A DNA stretch of 64,000 bases from Candidatus Eiseniibacteriota bacterium (GTDB lineage Bacteria; Eisenbacteria; RBG-16-71-46), in NCBI GenBank assembly GCA_963717935.1, contig CAVQXP010000002.1, positions 192,001 through 256,000 on the forward strand, read 5' to 3'. A program made the position numbers and the translations under genes. A model generated the notes under the pieces. The model did not search any database. It saw only the letters and a program-made list of their open reading frames with translations, and had not been told where the DNA came from. This document shows positions 1 through 64,000 of this stretch, one piece after another. The stretch's first letter is position 1; every line of letters begins with the position of its first letter.

Positions 1-15372: not shown

Positions 15373-17469
15373 TTGAAGGAGTTCACCACCGCTCAGATTC
15401 GCAACGTCGCTCTCGTCTCGCACCACGGTGTCGGCAAGACGTCGTTGGCCGAGGCGATGCTGTTCAATGCGAAGGCGACCACCCGGCTCGGCCGCATCGC
15501 GGACGGGACCACGCTGCTCGACTACGCCACCGACGAGCTCCAGCGCCAGATCACGATCAACCTCAAGCTGGCGCAATTCGAGTGGCAGGGGCACAAGATC
15601 AATCTGCTCGACACCCCGGGCTACCCCGACTTCGTGGGTGATGTCTACAGCGCGCTGCGCGTGGCCGACTCCGCCATCCTTCTCGTGCGCGGGGCCAGCG
15701 GCGTCGAGGTGGGCACCGAGGTGGTCTGGGAAGTGGTGCGCCAGGAGAAGACCCCGGTCCTGGTCGCGGTCAACATGATGGACAAGGAGCACGCGGATTT
15801 CGACACGGCGGTGCTCTCGCTGCGCAAGCGCCTGGGCATCAACGCGGTGCCGGTCCAGCTCCCGATCGGCCAGGCAGAGGCCTTCCACGGCATCGTGGAC
15901 CTGATCGAGAACAAGGCCTGGGTCTTCTCCGGCAAGGGCATGGAGGAGAAGAGCGAGTCCGCACCCATCCCCGGCGACATGACGGCCAAGGTCGCCGAGG
16001 CCCGCAACCACCTGCTCGAGGAGGCCGCCACCGGCGACGAGGGGCTCATGAACAAGTTCCTCGAGACGGGCGAGCTCACCGTCGAGGAGATCCGGCGTGG
16101 CCTCACGTTGCGCGTGGTCCAGCGCGACCTCTCGCCGGTGTTCTGCTGCGGGGCCTACCACAACCAGGGCATCCGCGAACTCCTCGACGAGGTCGTGGAC
16201 CTGCTGCCCTCGCCACTCGACGTGGCGCCCGTGACGGGCAAGGCGAACGGCGCGGAGATCGTCTGCAAGCCGGACCCGGCTGAACCCGTGGCGACGATGG
16301 TGTTCAAGACCCTCTCCGAGCAGCACCTCGGCGACCTCTCCCTGGTGCGCGTCTACTCCGGGCACCTCGAAGCCGGCAAGGAGCTGGCAAACACCACGCG
16401 GAACCGCTCCGAGAAGACCGGCACGCTCTACCACCTCGTGGGCAAGGAGCGCATCGAGTGCAAGAGCGCGGTGGCCGGCGACATCGTGGCCGCGGTGAAG
16501 CTCCGCGAGACGCACACCGGCGACACGCTGGCCGACAAGGCGCGGCCGGTCCTGCTCCCGCCCCCGGACTTCCCCGCGCCGGTGACCGCGGAGTGCGTGC
16601 GGCCCAAGAGCAAGGGCGACGAGGAGAAGATGGCGCAGGGGCTCAACCGCCTGCACGAGGAGGACCCCACCTTCAGCCGGGCCTACGAGGTCAGCACCAA
16701 GGAGACGCTCGTCACCGGCATGGGGGACCTGCAGTTCGACGTCATGGTGGACCGGCTCAAGAAGCGTTTCGGCGTCGAGGTCCTGCTGCAGCGGCCGCGG
16801 GTGCCCTACCGCGAGACCGTCCGGGGCACGGCCAAGGGCGAGTACCGGCACAAGAAGCAGACGGGCGGCCGCGGCCAGTTCGGCGAGGTGCACCTGCGGG
16901 TCGAGCCCCGCAAGCGCAGCGAGGGCTTCGCATTCCTCGACGAGGTCAAGGGCGGCGTGGTGCCCAACCAGTTCATCCCGGCGGTCGAGAAGGGCGTCGT
17001 CGCCGGCATGGAGAAGGGTCCGATCGCCGGCTATCCGGTCGTGGACGTGGCGGTCGCGCTCTACTTCGGCAAGCACCACGACGTGGATTCATCGGAGATG
17101 GCGTTCAAGATCGCGGCTGAGACCTGCTTCCACCAGGTGATGATGGAGGCCAACCCGATCCTGCTCGAGCCCATCGAGGAGATCGCCGTGCGCGTGCCCG
17201 AGGAGTTCCTCGGCGACGTGATGGGCGACCTCTCCTCGCGGCGCGGCAAGATCCTGGGGACCGACGCGGACGGTTCGCACCAGATCATCCGGGCGCTGGC
17301 GCCGACCTCGGAGATCTACAAGTACGCGACCCACCTGCGCTCGCTGACGCAGGGCCGGGGCATGCACTCGGCCCGGCTCTCTCACTACGAGGAGGTGCCG
17401 CGCGAGTTGACCGAGAAGGTCGTTGCCGCGGTGCGAGCCGAGAAGGAGGCAGGGGCGAACGCCGGTTAG
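15373..17469 (+). CDS. fusA: Elongation factor G paralogue (EF-G2-like), TTG start
   Basis: IRNVALVSHHGVGKTS, LLDTPGYPDF, EEDPTF, VPYRET, KKQTGGRGQFG, HDVDSSEMAFK; not within an rpsL-rpsG operon. Confidence 0.92.
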   Translation: MKEFTTAQIRNVALVSHHGVGKTSLAEAMLFNAKATTRLGRIADGTTLLDYATDELQRQITINLKLAQFEWQGHKINLLDTPGYPDFVGDVYSALRVADSAILLVRGASGVEVGTEVVWEVVRQEKTPVLVAVNMMDKEHADFDTAVLSLRKRLGINAVPVQLPIGQAEAFHGIVDLIENKAWVFSGKGMEEKSESAPIPGDMTAKVAEARNHLLEEAATGDEGLMNKFLETGELTVEEIRRGLTLRVVQRDLSPVFCCGAYHNQGIRELLDEVVDLLPSPLDVAPVTGKANGAEIVCKPDPAEPVATMVFKTLSEQHLGDLSLVRVYSGHLEAGKELANTTRNRSEKTGTLYHLVGKERIECKSAVAGDIVAAVKLRETHTGDTLADKARPVLLPPPDFPAPVTAECVRPKSKGDEEKMAQGLNRLHEEDPTFSRAYEVSTKETLVTGMGDLQFDVMVDRLKKRFGVEVLLQRPRVPYRETVRGTAKGEYRHKKQTGGRGQFGEVHLRVEPRKRSEGFAFLDEVKGGVVPNQFIPAVEKGVVAGMEKGPIAGYPVVDVAVALYFGKHHDVDSSEMAFKIAAETCFHQVMMEANPILLEPIEEIAVRVPEEFLGDVMGDLSSRRGKILGTDADGSHQIIRALAPTSEIYKYATHLRSLTQGRGMHSARLSHYEEVPRELTEKVVAAVRAEKEAGANAG

Positions 17470-17487
17470 GCGGCGCTCCCGGAACCC

Positions 17488-18234
17488 ATGTCCGGCCACT
17501 CTAAATGGGCGACGATCAAGCGGAAGAAGGCTGCGACCGATCAGGCCCGTGGCAAGGTGTTCTCCAAGTACATCAAGGAGATCACGCTCGCGGCCCGGGG
17601 CGGTCCCGATCCGAACATCAACCCGCGGCTGCGCAGCGCCATCTCGGCGGCCAAGTCCGTCAACATGCCGGCGAACAACATCGATCGCGCCATCCAGCGC
17701 GGCGCCGGCCTGGAAGAGGGCGTGCACTTCGAGGAGACGCAGTACGAGGGGTACGGGCCGGGTGGCGTGGCCCTGCTCGTCGAGGTGGCGACCGACAACC
17801 GCAACCGAACGGCAGGCGAGATCCGCCACACCTTCACCAAGCACGGCGCGGCGCTGGGTGAGGCCGGCAGCGTGGCCTACCTGTTCAAGCCGCGCGGCGT
17901 GATCCTCGTGGAGAAGGCCGCGCTGGACGAGGAGGCCCTCATGGAGATCGTGCTCGAGGCCGGGGCCGACGACGTCTCCAGCGAGGGCGACGCCTACGAG
18001 ATCCTCACCCCGCCCGCGCAGTTCGAGGCCGTGAAGGAGGCGCTGGCCGCGAAGTCGGTGCCCACGCAGAGCGCCGAGCTCACCAAGATCGCCAGCCTGC
18101 TGGTCCCGGTCACGGAGAAGGTGGCCGAGTCGCTGCTGAAGCTGGTGGACACGCTCGAGGACCACGACGACGTGCAGAAGGTGTACGCCAACTTCAGCAT
18201 GTCCGACGAGCTGATGGCGAAGCTCTCGCGCTGA
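17488..18234 (+). CDS. yebC: YebC/PmpR family protein
   Basis: MSGHSKWATIKRKK, YEGYGPGGVA, TDNRNRT, DDVQKVYAN. Confidence 0.96.
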   Translation: MSGHSKWATIKRKKAATDQARGKVFSKYIKEITLAARGGPDPNINPRLRSAISAAKSVNMPANNIDRAIQRGAGLEEGVHFEETQYEGYGPGGVALLVEVATDNRNRTAGEIRHTFTKHGAALGEAGSVAYLFKPRGVILVEKAALDEEALMEIVLEAGADDVSSEGDAYEILTPPAQFEAVKEALAAKSVPTQSAELTKIASLLVPVTEKVAESLLKLVDTLEDHDDVQKVYANFSMSDELMAKLSR

Positions 18235-18325
18235 CGCCCGGCGCGGAGTCCAGCCCGGACGATTCATGAAGCGCGTTCGCAGCAGCGGTTCATGAATGGT
18301 CCGGGCTAAGGGGGGGACGGACGCC

Positions 18326-18868
18326 ATGAGGGTGCTGGGCCTCGACCCCGGCAGCCGGCGGACGGGCTACGGGGTGGTCGAGCGCGACGGCAGCCTGTTC
18401 CGCGCGCTCGCCCACGGGGTGTTCGCCCCGCCCGCCCGCCTCGATCTGGCGCACCGCCTGCACGCCATCGCCATGCGCGCCGGCGAGGTCATGGACGCGC
18501 AGCAGCCCGACGCGGTCGTCATCGAGGAGGCTTTCTACCACGAGAGCGTGCGCTCGACCCTGGTGCTGGGCCACGTCCGCGGCGCGCTGCTGGTGGCCGC
18601 GGTGCAGCGCGGGCTCGCGCTCGCCGAGTACAGCCCCCGCGAGATCAAGCTGAGCGTCACCGGCTCGGGCGCGGCCTCGAAGGACCAGGTCGCCTTCATG
18701 GTGCGCCGCCTGCTCGGTCTGAAGGGCGCCCTTTCGCCCGACGCCTCCGACGCGCTCGGTGCCGCGATCTGTCACCTGCAGCGCGCGCGCCACAGCGAGC
18801 CGGCGCGCGCCATGACGGCCGCGGCGAAGAGCCTCGAGGCGCTGCTCAAGGGCCGGGCCCGGCGATGA
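18326..18868 (+). CDS. ruvC: Holliday junction resolvase
   Basis: [44 protein letters not shown]. Confidence 0.96.
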
Positions 18869-19500
18869 TCGCCTCGCTGCGCGGCACCTTGCTCGAGAAG
18901 ACGCCCGGCGCCTGCGTGCTCGAGGCGGGCGGGGTCGGCTACCTGGTCCAGGTCTCGAGCCACACGGCCGCCGGCCTGCCGGCCGCGGGCCAGCCCGCGT
19001 TCCTGCGCACGCGCCAGATCGTGCGCGAGGACGCGGTCCAGCTCTTCGGCTTCGCCGCCGCGGAGGAACTCGAGCTCTTCGACCTGATGATCGCGGTGAG
19101 CGGCGTGGGACCGCGGCTCGCGCTCGCCGTGCTCTCGGGGCTCCGGCCGCAGGCGCTGCGCCGCGCCATCCGCGAGGAGCAGGTGGGGTTGCTCACCAGC
19201 GTGCCCGGCATCGGCAGGAAGACCGCCGAGCGGCTGGTCGTGGAGCTGCGCGACAAGCTCGAGGCGCTCCCCGTGCCCGGGGGCGCGGAGCCCGCGCGGG
19301 ATGGCGGCCTGCTGCCGCGCTCGGAGCGCTGGAACGATGCCGTCGCGGCGCTCACGCGCCTCGGGTACACTGCGGCGCAGGCACAGGAGGCCGTGCGCCG
19401 GGCCGCCGGGGCCGAGGAGGATCCGTCGCTGGAGCAACTGGTGCGCCGTGCCCTGGCCCTGCTGGGGCGGCCGGCCACCTCAGGCAAGGAGAGGCAGTGA
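18865..19500 (+). CDS. ruvA: Holliday junction branch migration protein RuvA
   Basis: MIASLRG, GVGY, VREDA..LFGF, Hh[10 protein letters not shown] and [11 protein letters not shown]. Confidence 0.96.
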
Positions 19501-20585
19501 GTCCGAGCGCGCGCCGCACGCCCGACCCGGCGTCACCCCCGTCCCACGACCGCGTCGCCGACCCCGAGGCGCTGCCCGAGGACCTCCAGGAGGAGCAGCG
19601 GCTCCGTCCCCTGGTGCTCGATGAATTCGTCGGGCAGCCGGGGCTCAAGGAGCAGCTGCGCATCTTCATCGAGGCCGCCCGGCGCCGTGGCGACGCGCTC
19701 GATCACGTGCTCTTCCACGGCCCCCCCGGGCTCGGCAAGACCACGCTGGCCTCGATCCTCGCGCACGAACTCGGCGTGGACATCACCCACACCTCGGGGC
19801 CGGTCATCGAGCGCCCCGGCGACCTGGCCGGGCTGCTGACGAACCTGCCGCCGCGCGGCATCCTGTTCGTGGACGAGATCCACCGCATGAGCCCGGTGAT
19901 CGAGGAGTACCTCTACCCGGCGCTCGAGGACTTCACGATCGACATCATGCTCGACCGCGGTCCCAGCGCCCGCTCGCTCAAGATCAACCTCGAGCGCTTC
20001 ACGCTGGTCGGCGCCACCACGCGCTCGGGCCTTCTGTCCGCGCCGCTGCGCGCGCGTTTTGGCGTCACCATGCGGCTCGACTACTACGGCGTCGAGGATC
20101 TCGCTCGCATCGTCACGCGCTCGGCCGGCATCCTCAAGGTGGAGACCGAGCCCGATGCCGCGCGGGAGATCGCGCGCCGGGCGCGCGGAACGCCCCGGGT
20201 GGCGAACCGGTTGCTGCGGCGCGTGCGCGACTTCGCCCTCATCAGGGCCGACGCGAAGGTCACCCTGCCGGTGACGCGCGAGGCGCTCCGGATGCTGGCC
20301 GTGGACGAGCGCGGGCTCGACGAGATGGACCGCCGCCTGCTCGACGCGCTCATCCAGAAGTACGGCGGCGGTCCCGTCGGCCTGGGCACGCTGGCCGTCG
20401 TCGTGGGCGAGGAGCCGGGCACGCTCGAGGAGGTCTACGAGCCGTTCCTCATCCAGGAGGGCTTCCTCAAGCGCACGCCGCGCGGCCGTGAGGCCACGGC
20501 TCTCGCCTACGAGCACCTCGGCCTGAAGGCGCCCGGCGGTGTTCCCGGCCCCGGCGACGCCCAGCCCGAGTTGCCGCTCTCCTGA
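19497..20585 (+). CDS. ruvB: Holliday junction branch migration helicase RuvB
   Basis: [49 protein letters not shown]. Confidence 0.97.
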
Positions 20586-20629
20586 GCCCGGGCCCGAGTG
20601 GCGTCCCTCCTTCGAGCGTGAGCCCCCCC

Positions 20630-21658
20630 ATGCGCCTGGAAGACCTCGACTACGACCTGCCGCCCGAGTTGATCGCGCAGCACCCGGCGGAGCGTCGCGA
20701 GGACGCGCGCCTGCTCGTGGTCGAGCGCGTGACCGGGACGCTCCACGACTCGAGCATCGCCGACCTCGGCCGCTGGCTGAGGCCGGGCGACGCGCTCGCC
20801 CTGAACGAGACCCGTGTGCGGCCCGCGCGGCTCGACGTGCGGCGCGCGAGCGGCGGGCGCGTCGAGTTGCTGGTCGTGCGCCCGGAGCCCGGCGGGTGCT
20901 GGCGTGTGCTCGCCAGGCCTGCGAAGAAGGCCCCCGCCGGCGCGGTGCTGACGACCGACGACGGCTGCCTGACGCTCGAGGTGGTCGAGACCGGTCCCGA
21001 GGGCGAGCGCGTGATGCGCGTGGTGGCCGGCGATCTGGACCGGGCGCTCGAGGCGCACGGCCGCGTGCCGCTGCCACCCTACATCCACCGGCCTCCCGAT
21101 CCCGAGGACCGCGAGCGCTACCAGACCGTCTTCGCGCGCGTGGACGGCGCCGTCGCGGCGCCCACGGCGGGGCTCCACTTCAGCGAGGTCCTGCTCGAGT
21201 CGCTCGCCGCGATGGGCGTGGCGCGGGTGCCCCTGCTGCTGCACGTCGGCCCTGGCACGTTCCGGCCCATCGCGGCCCCGGACCCGCGGGAGCACGTGAT
21301 GGACGAAGAGTGGTTCGACGTGAGCGGCGAGGCGGCCGCGGCCCTGAATGCCGCCCGGGCCCGCAGTGGACGCATCGTCGCGGTGGGGACGACCGCCGTG
21401 CGCGCCCTCGAATCGGCCTGCGACCAGAACCGTGACACGCTCGCCGCTGCGCGCGGCTGGACGCGCAAGTTCATCCTGCCGCCCTACGAATTCCGTGCGG
21501 TGGACGCGCTGCTCACCAACTTCCACCTGCCCCGCACCACGCTGCTCCTGCTGGTCGCGGCCCTGGCGGGGGAGGGGTTGCTCCGGCGTGCCTACGCGCA
21601 CGCCGTGGCCGGGCGCTACCGCTTCTACTCGTACGGGGACGCGATGCTGGTGGTGTAG
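20630..21658 (+). CDS. queA: S-adenosylmethionine:tRNA ribosyltransferase-isomerase
   Basis: DYDLPPELIAQHP, PLPPYI, YQTVFA, AAPTAGLHF, LHVGPGTF, TNFHLP, YRFYSYGDAM. Confidence 0.97.
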   Translation: MRLEDLDYDLPPELIAQHPAERREDARLLVVERVTGTLHDSSIADLGRWLRPGDALALNETRVRPARLDVRRASGGRVELLVVRPEPGGCWRVLARPAKKAPAGAVLTTDDGCLTLEVVETGPEGERVMRVVAGDLDRALEAHGRVPLPPYIHRPPDPEDRERYQTVFARVDGAVAAPTAGLHFSEVLLESLAAMGVARVPLLLHVGPGTFRPIAAPDPREHVMDEEWFDVSGEAAAALNAARARSGRIVAVGTTAVRALESACDQNRDTLAAARGWTRKFILPPYEFRAVDALLTNFHLPRTTLLLLVAALAGEGLLRRAYAHAVAGRYRFYSYGDAMLVV

Positions 21659-21926
21659 TGAACGCGCACCGCCCGCCCGCGAGCCTCCCCGGACCGCAGG
21701 CGGCTGAGTACCCACCCGCCGCTGTCCGGGTCCAGGGAGGCCCGCCGGCCAAGGCCCGGAGGGCGGTCAGGCGCCCGCCCGCCCGCTCGCCCTCCGGTCC
21801 GGCCAAGGCCCGGTGCCCCGGCCCGGCCGTCCTCAATCCGGCAGTTCCTCGTTCTCATTCCTGTGCTAACGTCCGGACGATCGCGGACCGGCATCCGAAG
21901 GGTGCCATCGGTCGCAGGGAGGTCCC

Positions 21927-23259
21927 ATGGACGTCGTCTGGCTGGCGCGGTTGCAGTTCTCGCTGACCATCATGTTCCACTTCCTGTTCCCGCCCATCAC
22001 CATCGGGCTGGCCCTCCTCGTCTTCCTGCTCGAGACCGCCCGCTGGCGCACGGGCAGGGAGGTCTACCGCCGGGCCTCCGACTTCTGGCTCAACCTCTTC
22101 GCCGTGACCTTTGTGATGGGGGTCGCAACCGGCATCGTCATGGAGTTCGAGTTCGGCACGAACTGGGCGACCTACTCGCGCTTCGTGGGTGACATCTTCG
22201 GTGCCCCGCTGGCGGCCGAGGGGATCTTCGCCTTCTTCCTCGAGTCGGGCTTCCTGGGGCTGCTGATCCTCGGCCGCAGACGCATCTCCTCCTTCGTGCG
22301 CTGGTTCGCGTCGCTGATGGTGGCGCTGGGCACGACGCTCTCGGCCTTCTGGATCATCGTCGCCAACTCGTGGATGCAGACGCCGGCCGGGTTCCGGCTG
22401 GCGAACGGACGGGCGGAGATGACCGACTTCTGGGCCGCGGTCTTCAACCCCTCCACGCTGCCACGCTTCACGCACACCGTCGTGGCGGCCTGGGCCATGG
22501 GAGCCTTCTTCATGGCCGGCATCGCCGCCTGGTACTACCTCAAGGGCCGCGGCTCGGACGTGGCGCGGGTGTCGCTGAAGCTCGGCACGGTGATGGCGGT
22601 CGTCGCCTGCGTGCTCAACTTCGCGACCGGCGATCCCCACGCGAAGCAGGTGGCCCGCACCCAGGAAGTGAAGTTCGCGGCCATGGAGGGGCTCTTCACC
22701 ACGCAGCGCGGGGCGCCGCTCACCCTCCTCTCCCTGCCGCCCACGCAGTCCGGTCGCCGGGCGGGGCCCGAGTTGACGATCCCGGGCTTTGCCTCGTTCC
22801 TGGCCTTCGGCGACTTCCAGGCGCTGGTCAGGGGCCTCAACGACTTCCCGCGCGAGGACTGGCCGCCCGTCGCGATCACCTTCCTCTCGTTCCACAACAT
22901 GGTGATCCTCGGGAGCCTGATGCTGCTGATCGCGCTCCTCGGGCTCGTGCTCCTCTGGCGCGGCCAGCTGGAGCGAGCGCGCTGGTGGCAGCGCCTCGTG
23001 TTCTGGTCCATCCCGCTGCCCATGATCGCCATCCAGCTGGGCTGGGTGACCGCCGAGGTGGGGCGGCAGCCGTGGATCGTCTACGGACTCATGCGCACCA
23101 GGGACGCGGTGTCGAAGGTCGTCGTCGCGCCGCAGATCCTGTTCTCGATCGTGCTCTTCGGCGCCATCTACGCCGTGCTCGGGGCGCTCTGGCTCTACCT
23201 GCTACGCAAGAAGATCATCCACGGGCCGGCGCTGGCCGGGCCCGAGGGGGAGGTGCGCC

Positions 23260-23273
<14 letters not shown>
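21927..23273 (+). CDS. cydA: Cytochrome bd ubiquinol oxidase subunit I
   Basis: LARLQF...FHFLF, GVATGIVMEFEFGTNW, EGIFAFFLES, ANSWMQTP, GWVTAEVGRQPW. Confidence 0.96.
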
Positions 23274-24276
<1,003 letters not shown>

Positions 24277-24455
24277 CCGGGGTGCCCGGTCCCGCCACGA
24301 GGCGGCCCGCCCCCACGGGTGGGCCGCACGGGGGCCGGCCGGGAGGAGCCTGCGACGGGGGCGCATCGCTCCTTCAGGCGTGACCCCGGGCGGCCGATAA
24401 CCCTTCTGATACCGCGTGCCTTGATGGCTCTGGTCATACCGGGAGGGACCCCGTC

Positions 24456-25640
24456 TTGCTGGGTGCCTGGTCGCACAGCATCGTCTTCGTCGTCCTCTTC
24501 TGCATCCTCGTGGATTTCGTCAAGCTCGTCATCGAGCTCCTGGGACGCAGCGAGGAGCGGACGTTCACCAGCGACCCGTCGCTGGTGACGGCGGTCATCG
24601 CCTGCCGCAACGGCGCGGCGCAGCTGCCGGAGACCCTCACGGATCTCGTGAGACAGCTCCCGCCGGAGAACATCCTGGTCGTGGACGACGGCAGCACCGA
24701 CGACACCTCGAAGGTGGCGCAGGCGTTCGGCTGCCAGGTCCACCGCTTCGACAAGTGCAAGGGCAAGGCCTCGGCCATCAACTACGCGGTCTACCGCGTG
24801 ACGACGCCCTACACGCTCATCCTCGACGACGACACGCGCATCGGCGCGACGCGCATCCCCACGTCACTGCTCTCGGAGGACGGCCACGACGCGGTCGCCT
24901 TCCACGTACTGCCCGACCGCCGCGACCGCGGCGGAGCGCACGGCGGCAACTTCCTGGGTCGGCTCCAGCGCTACGAGTACGGCAAGAGCATGGAGATCGG
25001 CCGGCGCTTCCACGACTCGAGCCAGTCGGTGAGCTGCGTGTCGGGTGCGGCGGGCCTGTTCCGAACCGAGGACCTGAACCGCTATCACCACCTGCACACC
25101 AACGTCTTCCAGGGCGAGGACCTGCAGCGCTCGATCATCCACCTGCTGAACGGCGGGCGCATCGTGTTCGCGAACGAGACGGTCTGGACCGTGGCGCCCT
25201 GGACGTGGCGGCAGTGGTTCCGCCAGCGCCTGCTGGGCTGGTATCCGGGCCAGTACCATCAGGTCGTCAACTTCGTGCGCCTGATGGTCATGCGCGGGGT
25301 CTCGTGGCGCGTGCGCTACGAGATGGCCTACAACCTCTACATGGTGGTGAGCGATCCGCTCAAGACCTGGTCCATCGTGGCGATCGTCCTGACTCCGGCC
25401 CTGCGCTGGTGGGGGCCCATCATCTACCTGCTCTACCTGGTCTTCGAGACCTACCCGTGGCTGGTGGTGCGCGTTGCGGGAAGCCGGCAGCGCAGCTCCA
25501 TCTTCGTGCTGCTCCTCTACCCTCTCTACGGCGGGCTCAACACCGTGCTCCGCACGCTGGCGCTGCCGGTCTGGTTCTGGTTCCGCTTCGTCACCGGCAG
25601 CATGCGGCCGCGCCGCGGCCCGAAGGATCGGATCGAATGA
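24456..25640 (+). CDS. Membrane-bound processive-type GT2 glycosyltransferase
   Basis: VVDDGSTD, ILDDDT, CVSGAAGLFR, GEDL, QRLLGW (QxxRW-like); N- and C-terminal TM helices. Confidence 0.85.
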   Translation: MLGAWSHSIVFVVLFCILVDFVKLVIELLGRSEERTFTSDPSLVTAVIACRNGAAQLPETLTDLVRQLPPENILVVDDGSTDDTSKVAQAFGCQVHRFDKCKGKASAINYAVYRVTTPYTLILDDDTRIGATRIPTSLLSEDGHDAVAFHVLPDRRDRGGAHGGNFLGRLQRYEYGKSMEIGRRFHDSSQSVSCVSGAAGLFRTEDLNRYHHLHTNVFQGEDLQRSIIHLLNGGRIVFANETVWTVAPWTWRQWFRQRLLGWYPGQYHQVVNFVRLMVMRGVSWRVRYEMAYNLYMVVSDPLKTWSIVAIVLTPALRWWGPIIYLLYLVFETYPWLVVRVAGSRQRSSIFVLLLYPLYGGLNTVLRTLALPVWFWFRFVTGSMRPRRGPKDRIE

Positions 25641-26347
25641 ACCGCACGACGAGGATGCTCGTTGCGCTTGCGCTGGCCACGATGACCCTGAGCGGGGCCG
25701 CCGCCGCGGGCGCGCCGGCCGGGCCGCAGCCCTACGCGGGCGCCCAGTTCCGTTACTGGGCCTTCAACGACGCCAACGACCTGCGCGACCTCCTGGCCTA
25801 CTGGGTGCCGGGGCCGTTCCATGTGCAACTCGAGGTCTGGGACTTCGTGCGCGGCGACGACCAGTTCCGCCCGGAGATCGGGCTGCACCTGCGCGACGCG
25901 CGCCGCTCGGGCTACACGCTCCAGTGGCGACACGAGCGCGACGCCGAGCGCTACTGGCTGAGCACGGACCAGGTGCTCTCCCGCCATTTCGTCGGACGAG
26001 CCGGGGTGAGCCCCATCGTGACACACGCGGGCCGCACGGACTGGGTGTACGAGGGCGGGCTCGACTACTACTGGGCCGACTACGACTTCGCCTCGGCCAC
26101 CGTCATCCGCGATCCGCGCGGTGGAGGGCTGTGGGTAGTGCCGGTGCGGCTGAGGCTCGCCAACTGGCGGAACGACTGGCTGCAGGCCACGGTCGCCCCG
26201 ACCAGCCGGCGCACGCTCGGCTGGGCGCTGGACGCCAAGTTCCGCTGGCTGCGGCTCGGGGTCGAGCGCAACAACCGCTACGACTTCACCGACGCGGACA
26301 ACGTGATCTGGACGGCCGGCGTCGAGGCGCCCTTCCCGGCGCGGTAG
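25637..26347 (+). CDS. Putative small outer-membrane beta-barrel, translationally coupled to the GT2
   Basis: ATGA overlap with the GT2 stop, signal peptide MNRTTRMLVALALATMTLSGAAAA, W/Y-rich amphipathic strands. Confidence 0.7.
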   Translation: MNRTTRMLVALALATMTLSGAAAAGAPAGPQPYAGAQFRYWAFNDANDLRDLLAYWVPGPFHVQLEVWDFVRGDDQFRPEIGLHLRDARRSGYTLQWRHERDAERYWLSTDQVLSRHFVGRAGVSPIVTHAGRTDWVYEGGLDYYWADYDFASATVIRDPRGGGLWVVPVRLRLANWRNDWLQATVAPTSRRTLGWALDAKFRWLRLGVERNNRYDFTDADNVIWTAGVEAPFPAR

Positions 26348-26502
26348 CGTCCCGGCCACCCCGTCGCGGCGAAGTCGCCCGCGCCTTGCGCGCGGGCGAC
26401 TTCGTTTGTGCCCGGGTCCGCCCCGGCTCCCCTCGCCGCCGCCCGCTCCCGCCAGGGGGGACGGGCGAAGCCCTTCACGGGCCGTGCTATGCTCGCGCGC
26501 CG

Positions 26503-27606
26503 ATGATCCGACCACGCCTTGAGCACCTCGCCTGGAGCAAGGCCCAGCACGGGCACTGGCGCCTGAGTCTTGCCGACAGCGCCGTGGCCGCGCCCGACCT
26601 CGAGTCGCTGGGCCTGCCGCACCAGGCGGGCACACCCGCACCCGGGAGCGTGCTGCCCGGACTCGAGCGGGCGCTCGGCGCGCGGCTGGACGCCCCGGGG
26701 GGCCGGGTGCTCGTGACCGCGGGGGCGAGCGAGGCGAACGCCTGCGCTCTGGCCGGGCTGCTCGAGGCAGGGGAGGAAGCCCTGGTCGAGTCCCCGGGCT
26801 ACGAGCCGCACCGTGCGGTGCCGCCCTTCTTCGGCGCGAGCGTGCGCACGTTCGCGCGCCGCCGCGAACACGGCTACGGCCGCGTGAGCGAGGCGGTCGA
26901 GACCGCGCTCACGCCCGCGACCCGTCTCGTCCTGCTCACCGACCTGCACAACCCGGGCGGCGTGCCGCTCGAGCCCGCGGACGCGGCGGCCCTCACCGCA
27001 CTCGCGGAACGCCGTGGCCTGTGGCTGCTCTGCGACGAGACCTTTCGCGACGCCTCGGAGCGGCCGGTGGGCACGTTGAGCGCGCTCTCGGACCGCTGGG
27101 TCACGACCTCGACGTTGACCAAGGCCTACGGGCTCGGGAGCCTGCGCGTGGGCTGGGTGTCGGGCAGTGCCGCGGCGCTGGCGCGCTGCGCCGAGGCCCA
27201 GAACGCCCTTTCGGTCGAGCCCGCCGGGCCGTCGCTGGCACTGGCACTCGCCCTGGCGCCGCACCTCGATTCCCTGAGGGCTCGAGCGCGGGCGGGTCTG
27301 GCCGCGAACCACGCGCGCTGGCGGCGCCTCGTCGCGGACGGCCTGCCGTGCGATGCGAGCGTGCCCTCGCAGGGCACCACGACCTTTGTCCACCTCCCGG
27401 GCCCCGCCGGCGGAGACGCGTTCGCCGCGTTCGCGGCCGAGCGCTTCGAGCTGCTGGTGGTGCCGGGACGCTTCTTCGGAGAGCCGCGGGGCGTGCGCAT
27501 CGCCCTGGGCGGGGAGCCCGCCCGTTGCGCCGCCGCGCTCGACACGTTCCAGACCGCCGTCCGCGCCTTCTGCGAGGAGCGCGCGGCGGCAGCGGAGCCC
27601 GCATGA
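26503..27606 (+). CDS. PLP-dependent aminotransferase class I/II
   Basis: VTAGASEA, LHNPGG, CDETF, STLTKAYGLGSLRVGW (PLP lysine). Confidence 0.88.
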   Translation: MIRPRLEHLAWSKAQHGHWRLSLADSAVAAPDLESLGLPHQAGTPAPGSVLPGLERALGARLDAPGGRVLVTAGASEANACALAGLLEAGEEALVESPGYEPHRAVPPFFGASVRTFARRREHGYGRVSEAVETALTPATRLVLLTDLHNPGGVPLEPADAAALTALAERRGLWLLCDETFRDASERPVGTLSALSDRWVTTSTLTKAYGLGSLRVGWVSGSAAALARCAEAQNALSVEPAGPSLALALALAPHLDSLRARARAGLAANHARWRRLVADGLPCDASVPSQGTTTFVHLPGPAGGDAFAAFAAERFELLVVPGRFFGEPRGVRIALGGEPARCAAALDTFQTAVRAFCEERAAAAEPA

Positions 27607-28064
27607 CCGACGAATCGATCCTCGAACGCATCCAGCTGGAGATGACCGCCGCGATGAAGTCGCGGGACGCCGACACCCTGAGCACGCTGCGCATGCTGAA
27701 GGCGGCGCTCATGGAGGCCAGGACCAAGAAGGCGAAGGATGCCGCGTTCACCCGCGACGAGGAGATCGAGGTGCTCCAGCGCTACGCCAAGAAGCGCCGC
27801 GAGACCATCGAGGAACTGCAGAAGATCGGGCGCGCGGACCTGGTCGCGAGCGAAGAGCGGGAGATCGCCGTCACGCAGCGCTACCTGCCGGAGATGCTCT
27901 CGGAGGACGAGGTGCGAGCGGTGGTGCTCGAGGCGGTGGCGAAGACCGGAGCGGCGAGCCCCAGGGACATGGGGAAGGTGATGGGCGTGGTCATGGCGCA
28001 GGTGAAGGGCCGGACCGACGGCGCGACCGTCTCGCGCCTGGTCAAGGAGTCGCTGGGGGGCTGA
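27603..28064 (+). CDS. GatB/YqeY domain protein
   Basis: AMKSRD..TLRMLKAAL, KKRRE, YLPEML, DMGKVMG...GRTDG. Confidence 0.92.
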   Translation: MTDESILERIQLEMTAAMKSRDADTLSTLRMLKAALMEARTKKAKDAAFTRDEEIEVLQRYAKKRRETIEELQKIGRADLVASEEREIAVTQRYLPEMLSEDEVRAVVLEAVAKTGAASPRDMGKVMGVVMAQVKGRTDGATVSRLVKESLGG

Positions 28065-28857
28065 GCGGCCCGCCCTGCGTGTCGCCCGGTGCGGCGGTGG
28101 AGTCCGGCGGTGGCGTGGGTGGCCGCAGACCCAGGGCCTGGCCGTGCTGGGTCTCGTCGAGGGCGCCACGCCGGCGCATGCGCGAGGCGATCATGCGCAC
28201 GCGGCGCTCGATGCGTCGCGGCGGATCGAGCACCGAGTAGCGGTGCGGGTTGATGATGACCGCCGCCAGCAGCAGCGCCTGCCGCGGGGAGAGGTCCATG
28301 GCGGAGACCCCGAAGTAGCGCCGCGCCGCGGCCTCGGCCCCGAAGACCCCGTCACCCCACTCGATCAGGTTGAGATAGAGCTCGAAGATGCGGCGCTTGG
28401 AGAGGGTGCGCTCCATGCGCAGCGCCAGGAACACCTCGGTGAGCTTGCGCGTGACGGTGCGCTGGTCCCCCAGGAAGAGGTTCTTCGCGAGTTGCTGCGT
28501 GATCGTGCTGCCGCCGCGCACCACGCGGCGCTCCTCGAGGTCGCGGCGTGCCGCCGCCCTGAGCTCGCTCCAGTCCAGCCCGCCGTGCTGGTAGAAGGCG
28601 TCGTCCTCGGCGGTGAGCACGGCGCGCCGCAGGAGCGGAGAGATGTGGTCATAGGGCACCCAGGTTTGCCGCATGCGCCAGGGCCGACCCCGGCGCGCCG
28701 CCGCGGCTTCGCGCTCGAGCATGAGCGCGGTGCGCCGGGGGACGGCGCGCGTCAGGCGCGCCACGTCGTAAAGCCCGGCGCGCGCGGCCGAGAGGGCGAC
28801 GAGGGCGGCGCAGGCGCCGAGCAGCAGGGCCGCAAGCAGCAGCAGCGCGCGTTTCAC
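28042..28857 (-). CDS. mtgA: Monofunctional peptidoglycan transglycosylase
   Basis: N-terminal TM, WVPYDHIS, AEDDAFYQHGG, RGGSTITQQLAKNLFL, RKLTE, YLNLIEWG. Confidence 0.92.
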   Translation of the reverse strand: MKRALLLLAALLLGACAALVALSAARAGLYDVARLTRAVPRRTALMLEREAAAARRGRPWRMRQTWVPYDHISPLLRRAVLTAEDDAFYQHGGLDWSELRAAARRDLEERRVVRGGSTITQQLAKNLFLGDQRTVTRKLTEVFLALRMERTLSKRRIFELYLNLIEWGDGVFGAEAAARRYFGVSAMDLSPRQALLLAAVIINPHRYSVLDPPRRIERRVRMIASRMRRRGALDETQHGQALGLRPPTPPPDSTAAPGDTQGGPLSPPATP

Positions 28858-29139
28858 GCGAAGTTTCGCAGCCGATCGGATTCCAGTTCGTCCGGTGCGC
28901 CCGAGGGGATCATGGCGGCTCCAGGAGGGAGAGGCTCGGAGCCCGAGTCTAGACAGGCGGTAGCGGCGAGACAAGCCCGACGTGGAGTGCGCAGGCGAGC
29001 CTCCGGATCGGCCGGGTCACATCGGGTCTTGCCTGCCGTGGCAATCGGTTCCTATACTGCCGCCCGTATCGCACCTTCACGACCCGGGCCGGGTGAGCCC
29101 GGCCTTCGTCCTCCCCGGAGCCGCGAGGAGTCCACCAGC

Positions 29140-29934
29140 ATGATCGATGCCGCGGCCTGTCCCGACCTCCTCCTCGAGGCACGCGGCCCGGTGACCGTGC
29201 TCAAGGTGAACCGCCCCGACCGGCTGAACGCGCTGAGCCGCGACACGCTGGGGCAGATCGGTCGGGCGGTGCGCGCGTTCGCCGCCGACCCGGCGCAGGG
29301 TGCCCTGGTCGTGACGGGAGCGGGGGAGAAGAGCTTCGTCGCGGGCGCCGACATCGCGGAACTGGCGGCCCTGGGCCCGGCCGAGGCGGAGGAGTACTCG
29401 CGCTCCGGCCAGTCCGTGATGGACCTGATCGAGCGCTCGGCGAAACCCGTGATCGCGGCCATCAACGGCTACGCCCTGGGCGGTGGCTGCGAGCTGGCGC
29501 TGGCCTGCCATCTCCGGATCGCCGCGGAGAACGCGGTGCTGGGACTGCCCGAGGTGGAGCTGGGCGTCATTCCCGGCTATGGCGGCACCCAGCGGCTGCC
29601 GCGGAACGTGGGGCTGGGGCGGGCGATCGAGTTGGTCGTGACCGGGCGCCGCGTCCGGGCGGACGAGGCGCTGGCGCTGGGCCTCGTGAGCCGCGTGGTT
29701 CCGCAGTCCGCGCTGCTCGCGGAGGCGGAATCGCTTGCGCTCGCGATCCTCAGGAATGGGCCGCTCGCCGTGGCGGCGGCACTCGAGGCGATGCGCGACG
29801 GCATGCAGTTGCCGCTCGACGCGGGGCTGCGTCTCGAGAGCGAGAAGTTCGGCCGCCTGGCGGCCAGCGAAGACATGCACGAGGGACTCCGGGCCTTCGT
29901 CGACAAGCGTCCGGCGGACTTCCAGGGGAGGTGA
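29140..29934 (+). CDS. Enoyl-CoA hydratase/isomerase (crotonase family)
   Basis: NRPDRLNAL, FVAGADI, AINGYALGGGCELALAC, GLPEVELGVIPGYGGTQRL. Confidence 0.93.
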   Translation: MIDAAACPDLLLEARGPVTVLKVNRPDRLNALSRDTLGQIGRAVRAFAADPAQGALVVTGAGEKSFVAGADIAELAALGPAEAEEYSRSGQSVMDLIERSAKPVIAAINGYALGGGCELALACHLRIAAENAVLGLPEVELGVIPGYGGTQRLPRNVGLGRAIELVVTGRRVRADEALALGLVSRVVPQSALLAEAESLALAILRNGPLAVAAALEAMRDGMQLPLDAGLRLESEKFGRLAASEDMHEGLRAFVDKRPADFQGR

Positions 29935-29935
29935 C

Positions 29936-30388
29936 GTGGATTCGACCCAGATGCACGACCTGCTCGCCATGCTGCTCTCGACCGTGCTCGGCACCCTTGT
30001 CGGCTGGGAGCGGCAGATGGGACGCAAGCCGGCGGGTCTGCGCACACACGTACTGGTCTGTCTCGGCTCGACCATGTTCGTGCTGATGGCGCCGCACGCG
30101 ATGCGCAGCTTCGGCATGAACCAGTTCGACCCCACGCGCATCGTGCACGGGGTCATCACCGGCGTGGGTTTCCTGGGCGCGGGCAGCATCATGCGCCAGG
30201 AGGGCTACGTGGCCGGCCTCACCACCGCGGCGAGCATCTGGATCGTGGCGGCCATCGGCACGGCCGTCGGCGTGCATGCCTACATGCTGGCCGTCTTCGG
30301 CACGGTGCTCACGCTGGTCGTGCTCGAGTGGTACCGCTGGATCGAGCGCTGGCTCTCGCCCCACAGCGAGAACTCGGGCGACAACTGA
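29936..30388 (+). CDS. MgtC/SapB family membrane protein
   Basis: GWERQ..KPAGLRTHVLV, DPTRI...ITGVGFLGAG, GLTTAASIW. Confidence 0.93.
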   Translation: MDSTQMHDLLAMLLSTVLGTLVGWERQMGRKPAGLRTHVLVCLGSTMFVLMAPHAMRSFGMNQFDPTRIVHGVITGVGFLGAGSIMRQEGYVAGLTTAASIWIVAAIGTAVGVHAYMLAVFGTVLTLVVLEWYRWIERWLSPHSENSGDN

Positions 30389-30434
30389 GTCCAGAGGGCC
30401 AGCCCCTCCCGGTGCCGGGCGAGCGGCGCAGTTC

Positions 30435-31586
30435 CTACTGCCCGGTGGTGACGGTGACGGTCGTCCAGCTGCGCGCGGGCTGACCGAACCGCTCGGCGGG
30501 GACGAAGCGCCAGCCCGGCAGCGACTGGAGCAGCACCGCGACGAGCGGCGCCGGCAGGTCGTCGGACGGGACCCAGGGCAACTCGCACAGCACCGCCTGG
30601 CCGCGCTCGTCCACCAGGACGGGCAGGATGATGCGCAGGGGCTTGATCTCCACCAGGACGGAATCGGGCACCGGGACCATGGTGCGCCGAAGCACCACGG
30701 CGTTCCGGTCGAGCGGCAGGGCCGATTCGAGCTTCGGCCCGGTGGGCGAGGCCAGCAGGCCCGCTTCGCGTCCGCCGGTGAGGAACACGCCGGGCAGCGA
30801 GTCGGGCGTGGCGCCGGGGAAGAAACGCAGGCGCCGCCGCGCACGCACGGCGGGCTCGTAGAGCGAGTCGAGCGCGGCGGCGGTGGCGAAGCGCTGGAGC
30901 GCATCGCCGCGGTGGCCCGCCTGCCACTCGAAGAGCCCGACGAGATACTGCGCCTCGGGGAGCATGGGGTCGAGGTACGCTGCCAGCCGCGCCTGGCGCT
31001 CCGCGCCGGGGAGGTCGCCCGCGCGGCCGGAGCACACGGCCACCACGAGCCACTCCCGGCCGGCGAGCGGCCGCTCCGTCACGCCCAGGCGCGCGGCGGC
31101 GCGGGCCTCCTCCCAGCGGCCGAGCCGGGCGTCCACCTCGGCCCGCGCCCGCGCGATGGTCCAGCGCCAGCCGTCGTACACGCCGTTCATCCACAGCGCG
31201 TCAAGGTTGGGGCCGTACGGGCGGCGCCGTGCCGGCGGGCAGGAATCGGCGAGGGCCGTGCTCAGCAGCGGGCCGTGCAGGAGGACGCGCGCGGAGTCGG
31301 GCAGACCCGCACGCGCCAGGTCCAGCGCGAGCGCGAACTCCAGATCCGCATCGGGCTCCACCTGTGCGCGCAGGCCGCGCAGCGCCACCACCGCCGAGTC
31401 GTACTCGCCAAGGTCCTCGAACTGCCTCGCCAGCCGGGCTCGCTCGATCAGAGGGCCCGGCTGGACGGCGGGCACGGTCACTGGAGCGAGTGCCGAGGGC
31501 GCGCTCGGAAGCTGTGCGGCGAACGCCGCGGGGACGAAGGCCTGCACCGCCAGAGCGACGAGCACGGCCCTCGTCCTCCACCGCAT
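30435..31586 (-). CDS. Secreted TPR-like protein with a C-terminal TonB-C-like domain
   Basis: Signal peptide MRWRTRAVLVALAVQAFVPAAFAA, helical TPR-like repeats, C-terminal VLVDERG...WRFVPA...GQP; TGATG overlap with the upstream gene. Confidence 0.6.
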   Translation of the reverse strand: MRWRTRAVLVALAVQAFVPAAFAAQLPSAPSALAPVTVPAVQPGPLIERARLARQFEDLGEYDSAVVALRGLRAQVEPDADLEFALALDLARAGLPDSARVLLHGPLLSTALADSCPPARRRPYGPNLDALWMNGVYDGWRWTIARARAEVDARLGRWEEARAAARLGVTERPLAGREWLVVAVCSGRAGDLPGAERQARLAAYLDPMLPEAQYLVGLFEWQAGHRGDALQRFATAAALDSLYEPAVRARRRLRFFPGATPDSLPGVFLTGGREAGLLASPTGPKLESALPLDRNAVVLRRTMVPVPDSVLVEIKPLRIILPVLVDERGQAVLCELPWVPSDDLPAPLVAVLLQSLPGWRFVPAERFGQPARSWTTVTVTTGQ

Positions 31587-32839
31587 CACGGCCGGCCTCG
31601 CGACTCGCGGGTCTCGTCCAGGGAATCCAGCACCGCGCGGATCTCGGTCTCGGTGAGCACGCGGTCCACGCTCCGCGCGCGCTGGACCAGCGCCTGAGCG
31701 CGCTCGGGCGAGGGCTCGAGGCCGCGGCTCTGGAGCCACCAGACCGCGTTGCCCGCGCCGCTCAGGGGGCCGATCTCGATCTCCAGACGGCGCCCGACGA
31801 GGGCCGCCGGCACGCCGGAATAGGCCCGCTCCGCGATCACCTCCCGCCCATCGCGCACGGCCTTGAGCATCGCGGCCGTATGCACGCCGCTGCCGCTGCG
31901 GAAGCTGTCGCGGCCCGCGACGGGGTAGCCGGGCGGGATCGGCACGCCCGTCGCCGCGCTCACCTCCCGGCAGTACTCGTCGAGCGCGGTGAGATCGTTC
32001 TCGATCCAGCCCAGCAGGCGCAGGTTCACGAGCAACTGGTCCAGCGGCGTGTTGCCCGCGCGCTCGCCGAGGCCGAGCGCGCAGCCGTGCGCCCGGCTCA
32101 CGCCGGCCCGGATGGCGCTCAACGTGTTCGCGACGCCGAGCCCGCGATCCGAGTGGCCGTGCCAGTCGAGTCCCACTTCGGTGCCGCTCTCGCGCACCAC
32201 CTCGCGCGCGAAGCGCACCAGGCTCGCCGCGCCCGCCGGTGTGGCGTGTCCCACCGTGTCCGACAAGCAGAGCCGCTGGGCACCGCTGCGGATGGCGGCG
32301 AGGAACAACCGGCGCAGCGTGTCGGGCTCCGCGCGTACCGTGTCCTCGGTCACGCAGGACACAGGCAGACCGCTGGCGGCCGCGTAGCTCACCGCCTCTT
32401 CGGTGTGGCGCTGCATCAGGTCCACGGTCCAGCCCTCGGCGTACTGGCGAATGGGGGAGGAGCCGATGAAGACGCACACCTCGATCGGGATGCCCACCTT
32501 CTGCGAGATCTCGAGGATGGCCGCGATGTCCGGCCGCAGGGGCCGCGCCGCGCAGTTCGGGCGCAGGGCGAGCCGCGCGTCGCGGATCTCCTCGGCGAGC
32601 CGCGTCACTTCGCGCACCGCGTGGGGCCCGGCACCCGGCAGCCCGAGGTCGGCGGTGTCCACGCCGAGCCGGTCCATCAGGTGCAGGATCGCGAGCTTCC
32701 TCTCGATGGACGGGCTGTGTACCGCGGGTGCCTGCAGTCCGTCGCGCAGCGTCTGGTCGTCGAGCTGGATGCGGAACGCGGGCTTCTCCCAGCGCTCGCC
32801 GGCTTCGTTCCAGTCGTACATCGGCTCGTGCTCATCCAT
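31586..32839 (-). CDS. LeuA-like (DRE-TIM, isopropylmalate/homocitrate synthase family) enzyme lacking a regulatory domain
   Basis: DQTLRDGLQ, LSDTVG, HGHSDRG, GLGERAGN, SGVH. Confidence 0.85.
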   Translation of the reverse strand: MDEHEPMYDWNEAGERWEKPAFRIQLDDQTLRDGLQAPAVHSPSIERKLAILHLMDRLGVDTADLGLPGAGPHAVREVTRLAEEIRDARLALRPNCAARPLRPDIAAILEISQKVGIPIEVCVFIGSSPIRQYAEGWTVDLMQRHTEEAVSYAAASGLPVSCVTEDTVRAEPDTLRRLFLAAIRSGAQRLCLSDTVGHATPAGAASLVRFAREVVRESGTEVGLDWHGHSDRGLGVANTLSAIRAGVSRAHGCALGLGERAGNTPLDQLLVNLRLLGWIENDLTALDEYCREVSAATGVPIPPGYPVAGRDSFRSGSGVHTAAMLKAVRDGREVIAERAYSGVPAALVGRRLEIEIGPLSGAGNAVWWLQSRGLEPSPERAQALVQRARSVDRVLTETEIRAVLDSLDETRESRGRP

Positions 32840-33323
32840 GGGACGCCGAGACTCCAGGGTGGAAGGTCGCAGGGCAGGATCGCAGAGTAGCCCGCCGGTC
32901 ACGCGCCCACAACACGGGCAAGGCCATGCTTCGCGGCGTCGCCGCGGCGGCTGCCGGACGGGTTGGGCGTGGGCCGGAGTTCTTTGCGCGGCAGGGGATT
33001 GCCCCGCGCGCCTCAGAAGATGGATCATGGGATGCCCGCGCGCGTTGACGTCGAACACCGCGACCGCCTCCCGCAGCCGCTTCGCGCCCGGCAGACTGCG
33101 GTCGTTCACCTGACTTTCGGGGTCGTCGCGTGGACGTGCGTGGGGTCCGCGATCCACGCGTCGTACCGGGCGGGCAGCGCCCGGAGGCCTGCCCCCCGGT
33201 CTGTGCGAATATCCAGCCATCCGCCGGCTCCGGGCCGGCGGATGGGAACGCGCTTGGATGCCACGGTTGGCGTGTGCGTCCGGAGCGCAGCGAGATCCAC
33301 GGGCGGCGAAGGGCGATGACACG

Positions 33324-33743
33324 ATGCGATCGAAGACCGAGTACCTGACGATGGAACTGCCGACCCGGCGTGGGTTCGTGAACATCACGTCCGAGGTGGA
33401 GCGCGTGGTGCGCGAGAGTGGCGTGCGCGAGGGGCTCGTGCTGGTGAATCCCATGCACATCACGGCCAGCGTCTTCATCAACGACGACGAGGGCGGGCTG
33501 CACTCCGACTACGAGCGCTGGCTCGAGCGGTTGGCGCCGCACGCGCCGGTGGACCAGTACCGGCACAACGACACGGGCGAGGACAACGCCGACGCGCACC
33601 TGAAGCGGCAGGTCATGGGGCGCGAGGTGGTCGTCGCGATCACCGGTGGCCGGCTCGACTTCGGCCGCTGGGAGCAGATCTTCTACGGCGAGTTCGACGG
33701 CCGCCGCAGGAAGCGCGTCCTCGTGAAGGTGATCGGGGAGTGA
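33324..33743 (+). CDS. yjbQ: YjbQ/UPF0047 family protein
   Basis: [43 protein letters not shown]. Confidence 0.93.
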
Positions 33744-34003
33744 GCGATGCCCTCGGGCGGGGCTTCACGGAGCGCTTGAAGTGGGCCCGTCGCCGCCACG
33801 TGCCCGGTCGGCGGCTCGGAGCGCCCGGGACAGGCTTCGGGCCCCGGCCGCACCCGGGTCGCGCCCCGCTTCTCGCGCGGCCGGCTTTTCGCTAGAGTCC
33901 GTCCGAACGGTCCTGCCGAGGGAGCCTGCCACGGGGCCTCCTCCGTCCGCAGGCCCGGACCCGGGCCCGCGACCCTCCCCGTCATTCCGAAGGAGCACCT
34001 TCC

Positions 34004-35221
34004 GTGACCCCATCCCTCGTCGAATCGCTCGCCCTCGAGAACACGACGCGGATCGTGCTGCTCGTCCTCGACGGGCTCGGCGACCTGCCGAACCCCGACC
34101 GTGAATGGCTCACCCCGCTCGAGGCGGCGCGCACGCCCAACTTCGACGCCCTCGCTCCGCGTTGCGCGCTCGGGCGGATCCTGCCAGTGGCCCCGGGCAT
34201 CACGCCCGGCAGCGGCCCCGGGCATCTCGCGCTCTTCGGCTACGACCCGGTCGAGACCGTGGTGGGTCGCGGCGTGCTGGAGGCGATCGGCGCCGGCTTC
34301 GAGCTCCAGCCGGGTGACGTCGCGGCGCGCGCGAACTTCTGCGCCGTGGACGGCGCCGGGGTGATCACCGATCGGCGGGCGGGCCGCATCCCCAGCGAGG
34401 AGTGTGCGCGCCTGGTGGGACGGCTGCAGGCGGAGATCCAGCGCATCGAGGACGTCGAGATCCTGCTCCGGGCGGGCAAGGGTCACCGCTTCGTGGTGGT
34501 GTTGCGGGGTCCGGGACTGGCGGGCGAGGTGAGTGACGCCGACCCTCACAAGGAGGGGAGGACGACGCCGCCCGCGGTACCGCTCGCAGCGGAGGCCGGC
34601 GCGGCGAAGACGGCGCGCGTCGTCAACGCGCTGATCGCGCGGGCCGCGAAGGTTCTGGAGGAGGAGCGCCCGGCGAACGCGGTGCTGATGCGCGGGCTCT
34701 CGGCTCGTCCGCACTTCCCGGGCTTCCGGGAGCGCTTCAAGCTGCGCGCCGCGGCGCTGGCCGCCTACCCGATGTATCGCGGCGTGGCGCAACTCGCCGG
34801 CATGGCGGTGCTGCCCGTGGGCGACACGCCCGGCGACGCCTTCGCGGCGGCCGGGCGCGCGTGGAACGATCACGACTTCTTCTTCATCCACATCAAGGGC
34901 ACCGACCAGGCGGGGGAGGACGGCAACTTCGACGCCAAGGTCGCGACCATCGAGGCCGTGGACCAGGCTTTGCCCGCGCTGCTCGCGCTCAAGCCCGATG
35001 TGCTGTGCGTGAGTGGCGACCACTCGACGCCGGTGCCGGTGAAGCAGCATTCCTGGCACCCGGTGCCGACGCTGGTACACGCGCCCTTCTGCGGCGCGGA
35101 CCGGCTGCCCCGCTTCCACGAGCGGAACGCGCGTGCCGGCAGCCTCGGCGTGTTCCCGAGCAGGGACCTGATGGCCGTGCTGATGGCGAATGCCGGCCGC
35201 CTCGACAAGTACGGAGCGTGA
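34004..35221 (+). CDS. apgM: 2,3-bisphosphoglycerate-independent phosphoglycerate mutase (ApgM type)
   Basis: LVLDGLGD, TPLEAARTPNFD, PGSGPGHLALFGYDP, HIKGTD..GEDG, SGDHSTP, HSWHPVP. Confidence 0.92.
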   Translation: MTPSLVESLALENTTRIVLLVLDGLGDLPNPDREWLTPLEAARTPNFDALAPRCALGRILPVAPGITPGSGPGHLALFGYDPVETVVGRGVLEAIGAGFELQPGDVAARANFCAVDGAGVITDRRAGRIPSEECARLVGRLQAEIQRIEDVEILLRAGKGHRFVVVLRGPGLAGEVSDADPHKEGRTTPPAVPLAAEAGAAKTARVVNALIARAAKVLEEERPANAVLMRGLSARPHFPGFRERFKLRAAALAAYPMYRGVAQLAGMAVLPVGDTPGDAFAAAGRAWNDHDFFFIHIKGTDQAGEDGNFDAKVATIEAVDQALPALLALKPDVLCVSGDHSTPVPVKQHSWHPVPTLVHAPFCGADRLPRFHERNARAGSLGVFPSRDLMAVLMANAGRLDKYGA

Positions 35222-36351
35222 ACGTGCGGACTTCATGGTCTTGGCTGTGCGCGGCCGTCCTCCTGGTCACGGCGTCCGATGCCGGGGCTCAGCCTCCCGC
35301 TCCGCTCGACGTCGCCAGGTTCTACCCCTTCCCGGGCGCCGTCCCGGGCCCGGCCTCCGCGGTCTCGACGGGGCTCGCGCTCGCCGACCGCTGGCTCGGC
35401 GACGAGCCCTTCGAGAACCCCGCAGCCTCGCCGGCGCGCGGGGTCATGGTGGCCCCGGTGTTCCAGCGCGTGAAGCGGCAGGACCTGCCCGCGGACTACC
35501 GCGACTACGACGAGATCGCGGGCTACCTGGACCTGGCTGGGGGCTGGCTCTCGCTGCCGGTGCGAGGGCTCGGCGTCACGCTCTACGCGTTCGAGCCCGT
35601 GCTGCGGCTCGAGGACGCGGCCTTCACCGCGAAGCCGGACGAGGTGCCCGGCACCTTCGCCGCCACGAGCAGTGCGCGCGAGTTGCGCGCCGGCCTCGCG
35701 CTCTCGCGTGCGTGGTTCGGCGCGCGGTTCGGCGCGGCGGTCGAGTGGACCCGCCGGGAGGACTTCTACGACTTCACCGAGTTCTCGGGCAGCCCGCTCG
35801 CGGGACTGCGCCACGTGGACTTCTCGGGCGACGGCATCGGCTTCCAGGCCGGCGCGAGCGTCCCGGTCGCTTCCGTCGTCGCGCTCGGCGGCGCGCTGCG
35901 CTACGTGCCGTCGCTCGACCTTTGCGGCCGGCAGACGATCGAGGCCGAGGGCCTGGTGCAGGACGTCTTGGTCACGCGCGAGGCGGGCTGGGACGGGGGC
36001 GTCTCGGCGCGCTGGACGGTGAGCGACGCGTTCCGCGTGCTCGCCTCGCTGGGGGGCCGCACGGCGCAGGCGTGGGACGGCTTCGGCGTCTCGGCCGGCC
36101 GCGCCGTGAGCTGGAGTGCGGGCTTCGAATACGAGGAGCCCGAGCAACCCTGGACGTTCCGCTTCGGCCTGGGCCAGGAGCAGCAGGACGGCACGCCCGA
36201 ACCCCGCGCCGGCGTGTACGCGCTGGGAGTGGGCTGGAAGGCCGAAGCGCTGTGGCTGGACCTGGGCGTGTTGCGGCGCTCGTTCGAGCGCGTGGGGAGG
36301 GCCACGTCGTACGACGACCGGGTCGTCGCCGGCCTGACGGTCGGGCTCTGA
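35218..36351 (+). CDS. Putative outer-membrane beta-barrel protein (FadL/PorV-like)
   Basis: GTGA overlap with apgM, signal peptide, NPA motif near the N-terminus, many amphipathic strands. Confidence 0.6.
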   Translation: MNVRTSWSWLCAAVLLVTASDAGAQPPAPLDVARFYPFPGAVPGPASAVSTGLALADRWLGDEPFENPAASPARGVMVAPVFQRVKRQDLPADYRDYDEIAGYLDLAGGWLSLPVRGLGVTLYAFEPVLRLEDAAFTAKPDEVPGTFAATSSARELRAGLALSRAWFGARFGAAVEWTRREDFYDFTEFSGSPLAGLRHVDFSGDGIGFQAGASVPVASVVALGGALRYVPSLDLCGRQTIEAEGLVQDVLVTREAGWDGGVSARWTVSDAFRVLASLGGRTAQAWDGFGVSAGRAVSWSAGFEYEEPEQPWTFRFGLGQEQQDGTPEPRAGVYALGVGWKAEALWLDLGVLRRSFERVGRATSYDDRVVAGLTVGL

Positions 36352-36478
36352 CGGGATTCCCGGCTGCAGGTCCGCACCCGCTCCCTTGTGCTAGACTGCG
36401 GCCGCTTCCGGCCCGGTTGCCCCGGCCCGGGACGGACTTCCGGATTCCGGGGCCCGCGGTTCTCCCTGGAATTCCTGT

Positions 36479-36560
36479 GCGAGAGTGGCGGAACTGGCAG
36501 ACGCGCCGGATTTAGGATCCGGTGGGGAAACTCGTGGGGGTTCAAATCCCCCCTCTCGCA
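36479..36560 (+). tRNA. tRNA-Leu(TAG), CCA not encoded
   Basis: GCGAGAG/CTCTCGC acceptor stem, CCGGA-TTTAGGA-TCCGG anticodon arm, long variable arm, GGTTCAAATCC; typical position before tig. Confidence 0.95.
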
Positions 36561-36608
36561 GAATCCCCAGCCCGACGTTCCAACACGTCACGGAGTGAGA
36601 CTCGACGC

Positions 36609-37904
36609 ATGAACCTATCGGTACGTTCGACGGGAAACTGGCAGCACACGCTGGACATCGAGATCCCGGTGGAGGAGGTGGACGGCCGGCTGGAGGAGGT
36701 CGCGCGCCAGCTGCAGCGCCGCGCGAGCCTGCCCGGCTTCCGCAAGGGACGGGTCCCGCTGGACATGGTGCGCCAGCATTACGCGGAGGCGGTGGAGCAG
36801 GAGTTCCTCGAGACCTTCGTGCCACGCTTCGCCACCGAGGCCATCGATGAGGCGAAACTCGCGCCGGTCGTCACCCCGATCGTCCGCAATCTGAGCTTCG
36901 GGCCCGGCAAGCCGCTGCGCTTCGAGGCGGTGGTCGAGGTCCGGCCCGAGGTGGAGGCGAAGGACTACAAGGGCATCAAGGTGCAGCGGCACACGAGCCC
37001 CGTGGACGACACGGCGGTGGCCGCGGTCCTGCAGCAGCTCCGGGAGGACTCGGCCGTCTTCGCGGACCTGGCCCGGCCGGCCGAGCGCGGGGACGTCGTG
37101 CTGCTCGACTCGGTCCGGGTGGACGCCAACGGCCGGCGCATGTCCGGCACCCGGGCGAAGAACCGGCGCATCGAGCTGGGGGCCGCCGGCGTGGCGCCCG
37201 AGCTCGAGAGCGGGTTGCTGGGGGCCGAGCCCGGCCAGGAGCGCACCATCGAGATCCAGTACCCGGCCGACTACCCGGCCGAGGAACTGGCCGGGAAGAG
37301 CGCCCGGTACCTGGTTTCGGTGCGGAAAATCCAGGAGAAGAAGTTGCGTGACCTGGACGATAACCTTGCCAAGGAGGTCTTCGGGCTGCAGTCGTTCGAA
37401 GAACTGCGCTCGCGTGTGCGCCTGAACCTCGAAGGGGAGGAGCGCGTGCGGGTCCGACGCGAACTGGACTCGGCGGTCTCCGCCGAGCTCATCCGACGCA
37501 GTCCCTTCGACCTGCCCGGCGGGCTGACGCAGCGCACGCTCGAGCGGGTGATCGAGGAGGCGGTCCAGGGGCGGACGGTCCCCGAGGACCTGCGCAAGCA
37601 ACTCGAGGAGCGCTACCGTCCGGGCGTGGAACAGTCGCTGAAGCGCGAGGTCCTGCTGGACGCGGTGGCGCGCCAGGAGAAGCTCGAGGTCAGCGACGAG
37701 GAGGTGGCCGGGGAGATCCAGCGCATGGCGCAGTCGGACCCGCGGCAGGCGGCCCGGGTGCGGGCGCGCTACCAGTCGGCCGAGCGCCGCGAGGCGCTGC
37801 GCGATTCGCTGCTGGAGCGCAAGGCGCTGGACTGGTTGATCGACGCGGCCGAGATCGTGGACGAGGCGGCGGCATCGCCGCTCATCATGCCGGCCGGCCG
37901 CTGA
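36609..37904 (+). CDS. tig: Trigger factor
   Basis: Ribosome-binding signature PGFRKGRVP, FKBP-like middle domain, tig-clpP-clpX-lon synteny. Confidence 0.94.
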   Translation: MNLSVRSTGNWQHTLDIEIPVEEVDGRLEEVARQLQRRASLPGFRKGRVPLDMVRQHYAEAVEQEFLETFVPRFATEAIDEAKLAPVVTPIVRNLSFGPGKPLRFEAVVEVRPEVEAKDYKGIKVQRHTSPVDDTAVAAVLQQLREDSAVFADLARPAERGDVVLLDSVRVDANGRRMSGTRAKNRRIELGAAGVAPELESGLLGAEPGQERTIEIQYPADYPAEELAGKSARYLVSVRKIQEKKLRDLDDNLAKEVFGLQSFEELRSRVRLNLEGEERVRVRRELDSAVSAELIRRSPFDLPGGLTQRTLERVIEEAVQGRTVPEDLRKQLEERYRPGVEQSLKREVLLDAVARQEKLEVSDEEVAGEIQRMAQSDPRQAARVRARYQSAERREALRDSLLERKALDWLIDAAEIVDEAAASPLIMPAGR

Positions 37905-37933
37905 GTCGGGACGGACGAGGGAGGTAGCGGGGT

Positions 37934-38518
37934 ATGGGACTGGTTCCCATCGTGGTGGAACAGACGGGCCGCGGCGAGCGCGCCTACGACATCTACTCGC
38001 GGCTGCTCAAGGACCGCATCATCTTCATCGGCACGCCCATCGACGACACGATCGCCAACCTGGTGATCGCGCAGATGATCTTCCTCGAGGGCGAGGATCC
38101 CGATCGCGACATCAACCTGTACATCCACAGCCCGGGCGGCTACGTGACCGCCGGGCTCGCCATCTACGACACCATGCAGTTCGTGAAGCCCCCCGTGGCC
38201 ACGCTCTGCATGGGGCAGGCGGCCAGCATGGCCGCGGTGCTGCTGGCGGCGGGGGCGAAGGGCAAGCGCTCGGCCCTGCCCAACTCGCGCATCATGATCC
38301 ACCAGCCCTCGGGTGGCACGCAGGGACAGACCACCGACATCGAGATCTACACCAGGGAGATGGTCAAGATGCGCGACCAACTCAACGGCATCATGGCCAA
38401 GCACACCGGCAAGTCCGTGGAGCAGATTTCGAAGGACATGGACCGCAACTACTTCATGTCGGTCGAGGAGTCCAAGGAGTACGGTCTCATCGACGAGATC
38501 ATCGAGAAACGCCGTTAG
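37934..38518 (+). CDS. clpP: ATP-dependent Clp protease proteolytic subunit
   Basis: [38 protein letters not shown]. Confidence 0.97.
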
Positions 38519-38533
38519 GAAGACGGGACCCCG

Positions 38534-39793
<1,260 letters not shown>

Positions 39794-40043
39794 GCCCGGT
39801 TCCGCGCGGCCGGGCTTCAGCCCGGCTGCGCGCCGCCCGCCCCGGGCGGGCCGCCAGCGCCCCACTCGCATCCCATCGACTCAGGCTGTAGTCTGACGCG
39901 CGCGTGAGCCCTGCGCGGGGGACCGGTCCCGGCCGGCCCGCGTGCGACGATGCGCCCCGGCGCGACCCGCGCGGCGCCCACCCGGGAGGCGGGGCCGGGG
40001 TCCCGCGAGCACGGTCCGCACGAACCCGCACCAAGGAGCCCCT

Positions 40044-42575
40044 GTGTCGCCCAGCAGCCCCCGCACGAAGCGCCGCCCGCCCGCGAAGCCGGAGTCCGCC
40101 CCGGCCGGGGCTCCCGCGAAGAAGAAGCCCGGGCCGGGCCCGGCGCTCGTGGTCACCCGCGGGGAGGAGACCTTCCAGGTTCGCGACCGCCTGCCGCTGC
40201 TGCCGCTGCGCGACGTCGTCGTGTTCCCCTCGATGACCATCCCGCTGCTGGTGGGGCGGCTGCCTTCCATCAGCGCGCTCGAGAAGGCCGTGGCGCGTGA
40301 CCGGTTGCTGTTCGTCACGGCGCAGACGCGCAGCGAGGTGGCCGATCCGACTCACGAGGAGCTCTACCCGGTGGGCACGCTGGCGCGCGTGCTCCAGCTC
40401 TTTCGTCTGCCCGACGGCACCATGCGGGTGCTGGTCGAGGGCCTGGTCCGCTGCCGTGCCCGGCGCTTCCTCTGGTCGAACGACTACTTCACGGTGAAGC
40501 TCGCGCTCGTGCCCGAGGCTCCGCCGGCTGGCGGGCCGGAACTGGAGGCGGCCCAGCGGCACGTATTGGGGCAGTTCAACGACTACGTGCACCTGAACCG
40601 GCGCATCCCTGACGAGGTCCTCACCACCGCCAGCGCCCTGACCGACCCGATGGCCCTGAGCTACACGCTCGCGGCGCACCTGCTGGTCAAGGTCTCGCAG
40701 AAGCAGCGGCTGCTCGAGGCTGCGGGCCCGGCCGAGCGGCTGCGCCTGCTGGGCGAGATGCTGGGAGCGGAGCTGGAGATCCTCAAGCTCGAGCGCAAGA
40801 TCGAGGGGCAGGTCCGCTCGCAGGTACACCGCAATCAGAAGGAGTTCTATCTCAACGAGCAGCTCAAGGCGATCCGCAAGGAGCTCGGCCACCAGAACGA
40901 GTTCGCCAGCGAGATCGACGATCTGAGCGTGGCCATCCGCAAGGCCCGCCTGCCGCGCGAGGTGCTGGCGAAGGCGATGAAGGAGCTGGACCGCCTCTCC
41001 AAGATGAGCTTCATGTCGCCCGAGGCGACGGTGGTGCGCAACTACCTGGACTGGCTGGTGTCGCTGCCCTGGGCCAGGGCCTCCCGCGACCAGAGCGACA
41101 TGGCGAAGGTCGAGAGCATCCTCGACGAAGACCACTTCGGACTGCAGAAGGTGAAGGAGCGCATCGTCGAGTATCTGGCGGTGCTCAAGCTGACGAAGAA
41201 GAACAAGGGCCCCATCCTGTGTCTGGTGGGGCCGCCGGGGGTGGGCAAGACCTCGCTTGGCCGCTCGATCGCACGGGCGCTCTCGCGCCGTTTCGTGCGC
41301 GTCGCGCTCGGTGGCGTGCGCGACGAGGCCGAGATCCGGGGGCACCGGCGCACCTACATCGGCTCGCTGCCGGGACGCGTCATCCAGAGCATCCGCCGGG
41401 CGGGCACGCGGAACCCGGTATTCCTGCTCGACGAGATCGACAAGCTCGGCGCCGATTTCCGCGGCGACCCCGCCTCGGCGCTGCTCGAGGTGCTGGATCC
41501 CGAGCAGAACCACACCTTCAACGACCACTACCTCGAAGTGGACTTCGACCTCTCGCAGGTGATGTTCATCTGCACGGCCAACTCCCAGCACTCGATCCCG
41601 CCGGCGCTCGTGGACCGCATGGAAACCCTCCGGCTGCCGTCCTATCACGAGAGCGAGAAGGTGCAGATCGCGCGGCGCTTCCTCATTCCCAAGCAGATCA
41701 AGGCGGCCGGACTCGAGCCCGCCAACCTGCAGATCGCCGCGCCGGCGCTGGCCGCGCTCATCCGCAGCTACACGCGCGAGGCCGGTGTGCGGAATCTGGA
41801 GCGCGAGATCGCCGGGCTGTGCCGCAAGGCGGCCAGGCGCAAGGCGGCGGGCCAGCTGGAGGGGGCGATGAACGTCACGCTCTCCAACCTGCACCGCTTC
41901 CTGGGGCCGCCCAAGTACATCGACCTGGCGGTGGAGCGCGTGGACCGGGTGGGCCTCGCGAACGGCCTGGCCTGGACCGAGGCGGGGGGCGACGTGCTCA
42001 CGATCGAGGTCAGCATCCTGCCCGGCAAGGGCGAGCTGCAGCTCACCGGGAAGCTGGGCGAGGTGATGCGCGAGTCCGCGCACGCGGCGCTCACCTGGAT
42101 CCGCTCCCGCGCCGAGCGCCTGGGACTCGACAAGCACTTCCACCGCGAGGTCGACGTGCACGTGCACGTGCCCGAGGGAGCCACGCCCAAGGACGGCCCT
42201 TCCGCCGGCATCTCGATCGCCCTGGCGATGGTGAGCGCGCTCACCGGCATCCCGACGCGGCACGAGGTCGCCATGACCGGCGAGATCACGCTGCGCGGGA
42301 ACGTCATCGCCGTGGGCGGCCTCACCGAGAAATCGCTGGCCGCCCGGCGCGCCGGTCTCGAGGTGATGCTGCTGCCCCGGTCGAACGAGAAGGACATCGC
42401 GGAGATGCCCGAGGAGGTGCGGGAGGGGCTCGAGCTCGTGCTGGTCGAGAGCATGGACCAGGTCCTCGATCGGGCGCTCGAACGCAAGGTCGAGCCGCGC
42501 ACCGCCGCGCCGCCGCCGCCGGCCGCGCCCGTCGTGAAACCACAGGAGGAGGGGCCGGCGGAGTACGCGCACTGA
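40044..42575 (+). CDS. lon: Lon protease
   Basis: AAGGAG RBS plus GTG, LPLRDVVVFP, GPPGVGKTS, RGHRRTYIG, PKDGPSAG (catalytic Ser), MTGEITLRG. Confidence 0.96.
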   Translation: MSPSSPRTKRRPPAKPESAPAGAPAKKKPGPGPALVVTRGEETFQVRDRLPLLPLRDVVVFPSMTIPLLVGRLPSISALEKAVARDRLLFVTAQTRSEVADPTHEELYPVGTLARVLQLFRLPDGTMRVLVEGLVRCRARRFLWSNDYFTVKLALVPEAPPAGGPELEAAQRHVLGQFNDYVHLNRRIPDEVLTTASALTDPMALSYTLAAHLLVKVSQKQRLLEAAGPAERLRLLGEMLGAELEILKLERKIEGQVRSQVHRNQKEFYLNEQLKAIRKELGHQNEFASEIDDLSVAIRKARLPREVLAKAMKELDRLSKMSFMSPEATVVRNYLDWLVSLPWARASRDQSDMAKVESILDEDHFGLQKVKERIVEYLAVLKLTKKNKGPILCLVGPPGVGKTSLGRSIARALSRRFVRVALGGVRDEAEIRGHRRTYIGSLPGRVIQSIRRAGTRNPVFLLDEIDKLGADFRGDPASALLEVLDPEQNHTFNDHYLEVDFDLSQVMFICTANSQHSIPPALVDRMETLRLPSYHESEKVQIARRFLIPKQIKAAGLEPANLQIAAPALAALIRSYTREAGVRNLEREIAGLCRKAARRKAAGQLEGAMNVTLSNLHRFLGPPKYIDLAVERVDRVGLANGLAWTEAGGDVLTIEVSILPGKGELQLTGKLGEVMRESAHAALTWIRSRAERLGLDKHFHREVDVHVHVPEGATPKDGPSAGISIALAMVSALTGIPTRHEVAMTGEITLRGNVIAVGGLTEKSLAARRAGLEVMLLPRSNEKDIAEMPEEVREGLELVLVESMDQVLDRALERKVEPRTAAPPPPAAPVVKPQEEGPAEYAH

Positions 42576-42603
42576 GATACCGTCTGGTTCATCAAGCGGT
42601 TTT

Positions 42604-43788
42604 TCATGCCGTCGCCTCCGCAGGATGGAGGATGGGGACAAACGGCTGCCGGCGCCGGGCCACGCTGTGGACGGCGCCGAGCAGCTTGTGCATGCAGGCG
42701 ACGAGCGCGACCTTGGGCAGCTTGCCGCGAGCGCGCAGGCGTTCGTAGTAGGCCTTGAGCCACGGGTTCTTCTGCACTGCGGTCAGGGTCGGCATCCAGA
42801 GGGCCTTGCGCAGCCGGGCGTTGCCGATCGAGGAGCAGCCTGCGCGTCGCGGCTGGTGTTTGCCCGACTGTTTGAGGGCAGGCACGACACCGACGTAGGC
42901 CGCCAGCGTTGCGGGCGAGTGGAAGTCGGCCGGGTTGCCGACCTCGGCGATGATGCGGGCGGCCGTGGTCGGGCCGATGCCATCGATGGTCGTGAGCAGC
43001 GTCCCGACCTCGTGCTCTGCGAGCGTGCACTCGATGTCGCCATCGATCTCGCGCAGGCGGCGGCGCAGCAGGTCCATGTCCTCGCAGCAGTGGTGAACCT
43101 GCAGGCGGTACGGAGGGCCGTGGAAGTGCCCGACCGAGACCCGCGCGGCCTCAATCAGGACCTTCGCGAGTTCGGGGCCCACGACGTGATGCCCGTCGTA
43201 ACGCAGGCGCGCGAGCCGCCCTGGCGCGAGGCCGTGGAACGCCTCGGCCGTGGGGTACTCATGCAGGATCGTGGTTGCCAACGCGCTGTCGAGGCTGTGC
43301 ACGTGACGGGTGAACTCGGGGAACCCCAGGTCCACCAGCCGGTGCAACTGGCGGGTGCGATCGCCGAAGTCCTGTACCAGCCGGTCACGGTGGCGCACGA
43401 GCTCGCGCAGTTCGTCCGTCGCGCGGTCGGGCAGCCGCGTCGCCGCCGGGTGCTTCTGTGACGCAAAGCGGGCGATATTCAGCGCGTCGACCGCGTCGGT
43501 CTTGGTGCGCTCGAGTTCCTCCTGCGCGAACCGGCTCGTCCGCCGCGGGTTCAGCAACGCAATCGCGAAGCCCTCACCGGCGAGCATCGCAAACAGGTTC
43601 TTCCAGTAGTGCCCGGTTGCCTCCATCGCCACCAGCGTGTCGGTGCTGGCCCCCAGCAACTCGCGCATCCGCGCGTAGCCCGCGGCGTCCTCGGCACACT
43701 TCGCGGCGCTCCGCAGCACCGCGCCGGCCTCATCCACGATGGCCACCACGTGCTGCTCCGAGCCGATGTCGATCCCCACGTAACGCAT
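42604..43788 (-). CDS. IS110-family DEDD recombinase/transposase
   Basis: AGGAG RBS; YVGIDIG, MEATGHYW, KTDAVDA (DEDD RuvC fold), TIDGIG, AYVGVVP, KQSGK (catalytic Ser), GNARLR. Confidence 0.97.
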   Translation of the reverse strand: MRYVGIDIGSEQHVVAIVDEAGAVLRSAAKCAEDAAGYARMRELLGASTDTLVAMEATGHYWKNLFAMLAGEGFAIALLNPRRTSRFAQEELERTKTDAVDALNIARFASQKHPAATRLPDRATDELRELVRHRDRLVQDFGDRTRQLHRLVDLGFPEFTRHVHSLDSALATTILHEYPTAEAFHGLAPGRLARLRYDGHHVVGPELAKVLIEAARVSVGHFHGPPYRLQVHHCCEDMDLLRRRLREIDGDIECTLAEHEVGTLLTTIDGIGPTTAARIIAEVGNPADFHSPATLAAYVGVVPALKQSGKHQPRRAGCSSIGNARLRKALWMPTLTAVQKNPWLKAYYERLRARGKLPKVALVACMHKLLGAVHSVARRRQPFVPILHPAEATA

Positions 43789-43830
43789 GCCCGTACTCCT
43801 TACCGACGGGAGTCCCCGGGAGCCTCGGAG

Positions 43831-44010
43831 CCGATGGCCCTGCTCGCGCTTGTGCATGCGAGGACCAGGCCTCTCGATACCGTTCGAGCCCTGACCATCG
43901 GTCGAGGGCGCCGATCTCAGTGACGAGGACAGAGCCTCAGCCCGCGCGGCCCGGCGCCCCTCTCCCGAACCCCGTCCCCGGGAGCCTACCCCCGCCCGAG
44001 GAGCCCGTGT
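43831..44010 (-). ncRNA. Putative bridge RNA (target-binding loop 43904-43962, donor-binding loop 43831-43901); 5' end approximate
   Basis: Two stem-closed internal loops carrying segments that match the donor junction (ACGGTATC, ACAAG) and the insertion site (CACTGAG). Confidence 0.8.
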
Positions 44011-44027
44011 GGAGGTGATACAAGCGA

Positions 44028-44096
44028 CGGGCCCTCTCGGGGCAGCAGGGCGAGCAGAGGCACCGTGCGCTCGCCCTGCTGCCCCGAGAGGGCCCG
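44028..44096. repeat. 28-bp perfect inverted repeat (REP-like or terminator-like hairpin) next to the IS left end
   Basis: CGGGCCCTCTCGGGGCAGCAGGGCGAGC (44028-44055), 13-nt loop, exact reverse complement at 44069-44096. Confidence 0.9.
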
Positions 44097-44129
44097 CGGA
44101 CAGTGATGAGCGCCGGAGGCCGGTCCGTC

Positions 44130-44368
44130 ATGAAAGTCCTCGTCGCCGAGTCGCTCGACCCCGCCGGCCTCGCGCGCCTGCGCGACGCGGGGCACGAGGT
44201 CGTGGAACGCGCGGGCCTCGCGGGCCGCGCGCTCGCCGAGGCGCTGCGCGACATGCAGGCGCTGGTCGTGCGGGGCGACACGCGGGTGACCGAGGAGGCG
44301 CTGCGCGGCGCGCCGCGCTCGAAGCCGCGGCGATCGTGGTCGAGACGCTGGCGCGGCCGCGAGGCTGA
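44130..44368 (+). pseudogene. D-3-phosphoglycerate dehydrogenase relic with a large internal deletion
   Basis: MKVLVAESLDPAGL...ALVVRGDTRVTEEALRGAPR (SerA N-terminus) joined out of frame to a C-terminal-like helix ALEAAAIVVETL; directly upstream of purA. Confidence 0.7.
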
Positions 44369-44464
44369 ACGCGGTCCGGGCCGCCTGCGCGCCCACGCCG
44401 CGGTTTGTCGCCTTCACGACCGTCTGCTAGCGTGCCGCGCGGTCCGATCGCAAGGAGGCTCGGG

Positions 44465-45739
44465 ATGCCGTGCACCGTGGTCGTCGGCGCTCAGTGGGGC
44501 GACGAGGGCAAAGGCAAGATCGTCGACGCGTTGAGCGCCGCCGCCGACATCGTCGCTCGCTACCAGGGTGGCCCCAACGCCGGGCACAGCGTCGTCCGGG
44601 CGGGGCGGACCCTCGTGCTTCACCTGGTGCCCTCCGGCGTCATGCACGACGGCCGGCGCTGCCTCATCGGCAACGGCGTGGTCGTGGACCTCCAGAGCCT
44701 GCGCGAGGAGGTCGAGCGGCTCGAGGCCCTCGGCCTCGACGTGAGCCCCCGGCTCGGCGTGAGCACCGCCGCCCATCTCATCCTGCCGCAGCACCGCGCG
44801 GTCGAAGCCTTCGCCGAGGCCGGTGCCGGCGCGATCGGTACGACCGGGCGCGGCATCGGCTTCGCCTACCGCGACAAGGCCGCGCGCACCGGGCTGCGGG
44901 TCGGCGACCTGTTCGAGCCGGCCCGCTTCGTCGCCGCGGTGGACCGCAACCTGGAGCGCCTGCGCCTGGAGTTCCCCGCGGTCGGAGCGCTCGCCTCGAT
45001 GAGCGGCGCGGGGCTGCTGGCCGAGTGGCGCGAAGTCGCCGCCTGGCTCGAACCCCTGGTGTGCGACGTCTCCGCCGAGTTGCACGCCGCCCTCAAGGCC
45101 GGCAGGCATGTCCTGCTCGAGGGCGCGCAGGGCACGCTCCTCGACCTGGACCACGGCACCTATCCCTACGTGACCTCCTCGCCCGCGAGCGCGGCCGGCG
45201 CGCCGCTGGGCGTGGGGCTGGGACCCCGCGTCGTGGACCGCGTGATCGGCGTGACCAAGGCGTACACCACGCGCGTGGGGCACGGGCCGTTCCCCAGCGA
45301 GATGCCCGAGGCGGAGGCCGGGCGGTTGCGCGAGGCGGGGGAGGAGTATGGCGCGACCACCGGGCGGCCACGGCGCTGCGGCTGGCTCGACCTGCCGGCG
45401 CTGCGCTACGCGGCGCGCGTGAACGGGCTCGACGCGCTGGTGGTCACGAAGCTCGACGTGCTGGACGGCTTCGAGGAGATCCGCGTCGTCGTCGGCTACG
45501 AGCGCGACGGACGCCCGGTGGAGGGTTTCCCGGCCGGGGCGGGCGCGCTCGAGCGCTGCCGGCCGGTGTGGCGCGGTTTCCCGGGCTGGCGGGCACCCAC
45601 GACCGCGGCCCGGCGCTGGGCGGACCTGCCGGCCCGCGCCCACGAGTACCTGGAGTGGATCGAGCGCGAGAGCGGCGTGCCCATCGCCTCCGTCTCGGTC
45701 GGGCCGGAGCGCGAGGCCGAGGTCCAACGGGTGCGTTGA
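44465..45739 (+). CDS. purA: Adenylosuccinate synthetase
   Basis: GAQWGDEGKGK, GGPNAGH, IGTTGRGIG, EGAQG, GTYPYVTSS, YTTRVG, TTGRPRRCGW. Confidence 0.97.
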   Translation: MPCTVVVGAQWGDEGKGKIVDALSAAADIVARYQGGPNAGHSVVRAGRTLVLHLVPSGVMHDGRRCLIGNGVVVDLQSLREEVERLEALGLDVSPRLGVSTAAHLILPQHRAVEAFAEAGAGAIGTTGRGIGFAYRDKAARTGLRVGDLFEPARFVAAVDRNLERLRLEFPAVGALASMSGAGLLAEWREVAAWLEPLVCDVSAELHAALKAGRHVLLEGAQGTLLDLDHGTYPYVTSSPASAAGAPLGVGLGPRVVDRVIGVTKAYTTRVGHGPFPSEMPEAEAGRLREAGEEYGATTGRPRRCGWLDLPALRYAARVNGLDALVVTKLDVLDGFEEIRVVVGYERDGRPVEGFPAGAGALERCRPVWRGFPGWRAPTTAARRWADLPARAHEYLEWIERESGVPIASVSVGPEREAEVQRVR

Positions 45740-45796
45740 CCCATTCGTCTTCGGGGCAGGCAGGCCCGGACGGGCACCTGTCTCCGTAACATGACG

Positions 45797-45825
45797 TTGA
45801 CACTTCCGATCGTGGATCCTACCTT
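45797..45825 (+). promoter_or_regulatory. Putative sigma70 promoter upstream of the secreted-protein cluster
   Basis: TTGACA-N17-TACCTT. Confidence 0.55.
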
Positions 45826-46004
45826 CGTTTCGTTCGTCCCCCGGTTCCGCGCGACGTAGGTTCTCTCACGCAGCGTCTGCGGATTCGACATCCAGGTCGA
45901 GGGAACCAGCCGCGATTCGGGCCGCTTGAGCGGTGCCGCTGACGCGGCTGCCGATTTGGCTCCGGCCGGTGGGCGCGGCACATCGCGTCGCCAGCGAGAC
46001 GACG

Positions 46005-46859
46005 ATGAAGCGCACGAACGGCTCCGGCGTGCGGATCGCCAGTCGCAACGGTCTTGTCGCATGCGTCTGGTTGCTCGCGATCTCTCTCCTGTGGATGGCC
46101 ACGTCACCCGCGCGGGCCGACGGCGTGCATGTCGCGCTCGTGCCCGACACGGTGGCCGCGGCCGCGGGCGACACCGTCTACCTCGAGCTCGACGTGACCG
46201 AGGCAGGGGCGCCGTTCAACGCCTTCGACGCCGTCATCGGCTTCGAGCCCTCGGCGCTCACCTTCCTGCCGACCTCCCCGCTCACGCTGCAGGAAGGCTC
46301 GCTCATGACGGGTGCCTGTGCGACCAGCCCCTTCCAGTATTTCGTGGCAGCGGCCGACTCGCTGCTGATCTCGATCGCCATCCAGTGCGCGGGGGTGTCG
46401 CTGACCGGGCCGGGGCAGCTCTACAAGTTGCGCTTCCGCGCCCAGGACGTGCAGCAGGGGACCTGGGTCCACATCCGCCACATCCAGTTCTACGACGCCG
46501 GGATCTACGTGAACCCCGCGTACGCCACGGATGCCTACGTCGTCATCGGCGCGCCCACCGGCGTGGCGGCGCCCGCGGTGCCCGCGGGGCTGAGCCTCGG
46601 CGCCGCGCCGAACCCGTGCCGTTCGGGCACCGTGTTTTCCGTGGGCTCGGACAACGGGGGCGAGCAGTCGTTGTCCGTCTACGACATCACCGGGCGCATG
46701 GTGCGGAGCCTGGAGCGCGGCAGCTTCGCGCCGGGCGCCCGCCGCGTGGCCTGGGACGCCAGGGACAACGCGGGCGGCAGGGTGTCGCCCGGTGTCTATC
46801 AGGTCGTCTTTCGGGCGCCCGGGTGCCAGAGGTGCATCCGGGTCGCCGTCATCCCCTGA
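46005..46859 (+). CDS. Secreted protein: cohesin-like domain plus C-terminal FlgD-Ig-like domain
   Basis: Signal peptide ending ARA; GDTVYLELDV...FDAVIGFEPSALTF...GQLYKLRFRA; C-terminal APNPC...VYDITGRMVRSL...WDARDNAG..VSPGVY. Confidence 0.75.
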   Translation: MKRTNGSGVRIASRNGLVACVWLLAISLLWMATSPARADGVHVALVPDTVAAAAGDTVYLELDVTEAGAPFNAFDAVIGFEPSALTFLPTSPLTLQEGSLMTGACATSPFQYFVAAADSLLISIAIQCAGVSLTGPGQLYKLRFRAQDVQQGTWVHIRHIQFYDAGIYVNPAYATDAYVVIGAPTGVAAPAVPAGLSLGAAPNPCRSGTVFSVGSDNGGEQSLSVYDITGRMVRSLERGSFAPGARRVAWDARDNAGGRVSPGVYQVVFRAPGCQRCIRVAVIP

Positions 46860-47248
46860 GGCCCGGGAAGGTCGGAGAGAGGGAAGGAACCCCGCAGGGA
46901 GCAGCGTGCTGGCACTGCACCAGGGAAGGCATCGCAGGCTCGTGCAACGGAGGTAGGATTTCGTGGTTCCCCCCCTCGGAGCATCCCGGGACACCGCGCC
47001 GGTGAGGCCGTGCGCGGTGGCGGAGCGCGCCCCGCCCTGACCGCGGCCCACGGCCGCCGAACGCGTTTCCGCACTCGCTTCCCTCCTCCAGCCCACGATC
47101 CGGCCTCCGCCGATGGCCGCCGGGCCGGACGGGACCCCCCGGTGCCGCGGAACGTGATCCAGATCCTCGACCCAGGTCCAAAGGGGCCGCCCCGCGGGTT
47201 CCAGGCAGGCATCTCGCGGGCGCCTCGGAGAGGAAAGGAGCACGTTTC

Positions 47249-49432
47249 ATGAGACGTCACCCTCTTCTGCTGGTCATCGCCGTCGTGATCCTGGCGCTGG
47301 GCGCCACTCCCGCGCTGGCCGCTCTCGCTCCGCTCGGCGGACCGCTGGCCAGCCACAGCTGGAGCCAGCGCTTCGAAGAATCGGGCGTCGGCGACTACGA
47401 CCACGTCCAGCTCCACATGATCTCGGGGCCGTCATTCGCCCTGCCCACGGCCCAGAGCGGCTTCAGCGTGAGTGGCTGGGCTCAGGGCTCCGACGACGGC
47501 AGCAACACCACCGCCGACGGTCCGGCCACGGCCTTGATGCAGTGGGACGTCACGTTCTCGGGGACGCAGGCCACGCCCTTCAGCTTCCTGTTCCAGGCCT
47601 GGGACGGAGCGGTGCTCAAGGAGAGCATCATCGCCACCTGGAACGGCTCGGCCTGGAGCTTCGCGGCCGCGCCGTCGGGCGCCTGGCCGGGCGGCGACTT
47701 GCCCTTCTTCGGCGCCGACGAGGTCGTGTCCGTCACGGGCGGGCTGTGCCTGTCGAGCGTGCACACCTGCGTGACGGTGCCGATGATGTTCAACCGCGTG
47801 GACGCGACTCCCGCGCGCGGCATCAGCGTGACCTTCCAGCTGAGCGGCGACCTGGCCCTGTGCGGCGCGGGCATCGTGCAGGGCAGCTGGCTCACAGGCT
47901 ACAGCACCGACTTTCGGGTGGTGGACAACGGGGCCGGCTCCTACACCGTGGACCAGGTCATTCTCGGCCTGCCGTGCGGCGCCATCGCCGGCGGGCAGTT
48001 GTTCACCCTGGACGTCGGCCGGGCGCCACTGGCCGTGGACGGCACCGGGACGATCACGGTGACGGCGGTGGACCTGCGTGACTGCGACAACGCGCCGCTG
48101 CCGGGCGTCGCGGGCGCCCCGGGCCTGATCCCGATCGACTTCACGGCGCCGATCGCCCTGACGGCGCTGGGGGCGTCGCAGGTGAAGACGGGCAACGACA
48201 CCGACGGCACGACCAAGATCACGGTCTCGTGGCCGGCGGTGGAGAGCGGGGCCACGGTGCACGTCTACCGGGCGGGCTTCGGCGGCTATCCCGAGTACGA
48301 CGACGCGGGCGGCGTGGTGCCGTCGTACCCGGGGGTCGGCACCTGGGTGCTGGCCGGGAACGTGACCAGCGGGACCACGCTGGTGGACGAGCCGGCGACG
48401 CGGGACTTCTGGTACTACGTGGCGCTGGTGGAGGACGCCTGCGGGAACGTGGGACCGGTCTCGAACCAGACCGGCGGGACGCTGAACTACCACCTCGGTG
48501 ACGTGGCCGACGGCGTGACGGACTGTGCCGGGAACAACGCGGTGTGGACCGAGGACATCAGCCTCCTGGGTGGCAACTACGGCGTGACGCTGGGGTACCC
48601 GGATGCGCTGGCCTGCCTGGACGTGGGGCCGACGACCAACTACTCGGTGAACGCGCGGCCGTTGACGGACAACAAGGTCAACTTCGAAGACCTGATGATG
48701 TTCGCGATCAACTACAACCTGGTGTCGGGACCGCAGGACGCGCCGCTGCCGGTGGCGGTGGCGACGTCGAACCGGCTGTGGCTGGAGGGCCCGGCGGAGG
48801 TGAGCGCGGGCGCGACGTTCACGGTGCAGGTGCAGGCGGCGTGCGCGGGGGATCTGCAGGGTCTGTCGCTGCAGCTGGCGTGGAACCACGCGGTGGCCGA
48901 GCCGGTTTCGGTGGAGGCCGGCGGGCTGGCGACGCTGCAGAACGGGGTGGTGTTCAGCAGCGGGGCGGGGAACGTGGACGCGGCCCTGCTGGGTGCGAAC
49001 CGCGGGCTGGCGGGCGAAGGGGTGCTGGCGACGGTGACGTTCCGGGCGCTGGCGAGTGGCGCGCCGAACGTGACGCTGGCGAAGGTGGACGCGCGGGACG
49101 CGACGAACCAGCCGGTCGAGCTGGCGGGGGTGAAGCCGGCGGGCCCGGTGACGACGGAGACGGCGCTGATGCCCGCCGCGCCGAATCCGTTCTCGCACAG
49201 CACGACCCTGGGCTTCCGCCTCGCGAAGCCGGGGCCGGTCATGCTGGCGATCTACTCCGTGGACGGGCGGTGCCTGAGGACGCTCGTGGACGAGATGCGC
49301 GCCGCCGGTCCCTGCCGCGTCGCCTGGGACGGGACGGACGAACACGGGAACCCGCTGCGACCCGGGATGTTCTTCGCTCGGCTGGTCACCGGGCAGGAGC
49401 GCCTGAGCCGCACCGTGCTGCTCGTGAGATGA
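47249..49432 (+). CDS. Secreted modular protein: variable N-domain / cohesin-like / FN3-like / dockerin-like / cohesin-like / FlgD-Ig
   Basis: AAGGAG RBS, signal peptide, GDVADG..GNNAVWTEDISLL and DNKVNFEDLMMFA (dockerin-like Ca loops), APNPF...IYSVDGR...WDGTD. Confidence 0.8.
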   Translation: MRRHPLLLVIAVVILALGATPALAALAPLGGPLASHSWSQRFEESGVGDYDHVQLHMISGPSFALPTAQSGFSVSGWAQGSDDGSNTTADGPATALMQWDVTFSGTQATPFSFLFQAWDGAVLKESIIATWNGSAWSFAAAPSGAWPGGDLPFFGADEVVSVTGGLCLSSVHTCVTVPMMFNRVDATPARGISVTFQLSGDLALCGAGIVQGSWLTGYSTDFRVVDNGAGSYTVDQVILGLPCGAIAGGQLFTLDVGRAPLAVDGTGTITVTAVDLRDCDNAPLPGVAGAPGLIPIDFTAPIALTALGASQVKTGNDTDGTTKITVSWPAVESGATVHVYRAGFGGYPEYDDAGGVVPSYPGVGTWVLAGNVTSGTTLVDEPATRDFWYYVALVEDACGNVGPVSNQTGGTLNYHLGDVADGVTDCAGNNAVWTEDISLLGGNYGVTLGYPDALACLDVGPTTNYSVNARPLTDNKVNFEDLMMFAINYNLVSGPQDAPLPVAVATSNRLWLEGPAEVSAGATFTVQVQAACAGDLQGLSLQLAWNHAVAEPVSVEAGGLATLQNGVVFSSGAGNVDAALLGANRGLAGEGVLATVTFRALASGAPNVTLAKVDARDATNQPVELAGVKPAGPVTTETALMPAAPNPFSHSTTLGFRLAKPGPVMLAIYSVDGRCLRTLVDEMRAAGPCRVAWDGTDEHGNPLRPGMFFARLVTGQERLSRTVLLVR
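48164..49155 (+). repeat. ~990-bp near-identical module, copy 1 (copy 2 at 54618-55609)
   Basis: Same sequence at constant offset 6454 from GCGCTGGGGGCGTCGCAGG to GGGCCCGGTGACGAC. Confidence 0.95.
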
Positions 49433-49532
49433 GATTGGAGATCGTGGCCGGGGGGCCCGCAACGGCGGGTCCCCGGCCGAGGGAAGCGACAGGCTTCGGA
49501 GTCCGTTCCAGACCGCAACCGGAGGTTGGCCC

Positions 49533-51779
49533 ATGAAAACCCCTTGGCATGGCATGAAGAACCGCTGGAGCCGCGGGCTCCCGGCGTCCGTCGTGATCCT
49601 CGGCGTGGCGGCCCTCGTGATCCTGGGCGCGGGCAGTGCGCTCGCGTCCATCCAGCCGGTCGGGGATCCGTACGTCTCGGAGAGCTGGACACAGCGCTTC
49701 CAGGAGGACGGTGTCGGCCCGTTCGATCACGTCCAGATCCTGATGGCGACCGGTGGCCCGTTCGAGCAGCCTGCGACGCAGAGCGGCTTCAACGTGGCTG
49801 GCTGGGCGCAGGGCTGCACGAACACGATCGAGAGCAGCGCCGCGGGCCCCGCGACGAGCCTGATGCAGTGGGACATCAGCTTCCAGGGCACGTCGGGGAC
49901 GCCGCTGAACTTCTTCTTCCAGTGCTTCAACGGTGCCACGCTGCTGCAGACCGCGTACGCGCATTGGAGCGGCAGCGGCTGGCTGATCGACAACTTCGTG
50001 CCGGGCACGGCCTCGTGGCCGGGCGGGGAGGTCTGCGGCTTCGTCAACTCCGTCTCGGCGCTCGATCCGCAGACCTGCCTGACCTCGCCCACGCAGTGCC
50101 TGACCGTCCCGGTGGTCGTCATCCGCAACGACGCCACCGCGATCCGGGGCTACAGCGTGACCTTCACGCTCTCGCCCGAGCTGGCGCTGTGCGGTCTCCC
50201 GGGGCTCGCCATCACCCGGGGCGCCTACCTCAGCTCGTACTCGGAGACGGACTACCGCGTGGTCTCCAACCCGGACGGCTCGTACACCGCGGACTGCGTG
50301 ATCCTCGGCGATCCCTGCGGCCAGACGGCTCCGGCCGGGAACCTCTTCAACGTCATCGTGAAGGGCGCCCTCGAGGGCATCGGCAAGCTCACGGTCACCA
50401 ACGTGCTCCTGCGTGACTGCATGAACGAGCCGATCGCTTGCACCTGGGGGCCGCCGATCCCGATCACCGTGGACTTCACCGCCCCGGGCGCCATCGGCGA
50501 CCTGGCGGCGGCGCGTCTGCTGGCGACGGGCCAGGGGACCGGATCGACGCACCGGATCCGCCTCACCTGGAGCGGCGCCGCGGGCACGGTGAGCCTCTAC
50601 CGCGCGCCCTTCGGCAACTACCCCGAATACGACGACGACACGCCCGGCATGCTGCCGCCCGACGCGTCGCTCGCGCCCGGGAGCCCCTGGCAACTGGTGG
50701 CCGGCAACGTCACCTCGCCGTACGACGACCTGCCGCCGGCGCGGGACTACTGGTACTACGTCGCCTTCGTGACCGACGCCTGCGGGAACCGCTCGGCGAT
50801 GTCGAACCGCACCGGCGGCACGCTGGACTACCTGCTGGGCGACGTCAGCGACGGCGTCACGCCCGGGCTGGGCAACAACCGGGTGTTCACCGAGGACATC
50901 TCGCTGCTCGGCACCTACTACGGGCTGCTCGGCGATCCGCAGGTGGACGCGGTCGCGTACCTCGACGTCGGCCCGACCACGAACCACTACATCGACGGCC
51001 GGCCGAAGCCCGACGACATCATCGGCTTCGAGGACCTGATCATCTTTGCCATCAATTACGGCTCCACCCTGCAGGTGCCCATGATGGCCGCCACGCCCGT
51101 CCCGGCCGACCGCGACGAGTTGACGCTCGACGCGCCAGGCGCGGTGCACGCGGGCGAGGTGTTCACGGTACGGCTGCTGATGAAGGGCGCCGGCGACATC
51201 CAGGCGCTCTCGGCGCAGTTGGGCTGGGATGGGGCGATCGCCGAGCCGCTGGGCGTCGAGGCCGGGGACTGGCTCGCGGGCCAGAACGGCGTGGCGCTCT
51301 CCAGCGGTCCGGGCAACGTGGACGCGGCGCTGCTCGGCCTGCGCGGCCTGGCGCTGAGCGGTCAGGGCACGCTCGCGGTCGTGACGTTCCGCGCGCGCAC
51401 CGACGGGGACCCGAAGATCGGGCTCGCGCGGCTCGTGGCGCGTGACGCGCAGAACCAACTGCTGGCGCTGGCCGCGCCGGTGGCGAACGCCGGGGCGGGC
51501 TTCACGACCGGGCTGATGCCGGCCGCGCCCAATCCGTTCCAGAACACCACGGCACTGGGCATCAGCCTGGCCAGGGCCGGACCGGTCGAGGTGTCCATCT
51601 ACTCGGTGGACGGCCGCCGGGTGAAGACGCTGTTCAAGGGGACGCGAGAAGCCGGCTCGTTCCGCATCGCGTGGGACGGTACCGACGAGAGTGGGAACCG
51701 GATGCAACCAGGCGTGTTCTTCGCGCGCCTGGTGACCGCGTCCGGCCAGTTCAAGCGGACGGTGTCCTACCTGCGGTAG
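49533..51779 (+). CDS. Paralogue of the preceding protein with the same domain order
   Basis: Shared N-domain (SWTQRFQEDGVG), GDVSDG..GNNRVFTEDISLL, DDIIGFEDLIIFAINY, APNPF C-terminal domain. Confidence 0.8.
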   Translation: MKTPWHGMKNRWSRGLPASVVILGVAALVILGAGSALASIQPVGDPYVSESWTQRFQEDGVGPFDHVQILMATGGPFEQPATQSGFNVAGWAQGCTNTIESSAAGPATSLMQWDISFQGTSGTPLNFFFQCFNGATLLQTAYAHWSGSGWLIDNFVPGTASWPGGEVCGFVNSVSALDPQTCLTSPTQCLTVPVVVIRNDATAIRGYSVTFTLSPELALCGLPGLAITRGAYLSSYSETDYRVVSNPDGSYTADCVILGDPCGQTAPAGNLFNVIVKGALEGIGKLTVTNVLLRDCMNEPIACTWGPPIPITVDFTAPGAIGDLAAARLLATGQGTGSTHRIRLTWSGAAGTVSLYRAPFGNYPEYDDDTPGMLPPDASLAPGSPWQLVAGNVTSPYDDLPPARDYWYYVAFVTDACGNRSAMSNRTGGTLDYLLGDVSDGVTPGLGNNRVFTEDISLLGTYYGLLGDPQVDAVAYLDVGPTTNHYIDGRPKPDDIIGFEDLIIFAINYGSTLQVPMMAATPVPADRDELTLDAPGAVHAGEVFTVRLLMKGAGDIQALSAQLGWDGAIAEPLGVEAGDWLAGQNGVALSSGPGNVDAALLGLRGLALSGQGTLAVVTFRARTDGDPKIGLARLVARDAQNQLLALAAPVANAGAGFTTGLMPAAPNPFQNTTALGISLARAGPVEVSIYSVDGRRVKTLFKGTREAGSFRIAWDGTDESGNRMQPGVFFARLVTASGQFKRTVSYLR

Positions 51780-51858
51780 GCGGCCGCGGTCGGCGGGGCC
51801 CGGAGCGCTCCGGGCCCCGCGCAGACCCCTGCAGCCGCTCCGACGAGAGGAGGCACAC

Positions 51859-52407
51859 ATGACGCGCTTGCCACGACCCGCTGTCCTTGCTGCCGTGTTC
51901 GCCCTGGCCGTCCTGGCAGCGACGGGGGGGGCCGCGGCCGGGGTCACCGTCTCCGTCGCTCCGCCGGAGACGACCGTCACGGTCGGCACCGATTTCGTGC
52001 TGCGCGTCGTGACGGCCGCCTTCCCGGACCTGAAGGCCTATCACCTCGTCCACTCGTTCGGCAGCGCGATCACCGCCAGCCTGGGCGTGGACCCCGGGGA
52101 CGTGCTCACGTCCACCGGACTCCCGTTCACGTCCTACGCGGTCGCGGACAACTCGCTGCCCACGGGGACCATCACTTACGACGCGGCCATGCTGACCGGC
52201 AGCACGCAGGGGCCCGGCATCCTGGGTTTCTACCGCTTCCACGCCGTCGCGGAGGGCGACACCCCCGTGCAGTGCGAGGCCGTGGACTTCCGCGATTCGC
52301 TCAACACCCAGACGCTGCCGACCTGTGTGAGCGGCCTGGTGCACGTCCTGGGCCCGGTCCCGGCGGGCCCATCGACGTGGGGGAGGATCAAGACGCTCTA
52401 CCGCTGA
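51859..52407 (+). CDS. Small secreted cohesin-like protein with a C-terminal STWGRIKTLYR tail
   Basis: GGAGG RBS, signal peptide, VTVGTDFVLRV...PGDVL...TYDAAML...GILGFYRFHA. Confidence 0.75.
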   Translation: MTRLPRPAVLAAVFALAVLAATGGAAAGVTVSVAPPETTVTVGTDFVLRVVTAAFPDLKAYHLVHSFGSAITASLGVDPGDVLTSTGLPFTSYAVADNSLPTGTITYDAAMLTGSTQGPGILGFYRFHAVAEGDTPVQCEAVDFRDSLNTQTLPTCVSGLVHVLGPVPAGPSTWGRIKTLYR

Positions 52408-52562
52408 CGCCGAAGCACCAGTCGTTCCGAGTCGTCGTCCGTTTCGTCGCAGGGAGGAGGGCACCATCGCCCCATGAGATCGAGTGATTCCATCCAGACC
52501 ACGCCGAGGTCACCGCCCCGGCGGAAGTGATCGAGGTTTCAGAAGCAGCACTCCGCGATCGT

Positions 52563-52648
52563 CCGCAGCCTGGTGCAGACGAAGTAGCAGGTCGGTTTTG
52601 AACGAGAGACGCGCGGAAGGCGGGCCGCGGGGATCCCGGGGTCCGCCG
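52563..52648 (+). repeat. ~85-bp direct repeat of the 3' end and downstream hairpin of gene 52968-55865 (second copy 55841-55926)
   Basis: CCGCAGCCTGGTGC(A/T)GACGAAGTAGCAGGTCGGTTT(T/C)GAACGAGAGACGCGCGG... in both places, offset 3278. Confidence 0.9.
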
Positions 52649-52967
52649 GAGAAGGAACCCGGTCCGGCTCTGCATGCGCAGCAGGCAGAGCCGCGACCCG
52701 CACGACCACGGCCGTCTGAGGAGGGCTTGCCCATCGAAAACGCCAGCCATGCTGATGCAGGACCGAGGTCACCGCTGAAGGAGTGCGGATCCTGCGGTCC
52801 CTGTCGCTCCGCGATCGTCCCGCAGGTCCGGCCCTGCCTGTCGACCCCCGATCGCAGATGTACCGGCAACTCCCGATGCCGCGGAGCGTCGTTCCACCCC
52901 TCCAACGCGAGGCCGCCCGCCCAGGGCCGCATGCCCTGCGGCACGACCGCGTGAAAGGACACGTTCC

Positions 52968-55865
52968 ATGTCTCGTATCGGTGTGTTCCTGATCCTCTGC
53001 GTATTCCTCACCTGCGCGTTCGGCGTGGTCGCCCAGGCCGCCGCCCCGCGCGCCGTGCCCTACCCGGGCATCCCGGTTGCCCCAAGCGTCACCGCGAATG
53101 CGCTGCTGAAGATGGCGCCGCAGGATGTGGTGAGCACGACCGGTGTCTTCATCGACCCGGTCGCGGCAGCACTGGCGATCGGCAATCGTCTGGTGGATCT
53201 GCAGTCCGACGTGACCGAGGACAACGCCGGCAATGGCGATCCCGACGTCCCGCTCGACGGGAACGACGGCGGCTGGGGCTGGAACGTCACCGGCCTGGCC
53301 CACCACAGCAGCATTGCCTCCTCCAAGAACCTCTACGGTCCCATCACCCGCGGTCTGGCCGAGGCGGCCATCTTCACGGGCGCCGCGCGGCTCGGCGTCG
53401 GGGTCGGGGATGTCTTCCCCGGGATCTCCCAGCTGGGGTACACGGGGATCTACGACGCCGACATCGTGTTCGGCCTCCTCCGCTGGGGCGCGTACACGGG
53501 GAATGCGGCGCTGCGGGACTCCGTGAAGAACCGGCACGACGTCACCATGGCGGACTTCGTCACGGCGAACCCGGGCATGAACGGCGCGGCGGTGCGGGCC
53601 CGCATCGTTCGCAACGGCCGCGCCAGTCAGGGGCTGGTGGGGATGTGGCCGTGGGACATCCACTTGCTCGCCAACGACTGTGACGCTCTGGCGGCGGGGT
53701 ATCCCGGCAGCGCGGCGGTCTACGGGACGGAGATGGACTCCATCTCCCAGGTCATCATGGACGACATGGGCGGGCTGCTCGGCACGCCGTACTTCGATCC
53801 CACGGACTTCGGCCAGCGCTACCACCAACTCGGCATCGCCGGAGCGCTGCGGGTCTTCGATGCCTCGCAGCGCACGGACGACAACACGCTGGCCGTGGCG
53901 ATGAAGGACTCGTTGCTGGGCGGCCAGCAGCCGGACGGCTCGTGGGGCGTCTCCTACGACGGCGTCTTCTACCCGCAGGACTACCAGTCCACGGCCTACG
54001 CCGTGCTCGCGCTCAACGAGTATGCGGAGCGGCACGGTGACGCGACCGCGCAGCTGGCGGCGTGGAAGGGGCAGCAGTACCTGCTCGCACTCGTCCCCAC
54101 GACGGGCGTGCTGGACGACGGCTACGGTGAGTACGCCGAGCTCGACGCGGAGATCCTGCAGGCCCTGCTGACCGGCGACGACGTCACGCCCGTGGCGCCC
54201 GCGACCTGCATCACGCCGACGTACGCCTGCGTGCAGGTTCCGGTGAACTTCAACCGCACCGACGCCACTCCGGTGCGCGGCTACAGCGTGACCCTGACGC
54301 TGTCGGCGAACCTGGCACTGTGCGGCGCTGGCATCGTGGAGGGCGGCTACCTGAGCAGCGTCGGCGGGACCACCTATCAGGTGCTCAACCCGAGTCCCGG
54401 GGTCTACACGGTGGACTGCGCCATTCTGGGCGTGAGCACCGGGGCGACCGGTTCGGGGACGCTGTTCACGCTCAACCTCGCCGGCGCAGTGACCGGCACG
54501 GGCACGGTGACCGTGAACTCGGTGATCGTGCGCGACCTGCTCAACGCGCCGGTTTCGGCCATCCCCGGTCCGCCGGCGTCGATCACCATCGACAACACGG
54601 CGCCGGTGGCGATTGCCGCGCTGGGGGCGTCGCAGGTGAGGACGGGCAACGACACCGACGGCACGACCAAGGTCACGGTGTCGTGGCCGGCGGTGGAGAG
54701 CGGGGCCACGGTGCACGTCTACCGGGCGGGCTTCGGCAGCTATCCCGAGTACGACGACGCGGGCGGTGCCGTGCCATCGTACCCGGCGGTCGGCAGCTGG
54801 GTGCTGGCCGGGAACGTGACCAGCGGGACCACGCTGGTGGACGAGCCAGCGGCGCGGGACTTCTGGTACTACGTGGCGCTGGTGGAAGACGCCTGCGGGA
54901 ACGTGGGACCGGTTTCGAACCAGACCGGCGGGACGCTGAACTACCACCTCGGTGACGTGGCCGACGGCGTGACGGACTGTGCCGGGAACAACGCGGTGTG
55001 GACCGAGGACATCAGCCTCCTGGGTGGCAACTACGGCGTGACGCTGGGGTACCCGGATGCGCTGGCCTGCCTGGACGTGGGGCCGACGACCAACTACTCG
55101 GTGAACGCGCGGCCGTTGACGGACAACAAGGTCAACTTCGAAGACCTGATGATGTTCGCGATCAACTACAACCTGGTGTCGGGACCGCAGGACGCGCCGC
55201 TGCCGGTGGCGGTGGCGACGTCGAACCGGCTGTGGCTGGAGGGCCCGGCGGAGGTGAGCGCGGGCGCGACGTTCACGGTGCAGGTGCAGGCGGCGTGCGC
55301 GGGGGATCTGCAGGGTCTGTCGCTGCAGCTGGCGTGGAACCACGCGGTGGCCGAGCCGGTTTCGGTGGAGGCCGGCGGGCTGGCGACGCTGCAGAACGGG
55401 GTGGTGTTCAGCAGCGGTGCGGGGAACGTGGACGCGGCCCTGCTGGGCGCGAACCGCGGGCTGGCGGGCGAAGGGGTGCTGGCGACGGTGACGTTCCGGG
55501 CGCTGGCGAGTGGCGCGCCGAACGTGACGCTGGCGAAGGTGGACGCGCGGGACGCGACGAACCAGCCGGTCGAACTGGCGGGGGTGAAGCCGGCGGGCCC
55601 GGTGACGACCTCGTTCGCGCGGCCGATGCCGAACCCGTTCCATGGGACGACGGTGCTGAGCTATGCGCTGGCGAAGGGCGGGGCGGTGGAGCTGGCGGTG
55701 TACGGGGTGGACGGGCGGAAGGTGGCGGTGCTGGCGAGCGGGGTGCAGGAGGCCGGGAGCTACCGGCTGACCTGGGACGGCGCGGGAGCGCGGCCCGGGC
55801 TGTACTACGCGCGTCTGACCACGCCGGAAGGCAGGTTCACCCGCAGCCTGGTGCTGACGAAGTAG
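52968..55865 (+). CDS. Secreted modular protein: helical (prenyltransferase/squalene-cyclase-repeat-like) N-domain plus cohesin/FN3/dockerin/cohesin/FlgD-Ig modules
   Basis: Signal peptide, DGGWGW and QQPDGSWG..STAYAVLAL repeats; C-terminal half nearly identical to that of 47249-49432; PMPNPF C-terminal domain. Confidence 0.8.
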   Translation: MSRIGVFLILCVFLTCAFGVVAQAAAPRAVPYPGIPVAPSVTANALLKMAPQDVVSTTGVFIDPVAAALAIGNRLVDLQSDVTEDNAGNGDPDVPLDGNDGGWGWNVTGLAHHSSIASSKNLYGPITRGLAEAAIFTGAARLGVGVGDVFPGISQLGYTGIYDADIVFGLLRWGAYTGNAALRDSVKNRHDVTMADFVTANPGMNGAAVRARIVRNGRASQGLVGMWPWDIHLLANDCDALAAGYPGSAAVYGTEMDSISQVIMDDMGGLLGTPYFDPTDFGQRYHQLGIAGALRVFDASQRTDDNTLAVAMKDSLLGGQQPDGSWGVSYDGVFYPQDYQSTAYAVLALNEYAERHGDATAQLAAWKGQQYLLALVPTTGVLDDGYGEYAELDAEILQALLTGDDVTPVAPATCITPTYACVQVPVNFNRTDATPVRGYSVTLTLSANLALCGAGIVEGGYLSSVGGTTYQVLNPSPGVYTVDCAILGVSTGATGSGTLFTLNLAGAVTGTGTVTVNSVIVRDLLNAPVSAIPGPPASITIDNTAPVAIAALGASQVRTGNDTDGTTKVTVSWPAVESGATVHVYRAGFGSYPEYDDAGGAVPSYPAVGSWVLAGNVTSGTTLVDEPAARDFWYYVALVEDACGNVGPVSNQTGGTLNYHLGDVADGVTDCAGNNAVWTEDISLLGGNYGVTLGYPDALACLDVGPTTNYSVNARPLTDNKVNFEDLMMFAINYNLVSGPQDAPLPVAVATSNRLWLEGPAEVSAGATFTVQVQAACAGDLQGLSLQLAWNHAVAEPVSVEAGGLATLQNGVVFSSGAGNVDAALLGANRGLAGEGVLATVTFRALASGAPNVTLAKVDARDATNQPVELAGVKPAGPVTTSFARPMPNPFHGTTVLSYALAKGGAVELAVYGVDGRKVAVLASGVQEAGSYRLTWDGAGARPGLYYARLTTPEGRFTRSLVLTK
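54618..55609 (+). repeat. ~990-bp near-identical module, copy 2
   Basis: Matches 48164-49155. Confidence 0.95.
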
Positions 55866-56039
55866 CAGGTCGGTTTCGAACGAGAGACGCGCGGCGGGCG
55901 GGCCCCGGGAATCCCGGGGCCCGCCGCCGCTGACGTCTCCGCCGCCGGCAACGCGGGGCGGCCCCGCAGGCGCATCAGCCCCGCGCCGGCGTGCAGCATC
56001 CGCACTTCCTGCCCGGGAATCGGGGTCCGCCCCGTGGAC

Positions 56040-56068
56040 TTGTCATCCCCCGTCGTACTCAGTAAATT
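56040..56068 (+). promoter_or_regulatory. Putative sigma70 promoter for serA-serC
   Basis: TTGTCA-N17-TAAATT, followed by a GGAGGAG RBS. Confidence 0.6.
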
Positions 56069-56115
56069 GAGCCCGGTCAAACGTGGGGAAGATGCCGCCC
56101 AGGGAGGAGAGAACC

Positions 56116-56988
56116 ATGAAGATCCTGATCGCTGACGCCTTCGACAAGGGCCTGCCCAAGCGCCTCGAGAAGTTCGGCGAGGTGTTCGACGACGCCGGAC
56201 GGGTCGCCGAAGCGGACGTGATCCTCGTCCGCTCCAAGACCAAGGCCGACCGCGCCTACATCGACCGGGCCACGAACGTGAAGCTCTTCATCCGCGGTGG
56301 CGTCGGCATGGACAACATCGACCAGCCCTACTGCAAGGAGAAGGGCATCCAGGCGATGAACACGCCCGCGGCCTCCTCGGTGGCGGTGGCCGAGCTGGCC
56401 ATGGCGCTGATGATCGCCATCCCGAGCCGCCTCATCGAGGGGCACAACGGCATCGTCGCCGGCAAGTTCCTCAAGAGCGAGCTCAAGCGCACGGAGCTCT
56501 ACCAGAAGACGCTCGGCCTGATCGGCGTCGGCCGCATCGGCACCGAGGTGGCGAAGCGCGCGCAGGCCTTCGGCATGAAGGTCGTGGCCTGCGACAAGGT
56601 CATCGACCGGCACCCGATCGCGGAGCTCAAGTCCCTCGACGCCGTGCTCGCCGAGTCCGACTACGTCTCGCTGCACACGCCGCTCACCGACGAGACGAAG
56701 GGCATGATCAACAAGCAGACGATCGCGAAGATGAAGAAGGGCGCGATCCTGATCAACACCGGCCGCGGCAAGTGCGTCGTCGAGGAGGACATCGTCGAGG
56801 CCCTGAAGTCGGGCCAGCTCGGTGGCTACGGCACGGACGTCTGGTACAAGGACGAGATCTACGGCAGCCCGATCGTGGGCGCCCCGAACACGGTGGTGAT
56901 GCCGCACCTCGGCGCCTCGAGCAAGGAGAACCTCCTGCGCATCGGCGACATCGTGGTGGACATCCTGGAGAAGTGGGCGAGCAAGTGA
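56116..56988 (+). CDS. serA: D-3-phosphoglycerate dehydrogenase (short form, no ACT domain)
   Basis: RGGVGMDNID, VAELA, GLIGVGRIG, SLHTPLT, INTGRG, PHLGAS; adjacent to serC. Confidence 0.85.
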   Translation: MKILIADAFDKGLPKRLEKFGEVFDDAGRVAEADVILVRSKTKADRAYIDRATNVKLFIRGGVGMDNIDQPYCKEKGIQAMNTPAASSVAVAELAMALMIAIPSRLIEGHNGIVAGKFLKSELKRTELYQKTLGLIGVGRIGTEVAKRAQAFGMKVVACDKVIDRHPIAELKSLDAVLAESDYVSLHTPLTDETKGMINKQTIAKMKKGAILINTGRGKCVVEEDIVEALKSGQLGGYGTDVWYKDEIYGSPIVGAPNTVVMPHLGASSKENLLRIGDIVVDILEKWASK

Positions 56989-56998
56989 GGAGAGGACG

Positions 56999-58087
56999 AT
57001 GACGAAGAGGATCTACAATTTCGCTGCCGGTCCCTGCACCCTGCCCCTCCCCGCACTGGAGAAGGCCGCCGCGGAGTTCGTCGAGTACGGTGGCTCCGGC
57101 ATGTCGCTCATCGAGATGAGCCATCGCGGCAAGCAGTACGACGCGGTGCACAACCAGGCGCTCGAGTCGCTGCGCGAGGTCTTCGGCGTGCCGCAGGACT
57201 TCGAGATCCTCTTCCTGCAGGGCGGCGCCACGCTGCAGTTCGGGATGGTGCCGATGAACCTGCGCGCCGAAGGCAGGACGTTCGAGTACGTCAACACCGG
57301 CGCCTGGGCCAAGAAGGCCATCTCGGACGCGAAGAAGGTCGGCCCGACGCGGGTGGTCTGGACCGACGAGGCGAACAAGTTCACGCGCATGCCGAAGGCG
57401 GCCGAGCTCAAGGCCGGCGCGGACGCCGCCTATCTGCACGTCACCAGCAACGAGACCATCGGCGGCATCGAGTTCAGCGAGTTCCCGGACAGCGGGAGCG
57501 TGCCGCTGGTCGCCGACATGAGCTCGGACATCCTGTCGCGGCCGGTCCCCTTCGCGCGCTTCGCCCTGATCTACGCCGGGGCGCAGAAGAACCTCGGGCC
57601 CGCGGGCAACACGATCGTCATCGTCCGCAAGGACGTGCTCGAGAAGTGCCGCGAGGACATGCCGGCCTACCTCGGCTACAAGAGCCACGTGCCCGACAAA
57701 TCGATGTACAACACGCCGGCCGTGTTCGCGATCTACATGATGAAGCTCAACCTGGACTGGGTGAAGTCCGTGGGCGGCCTGGCCGAGATGGACAAGCGCG
57801 CGGGCCAGCGCGCGGGCATCCTCTACACGGCCATCGACGGCTCCGGCGGCTGGTTCCGCTCCCCGGTGGACAAGGCATCCCGCTCGCGGATGAACGTCGT
57901 CTTCCGCCTGCCGACCGAGGAGCTCGAGGAGAAGTTCCTCGCCGAGGCGGGCAAGGCGGAGATGTCGGGCCTCAAGGGCCACCGCTCGGTCGGTGGCTGC
58001 CGCGCGTCGATGTACAACGCCATGCCGGTCGAGGGCGCCGAGCGCCTCGCCCAGTTCATGGCCGACTTCAAGAAGCGGAACGCGTAG
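56999..58087 (+). CDS. serC: Phosphoserine aminotransferase
   Basis: YNFAAGP, EMSHR, LQGGA, NETIGG, DMSS, YAGAQKNLGPAG, GHRSVGGCRAS. Confidence 0.96.
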   Translation: MTKRIYNFAAGPCTLPLPALEKAAAEFVEYGGSGMSLIEMSHRGKQYDAVHNQALESLREVFGVPQDFEILFLQGGATLQFGMVPMNLRAEGRTFEYVNTGAWAKKAISDAKKVGPTRVVWTDEANKFTRMPKAAELKAGADAAYLHVTSNETIGGIEFSEFPDSGSVPLVADMSSDILSRPVPFARFALIYAGAQKNLGPAGNTIVIVRKDVLEKCREDMPAYLGYKSHVPDKSMYNTPAVFAIYMMKLNLDWVKSVGGLAEMDKRAGQRAGILYTAIDGSGGWFRSPVDKASRSRMNVVFRLPTEELEEKFLAEAGKAEMSGLKGHRSVGGCRASMYNAMPVEGAERLAQFMADFKKRNA

Positions 58088-58268
58088 CGAACGGGAAGGA
58101 ACGGTGCCGTGACCGGCGCAAGGACCCCGTCCCGCGGTACCGGGGCGGGGTCCGATGCTTGGGCCCGGCATCGCGGTGAGCACCGCGCCCCGGTCGTGGA
58201 GCGTGCAGGAACGGCTTCGGCCTGCCGATAACCAGGGGCACAGATCCCTCAGGGAGGAGATCCTCACC

Positions 58269-59453
58269 ATGGGCGGAGCCGAAGCAGCTTCGACGCCCGG
58301 TAGCGACTTCGCGCCGGCTGAACGGTGCGACCCGGACACGGTCTGGCAGCAGCGCCAGGCCTTCGTCGCCAATCCACTCGCGCTGGCCATGCTCGATTCC
58401 ATGCTCGGGCCGGCCGTCGTCCTCAACGCCCGTCGTCAGATCGTCGTCGCAAACCGGCAGTTCCTCGACGTGATCGGAGCGGGCGACGTGGGCGCTGTCC
58501 TGGCGCAGCGTCCGGGTGAGGTGCTGGGCTGCGTCCACGCGGCCGAGCGGCCGGGTGGCTGCGGCACGAGCGAGCACTGCGCCACGTGCGGCGTGGTCGG
58601 TGCCGTTCTTTCCGCCTGGAAGACGCACGCCGAGGCCACGGCCGAATGCCGGGTCCGCACCCACGCCAGTGCCGGCGGGGGCGCGCTCGATTTCCGCGCC
58701 AGGGCGTCCTTCCTCTCGGTGGACGGTGCGGACTTCGTGGTCCTCGCCCTGCAGGACATCAGCTCCGAGAAGCGCCGCCACGTCCTGGAGCGGGTCTTCT
58801 TCCACGACGTGCTCAACGTCTGCGGTGGGGTGCACGGCCTCGCGGAACTGCTGCTGACGGATGGGCTCGACGCGGAGATGGAGCAGAGGTTCAAGCATGA
58901 CGTCTACCGGCTGTCGAGCGCCGTGATCGACGAGATCACGGGGCACCGGCAGATGCTGGCCGCCGAGCGGGGCGAATTGAACGTGGACCTCGACGATGTG
59001 TCGATCCGGGACGTCCTCGACGAGGTCATCGCGATCTACCGGCACCACCACGTGGCCGAGGGGCGCGGGCTGGAGTGCGGCTCGTGCGATCCGCTGCGGC
59101 TGCGCACCGACGCGACGCTCCTGCGCCGCGTGCTCGGAAACCTGGTCAAGAATGCCCTGGAGGCCACCCCGCCGGGCGGGACCGTGCTCGTCTCGGCCAC
59201 CGGGGAACCGGAGAGGGTCCGCATCTCCGTGCAGAATCCCGGCGTCATGCCGGAGCGCACCCGGCTGCAGATGTTCCAGCGCTCCTTCAGCACCAAGGGC
59301 GGTGAGGGACGCGGCATCGGCACGTACAGCGTCAAGCTGTTCGGCGAGCGCTACCTCGGAGGCCGCGTGGCCTTCACGAGCGACGGGGACGCCGGCACCT
59401 GCTTCACCATCACCCTGCCGCTCGCCGGTCCACCACAGGTCCTGGCCGCCTGA
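58269..59453 (+). CDS. Cytoplasmic sensor histidine kinase with a Cys-rich PAS-like input domain
   Basis: RPGEVLGC..GGCGTSEHCATC; H-box FFHDVLN, N-box NLVKNALEA, FSTKG, GIGTY. Confidence 0.88.
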   Translation: MGGAEAASTPGSDFAPAERCDPDTVWQQRQAFVANPLALAMLDSMLGPAVVLNARRQIVVANRQFLDVIGAGDVGAVLAQRPGEVLGCVHAAERPGGCGTSEHCATCGVVGAVLSAWKTHAEATAECRVRTHASAGGGALDFRARASFLSVDGADFVVLALQDISSEKRRHVLERVFFHDVLNVCGGVHGLAELLLTDGLDAEMEQRFKHDVYRLSSAVIDEITGHRQMLAAERGELNVDLDDVSIRDVLDEVIAIYRHHHVAEGRGLECGSCDPLRLRTDATLLRRVLGNLVKNALEATPPGGTVLVSATGEPERVRISVQNPGVMPERTRLQMFQRSFSTKGGEGRGIGTYSVKLFGERYLGGRVAFTSDGDAGTCFTITLPLAGPPQVLAA

Positions 59454-59509
59454 GCGCGCCGCACCACGCGTGAGGGGTGGTTGTCACGCCCCGGTCTTCG
59501 CGTCGCGGG

Positions 59510-60262
59510 TCAGTGTCCCACGCTACGGCCGGTCAGGACCATCCGGGCGGTGCCGAACAGCAACCGGAAGTCCAGGGCCAGCGAGCGCTCGCGGAGGTAG
59601 CGCCGGTCGAGCGCGAGCGTCTCCTCGAAGGTGAGGTCGTCCCGTCCGACCAGCTTGGCGAGCGAGGTGATGCCGGGCCGCACGCTGAGGATCTCCGCCG
59701 CCGCGTCCCCGTAGTAGGGCAGCAGCTCGGGGATCTCCGGCCGCGGGCCCACCAGGCTCATGTCGCCGAGCACCACGTTGATCAGGTTGGGCAGCTCGTC
59801 CAGGCTCGTGCGCCGCACGAACCGCCCGACCCGGGTGACGCGCGGGTCCTGGTCCGGGTGGAAGCGCAGCTCCTGGATCTCCGTCTGCGAGTACGAGTAG
59901 TCGTAGAGCTCCGGGAAGCGTGCGCGGGCGTCCACGTACATGCCGCGGAACTTCCAGAAGGTGAACCGCCGGCCGCCGCGGCCGACCCGGGGCTGGCGGA
60001 ACAGGGCGGGCCCCGGCGAGTCGAGCCGGACCGCCAGGGCGAGCAGGGCGAGCAGCGGACTGATGAGGACCAGCCCGAGCGCCGCCAGCACGCGATCGCT
60101 CACGGCCTTCACGAGCTCGCCGAGCGGCGTGTAGCGGCCCACGGTCGCGCGTCCGGGCGCCAGCGCCGGCGCCCGCGGAAGCGGGGCGACGTCCACGCCC
60201 GCGACGCGGCCGAGGGCGTCCTCGGCCACGGCCTCGCACGCGCCGGCCCGGTCCGGACTCAT
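59510..60262 (-). CDS. Bacterial sugar transferase (undecaprenyl-phosphate phosphoglycosyl transferase)
   Basis: [51 protein letters not shown]. Confidence 0.92.
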
Positions 60263-61512
60263 GCGGCCTCGCGCAGCTCCTCGGCTGCCTCCCAGGTGAC
60301 CGCGTGCACGGCCGGGCGGACGTAGTGGCGCGCCACCTTGGTGACCGCGGCGATCACGTCCCGCGCGTCGTCCTCGCTCATCGCCGCCGAGAGCGGGAGC
60401 GAGAGCGTGGCGTCGCCGATGCGCTCGGCCTGGGGGTGGTCGCCGCGCCGGGTGCCGTAGGTGTCGCGGTAGTGCTGATGCAGGTGCACGGGCACGAAGT
60501 GGATGCCGCTGCCGATGTTCTCGGCGGACAGGGCGCTCATGAAGCGGCCCCGGTCGCACTCGAGGTTCGGCAGGTCGAGCTCGAGCGTGTAGAGATGCCG
60601 GGCGTGGCGGCTGCCCAGGGTCTCCAGCCGGGGACGGACCCGCACCCCGGGGACCTCGGCGAAGGCCTGGTCGTAGATCGCCCAGAGCCGCTCCCGGGCC
60701 GCCAGCGAGTGTTCGAGCCGCGCGAGCTGGTGCAGCCCGAGGGAGGCCTGCATGTCGGTCATGTTGTACTTGTAGCCGGGCTCGAGCGCCTGGTAGGGCA
60801 TGAACCCGCCCGGGGAATAGCGTTTCCACGCGTCCTTGTCGAGACCGTGGAGCCGGAGCGCGCGCAGCCGCTCGATGACGGTCGCGTCATCGGTGGTGAG
60901 CATCCCGCCCTCGCCGGTGGTGAGGTTCTTCGTGGCGTAGAAGCTGAAGGCCGTGAAACGGCTGATCGAGCCGACCTTGCTGCCGCGGTACCAGGTCTCC
61001 GCCGCGTGCGCGGCGTCCTCGATCACGGTCAGCCCGTGGCGCGCGGCGAGGGCGCCGAGCGCGTCCATCTCGCAGGGCCAGCCCGCCATGTGCACCGGCA
61101 TCAGGGCCCGGGTGCGGCGCGTGACCGCTCGTTCGACCAGGTCCGGAGCGAGGTTCTGGGTGTCGGGGTCGACGTCCACGAAGACCGGGATCGCGCCCAC
61201 GTGGGTGATGACGTTCGCCGTGGCGACGAACGTCAGCGGGGTCGTGATCACCTCGTCGCCGGGGCCGATGCCGGCCGCGAGCAGGGCGAGGTGCAGGGCC
61301 GCCGTGGCCGAGTTCACCGACACCGCGTAGTCCGCGTCCACGTAGCGCGCGAAGGCCTCCTCGAAACGCAGGCACTTGGGGCCGAACCCGATCCAGCCCG
61401 AGCGCAGCGTGTCCACCATCTCGGCGATCTCTTCCTCGCCGATCAATGGCCGGCCGAAGACGAGGTAGTCCGGGCGGACCGGCTGGCCTCCTTCACAGGC
61501 GAGACTTGACAT
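60259..61512 (-). CDS. DegT/DnrJ/EryC1/StrS family sugar aminotransferase
   Basis: NSATAALHL, GPGDEVI, TFVAT, IEDAAHA, FSFYATKNLTTGEGG, GYKYNM. Confidence 0.94.
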   Translation of the reverse strand: MSSLACEGGQPVRPDYLVFGRPLIGEEEIAEMVDTLRSGWIGFGPKCLRFEEAFARYVDADYAVSVNSATAALHLALLAAGIGPGDEVITTPLTFVATANVITHVGAIPVFVDVDPDTQNLAPDLVERAVTRRTRALMPVHMAGWPCEMDALGALAARHGLTVIEDAAHAAETWYRGSKVGSISRFTAFSFYATKNLTTGEGGMLTTDDATVIERLRALRLHGLDKDAWKRYSPGGFMPYQALEPGYKYNMTDMQASLGLHQLARLEHSLAARERLWAIYDQAFAEVPGVRVRPRLETLGSRHARHLYTLELDLPNLECDRGRFMSALSAENIGSGIHFVPVHLHQHYRDTYGTRRGDHPQAERIGDATLSLPLSAAMSEDDARDVIAAVTKVARHYVRPAVHAVTWEAAEELREAA

Positions 61513-62144
61513 GACGACCTCCTTCCTTCGACGGACGGATCCTGGTTCCCGGCGCTCCGCTGCTGCGCGCGTCGACGCGAGCGGGGTCGGGCCGCCCCCG
61601 CGACTCCGGGAGCCGAATCACGAGCCGCAATCCAGGCCGCATCGCGGCAGGTATGCGGGCTGGCTGGACGTTCCGCTGTATCCCCGATGACTCGATCATT
61701 CCGTGCTTCATTCCTGGGGGTGAAGGTGGACGCTGGGGAGATGTCGAATCTTCGGACGGGCGGGCTGATCCGGTGTCCACCGGTGGGTCGGTGCTCAACC
61801 GTTCATTCGGCCCGGATGCGGGCAAACCGCATAAGTAGGCTTACGGGTTCTCGAAGGTGGCTGGCCGAACTTCAGGAGGCTCGACCGGGTGACACGGTCG
61901 AGCACGGTTGCCGCGTCCCATGAGGCACCGCGGACGAAATCGGTCGTGGGGCGGTGACTCCAGATGGCCGGACGGACCGAAGGGACAGCGCGGGTCACAC
62001 ACGGATGCTGCTCGAGCGCCGGGTGGCCGAGGTCGCTTGTGCGGTGGTCGAGCTCGCTCGCGAGGTGTGCGAATGATTTGCCTTGCGGCTGTCGGGGATG
62101 GTCGCATACGTTACAAAGGGCGATTTGCAGGACGGAGGCACTCC

Positions 62145-62831
62145 ATGGTCGCACCCGAGCCAGGCTCCGCATCGACGCGGATTCTCGTGGCCGCACAGAT
62201 CCAGATCTACTCCGAAGCGATCGAGCGGATTCTCACGTCAGTCCCGGGTTTCGAGTTCGTCGGGTCGCTTGCCACGGACGCCGAGATTCTCGACGCGGTT
62301 CAGCGTATGGCGCCGCGCGTCCTGATCCTGGATCTCACTGCGCACCTGATTCCCCGGTTGGAGATCGCCGCAACGGTGTCGAAGACCCAGTGCGGGGTGA
62401 GCGTGGTCGGCCTGCTTCCGGTGCTCCGCGCACGTCACGTGGAGTTGTTCCGGCGCAGCGGCATCTCGGGGCTCGTGGACAGGAACGCCACCACAAGCGA
62501 ATTCGTACACGCCATCGTGGAGGTGGCTGCGGGGCGCTGCTATCTGAGCCGTGGCTATGCGGGGCCCCTGCGTGCCCTGTACGCCGGCCGGGGGCCAGAA
62601 GCCATCGCGAACACGTGCGAGAGCCTGAGCGTGCGCGAGGAAGAAGTGTTGCGCCTCGTCATCCGGGGGTTTACGAGCCGCCAGATGGGGGATCGTCTCT
62701 TCATCAGCCCGCGTACCGTCGAGAATCACCTGGCCGAGCTCTATCGCAAGCTGAACCTGCACGACAGTCTTCAACTGTCGTGTGAGGCCTACCAGGATGA
62801 AGAGGCTGAGCTGCCGTTCGGCGAAGAGTAG
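62145..62831 (+). CDS. NarL/LuxR-type regulator with a degenerate receiver domain
   Basis: GGAGG RBS; C-terminal LSVREEEVLRL..GFTSRQMGDRLFISPRTVENH HTH. Confidence 0.85.
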   Translation: MVAPEPGSASTRILVAAQIQIYSEAIERILTSVPGFEFVGSLATDAEILDAVQRMAPRVLILDLTAHLIPRLEIAATVSKTQCGVSVVGLLPVLRARHVELFRRSGISGLVDRNATTSEFVHAIVEVAAGRCYLSRGYAGPLRALYAGRGPEAIANTCESLSVREEEVLRLVIRGFTSRQMGDRLFISPRTVENHLAELYRKLNLHDSLQLSCEAYQDEEAELPFGEE

Positions 62832-63273
62832 CCCCGGCGCCGGCGTTGGAAGGGACCACGGACAGGCACGAGGCGGCCAGGATGATCTCAGAGGTTGAAG
62901 AGGGGTCGCCCTGCCCGGGATGCCGGGGCCGAGAGCACAACATCGTTCTGCTGCGGGTCGGCGCGGTGACGTGGTCGTGCCCGGCCCGCCATCGGGCGGC
63001 ACGAGCGCCCGACTTCTAGGAGTCGCCGGTCGCCCGGCCGGCCCTGCCGAACTGCCTCCGGCGCCGAAGCGCCCTGCCGGAACCTGGCGCTCCGCCGGTA
63101 CCTAGCGCCCCCGCCGGGAAAACCCGTAGGCCTACTCATCAAGCCGGCCACCTCCCGGCCGATAGAACCACTGGGCGACCGCTGCTTGGTGGACCTGCCG
63201 GTCGAACCGGACCCTCAACGTCTCCGCCTCCACCTCCACGTCGTCCACCGTACCCTCTGGGTGGATCAAAGCC

Positions 63274-64000
63274 ATGGGCAGCCTGTCGAAGACGGAACAG
63301 AGGCGGCGCCGGCTGTGGGCGCTCGCCGCCACACTGCTGGTCGGCCTGGTGGCCGAGGTGGCGATCATCGGTTCCTTCGGGACCGAGCAGACCGCGTTCG
63401 TGTTCCTTCCGCACGCGACCTACGGGGCCATCCTGGCCGGTCTCATGGCGCTGATTCTCCTCTTCGTGTTCTACGCCTCCCAGAGCCTGCGCGCGCTCGC
63501 GGCTGAGGAAAGTGAGAGCCAGCGCCTGGCGATGCGCGAAGCGGTGATCCACGAGAGACTGACCGGGGTCTCCGACCTGCTCGACACGATGGGCATGCTC
63601 GCGCAGAAGCCGGACCTCCATAGCGCGCTCAGTCTGGCCGTGAATCGAGCGCTTCCCTGTTTCGAGGCGGACTACTCGTCGGTCCTGCTGTTCATCCCGG
63701 GCACCGGGCAGCTCGAGACCCTCGTCTCGGTGGGGAGCGAGTCCGGGTCCCGGACCGCCCAGCTGCCCCGACCCGGTGAGGGGATGGTCGGGAGCGTGCA
63801 CGCCACCGGCGAGGCTCTGACCGCGAACACGCCACAGGCCTGTGCCTGCCTTGCCGACGAGCTGGGGCTGGAGTCGCCTCCGTGCTCTGCTCTGTGTGTG
63901 CCGCTCAGCTTCGACGGAGCCCGCCTCGGCGTGTTCTGCGTCGCCCGCATGACGCTCGACGAGCCCTTCACGCCCATGCACGCTCACGCGCTCGAGGTGC
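63274..64000 (+). CDS. Membrane-anchored GAF-domain signalling protein, 3'-truncated by the window edge
   Basis: Open frame from ATG 63274 with two TM helices, then GAF signatures PGEGMVGSVHATGEAL and SALCVPL...LGVFCV; not in the ORF track because it has no stop in the window. Confidence 0.75.
   Translation, partial: MGSLSKTEQRRRRLWALAATLLVGLVAEVAIIGSFGTEQTAFVFLPHATYGAILAGLMALILLFVFYASQSLRALAAEESESQRLAMREAVIHERLTGVSDLLDTMGMLAQKPDLHSALSLAVNRALPCFEADYSSVLLFIPGTGQLETLVSVGSESGSRTAQLPRPGEGMVGSVHATGEALTANTPQACACLADELGLESPPCSALCVPLSFDGARLGVFCVARMTLDEPFTPMHAHALEV

What the first reader, a model, noticed from the sequence alone, without database searches (positions are those of the whole stretch)
42575..44024. 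IS110 element with a readable bridge RNA: guides for its own donor junction and for the insertion site
Seen: on the minus strand the right end is ACGGTAT-CT and the left end is CT-TGTAT, so the excised circle junction would read ACGGTATCTTGTAT. The non-coding left end holds a stem (CCGATGGTC/GGCCATCGG, 43831-43901) enclosing ACGGTATC (43876-43883), identical to the left donor half, and ACAAG (43849-43853), complementary to the right donor half, with a small hairpin between them. An adjacent stem (GAGGGGCGCCG/CGGCGCCCTC, 43904-43962) encloses CACTGAG (43916-43922), the exact complement of the right target half CT-CAGTG at the lon end. Established: IS110 recombinases such as IS621 (donor ACAGTATCTTGTAT, CT core) use a bridge RNA with target- and donor-binding loops, and this recombinase keeps DEDD plus the SG serine. 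Inference: this is an intact programmable RNA-guided recombinase from an uncultured high-GC lineage, with a donor one base different from IS621's.
Basis: partly seen in the sequence, partly recalled or inferred. Interest (0 to 1): 0.9.

Follow-up and report, generated by a model that had tools for sequence, protein, structure and literature searches.

The report
IS110 insertion sequence with bridge RNA
This is an apparently intact IS110-family jumping gene that carries its own guide ("bridge") RNA, an already known kind of RNA-guided recombinase, sitting exactly on the stop codon of the lon protease gene.

Summary
Window 42575-44024 (minus strand) is a 1,450-bp IS110-group element. It has a 394-aa DEDD/Ser recombinase, CT at both junctions, a 29-nt right end and a 234-nt left end.

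A covariance model built from 68 related loci, without the window, finds the left end at 136.7 bits, E 7e-30. Its six helices show compensatory changes in 21 of 38 pairs.

Across relatives the guides change together with the DNA they should pair with:
- The right target guide equals the right flank exactly in 33 of 47 loci.
- The left donor guide follows the right-end sequence in 53 of 62 loci.
- The split right donor guide follows the left-end sequence in 58 of 59 loci.

The window's donor guides, right target guide and both handshake dinucleotides fit. Its left target guide does not fit the left flank (2 of 7), so only half of the insertion site is "read".

Durrant et al. 2024 already hold a member of this clade in their supplementary alignment, so this is a new member of a known kind.

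Side finding: this clade sits on TGA stop codons and ATGA/GTGA gene junctions far more often than chance. Activity is untested.

The parts
42575..44024 (-). Whole IS110-group element, counted with the CT core copy at each junction (1,450 bp)
   Evidence: Ends read. The same end motifs sit at the same distances from the recombinase gene in related loci.
42604..43788 (-). Recombinase gene, 394 aa, ATG 43788-43786, stop TGA 42606-42604. Catalytic D7, E56, D98, D101 and S308.
   Evidence: Pfam DEDD_Tnp_IS110 4.9e-38 and Transposase_20 3.3e-27. PDB phmmer: ISCro4 transposase 1.1e-32, IS621 transposase 7.3e-31, with aligned catalytic residues. These residues are invariant in 21 relatives.
43796..43801 (-). 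AAGGAG ribosome-binding site, 7 nt before the ATG
   Evidence: Read.
42575..42603 (-). Right end (29 nt): left donor half ACGGTAT (42583-42577), core CT (42576-42575), candidate -35 TTGATG (42595-42590)
   Evidence: TTGnnn sits at this fixed position in 56 of 63 loci.
44015..44022 (-). Start of the left end: right donor half TGTAT (44022-44018) and candidate -10 TATCAC (44020-44015), 17 nt from the -35 once the ends are joined
43814..44008 (-). Predicted bridge RNA. The 5' limit is a guess from the -10 box; the 3' limit is the end of the model match.
   Evidence: Covariance model match 43814-43973, 136.7 bits. A 5' stem-loop at 43975-44002 is seen in the fold.
43904..43962 (-). Target-binding loop: outer stem; left target guide GCGCGGGCT 43947-43939; inner hairpin 43939-43924; right target guide CACTGAG 43922-43916; handshake AT 43915-43914
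43831..43901 (-). Donor-binding loop: outer stem; left donor guide ACGGTATC 43883-43876; inner hairpin 43873-43860; split right donor guide AT 43857-43856 / bulge GC / ACAAG 43853-43849; handshake CG 43848-43847
43817..43967 (-). Closing helix CGGGAG (43967-43962) with CTCCCG (43822-43817) that encloses both loops
   Evidence: Helix 1: 82% of cells paired, 3 of 6 pairs with changes on both sides.
42570..42574 (-). Right target half CAGTG. With the core it is the reverse complement of CAC-TGA-G, the last codon and stop of lon.
   Evidence: The lon ORF 39942-42575(+) has Lon_C 1.7e-84, LON_substr_bdg and AAA domains.
44025..44031 (-). Left target half CCCGTCG, not matched by the left target guide
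   Evidence: 2 of 7.
44028..44096 (.). Perfect hairpin in the left flank (28-bp arms, 13-nt loop) whose arm overlaps the left target half by 4 nt. It is host DNA, not part of the element.
   Evidence: pair I2. Unique in the window. DNA fold -24.8 kcal/mol against -15.1 for control windows.

Best explanation
Window 42575-44024 is one complete copy of an IS110-group insertion sequence on the minus strand.

What the sequence shows:
- The element encodes a DEDD (RuvC-like) plus serine recombinase.
- Upstream of that gene, its left end encodes a bridge RNA of about 190 nt: a 5' stem-loop, a target-binding loop and a donor-binding loop, all closed by an outer helix.
- In the donor loop, ACGGUAUC copies the last bases of the right end.
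- AU..ACAAG, with a 2-nt bulge, is complementary to CTTGTAT at the start of the left end. This is the same split layout as the IS621 right donor guide.
- In the target loop, CACUGAG is complementary to CT+CAGTG of the right flank.
- The dinucleotides just 3' of the two right guides (AU and CG) are complementary to positions 6-7 of the donor (AT) and of the target (CG), as handshake guides should be.

Inferred by analogy with IS621 (not shown here):
- Excision joins the right end to the left end.
- That join puts TTGATG and TATCAC 17 nt apart to form a sigma-70-type promoter for the RNA.
- A recombinase tetramer holds the RNA, pairs the donor junction and a target, cuts next to the CT cores through a phosphoserine intermediate, and exchanges strands.

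This copy sits with its core on the last base of the lon stop codon and the base after it, antisense to lon, so lon keeps its TGA.

The left target guide does not match the present left flank. Most likely either the copy arrived by a right-half-only ('half-match') event next to a strong hairpin, or the guide or the flank changed afterwards.
For: Protein:
- Both IS110 Pfam domains are present.
- It matches the solved IS621 and ISCro4 recombinases, with all five catalytic residues aligned.
- The ORF is uninterrupted and the same length as its 394-aa relatives.

RNA:
- The model built without the window scores 136.7 bits, E 7.4e-30, over its full length.
- On 68 loci, 94.8% of cells are paired, against 39-50% when partners are slid.
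- 21 of 38 pairs, in 163 cells, change on both sides.
- 0 of 500 shuffles reach any of the five measures.

Guides, tested across relatives at 56-71% protein identity:
- Right target guide equals the right flank over CT+5 in 33 of 47 non-redundant loci.
- At the three variable positions, 2.60 matches against 0.96 in 5,000 permutations (maximum 1.43).
- Left target guide: 4.06 of 7 matches against 2.51 (maximum 3.13).
- Left donor guide is identical to the right-end 8-mer in 53 of 62 loci.
- All 13 loci whose end has A, C or G at position 5 carry the same base in the guide.
- The split right donor guide predicts left-end positions 10-14 in 58 of 59 loci. All 18 loci with AA or AC instead of AT are among them.
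- The first handshake base of the donor loop pairs with target position 7 in 46 (+6 wobble) of 55 loci.

Promoter halves: TTGnnn lies at a fixed 17-nt spacing from TAnnnn across the junction in 56 of 63 loci.

Layout: it agrees with the published IS621 description, namely a 9-nt left target guide, an 8-nt left donor guide, a split right donor guide with two flipped-out bases, and handshake guides just 3' of the right guides (passages).
Against: - No expression, circle or transposition data exist.
- There is only one copy in 64 kb.
- The left target guide shares only 2 of 7 non-core bases with the left flank.
- No site in the window fits the predicted full target better than 2 mismatches: 32 near-matches against 36.5 expected.
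- Rfam 15 holds no family that matches, so the RNA family assignment rests on my own model.
- No sigma-70-like promoter is found in the integrated copy, so the RNA may be silent here.
- End positions in relatives were located with simple motifs (TGTA[ATC]; GGnAnnCT). That builds some circularity into the donor comparisons.
- Related loci are not phylogenetically independent.
Confidence: 0.92

Rival explanations
1. The element is what it looks like, but this copy is a stranded, no longer mobile insertion. Either its target loop has drifted or the DNA to its left has been rearranged, and that is why the left guide and the left flank disagree.
For: - Left target guide 2 of 7.
- Single copy in the window.
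- The neighbouring ORF 44130-44534 keeps only the first 61 residues of a 2-hydroxyacid dehydrogenase domain and runs into purA. The region left of the element has therefore been reshaped at some time.
- G+C and GC3 of the element resemble the host, as expected for a long-resident copy.
Against: - The ORF, all five catalytic residues, both loops, both donor guides, the right target guide, both handshake dinucleotides and both promoter halves are intact.
- The dehydrogenase remnant is truncated at its far end, not at the side facing the element.
- 11 of 48 related loci have equally poor left matches (2 or fewer of 7), so a poor left match is common in this clade and need not mean decay.
Confidence: 0.25
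2. The element boundary is misplaced: the left end really extends through the 28-bp hairpin (to about 44100), so the 'left flank' used here is element DNA.
For: - The hairpin lies 3 nt from the CT and is unusually perfect.
- In some subgroups (Myxococcaceae loci L011-L016, L027, L039) sequence similarity continues beyond the expected boundary.
Against: - In 53 loci the similarity stops at CT|TGTA and the flanks are unrelated.
- The split right donor guide predicts exactly CTTGTAT at this boundary.
- The -10 box lies here at the family's fixed spacing.
- The hairpin arm occurs nowhere else in the window.
- No related locus carries this hairpin.
Confidence: 0.04
3. The left end is only a structured leader and a protein-recognised end. 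The matches between loop segments and DNA are conservation of the ends, not RNA guides.
For: - The donor segments are highly conserved (48 of 63 right ends are ACGGTATCT).
- Identity alone therefore cannot distinguish pairing from shared ancestry.
- There are no RNA data.
Against: - Where the ends do differ, the loop segments differ in the same way: 13 of 13 for the left donor half and 18 of 18 for the right donor half.
- The right target guide tracks 26 different flank triplets that are host DNA and unrelated by descent.
- The homologous IS621 RNA has been shown to guide recombination.
Confidence: 0.03

Closest known systems
IS621 of Escherichia coli (Durrant et al. 2024, PMC11208160; Hiraizumi et al. 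2024, PMC11208158; passages read)
   Same: - Same recombinase fold families and the same five catalytic residues.
- Long left end and short right end, with a CT core.
- RNA made of a 5' stem-loop, a target loop and a donor loop.
- 9-nt left target guide and 8-nt left donor guide.
- Right donor guide split by two unpaired bases.
- Handshake guides directly 3' of the right guides.
- -35 in the right end and -10 in the left end.
- The 14-bp donor is identical at 13 of 14 positions.
   Different: - The proteins are distant: E 7e-31, and only two blocks align.
- The window's protein is 394 aa against a 328-residue solved chain.
- Its aligned blocks are about 65 residues further apart than in IS621.
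- The natural right target guide is 7 nt (CT+5) here, against 4 nt in IS621.
- The target is NTGAG at gene ends rather than the REP sequence ATCAGGCCTAC.
- An outer helix closes both loops. I did not check whether IS621 has one.
ISCro4 recombinase (PDB 9t56)
   Same: It is the best solved-structure match by sequence, E 1.1e-32, with the same two aligned blocks.
   Different: It is similarly distant. I read nothing about its RNA or target.
The clade member already present in Supplementary file 4 of Durrant et al. 2024
   Same: It carries the clade's GGGAGAGGGTCGCCG stem, a ..CACTGAGAT right guide, an AACGGTATC left donor guide, a CATGCACAAG right donor guide and an ACGGTATCT|TGTAT junction (2 occurrences of the stem motif; junctions of the GACGGTATCTTGTATC type occur 133 times).
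   Different: It is a different element with other guides. The paper does not discuss this clade by name in the passages I read, and the stored file is cut.
ISPpu10 of Pseudomonas putida (bioRxiv 10.64898/2026.03.19.712850; abstract and one section read)
   Same: Its target has a stem-loop on the 5' side that overlaps the left target half and adds specificity. The window's left target half is overlapped by a strong hairpin.
   Different: The ISPpu10 stem is about 5 bp and lies within a REP; the window's is 28 bp and unique. Across this clade, left flanks are only slightly more structured than controls: -13.8 against -11.4 kcal/mol over 50 flanks.
IS900/IS901/IS902-type IS110 members of actinobacteria
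   Same: They are IS110-family elements whose target is a translation signal and that insert in one orientation relative to the gene. The RBS/ATG target is recalled from memory. The 'hed' ORF lacking its own RBS and start codon is in a passage of PMC8141618.
   Different: As recalled, those insert between the RBS and the start codon. This clade puts its core on the A of TGA and the following G. I made no sequence comparison.

Membership tests
IS110 family, IS110 group (bridge recombinase systems) | N-terminal RuvC-like DEDD domain with the four acidic residues | tested here: met
   PF01548 4.9e-38. D7, E56, D98 and D101 align with IS621 D11, E60, D102 and D105. They are invariant in 21 relatives.
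IS110 family, IS110 group (bridge recombinase systems) | C-terminal Tnp domain with the catalytic serine | tested here: met
   PF02371 3.3e-27. S308-G309 aligns with IS621 S241-G.
IS110 family, IS110 group (bridge recombinase systems) | Long non-coding left end upstream of the gene and a short right end (IS1111 has the reverse) | tested here: met
   The left end is 234 nt between the core and the ATG. The right end is 29 nt including the core.
IS110 family, IS110 group (bridge recombinase systems) | The same core dinucleotide (CT) at both junctions | tested here: met
   CT at 44024-44023 and at 42576-42575. This is shared by most relatives.
IS110 family, IS110 group (bridge recombinase systems) | Left-end RNA with a 5' stem-loop and two stem-loops that each hold an internal loop, supported by covariation | tested here: met
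IS110 family, IS110 group (bridge recombinase systems) | Donor loop: the left guide copies the right-end terminus and the right guide is complementary to the left-end terminus | tested here: met
   Window: 8 of 8 for the left guide and 7 of 7 for the right guide with its 2-nt bulge. Family: 53 of 62 and 58 of 59, with matching changes.
IS110 family, IS110 group (bridge recombinase systems) | Target loop: the right guide is complementary to the right flank | tested here: met
   Window: 7 of 7. Family: 33 of 47 exact, and permutations never come near this.
IS110 family, IS110 group (bridge recombinase systems) | Target loop: the left guide copies the left flank | tested here: not met
   Window: 2 of 7 non-core positions. 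The family as a whole meets it (4.06 against 2.51), but 11 of 48 loci do no better than the window. This concerns this copy's site, not the architecture.
IS110 family, IS110 group (bridge recombinase systems) | Handshake guides 3' of the right guides that pair with positions 6-7 of the other DNA | tested here: met
   Window: AT with donor AT, and CG with target CG. Family: 46+6 of 55 for the first donor-loop position.
IS110 family, IS110 group (bridge recombinase systems) | A promoter rebuilt across the joined ends | tested here: inconclusive
   TTGATG, a 17-nt spacer and TATCAC, each 4 of 6 to consensus. TTGnnn sits at the same position in 56 of 63 loci. This is motif-level only; no transcription data.
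IS110 family, IS110 group (bridge recombinase systems) | Circular intermediate, RNA binding by the recombinase, and RNA-programmed recombination | not testable with these tools
   These need bench work.
IS1111 group (seekRNA downstream of the gene, long subterminal inverted repeats) | Guide RNA in a long right end | tested here: not met
   The right end is only 29 nt, and the RNA model match lies in the left end.

The most novel reading that the evidence does not exclude
This clade of IS110 elements has a hard-wired UGAG in its right target guide. That aims it, always antisense, at TGA stop codons and at ATGA/GTGA stop-start overlaps of operon genes. Only the last sense codon and the downstream bases are left 'programmable'. 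Gene ends would then be its natural safe harbour, since the upstream gene keeps its stop, as lon does here.

Two bolder additions:
- In the sub-clade that hits (A/G)TGAG, the left end carries on its antisense strand an ATG or GTG exactly six codons inside the boundary. It is in frame with the displaced downstream gene and could act as a replacement start codon.
- Right-half-only insertions like the window's (11 of 48 loci) would be natural examples of the 'half-match' recombination so far described for IS621 in vitro.
Probability: 0.4. Interest if true: 0.55.

Novelty: new member of a known kind. Interest (0 to 1): 0.3.

Why it matters
As a single element it adds little. IS110 bridge RNAs have been known since 2024, thousands of orthologues have been mined, and this clade is already in a published alignment.

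Its modest value:
- It is a clean, fully annotated example from a candidate phylum with no cultured members.
- Its donor differs at one base from that of IS621 although the proteins are distant.
- It has a naturally long (7-nt) right target guide. An extended right guide is reported to improve efficiency and lower half-match events in IS621.

The family-level by-product may matter more. A natural preference for stop codons and gene junctions, together with frequent left-half mismatches, bears on how these elements avoid harming their hosts and on what really sets their specificity.

Tried and rejected
- Rfam 15 scan of 42300-44300 at E up to 10 gave 20 sub-threshold matches. All but two lie on the flank hairpin; 19 are microRNA families and one is a Burkholderia sRNA. 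No bridge RNA family was found.
- Minimum-free-energy folding of the whole left end was not informative: z -0.42.
- A search for a second junction-like site in the window found 0 matches at up to 2 mismatches.
- A search for the target predicted from both guides found 32 sites at up to 3 mismatches against 36.5 expected, none with fewer than 2 mismatches.
- The second hit of my RNA model (17167-17315, 24.9 bits) lies in the EFG_C region of an EF-G gene and is rejected as spurious.
- RNAalifold paired the 3' arm of the target-loop stem with the region after the donor loop. I preferred the IS621-like full target-loop stem because 3 of its 9 pairs show changes on both sides, 6 cells in all (columns 17/69, 19/68, 21/66). 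Most of both alternatives is invariant.
- I asked whether the 7-mer CCCGTCG at 43810-43804, identical to the left target half, is an alternative left guide. Across 52 loci the tail region matches left flanks only marginally better than shuffled pairs (5.83 against 5.65, maximum 5.92), and the window is the only locus with 8 of 9. I treat it as chance.
- ISAzs32, which Durrant et al. illustrate, is not this clade. The RuvC alignment string for its protein cluster in their Supplementary Table 1 is unlike the window's N-terminus.
- A tblastn search of plasmids gave at best 61.5% identity (a Sandaracinus plasmid), annotated only 'IS110 family transposase'. No ISfinder name was obtained.
- The left ends of the Myxococcaceae subgroup (L011-L016, L027, L039) and of the L032-type subgroup could not be placed. 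They were left out of all left-flank counts.
- Searches for prior descriptions of stop-codon or gene-junction targeting by IS110 elements found nothing relevant in listings and passages.

Full report
**1. The observation**

I read 42400-44200 on the minus strand. Every string and coordinate in the finding is right.
- The right end finishes ACGGTAT-CT (42583-42575) and is followed by CAGTG.
- The left junction reads CT-TGTAT (44024-44018).
- The gene between them runs from ATG 43788 to the stop at 42604 (394 aa) and is preceded by AAGGAG.

**2. The protein**

- Pfam gives DEDD_Tnp_IS110 (4.9e-38) and Transposase_20 (3.3e-27).
- Against solved structures the best sequence matches are the ISCro4 (1.1e-32) and IS621 (7.3e-31) recombinases.
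- In the printed IS621 alignment, D7, E56, D98, D101 and S308 fall on the residues that the structure paper names as catalytic: D11, E60, D102, D105 and S241 (passages). The solved chain is offset by two residues.
- The same residues are invariant in an alignment of 21 relatives.
- The relationship to IS621 is distant. Only two blocks align, and they lie about 65 residues further apart in the window's protein.
- Homologues are abundant. 3,993 of the 8,000 scored candidates reach E 1e-3. The best is 93% identical, and most sit on contigs of 1.2-8 kb.

**3. The RNA, tested without the window**

No Rfam 15 family matches. Thermodynamic folding says little in 70% G+C DNA. I therefore used relatives.
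- One scan of the genome collection returned 80 loci at 56-71% protein identity, from many phyla.
- Their right ends share gCTTGAC-N9-ACGGTATCT.
- Their left ends start CT|TGTAT.
- The region before the gene has a strikingly conserved two-loop layout.

Of 72 non-identical RNA segments I aligned 68. L023, L024, L035 and L045 were left out because my segment limits for them were about 30 nt too long.

On that alignment a six-helix structure was scored. The six helices are an outer closing helix, then for each of the target loop and the donor loop an outer stem and inner hairpin, plus a second stem in the donor loop.
- 94.8% of cells are paired, against 39-50% when partners are slid by 1-3 columns.
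- 21 of 38 pairs, in 163 cells, change on both sides.
- None of 500 shuffles reaches any of the five measures.

A covariance model of this alignment (166 positions) finds the window at 43814-43973(-) with 136.7 bits, E 7.4e-30, over the full model. The runner-up scores 24.9 bits and lies in an EF-G gene.

**4. Do the loop segments behave as guides?**

I took the guide positions from the family layout and the published IS621 scheme, and the flanks from the loci. Of the 81 sources, four gave no usable RNA region (L028, L030, L043, L080).

*Right target guide*
- 55 loci have a located right end and at least 8 nt of flank; 47 are non-redundant.
- The guide equals CT+5 of the flank exactly in 33 of 47.
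- Per-position agreement for positions 8-15 is 1.0, 1.0, 0.96, 0.98, 0.94, 0.89, 0.77 and 0.34.
- At positions 12-14, where 26 different triplets occur, the mean is 2.60 matches. Permutations give 0.96 (sd 0.12, maximum 1.43 of 5,000).

*Left target guide*
- 53 loci have a TGTA anchor; 48 are non-redundant. The Myxococcaceae and L032-type subgroups were excluded because their boundary could not be placed.
- The mean is 4.06 of 7 matches against 2.51 (sd 0.17, maximum 3.13).
- Agreement is strongest next to the core.

*Donor side*
- The left donor guide equals the right-end 8-mer in 53 of 62 loci.
- The 13 loci whose end has C, A or G at position 5 all carry the same base in the guide.
- The right donor guide is split as in IS621: two bases, a 2-nt bulge, then ACAAG.
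- It predicts left-end positions 10-14 in 58 of 59 loci.
- Its first dinucleotide is TT or GT in all 18 loci whose left end reads TGTAA or TGTAC.
- The base after ACAAG pairs with target position 7 in 46 (+6 wobble) of 55 loci, as a handshake guide should.

The hexamer at the fixed -35 position is TTGnnn in 56 of 63 loci, 17 nt from TAnnnn of the left end once the ends are joined.

**5. The window's own copy**

These segments fit:
- the left donor guide, 8 of 8;
- the right donor guide, AT/gc/ACAAG against CTTGTAT;
- the right target guide, 7 of 7;
- the target-loop handshake AT against donor AT;
- the donor-loop handshake CG against target CG.

The left target guide does not fit. GCGCGGGCT against CCCGTCG-CT agrees at 2 of 7 non-core positions, below the shuffled mean.
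- The window is not alone in this. 11 of 48 loci score 2 or fewer.
- No site in the window fits the full predicted target.
- The left flank is a perfect hairpin with 28-bp arms that overlaps the left target half by 4 nt.

Two recent preprints give possible contexts. One-sided 'half-match' substrates suffice for IS621 recombination in vitro (abstract and one section). For ISPpu10, a stem-loop overlapping the left target half is an extra specificity determinant (abstract and one section).

I cannot tell from one window whether this copy came by a right-half-only event or whether guide or flank changed later. To the left lie a remnant of a 2-hydroxyacid dehydrogenase gene (only its first 61 residues match the domain) and then purA, so the region has a history of change.

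**6. Where it sits**

- The ORF 39942-42575(+) is a full Lon protease.
- Its stop TGA (42573-42575) shares its A with the core, so lon is untouched.
- The element is antisense to lon.
- The window is 69.8% G+C and the element 69.2%.
- purA's named closest relatives, and the best-named recombinase relative, are Candidatus Eisenbacteria/Eiseniibacteriota MAGs.

**7. A family-level pattern seen in passing**

The right guide is nnnUGAG in nearly all loci, so the target reads NTGAG on the other strand.

I examined 31 sites (30 loci and the window) that have at least 310 nt on each side.
- The TGA closes an ORF of at least 100 codons with GC3 of at least 0.75 in 16 of 31.
- In 9 of those 16, an overlapping ATG or GTG also opens such an ORF in the other flank, in the other frame.
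- Of all other TGAG in the same DNA, 67 of 802 and 12 of 802 do so. Fisher p is 2e-9 and 9e-9.

Pfam then scored the flank ORFs.
- It finds real domains in 11 of 23 'upstream' ORFs (plus one below its cut-off). Examples that run to their ends are GMP synthase C-terminal, asparagine synthase, TauE, thiolase C and CoxS-like 2Fe-2S.
- It finds domains in 13 of 20 'downstream' ORFs. Ten of these start within their first 30 residues, including ABC-2 permease after an ABC ATPase, an ABC ATPase after a permease, PIN, NUDIX and DUF1634 after TauE.

The left end adds a further pattern.
- In loci with CTCAT or CTCAC targets it carries CAT or CAC at +16..18, in 38 of 41 loci. Among CTCAG-target loci such as the window it does so in 1 of 9 (Fisher p 3e-6).
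- On the other strand this is an ATG or GTG six codons inside the boundary, in frame with the displaced gene.
- The association is confounded by phylogeny, and the gene calls are crude.
- My searches found no description of this.
- Targeting of translation signals by other IS110 members (IS900 type) is recalled from memory, not checked.

**8. Novelty**

Durrant et al. report bridge RNAs predicted in 85.7% of IS110-group elements (passage). Their supplementary alignment holds 133 junctions of the GACGGTATCTTGTATC type and two rows with this clade's own target-loop stem and guide layout (the stored file is cut).

The finding is therefore a correct annotation of a new member of a known kind. What is not shown here is expression, circle formation and recombination.

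Noticed in passing
window 42570-42576; loci L008, L019, L023, L029, L038, L046, L048, L053, L063, L069, L071 and others at their right junctions: The clade's target reads NTGAG on the strand opposite to the recombinase gene. In 16 of 31 sites the TGA is the stop of a long high-GC3 ORF. In 9 of those an overlapping ATG or GTG also starts the next gene. For other TGAG in the same DNA the figures are 67 of 802 and 12 of 802. Pfam confirms many of these genes. In the window the gene is lon.
   Followed up: partly
left ends of loci with CTCAT/CTCAC targets, e.g. L019, L022, L023, L038 (+16..18 from the boundary); absent in window 44007-44005: The conserved left-end motif CCACTCA[TC] gives, on the antisense strand, an ATG or GTG exactly 18 nt inside the boundary and in frame with the displaced downstream gene. 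It is present in 38 of 41 loci against 1 of 9 loci with CTCAG targets. It could be a replacement start codon, or just the transcription start region of the RNA. The association is confounded by phylogeny.
   Followed up: partly
window 44028-44096: A perfect hairpin (28-bp arms, 13-nt loop) lies 3 nt from the element's left core, between the lon stop and the next ORF, with no T-run after it. It is unique in the window. It draws spurious microRNA hits from Rfam.
   Followed up: partly
window 44130-44534: This ORF of 134 aa matches the 2-hydroxyacid dehydrogenase catalytic domain only over its first 61 residues. It overlaps the start of purA (about 44465-45739). It looks like a truncated gene remnant.
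   Followed up: no
window 43804-43810: CCCGTCG, identical to the 7-nt left target half, occurs in the left end just before the ribosome-binding site (8 of 9 with the core). Relatives show almost no such tendency: 5.83 against 5.65 in shuffles, and the window is the only locus at 8 or more. Probably chance.
   Followed up: yes
loci L005, L009, L056, L022 (both flanks): In several Burkholderiales and Gammaproteobacteria MAGs the element sits between units of a repeated sequence of about 60 nt (CTCATTGGAYTACC, a hairpin, then TTCGCCCTTGGGGCGGCCC). The target there spans a junction inside a REP-like array.
   Followed up: no
loci L011-L016, L027, L039 (Myxococcaceae/Archangiaceae): This subgroup has the donor ACGGAATCT with the matching left donor guide. 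Its left boundary could not be placed: about 60 nt upstream of the expected end is still conserved between genomes.
   Followed up: no
locus L062, right junction: The right end ACGGTATCT is followed directly by TGCAAAG rather than CA.., and the right guide does not match the flank. This could be an abutting second element or a rearrangement.
   Followed up: no
window 17167-17315 (+): A weak match to my bridge RNA model (24.9 bits, rough E 3e-4) lies inside the C-terminal domain of an EF-G gene (15373-17469). It is a false positive of a G+C-rich model.
   Followed up: yes

What the first reader, a model, noticed from the sequence alone, without database searches (positions are those of the whole stretch)
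43904..43962. Target guide appears programmed for 'TGA stop codon + GCCCG', a possible safe-harbour strategy; the present site is a partial match
Seen: the left target guide position reads GCGCGGGCT (minus, 43939-43947) and the right guide CACTGAG, predicting the plus-strand target CACTGAGCCCGCGC, with the core overlapping a TGA stop. The reconstructed empty site is CACTGAGCGACGGG (9/14 match: perfect on the right guide, poor on the left), and insertion left the lon stop intact. The ends of ruvB (TCCTGAGCCCGGGC, 11/14) and clpX (GCCTGAGCCCGGTT, 9/14) in this same window also resemble the predicted target. Inference: the element may target gene ends and so avoid disrupting ORFs, with an extended right guide tolerating left-guide mismatches.
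Basis: partly seen in the sequence, partly recalled or inferred. Interest (0 to 1): 0.72.

Follow-up and report, generated by a model that had tools for sequence, protein, structure and literature searches.

The report
Insertion sequence aimed at stop codons
A jumping gene sitting right behind the lon gene carries a guide RNA whose right half spells the last codon of lon plus its TGA stop, and its relatives in other bacteria do the same at many different genes, so they land at gene ends without breaking the gene.

Summary
Window 42577-44024 (minus strand) is one intact IS110-family element with a 5' bridge RNA. The RTG matches lon's last codon + TGA + G 7/7. The LTG matches the other flank 2/7 plus the core. 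No second copy of this element was found, so I tested 80 related loci (54-72% protein identity).

- RTG ends in UGAG in 60 of 65 RNAs; flanks obey it (88-100% identity at RT positions 1-7).
- LTG matching is weak: mean 4.33/7 against 3.19 by permutation.
- In 19 of 41 independent insertions that TGA is the native stop of an intact convergent gene, against 6.6% of background TGAG sites and 15-30% if intragenic hits are purged.

So gene-end targeting and right-arm dominance are supported. The ruvB/clpX resemblances are chance, and 'GCCCG' is untested.

Most relatives in fact hit ATGA/GTGA stop-start overlaps inside operons. They carry an antisense reading frame through the whole element that ends in an element-borne ATGA, like the IS900 hed ORF. 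The window's copy targets a plain stop and lacks that frame.

The parts
42577..44024 (-). IS110-family insertion sequence, 1448 bp counted core to core; single copy in the window
   Evidence: Ends defined by the conserved termini ...ACGGTAT-CT and CT-TGTAT shared with relatives. No second copy of its ends or RNA motifs in the window.
42575..42576 (-). Core CT (AG on plus) at the RE junction; A42575 is the third base of the lon stop
   Evidence: RT positions 1-2 are CT in 41 of 41 related insertion sites.
44023..44024 (-). Core CT (AG on plus) at the LE junction
42604..43788 (-). Recombinase gene, 394 aa, intact
   Evidence: Pfam DEDD_Tnp_IS110 (residues 4-157, E 5e-38) and Transposase_20 (263-349, E 3.3e-27). 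Aligns over residues 1-392 with relatives.
42577..42603 (-). Right end (27 nt). Holds LD ACGGTAT and TTGATG at 42590-42595, the -35 half of a promoter completed only in the circle
   Evidence: TTGnnn at this fixed distance in 51 of 53 relatives' right ends; 17-bp spacing to TAnnnn in the left end once the ends are joined. Promoter function is inferred from IS621 (Durrant et al., passage).
43789..44022 (-). Left non-coding end encoding the bridge RNA; TATCAC (-10 half) at 44015-44020
43899..43967 (-). Target-binding loop: outer stem, internal loop, inner hairpin GAGG...CCUC
   Evidence: Consensus structure with compensatory pairs (inner stem AU<->GC in 8 and GC<->AU in 5 sequences). The window's centroid fold gives the same shape.
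43939..43947 (-). Left target guide GCGCGGGCU
   Evidence: 5' side of the internal loop. Family covariation with LT5-7 in this register. Matches the actual flank CCCGTCG-CT at only 2/7 plus the core.
43916..43922 (-). Right target guide CACUGAG (variable CAC + clade-constant UGAG)
   Evidence: 3' side of the internal loop. 7/7 complementary to CT-CAGTG. Family identity is 88-100% at these seven positions.
43834..43898 (-). Donor-binding loop. LDG AACGGUAUC at 43876-43884; RDG ...ACAAG at 43849-43853; handshake bases CG at 43847-43848
   Evidence: Outer stems have 7-21 compensatory sequences per pair. RDG pairs with CT+TGT in 39 of 39. First handshake base pairs with LT7 in 85% against 51% by permutation.
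42570..42576 (+). Right half of the target: lon's last codon CAC, stop TGA, and G
44025..44031 (+). Left half of the target as found (CGACGGG on plus = CCCGTCG on minus); mismatched to the LTG
44027..44097 (.). Perfect 27-bp-stem hairpin just beyond the left junction, probably the lon terminator, now cut off from lon by the element
   Evidence: Arms 44029-44055 and 44069-44095, unique in the window. Rfam gives only spurious sub-threshold miRNA hits. Terminator role is inferred.
39942..42575 (+). lon, intact, convergent with the recombinase gene
   Evidence: Pfam Lon_C, LON_substr_bdg, AAA, Lon_lid.

Best explanation
The window holds one intact IS110-family element that works like IS621. The recombinase is guided by a bridge RNA transcribed from the left end.

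How the guides read the site:
- The right target guide (5'-CACUGAG) pairs with CT-CAGTG, the complement of lon's last codon, its TGA stop and the next G.
- The CT core overlaps the stop. The core is present at both junctions after insertion, so lon keeps its stop codon.
- In this clade the UGAG part of the guide is nearly fixed and only the three bases before it are reprogrammed. Each element is therefore aimed at 'NNN-TGA-G'.
- The left guide contributes little beyond the core and about three adjacent bases.

This copy most likely arrived by a right-arm-plus-core ('half-match') event. The left flank does not fit its left guide.

Shown here: anatomy, RNA covariation, guide-flank covariation, and enrichment at native stops in relatives.
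Inferred: that the RNA is made and used here, that the insertion was a half-match event, and that UGAG is kept because it makes insertions harmless.
For: - Protein domains.
- Two-loop RNA: 19 of 38 pairs have compensatory changes across 53 sequences.
- Donor guides fit the element's own ends. RDG pairs with CT+TGT in 39/39. The LDG match is read.
- The handshake base covaries with LT7, 0.85 against 0.51; 0 of 3000 permutations reach it.
- RTG-RT identity over 41 independent sites is 1.00, 1.00, 1.00, 1.00, 0.93, 0.88, 0.95 at positions 1-7. At variable positions 5-8 the mean is 3.10/4 against 1.31 +/- 0.14 (maximum 1.85 in 5000 permutations).
- All 4 elements with a non-UGAG guide and a known flank (L036, L054, L065, L068) have flanks that changed with the guide. 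These bases are therefore target, not element end.
- RTG ends in UGAG in 60 of 65.
- The TGA is the end of a coding-like ORF of at least 100 codons in 19 of 41 sites. Background is 52 of 792 TGAG sites in the same flanks and 16 of 325 in the window.
- 16 of 25 target ORFs hit Pfam families from unrelated functions, with domains running to within a few residues of the TGA.
- Left arm: mean 4.33/7 against 3.19 +/- 0.15, with signal only at LT5-7 (0.58, 0.65, 0.79).
- 6 of 31 sites pair a perfect right arm with at most 3/7 on the left.
- Three copies in one genome (L050-L052) share the RTG; the two whose right flank was found (L051, L052) share the right heptamer. All three left flanks differ.
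- In vitro, a single half-site plus core suffices for IS621 recombination (preprint 10.64898/2026.08.31.748434, section 8 read).
Against: - No second copy of this IS was found. The best relative is 72% identical in protein, and the best plasmid hit is 68% in DNA. Its full-match target has therefore never been observed, and the rules are borrowed from relatives.
- The left match here (2/7) is in the low tail; 8 of 43 sites have 2/7 or fewer.
- Two other CACTGAG sites in the window (12179-12185; 44490-44496, inside purA) are empty.
- Single-sequence folding is no better than shuffles: z = -0.37 for the left end and -0.64 for the TBL.
- If intragenic insertions are simply purged, 15-20% of surviving TGAG sites would be stops by my crude gene caller. 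The figure may reach about 30% if that caller undercounts genes. 19/41 then gives p = 1e-4 to 0.02 rather than 2e-12.
- 22 of 41 sites are not at a recognised gene end.
- Sites come from related elements, so the counts are not fully independent.
- Gene calls rest on ORF length and GC3, not on a gene finder.
Confidence: 0.7

Rival explanations
1. Survivorship only. The elements insert at any site matching core + right arm, and copies inside genes are lost. What remains looks aimed at gene ends, and the UGAG has no adaptive meaning.
For: Most background TGAG sites are intragenic: 232 of 326 in the window and 508 of 712 in the flanks. After removing them, stops make up 15-20% of what is left.
Against: 19/41 still exceeds 20% (p = 1.3e-4) and 30% (p = 0.02). 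UGAG is held in 60 of 65 guides while the three neighbouring guide bases vary freely. The base before TGA is A in 17 of 41 sites, which is odd for last codons of GC-rich genes but expected for ATGA overlaps. The downstream gene is in the start-codon frame in 19 sites, against 2 and 5 in the other frames.
Confidence: 0.15
2. The site was a full match when the element arrived. Later the left flank or the left guide changed, by point drift or by a rearrangement next to the left end.
For: A 2-hydroxyacid dehydrogenase gene 100 bp away (44130-44368) is a stump: only profile positions 1-61 of 134 are present. So this neighbourhood has suffered deletion. The second DBL handshake base fits the actual LT6 (C) rather than the LTG's G, but that position covaries only weakly in the family (0.54 against 0.42).
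Against: Five of seven left positions differ, too many for drift while the right arm, donor guides and recombinase stayed perfect. The hairpin directly behind the junction looks like the undisturbed lon terminator. Poor left matches recur in relatives in unrelated places.
Confidence: 0.2
3. CA after the core is a mechanical need of this clade's recombinase or RNA fold. The resulting TGA is a by-product.
For: CA is nearly invariant: C in 39/41 and A in 40/41 sites. No experiment separates the two readings.
Against: Four elements use other bases there, with matching flanks. IS621's natural target, as printed in Durrant et al., has AC after CT. More distant relatives L069/L071 have CT-GA. The by-product view does not explain the frame-exact link to start codons or the antisense frame.
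Confidence: 0.12
4. A DNA stem-loop on the left side of the target (here the 27-bp hairpin) acts as a structural gate and makes up for the left-guide mismatches, as proposed for ISPpu10.
For: The hairpin ends 4 nt from the core. The ISPpu10 preprint reports a target-encoded 5' stem-loop as a second determinant (abstract and section 7).
Against: Left flanks of relatives are not generally structured. Mean z is -0.65, and only 5 of 43 fall below -2 (52-nt windows, mononucleotide shuffles). In ISPpu10 the stem includes LT itself; here it mostly lies outside LT.
Confidence: 0.08

Closest known systems
IS621 and the IS110-group bridge-RNA recombinases (Durrant et al. 2024, PMC11208160; Hiraizumi et al. 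2024, PMC11208158; passages read)
   Same: - DEDD + Tnp recombinase.
- RNA from the 5' non-coding end with a target loop and a donor loop.
- CT core included in all four pairings; LTG reads the bottom strand and RTG the top strand.
- Handshake bases after RTG and RDG.
- A promoter split between the right and left ends.
   Different: - Targets are not REP elements. The natural target printed for IS621 has AC after the core; this clade fixes CA, which spells TGA on the other strand.
- The native right guide pairs 7 bp rather than 4.
- The left guide is obeyed only next to the core.
IS900 of Mycobacterium avium subsp. paratuberculosis and its hed ORF. Known to me from passages of Conde et al. 2021, PMC8141618, and from the title of Doran et al. 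1997 in its reference list. The 1997 paper itself was not read.
   Same: - IS110 family, about 1.45 kb.
- An ORF on the strand opposite the transposase gene that spans the whole element and lacks its own RBS and start codon, so it depends on host signals.
- The element is described as targeting translation initiation signals.
   Different: - Here the host signal is a stop-start overlap, not the gap before a start codon.
- The frame ends in an element-borne ATGA that can restart the next host gene.
- The link to a bridge-RNA guide is new.
- Sequence kinship with IS900 was not tested.
- The window's own copy does not have the intact frame.
Half-match recombination of IS621 (preprint 10.64898/2026.08.31.748434; abstract and section 8 read)
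   Same: Core plus one matching arm is enough for recombination. This explains insertions whose other arm does not fit the guide.
   Different: Shown in vitro and for donor-like half-sites in re-analysed data. Right-target-only events could not be scored there because the IS621 RTG is only 4 bp. Here right-only matches are seen in natural insertions (6 of 31).
ISPpu10 'sequence-structure dual match' (preprint 10.64898/2026.03.19.712850; abstract and section 7 read)
   Same: An IS110 element whose target has a GC-rich stem-loop on the left side.
   Different: Its targets are REP copies, 97% intergenic. No family-wide stem-loop is seen here.

Membership tests
IS110 family (DEDD recombinase elements) | N-terminal DEDD/RuvC-like domain plus C-terminal Tnp domain | tested here: met
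   PF01548 E 5e-38 and PF02371 E 3.3e-27 on the 394-aa ORF.
IS110 group (as opposed to IS1111 group) | Long non-coding end with the guide RNA upstream of the recombinase gene; short downstream end | tested here: met
   LE is 236 nt and RE 27 nt. The RNA motifs lie in the LE.
IS110 group (as opposed to IS1111 group) | No subterminal inverted repeats | not tested
   No inverted-repeat scan of the ends was run.
Bridge-RNA recombinase system | RNA with two internal loops flanked by conserved stems | tested here: met
   53 sequences, 38 consensus pairs, 19 with compensatory changes.
Bridge-RNA recombinase system | Same core dinucleotide at both junctions | tested here: met
   CT at 42576-42575 and 44024-44023 on the minus strand. 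CT in 41/41 related right junctions.
Bridge-RNA recombinase system | Donor loop complementary to the element's joined ends | tested here: met
   LDG AACGGUAUC against LD ACGGTAT-C. RDG pairs with CT+TGT in 39/39.
Bridge-RNA recombinase system | Right target guide complementary to the right flank | tested here: met
   7/7 in the window. Family identity is 0.88-1.00 at positions 1-7, and the permutation maximum lies far below the observed value.
Bridge-RNA recombinase system | Left target guide identical to the left flank | tested here: not met
   2/7 plus core in the window. In the family it is met only near the core. This lowers 'canonical full-match insertion', not membership of the system.
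Bridge-RNA recombinase system | Handshake bases pairing with the non-cognate DNA | tested here: met
   DBL base 1 against LT7: 0.85 against 0.51. AU after the RTG can pair with LD6-7 AT (read).
Bridge-RNA recombinase system | RNA is expressed, binds the recombinase and directs recombination | not testable with these tools
   Needs RNA-seq and recombination assays.
IS900-type elements with a host-dependent antisense (hed-like) ORF | Open frame on the opposite strand spanning the whole element, with no start signals of its own | tested here: not met
   In the window the codon-aligned antisense frame has 2 stops (plus 43459-43461 and 43921-43923). The frame from the junction runs only 58 codons. 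It is met in 24 of 41 relatives.

The most novel reading that the evidence does not exclude
Most of this clade may be 'cistron-mimic' insertion sequences.

1. The bridge RNA aims them at ATGA/GTGA stop-start overlaps between operon genes.
2. The upstream gene keeps its stop.
3. The host's own start codon and ribosome-binding site then drive an antisense reading frame of 475-504 codons through the entire element, including its 'non-coding' ends and the bridge-RNA gene.
4. That frame stops in an element-borne ATGA 18 nt from the left terminus.
5. The ATG of that ATGA restarts the downstream host gene in frame, with six extra codons (for example M-S-G-Q-H-T).

Translation and coupling across the operon would thus survive the insertion. 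The window's copy would be a derivative re-aimed at an ordinary terminal stop (C before TGA), and it has let the frame decay.
Probability: 0.45. Interest if true: 0.8.

Novelty: new variant of a known kind. Interest (0 to 1): 0.62.

Why it matters
Bridge recombinases are under development as programmable genome-writing tools, and their natural target choice has mostly been described as REP elements or other repeats. Three points follow from this work.

- A clade builds a stop codon into its guide, and mostly the stop-start overlap of operons. This shows how a mobile element can use a short RNA guide to find sites that are abundant, present in every genome and nearly harmless.
- Natural data bear on which arm of the guide carries specificity. 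Here the right arm dominates and the left arm is loose. That is relevant to off-target design.
- The 1997 IS900 'hed' puzzle becomes linked to RNA-guided targeting and can now be tested: is the antisense frame a protein, or a way to keep ribosomes moving through the insertion?

For this window alone the finding is modest. One element sits behind lon and leaves lon intact.

Tried and rejected
- Rfam scan of 42400-44300 at E <= 1. No bridge-RNA family; only sub-threshold miRNA models hitting the hairpin.
- Folding the left end or the TBL alone. No better than shuffles, so the structure rests on covariation only.
- Predicted 14-mer in the window. No enrichment.
- Plasmid collection, blastn distant mode. 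13 records, the best 68% identical over 92% (Sandaracinus plasmids), and no copy of this IS. The phage and E. coli collections were not searched.
- Left-flank stem-loop as a family feature. Not supported.
- Crude intragenic/intergenic labelling of rebuilt empty sites. Rejected as unreliable: shadow ORFs in GC-rich DNA were called as 'covering' genes, including one opposite lon.
- Openness of the antisense frame over the recombinase gene as evidence. Rejected: it is the codon-aligned antisense frame, which stays open by codon bias. lon itself has a 963-aa antisense ORF. Only the non-coding ends, the exact boundaries and the class association are used.
- The idea that the left-end xTGAGT motif is a decoy pairing with the RTG. 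The x of the motif does not follow the x of the guide; for example L027, L037, L046 and L064 have an A guide with a G motif.
- Literature on IS110 elements aimed at stop codons or ATGA overlaps. Nothing found. 'Stop codon' occurs 0 times in the main text of Durrant et al., and only for the tnp gene in the seekRNA paper.

Full report
WHAT IS AT THE COORDINATES

On the minus strand, 43947-43939 reads GCGCGGGCT and 43922-43916 reads CACTGAG. They lie in the 236-nt non-coding stretch upstream of a 394-aa ORF (42604-43788, minus). That ORF carries the two Pfam domains of IS110-family recombinases: DEDD_Tnp_IS110 (E 5e-38) and Transposase_20 (E 3.3e-27).

The element runs from 42577 to 44024, 1448 bp core to core. 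On its own strand it starts CT-TGTATCACC and ends AGACGGTAT-CT.

lon (39942-42575, Lon_C and partner domains) ends CAC TGA. The A of the stop and the following G (42575-42576) are the core read on the plus strand. The core is kept at both junctions, so lon's stop is intact.

The window holds only this one copy.

RELATIVES AND THE RNA

One scan of the species-representative genome collection with the recombinase found 533 confirmed relatives. The best 80 were kept. The closest full-length relative is 72% identical, so no second copy of this very element was available.

In 64 of the 80 loci, and in the window, the upstream region has the same frame:
- a conserved outer stem;
- a variable 5' loop strand;
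- a short hairpin;
- a 3' loop strand of four variable bases followed by UGAG;
- then the closing stem, and a second loop carrying AACGGUAUC and ...ACAAG.

An alignment of 53 non-redundant RNAs gives 38 consensus pairs, of which 19 show compensatory double changes. Folding the window's RNA alone is no better than shuffles, and Rfam has no model for it. The structure therefore rests on covariation.

The second loop fits the element's own ends. The LDG matches ACGGTAT-C, and the RDG pairs with CT+TGT in 39 of 39. The base after the RDG pairs with the seventh left-target base in 85% of sites, against 51% by permutation (0 of 3000 permutations reach it). This is the 'handshake' described for IS621 (Hiraizumi et al.).

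TTGnnn sits at a fixed place in 51 of 53 right ends, and TAnnnn in the left ends. A 17-bp-spaced promoter forms only when the ends are joined, as reported for IS621. This is a bridge-RNA element in every sequence feature I could test.

DO THE GUIDES PREDICT THE FLANKS?

Right arm. Of 45 loci with at least 8 nt of right flank, 4 were dropped as near-identical flanks, leaving 41. Guide-flank identity at positions 1-8 is 1.00, 1.00, 1.00, 1.00, 0.93, 0.88, 0.95 and 0.34. At variable positions 5-8 the mean is 3.10 of 4, against 1.31 +/- 0.14 by permutation (maximum 1.85 in 5000). So the guide is core + 5, and position 8 is at chance.

Positions 3-4 are CA in nearly all sites. The four elements whose guide differs there and whose flank is known (L036, L054, L065, L068) have flanks that differ in the same way. 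These bases are therefore read by the guide and are not part of the element.

Left arm. Of 45 loci, 2 were dropped, leaving 43. The mean is 4.33 of 7, against 3.19 +/- 0.15 (maximum 3.88). A position-by-position matrix shows signal only at the three bases next to the core: identity 0.79, 0.65, 0.58, then about 0.4.

L047 and L056 support it, because they fit their flanks only in that register.

The window's left match, 2 of 7, is in the low tail (8 of 43 have 2 or fewer). It is not alone: 6 of 31 sites with both flanks pair a perfect right arm with at most 3/7 on the left. Three copies in one genome (L050-L052) share the right guide; the two whose right flank was found (L051, L052) share the right heptamer. 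All three left flanks differ.

THE STOP CODON

The right guide ends in UGAG in 60 of 65 RNAs, so the target on the opposite strand reads NNN-TGA-G.

In 41 independent sites with at least 304 nt of flank, that TGA closes a coding-like ORF in 19. 'Coding-like' means at least 100 codons with GC3 exceeding GC2 by at least 0.2. The same test on all other TGAG sites gives 52 of 792 in the same flanks and 16 of 325 in the window (p = 2e-12).

Pfam hits 16 of 25 ORFs tested. The families are unrelated: peptidyl-tRNA hydrolase, RmlC, thiolase, three ABC ATPases, three permeases, glyoxalase, a ferredoxin-type subunit, a Phd antitoxin and others. Their domains run to within a few residues of the TGA. These are native stops of intact genes.

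A caution applies. Most TGAG sites are inside genes. If such insertions are simply lost, stops would make up 15% (window) to 20% (flanks) of the remaining sites by my crude caller. Against 20% the excess gives p = 1.3e-4, and against a generous 30% it gives p = 0.02. Survivorship may therefore explain part of the excess, but not all of it.

The base before TGA on the gene strand is A in 17, G in 16, C in 8 and T in 0 of 41 sites. ATGA and GTGA are the usual stop-start overlaps of operons.

On the left side, a coding-like ORF of at least 100 codons begins at the junction in the frame of that xTG in 19 of 40 independent sites. The other two frames have 2 and 5 (p = 4e-5). For guides with A the count is 13 of 19.

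Pfam finds 13 of these 19 to be real genes whose first domain starts within about 10-35 residues. Often they are the expected operon partner of the upstream gene:
- ABC ATPase after a permease (L023);
- ABC-2 membrane protein after an ATPase (L024);
- an OppC-type permease after a DppB-type permease (L060, L064);
- a relaxase after VirD1/MobC (L033);
- a molybdopterin subunit after the ferredoxin subunit (L046).

One case is an insertion inside another transposase gene (L037).

So most relatives cut the downstream gene from its start codon. The element seems to give one back. Read outward, the left terminus is xTG AGT GGA NNN CAT ACA AG, with an in-frame ATG, GTG or TTG six codons before the core. 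This holds in 32 of 35 elements with A/G guides, 3 of 11 with CTGAG guides, and 0 of 5 with other guides (rows not deduplicated). Worked examples are; in L024, MSESGF... becomes MSGSHTSESGF....

Further, the frame opened by the host's xTG at the right junction stays open through the whole element. It stops exactly at the TGA of that terminal ATGA in 24 of 41 elements. The split is 23 of 28 with A/G guides against 1 of 13 others (Fisher p = 9e-6).

Over the recombinase gene this is the codon-aligned antisense frame, which GC-rich genes keep open anyway. lon has a 963-aa antisense ORF. That stretch therefore proves nothing. The evidence lies elsewhere:
- In the non-coding left end, the through-frame is stop-free in 27 of 28 A/G elements, against 16 and 9 of 28 for the other frames (p = 1e-6).
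- Element length is 2 mod 3 in 34 of 41 elements.
- Across all 41 elements, 9 of 13 distinct left-end lengths are 1 mod 3 (p = 0.009).
- Among the 24, the left ends measure 235, 238, 241, 244, 256 and 265 nt, and the right ends 25, 28, 61, 67 and 103 nt. All are 1 mod 3, although selecting on the open frame partly forces this.

An antisense ORF spanning the whole element and lacking its own start signals is what has been described for IS900 as 'hed' (Conde et al. 2021, passage; Doran et al. 1997 seen only as a reference title). I did not test whether IS900 belongs to this clade.

THE WINDOW'S COPY IN THIS LIGHT

Its guide has C before UGAG, so it addresses an ordinary stop (CAC TGA G), not an overlap.

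It lacks the terminal start codon; the left terminus reads CCG TGT GGA GGT GAT ACA. Its ends measure 236 and 27 nt. The junction frame runs 58 codons. The codon-aligned antisense frame has two stops, at plus 43459-43461 and 43921-43923; the latter is created by the variable part of the right guide itself.

Behind the left junction lies a perfect 27-bp-stem hairpin, unique in the window. It is most simply the lon terminator, now 1.45 kb from lon.

The best account of the poor left match is a half-match event: core plus right arm. A 2026 preprint shows in vitro that a single half-site plus core suffices for IS621. Durrant et al. note that IS621's commonest natural target already differs by one base from what its loop encodes.

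Later change of the flank cannot be excluded. A dehydrogenase gene 100 bp away is a stump. A structural role of the hairpin, as for ISPpu10, finds no family-wide support.

THE ruvB AND clpX ENDS

Both strings are there, and both are true gene ends. But 32 sites in the window lie within three mismatches of the 14-mer, against 36.5 expected. Both also miss two of the three variable right-arm bases, the arm that relatives obey. They are GC-rich sequence after a TGA, nothing more.

WHAT IS KNOWN

Bridge RNAs, their guide geometry, handshake bases and split promoter are published. Half-match recombination and stem-loop gating are in preprints. The hed ORF is old.

Six searches of the held library found no paper on IS110 elements aimed at stop codons or ATGA overlaps. 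The two founding papers do not raise it in their main text. Their supplements were not consulted and could hold target tables that bear on this.

LIMITS

- Only 80 of 533 relatives were examined.
- Many loci are short MAG contigs.
- Gene calls rest on ORF length, GC3 and Pfam.
- Elements are related, so counts overstate independence.
- Nothing here shows expression or activity.

Noticed in passing
window 44130-44368 (+): Stump of a D-isomer 2-hydroxyacid dehydrogenase gene. Only profile positions 1-61 of 134 are present, and then the frame is lost. The sequence just before the next stop reads like a C-terminal remnant in another frame, suggesting an internal deletion.
   Followed up: partly
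window 44027-44097: Perfect 27-bp-stem hairpin with a 13-nt loop and no T-run. It is unique in the window. It draws sub-threshold miRNA hits in Rfam, which are artefacts of its shape.
   Followed up: partly
window 12179-12185 (+) and 44490-44496 (-): Two further CACTGAG sites that are unoccupied. The second lies inside purA. The first lies inside long ORFs that have no Pfam hit.
   Followed up: partly
window 39750-42641 (-): A 963-aa ORF antisense to lon. It shows how readily the codon-aligned antisense frame stays open in this GC-rich genome. It served as a caution for the antisense-frame argument.
   Followed up: yes
L050, L051, L052 (one MAG, two contigs): Three copies of one related IS in a single genome. 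They share the right guide; L051 and L052, whose right flank was found, share the right heptamer ending CGC TGA G. The three left flanks differ (GAAGAGG, CCACGGG, TATCGAG).
   Followed up: partly
L004 4209-4442 and L049 2351-2764: Two relatives sit at toxin-antitoxin junctions. One is directly after a Phd/YefM antitoxin gene, the other directly before a PIN-domain gene. The insertion would separate toxin from antitoxin translation.
   Followed up: no
L037 2-460: A relative inserted inside a Mutator-family transposase gene (Pfam positions 239-378 of 379 continue from the junction). This is an IS within an IS.
   Followed up: no
L017, L018, L023, L024, L033, L046, L060, L064 left junctions: In all eight worked examples the downstream host gene begins Met/Val-Ser, with Ser read as AG + C. 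The core supplies the first two bases of codon 2, and the conserved G at LT7 supplies the third.
   Followed up: partly
L007 and L013 (CTGAG-guide relatives): The codon-aligned antisense frame is still nearly complete but not in frame with the host codon. In L007 it has stops only at 11 and 1436 of 1453 nt. In L013 it runs from the host TGA to 1438. How, or whether, it is started there is unexplained.
   Followed up: no
L012: The only guide with UAAG instead of UGAG. It is still a stop codon (TAA) in the same register. Its right end was not found, so the flank could not be checked.
   Followed up: no

What the first reader, a model, noticed from the sequence alone, without database searches (positions are those of the whole stretch)
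46005..55865. Cluster of five secreted cohesin/dockerin-like proteins: a candidate non-cellulosomal self-assembling extracellular scaffold
Seen: three large paralogues share the order signal peptide, variable N-domain, beta-sandwich, FN3-like domain, a duplicated Ca-loop motif (GDVxDG...GNNxVxTEDISLL; DVGPTT...DxxVxFEDLxxFAINY), a second beta-sandwich and a PNPF/FlgD-Ig C-terminal domain. Two small genes encode only a signal peptide, one beta-sandwich and a C-terminal tag. Established: cohesin-dockerin pairs assemble cellulosomes, and the GDV...D..DL loops and 'GxxFTVxV...LxW/F...GxLxxxxF' sandwiches resemble those families. No glycoside hydrolase is recognisable. Inference: proteins carrying both a dockerin and cohesins could polymerise into a surface lattice displaying swappable N-terminal domains, with single-cohesin proteins as adaptors or caps.
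Basis: partly seen in the sequence, partly recalled or inferred. Interest (0 to 1): 0.8.

Follow-up and report, generated by a model that had tools for sequence, protein, structure and literature searches.

The report
Cohesin-dockerin stalk on T9SS surface proteins
Five neighbouring genes of an uncultured Eisenbacteria-type bacterium encode exported surface proteins built from cellulosome-style socket (cohesin) and plug (dockerin) modules plus a type IX secretion tail, a widespread but undescribed cassette whose assembly mode is still untested.

Summary
Genes P1-P5 (46005-55865, + strand) are real and conserved. P2, P3 and P5 share head - cohesin A - FN3-like - dockerin-like - cohesin D - T9SS C-terminal domain. 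Cohesin A superposes on solved cohesins (Z 16.5). The dockerin-like part has no HMM hit, but folded alone it matches almost only dockerins (15 of 16 chains, best Z 5.8). P1 is cohesin + T9SS tail. P4 is cohesin + a 10-residue tail, [ST]WGx[ILVM]Kx[LIF]YR, that ends 14 ORFs in this genome.

A complex model supports binding of the dockerin helices to cohesin D (0.62 against best control 0.34). It cannot tell binding within one chain from binding between chains, and it may echo solved complexes.

FN3-Doc-CohD-CTD is an invariant cassette: 1121 clusters at 50% identity, in genomes mostly titled Eisenbacteria, a few Krumholzibacteria. P1-type genes occur in 24 of 25 cassette-bearing relatives and in 0 of 16 without it.

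No enzyme-borne dockerin of this type turned up, so this is not a cellulosome. A surface lattice is possible but unproven. It is a new variant of non-cellulosomal cohesin-dockerin systems. This scan has noted related cassettes and the short tail on other DNA.

The parts
46005..46859 (+). P1 (284 aa): signal peptide, one CohD-type cohesin (about aa 44-153), T9SS-type C-terminal domain (about aa 200-284)
   Evidence: Pfam Cohesin E 3.4e-4, 21.3 bits (below the 24.1 cut-off); FlgD_ig 34.5 bits. TIGR04183 21.6 bits, below 23. hhalign of the P1-type alignment A5 against the module: prob 99.7%, E 2e-26, over CohD + CTD.
47249..49432 (+). P2 (727 aa): signal peptide, N-domain of unknown family, CohA-FN3-Doc-CohD-CTD
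47714..48145 (+). P2 cohesin A
   Evidence: CohA profile 199 bits. VIA Z 16.5, rmsd 2.4, 138 aa to CaCohA2 6kgc_A; 43 of the first 43 rows are cohesins. No Pfam hit.
48146..48460 (+). P2 FN3-like / X-like beta-sandwich
   Evidence: AF2 strands 159-246. The Coh-FN3 pair 2w1n is the top Foldseek hit. Junctions to both neighbours have fixed length.
48461..48727 (+). P2 dockerin-like module (two loop-helix repeats with inserted loops)
   Evidence: AF2 alone: pLDDT 73, helices 34-42 and 79-87. 15 of 18 Foldseek rows and 15 of 16 VIA rows are dockerins. No Dockerin_1 hit.
48764..49111 (+). P2 cohesin D
   Evidence: Pfam Cohesin 24.9 bits, over the cut-off. Predicted partner of the dockerin helices.
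49163..49429 (+). P2 T9SS-type C-terminal domain
   Evidence: FlgD_ig 25.0 bits, below 27. Model residues 487-578 against the PorU CTD 6za2_A: Z 11.3, rmsd 2.4, 91 aa.
49533..51779 (+). P3 (748 aa): same order. CohA 50043-50480, FN3 50481-50798, Doc 50802-51065, CohD 51108-51458, CTD about 51510-51776
   Evidence: Profiles. FlgD_ig 40.8 bits. TIGR04183 23.4 bits, over the cut-off.
51859..52407 (+). P4 (182 aa): signal peptide, one CohD-type cohesin (51967-52305), C-terminal tail STWGRIKTLYR (last 10 codons 52375-52404)
   Evidence: CohD profile E 4e-6. hhalign A6 against the module CohD: prob 97.7%, E 1.6e-12. The tail ends 14 ORFs of the genome.
52563..52648 (+). Relic of the last codons of a large gene plus its GC-rich hairpin, 92% identical to 55841-55926
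52968..55865 (+). P5 (965 aa): signal peptide, about 420-aa head, CohA 54174-54599, FN3 54600-54914, Doc 54915-55181, CohD 55218-55565, CTD about 55596-55859
   Evidence: Pfam Cohesin 31.8 bits; TIGR04183 28.9 bits.
48174..49170 (+). Tract 93-100% identical in DNA to 54628-55620 of P5 (end of FN3, Doc, CohD), flanked by 64-79% identity
   Evidence: I read it as gene conversion between the paralogues.

Best explanation
The cluster encodes surface proteins exported by a type IX-like secretion system. They are built on a common stalk: variable head, cohesin A (0-3 copies in relatives), an FN3/X-like module rigidly joined to a divergent dockerin, a flexible linker, cohesin D, and a cleavable T9SS C-terminal domain.

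Shown here by computation: the folds, the sorting domain, the invariance of the FN3-Doc-CohD-CTD cassette, and the co-occurrence with the two small cohesin proteins.

Supported only by a model: the dockerin lays its two helices on the sheet of a CohD-type cohesin.

Inferred, and the mechanism I commit to:
- The first partner of each dockerin is the cohesin D that follows it in the same chain. This gives a (presumably Ca2+-dependent) clasp that stiffens the anchor-proximal stalk.
- The dockerin-free sockets are P4, which keeps D428/A430/R467/N471 of the predicted contact residues, P1, and cohesin A. They can compete for the same plug, so that stalks become tethered or cross-linked at the cell surface.

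The function is display of binding or enzymatic heads. It is not a cellulosome.
For: Folds
- Cohesin A: Z 16.5, rmsd 2.4, 138 aa.
- Cohesin D: Pfam over the cut-off in P2 and P5.
- Dockerin: 15 of 16 VIA rows out of 48,161 chains, best 2ozn_B at Z 5.8, rmsd 2.3, 55 aa; 15 of 18 Foldseek rows, best E 0.042.
- A cysteine pair in the dockerin is both-or-neither in 22 of 22 sequences.

Export
- 45 TIGR04183 matches in the genome, 35 over the cut-off.
- PorU at 487 bits, over 420.
- A PorV-like gene next to it at 79.6 bits, below the cut-off.
- SprA-like pieces.

Binding model
- Score 0.62 (runs 0.62, 0.55, 0.65) against a best control of 0.34.
- The mark was reached by 116 of 157 solved complexes and 2 of 215 mismatched pairs. 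My own alignments were used, so these counts hold only roughly.
- The runs agree in at least 93% of their contacts; the partner's pLDDT is at least 84.
- Contacts lie only on dockerin residues 288-297, 312-318 and 329-342, and on CohD residues 388-391, 417-436 and 465-472.

Cassette invariance
- 20 of 20 dockerins in the loci of 8 relatives are followed by CohD-CTD.
- 132 of the 150 best library representatives have 200-280 aa after the dockerin.

For binding within one chain
- Strict 1:1 adjacency of dockerin and CohD.
- A variable linker of 14-26 aa beside fixed-length junctions elsewhere.
- pTM 0.77 for a five-domain chain; this is indirect.
- The conversion tract between P2 and P5 carries Doc and CohD together.

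For extra sockets
- The dockerin profile hits only P2, P3 and P5 in the genome, against 8 cohesin-like modules.
- P1-type genes are in 24 of 25 cassette-positive relatives and 0 of 16 cassette-negative ones. P4-type genes are in 13 of 25 and 0 of 16 (the counts include the unpublished G026).

Weak hint of expression
- RNA-library contigs of a roughly 94-95% identical relative cover P1-P4 and P5 at depth 43-99, while the purA flank has depth 3.7. In the DNA run X2 a single contig of depth 59 spans the purA flank and P1-P4; the P5 pieces there run 50-97.
- Contig depth is a poor measure of expression.
Against: - There is no sequence-level link to dockerins: no Dockerin_1 hit at E <= 1, no PDB sequence hit, and hhalign to the genome's one Pfam-type dockerin gives prob 0.5%.
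- The dockerin fold scores are low in absolute terms (Z 5.8, E 0.042), and the isolated model has pLDDT 73.
- The Ca2+ loops carry 6-10 residue insertions, so calcium binding is unproven.
- Cohesin-dockerin complexes are solved, so the pass may come from memory. It cannot separate binding within a chain from binding between chains.
- The predicted interface is barely more conserved than the rest: CohD p about 0.049, Doc p 0.37.
- I could not see contacts or PAE of the monomer model, so the contact within one chain is not observed.
- T9SS motor genes GldL and GldM were not found, although the controls were silent too. GldK is only sub-threshold.
Confidence: 0.45

Rival explanations
1. Obligate intermolecular assembly. 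Each dockerin plugs into a cohesin of another chain, so the large proteins daisy-chain or form a lattice on the cell surface. This would be nucleated by CTD-anchored P1 and ended by dockerin-free P4.
For: - Solved cohesin-dockerin pairs are intermolecular (established knowledge).
- Sockets exceed plugs: 8 against 3.
- P1-type and P4-type genes are conserved companions.
- P4 keeps interface residues D, A, L, R and N.
- Relatives carry 2-3 tandem cohesin A copies, and some carry Doc-less CohA-CTD proteins.
- The predicted interface is family-wide rather than paralogue-specific.
- The model supports Doc-CohD contact when the two are given as separate chains.
Against: - No trans pair other than Doc-CohD was tested.
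- Adjacency and the flexible linker allow self-capture, which would compete with chain growth.
- Every large protein has its own sorting domain, so none needs a cohesin anchor.
- No dimer or polymer prediction was possible.
Confidence: 0.3
2. The modules are structural relics. The cohesin-like and dockerin-like domains no longer bind each other. They serve as a rigid spacer between head and anchor, or the cohesin-like sandwiches bind glycans.
For: - The dockerin has non-canonical loops and no HMM match.
- The cohesin fold is a common beta-sandwich.
- Interface conservation is weak.
- A model pass can reflect mere likeness to solved complexes (caveat).
Against: - The dockerin is the most conserved of the five domains: mean column conservation 0.70 against 0.56-0.65 for the others.
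- Its helix faces, and CohD residues D428, A430, G433, R467 and N471, are 91-100% conserved and lie in the predicted contact.
- The controls scored 0.34 or less.
Confidence: 0.15
3. A cellulosome-like enzyme recruiter. Cohesin A, P1 and P4 recruit separate dockerin-bearing enzymes, as inferred for Ca. Stygibacter (Cloacimonadota).
For: - Williams et al. 2021 (PMC8542988, passages read) infer dockerin enzymes plus a cohesin scaffoldin with a T9SS CTD.
- One other ORF in this genome (C4:1216852-1218333) has a weak Pfam Dockerin_1/EF-hand match.
- Some relatives' heads are Beta_helix or GSDH domains.
Against: - In this genome the dockerin profile hits nothing outside P2, P3 and P5.
- In the 150 best library hits the dockerin is followed by the CohD-CTD tail in 132; 15 of the other 18 are proteins of 450 aa or less, probably fragments.
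- No GH or CBM family is hit in the five proteins.
- The other dockerin ORF also ends in the CTD, and the module profile covers the stretch just before it (profile positions 450-570), so it looks like another Doc-cohesin-like-CTD tail and not an enzyme-borne dockerin; the cohesin-like reading comes from its translation.
Confidence: 0.1

Closest known systems
Type II cohesin / X-dockerin dyads of cellulosomal scaffoldins (C. thermocellum CipA CohI9-X-DocII, PDB 3kcp, 4fl4; A. cellulolyticus 4u3s)
   Same: - The order cohesin, Ig-like X module, dockerin.
- The X-Doc junction is of fixed length.
- X-Doc chains top the Foldseek list for the isolated dockerin.
- 3kcp_A and 4fl4_I align over model residues 4-343.
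   Different: - Here a second cohesin and a T9SS sorting domain follow in the same chain.
- The FN3-like module makes no predicted contact with the cohesin.
- The loops carry insertions and no Dockerin_1 HMM matches.
- There are no enzymes and no SLH anchor, and the host is a diderm of the FCB group (my background placement of Eisenbacteria, from no call).
Non-cellulosomal cohesin-dockerin pairs of Clostridium perfringens glycoside hydrolases (Coh-FN3 of GH84C, 2w1n; NagH dockerin with NagJ cohesin, 2ozn)
   Same: These are the best structural matches for the Coh-FN3 pair (Foldseek E 5.9e-10) and for the dockerin (Z 5.8). They too are non-cellulosomal.
   Different: In C. perfringens the plug and the socket sit on different enzymes and join them in trans. 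Here both sit on one non-enzymatic chain next to a secretion tail.
Cellulosome-like system inferred in Ca. Stygibacter (Cloacimonadota), Williams et al. 2021, PMC8542988
   Same: An FCB-group bacterium that combines cohesin and dockerin modules with a conserved C-terminal domain for surface attachment (passages read).
   Different: There the dockerins end separate enzymes and the cohesins form a scaffoldin. Here the dockerin is never seen apart from its own cohesin and CTD.
Archaeoglobus fulgidus non-cellulosomal cohesin (PDB 2xdh) and the survey of Peer et al. 2009
   Same: The cohesin fold outside cellulolytic organisms; 2xdh aligns at Z 15.0.
   Different: A different lineage, with no T9SS tail. 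I saw Peer et al. 2009 and Voronov-Goldman et al. 2011 only as reference-list entries. What they say about proteins carrying both modules is recalled, not read.
T9SS type A C-terminal domains (TIGR04183 / Por_Secre_tail; PorU CTD, 6za2)
   Same: A C-terminal domain of about 85 aa at the very end of the protein, over the cut-off in P3 and P5, with a structural match to the PorU CTD and PorU encoded in the genome.
   Different: The host lies outside Bacteroidota. Part of the machinery was not detected with Bacteroidota-trained models.

Membership tests
Cohesin (Pfam PF00963) | HMM score at or over the gathering cut-off (24.1 bits) | tested here: met
   Met for cohesin D of P2 (24.9) and P5 (31.8). 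Not met for P1 (21.3). No hit at E <= 1 for P3, for P4 or for any cohesin A. These are linked by profiles instead: the CohA profile hits CohD at E 6e-6; P4-type against CohD gives prob 97.7% and P1-type 99.7%.
Cohesin (Pfam PF00963) | Nine-stranded jelly-roll sandwich superposable on solved cohesins | tested here: met
   Cohesin A: Z 16.5, rmsd 2.4, 138 of 144 aa to 6kgc_A; rows 1-43 are all cohesins. Cohesin D, P1 and P4 were not folded and searched alone.
Cohesin (Pfam PF00963) | Binds a dockerin | tested here: inconclusive
   The model supports a CohD-dockerin contact, 0.62 against a best control of 0.34. The pass may come from memory of solved complexes, and there is no experiment. Cohesin A, P1 and P4 were not tested.
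Dockerin (Pfam PF00404 Dockerin_1) | HMM match | tested here: not met
   No Dockerin_1 hit at E <= 1 in any of the five proteins. The genome-wide scan finds only C4:1217443-1217568. phmmer against PDB sequences finds nothing relevant.
Dockerin (Pfam PF00404 Dockerin_1) | Fold of two loop-helix (F-hand) repeats | tested here: met
   Two helices, each preceded by a loop. 15 of 16 VIA rows with Z >= 2 among 48,161 chains are dockerins, best Z 5.8, rmsd 2.3, 55 aa. 15 of 18 Foldseek rows are dockerins, best E 0.042. The absolute scores are low, as expected for a small domain.
Dockerin (Pfam PF00404 Dockerin_1) | Two canonical 12-residue Ca2+-binding loops | tested here: inconclusive
   The alignment keeps D-V-x-D-G ... 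D-N-x-V-x-T-x-D and D-V-G-P-T-T ... T-D-N-x-x-x-F-E-D, with insertions of about 6 and 10 residues. The canonical pattern is recalled, not taken from a call. Ca2+ binding cannot be tested here.
Type II X-dockerin dyad | Ig-like X module fixed directly before the dockerin | tested here: met
   The FN3-like module precedes the dockerin in 117 of 122 library representatives; the other 5 start inside or just before the dockerin. The junction is 14-15 aa in 76 of 76 sequences.
Type II X-dockerin dyad | X module contributes to the cohesin contact | tested here: not met
   No residue of 150-255 appears in the confident interface of the model. This is a model result only.
T9SS type A cargo (TIGR04183 / PF18962) | C-terminal sorting domain over the cut-off at the extreme C-terminus | tested here: met
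   TIGR04183: P3 23.4 and P5 28.9, over 23; P1 21.6 and P2 13.1, below. FlgD_ig is over 27 in P1 and P3. The P2 tail superposes on the PorU CTD at Z 11.3. P4 lacks the domain.
T9SS type A cargo (TIGR04183 / PF18962) | Genome encodes the T9SS machinery | tested here: inconclusive
   PorU 487 bits, over the cut-off. PorV-like gene next door, 79.6 bits against 250. SprA-like pieces of 129, 111, 74 and 64 bits in neighbouring frames, each under 200. GldK only 89 bits against 350, and that model also rings in non-T9SS controls. GldL and GldM gave no match, and no control rang either. The genome is 93% complete.
Cellulosome | Dockerin-bearing glycoside hydrolases docked on a multi-cohesin scaffoldin | tested here: not met
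   No GH or CBM family in the five proteins. The dockerin profile hits only P2, P3 and P5 in the genome. In the library the dockerin comes with its own CohD-CTD tail.

The most novel reading that the evidence does not exclude
The FN3-Doc-CohD cassette is a self-complementary link. It lets type IX cargo proteins plug into one another after export and build Ca2+-dependent fibres or a lattice on the outer membrane. Assembly would be nucleated by the CTD-anchored P1-type cohesin and ended by the P4-type cohesin, which travels by a separate, undescribed 10-residue C-terminal signal. That would be a surface-polymer principle distinct from pili, S-layers and cellulosomes, and general to Eisenbacteria and Krumholzibacteria.
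Probability: 0.25. Interest if true: 0.85.

Novelty: new variant of a known kind. Interest (0 to 1): 0.58.

Why it matters
Cohesin-dockerin pairs are the classic high-affinity plug-and-socket of cellulosomes and are widely used in protein engineering. Here plug and socket sit side by side in one chain, directly before a type IX secretion tail. This arrangement is an invariant cassette under hundreds of different heads in two uncultured phyla: 1121 clusters at 50% identity.

If the pair closes on itself, it is a new kind of stalk clasp. If it opens to neighbours, it is a new way to build a cell-surface polymer.

Either way it gives a handle on how these soil and sediment bacteria present adhesins or enzymes. 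It also offers a divergent dockerin class, missed by the Pfam, NCBIfam and PDB-sequence searches run here, for the cohesin-dockerin toolbox.

I found no paper that joins Eisenbacteria or Krumholzibacteria with cohesin or T9SS. None of the 14 papers listed for dockerin with T9SS, judged by their listings, describes this cassette.

Tried and rejected
- Pfam and NCBIfam gave no dockerin family for the loop motif. phmmer of the segment against PDB sequences gave only a chance row at E 1.4. A whole-module profile against PDB sequences found FlgD, cohesin and PorU chains but no dockerin.
- hhalign of the dockerin alignment against the genome's one Pfam-type dockerin ORF: prob 0.5%, so no link is shown.
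- Atlas look-ups. P5's head scored 0.76-0.81 at best, which is a lead only (alpha/alpha toroid, GH127/GH88-like, prenyltransferase-like). The P2 N-domain gave no usable hit. P5's head against PDB sequences gave nothing.
- GldM and GldL were not found, and no control genome rang, so this says nothing about absence. GldK was sub-threshold, and that model also rang in non-T9SS controls.
- The promoter and terminator scan found no more sites than shuffles. The GC-rich hairpins after the genes were seen only in the alignment.
- Interface-conservation test: the dockerin is not distinguishable (p 0.37) and CohD is borderline (p about 0.049).
- I could not read contacts or PAE of the monomer model, so binding within one chain was not seen directly. 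No second complex job was available for Doc with cohesin A, P1 or P4, or for two copies of Doc-linker-CohD.
- Reads. Runs X1 and X15 gave only short or low-depth pieces. Parts of P2 without cover in X2 and X3 are not evidence of anything beyond the joint noted under Noticed in passing. No habitat is inferred from the small word shares.
- I rejected P4 being a truncated pseudogene of a CTD protein. Its 10-residue tail recurs at the exact end of 14 ORFs and in four relatives' orthologues.
- Peer et al. 2009 (PMC3035643) is not held.

Full report
**1. What is there**

The region 46005-55865 holds five + strand genes with high third-position GC (0.91-0.94):
- P1 46005-46859
- P2 47249-49432
- P3 49533-51779
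- P4 51859-52407
- P5 52968-55865

The flanks are housekeeping genes. Upstream lie Lon, an IS110-family transposase and adenylosuccinate synthetase. Downstream lie a 2-hydroxyacid dehydrogenase, a class-V aminotransferase and a histidine kinase. The window lies in a 3.02-Mb genome of 5 contigs, 93% complete. Relatives are titled mostly Candidatus Eisenbacteria, and one homologue is named Candidatus Eiseniibacteriota by its source.

**2. Domain anatomy**

Pfam gives Cohesin over the cut-off in P2 and P5, sub-threshold in P1, and FlgD_ig at four C-termini. NCBIfam gives the T9SS type A sorting domain over the cut-off in P3 and P5.

An alignment of 76 homologues gave an AF2 model of P2 residues 150-727 with pLDDT 93.6 and pTM 0.77. 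It has five domains.

- Domain 1 is a cohesin that Pfam misses. It scores Z 16.5, rmsd 2.4 over 138 aa to CaCohA2, and the first 43 rows are all cohesins.
- The top Foldseek hit of the whole model is the cohesin-FN3 pair of C. perfringens GH84C.
- The tail superposes on the C-terminal domain of PorU (Z 11.3).
- The duplicated loop motif has no HMM or PDB-sequence match. Folded alone (pLDDT 73) it forms two loop-helix repeats.
- An all-against-all structural search of 48,161 chains returns 16 rows with Z >= 2, and 15 of them are dockerins. The best is the NagH dockerin 2ozn_B at Z 5.8, rmsd 2.3 over 55 aa.
- Foldseek gives 18 rows, 15 of them dockerins, with a best E of 0.042.

The scores are low but the specificity is striking. 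I accept a divergent dockerin fold with inserted loops.

A cysteine pair, one in loop 1 and one at the start of repeat 2, is present together (9 sequences) or absent together (13) in 22 of 22 sequences. That fits a disulfide staple.

**3. The small proteins**

P1-type and P4-type alignments match cohesin D of the module by hhalign: prob 99.7% (together with the CTD) and 97.7%.

P1 ends in a full sorting domain. P4 ends in STWGRIKTLYR. All 14 matches to WGx[ILVM]Kxx[YFW] among the genome's ORFs of 80 aa or more lie at the very C-terminus, followed by R and a stop. In most of them (about 12 of 14 by my reading) the strongest hydrophobic stretch follows a Met and looks like a signal peptide. Pfam recognises little in them. 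So the tail is a recurrent C-terminal tag and not a truncation.

**4. A conserved system**

- The module search found 556 or more proteins. Their heads are of many families: Beta_helix, FG-GAP/VCBS, He_PIG, GSDH, NHL and others.
- A dockerin-only profile finds 1121 clusters at 50% identity with E <= 1e-3.
- In 132 of the best 150, 200-280 residues (median 235) follow the dockerin. Of the other 18, 15 are proteins of 450 aa or less, probably fragments.
- Of 122 newly fetched representatives, 71 read CohA-FN3-Doc-CohD-CTD and 24 read FN3-Doc-CohD-CTD. One has four FN3-Doc units.
- In loci of eight relatives, all 20 dockerins are followed by CohD-CTD. Cohesin A occurs 0-3 times. P4-type genes (with the tail) and P1-type genes lie next door.
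- Among 41 genomes (own plus 40 relatives) the module is in 25. P1-type is in 24 of those 25 and in none of the 16 others. P4-type is in 13, all of them module-positive.
- These tallies include the unpublished G026. Without it they are 24 of 40, 23 of 40 and 12 of 40.
- Relatives are not independent, so I make no statistical test.
- Of 74 loci from species-representative genomes, the titles name Eisenbacteria/Eiseniibacteriota in 42, Krumholzibacteria-type in 5, unnamed bacteria in 23, and other labels in 4.

**5. Export route**

- The genome has 45 matches to the T9SS sorting domain, 35 over the cut-off.
- It has a PorU over the cut-off.
- A PorV-like gene lies beside it, below the cut-off.
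- There are SprA-like pieces.
- GldK is only sub-threshold. GldL and GldM were not found, but the controls were silent.

A T9SS-like route is likely, but the machinery is only partly recognised.

**6. Binding**

The single complex job paired FN3-Doc with cohesin D. The score was 0.62 (runs 0.62, 0.55, 0.65) against a best control of 0.34. The mark was reached by 116 of 157 solved complexes and 2 of 215 mismatches. My own alignments were used, so these counts hold only roughly. The runs share at least 93% of their contacts, and the partner's pLDDT is at least 84.

All confident contacts lie on the two dockerin helices and the loops beside them, and on one face of the cohesin. The FN3-like module does not touch.

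CohD residues D428, A430, G433, R467 and N471 are 91-100% conserved and lie in the contact. The P4-type alignment keeps the aligned D, A, L, R and N.

Solved cohesin-dockerin complexes exist, so the pass may come from likeness. Interface conservation is only marginally above background: CohD p about 0.049, Doc p 0.37.

**7. Within one chain or between chains**

For a clasp within one chain:
- strict adjacency of dockerin and CohD
- a variable 14-26 aa linker beside fixed-length junctions elsewhere
- the high pTM of the monomer model
- a 93-100% identical conversion tract between P2 and P5 that carries Doc and CohD together

For assembly between chains:
- three plugs against eight sockets, and no other dockerin of this type in the genome
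- conserved dockerin-free companions
- tandem cohesin A copies in relatives

I commit to self-capture as the default state with exchange to free sockets possible.

**8. Expression hint**

Contigs of an RNA library (X3), from a relative about 94-95% identical, cover P1-P4 (one contig, depth 42.8, starting at 45964) and P5 (depths 61.7-98.8). The purA flank has depth 3.7. In the DNA run X2 one contig of depth 59 spans the purA flank and P1-P4. Contig depth is a poor measure, so this is only a weak hint.

**9. Comparison and novelty**

The closest known things are type II X-dockerin dyads, the C. perfringens non-cellulosomal pairs, and the cellulosome-like system inferred for Ca. Stygibacter with a T9SS CTD (PMC8542988, passages read).

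The difference here is that plug and socket are fused in one invariant cassette before the sorting domain, and there are no enzyme-borne dockerins.

Searches joining Eisenbacteria or Krumholzibacteria with cohesin or T9SS found no paper. The searches on cohesin or dockerin with T9SS, noncellulosomal or intramolecular listed nothing that, by title and abstract, describes this cassette. I did not consult supplements.

Earlier notes of this scan report the same short tail and related Doc-Coh-CTD tails on other DNA. They are unchecked leads. Here I verified the tail and the cassette independently.

**Verdict:** a real, widespread new variant of a non-cellulosomal cohesin-dockerin system. Its mechanism is only modelled.

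Noticed in passing
window 52375-52404 (end of P4); G000 ORFs listed: A 10-residue C-terminal tail, [ST]WGx[ILVM]Kx[LIF]YR followed by a stop, ends 14 ORFs of this genome. Most are small and carry signal-peptide-like N-termini, and 5 of the 14 lie within 3 kb of a CTD-bearing gene. No Pfam or NCBIfam model matches the tail. It looks like an undescribed sorting or anchoring signal parallel to the T9SS CTD. Orthologues in four relatives keep it.
   Followed up: partly
window 48174-49170 and 54628-55620: P2 and P5 are 93-100% identical in DNA over about 1 kb (end of FN3, dockerin, cohesin D), with about 500 nt at 100%. They are only 64-79% identical in cohesin A and the CTD. This points to recent gene conversion inside the cluster.
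   Followed up: yes
window 52563-52648: Between P4 and P5 lies a relic of the last codons of a large gene (...RSLVQTK, stop) plus its GC-rich hairpin, 92% identical to the end of P5. It is a footprint of an earlier rearrangement.
   Followed up: partly
window 47507 / 49402: In a relative about 94-95% identical, one contig in a DNA run (X2) and one in an RNA library (X3) join 47507 directly to 49402, skipping 1894 bases, that is nearly all of P2. The number of large paralogues therefore differs between close strains.
   Followed up: no
G000 C4:1216852-1218333 (L014): The only Pfam-type dockerin / EF-hand pair in the genome (weak: 18.4-22.7 bits) sits in an ORF that ends in the same CTD. The module profile covers the stretch just before the CTD, and by eye the translation there looks like a cohesin-type sandwich. 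It may be a second, more canonical Doc-Coh-CTD tail. The start of the ORF is unclear.
   Followed up: partly
L026:11745-17306 (G015), L027:3568-9678 (G024): Relatives hold scaffoldin-like variants. One 1854-aa ORF has two cohesin A copies and a CTD but no dockerin. One 2037-aa ORF has three cohesin A copies before the cassette. Library protein P0122 has four FN3-Doc units.
   Followed up: no
window 4819-10222: A complete rRNA operon (16S, two tRNAs, 23S, 5S) accounts for the low-GC stretch of the window.
   Followed up: yes
window 42604-43857 (- strand): An IS110-family transposase (DEDD_Tnp_IS110 + Transposase_20) lies 2 kb upstream of the cluster, between lon and purA.
   Followed up: no
G000 C4:947350-950220 and C4:1689051-1690205: Besides PorU, two giant ORFs (2463 and 1625 aa) partly match the PorU/C25-peptidase model (110 and 84 bits) and end in the CTD. 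Earlier notes of this scan link PorU-like paralogues to the short tail. None lies near this cluster.
   Followed up: no
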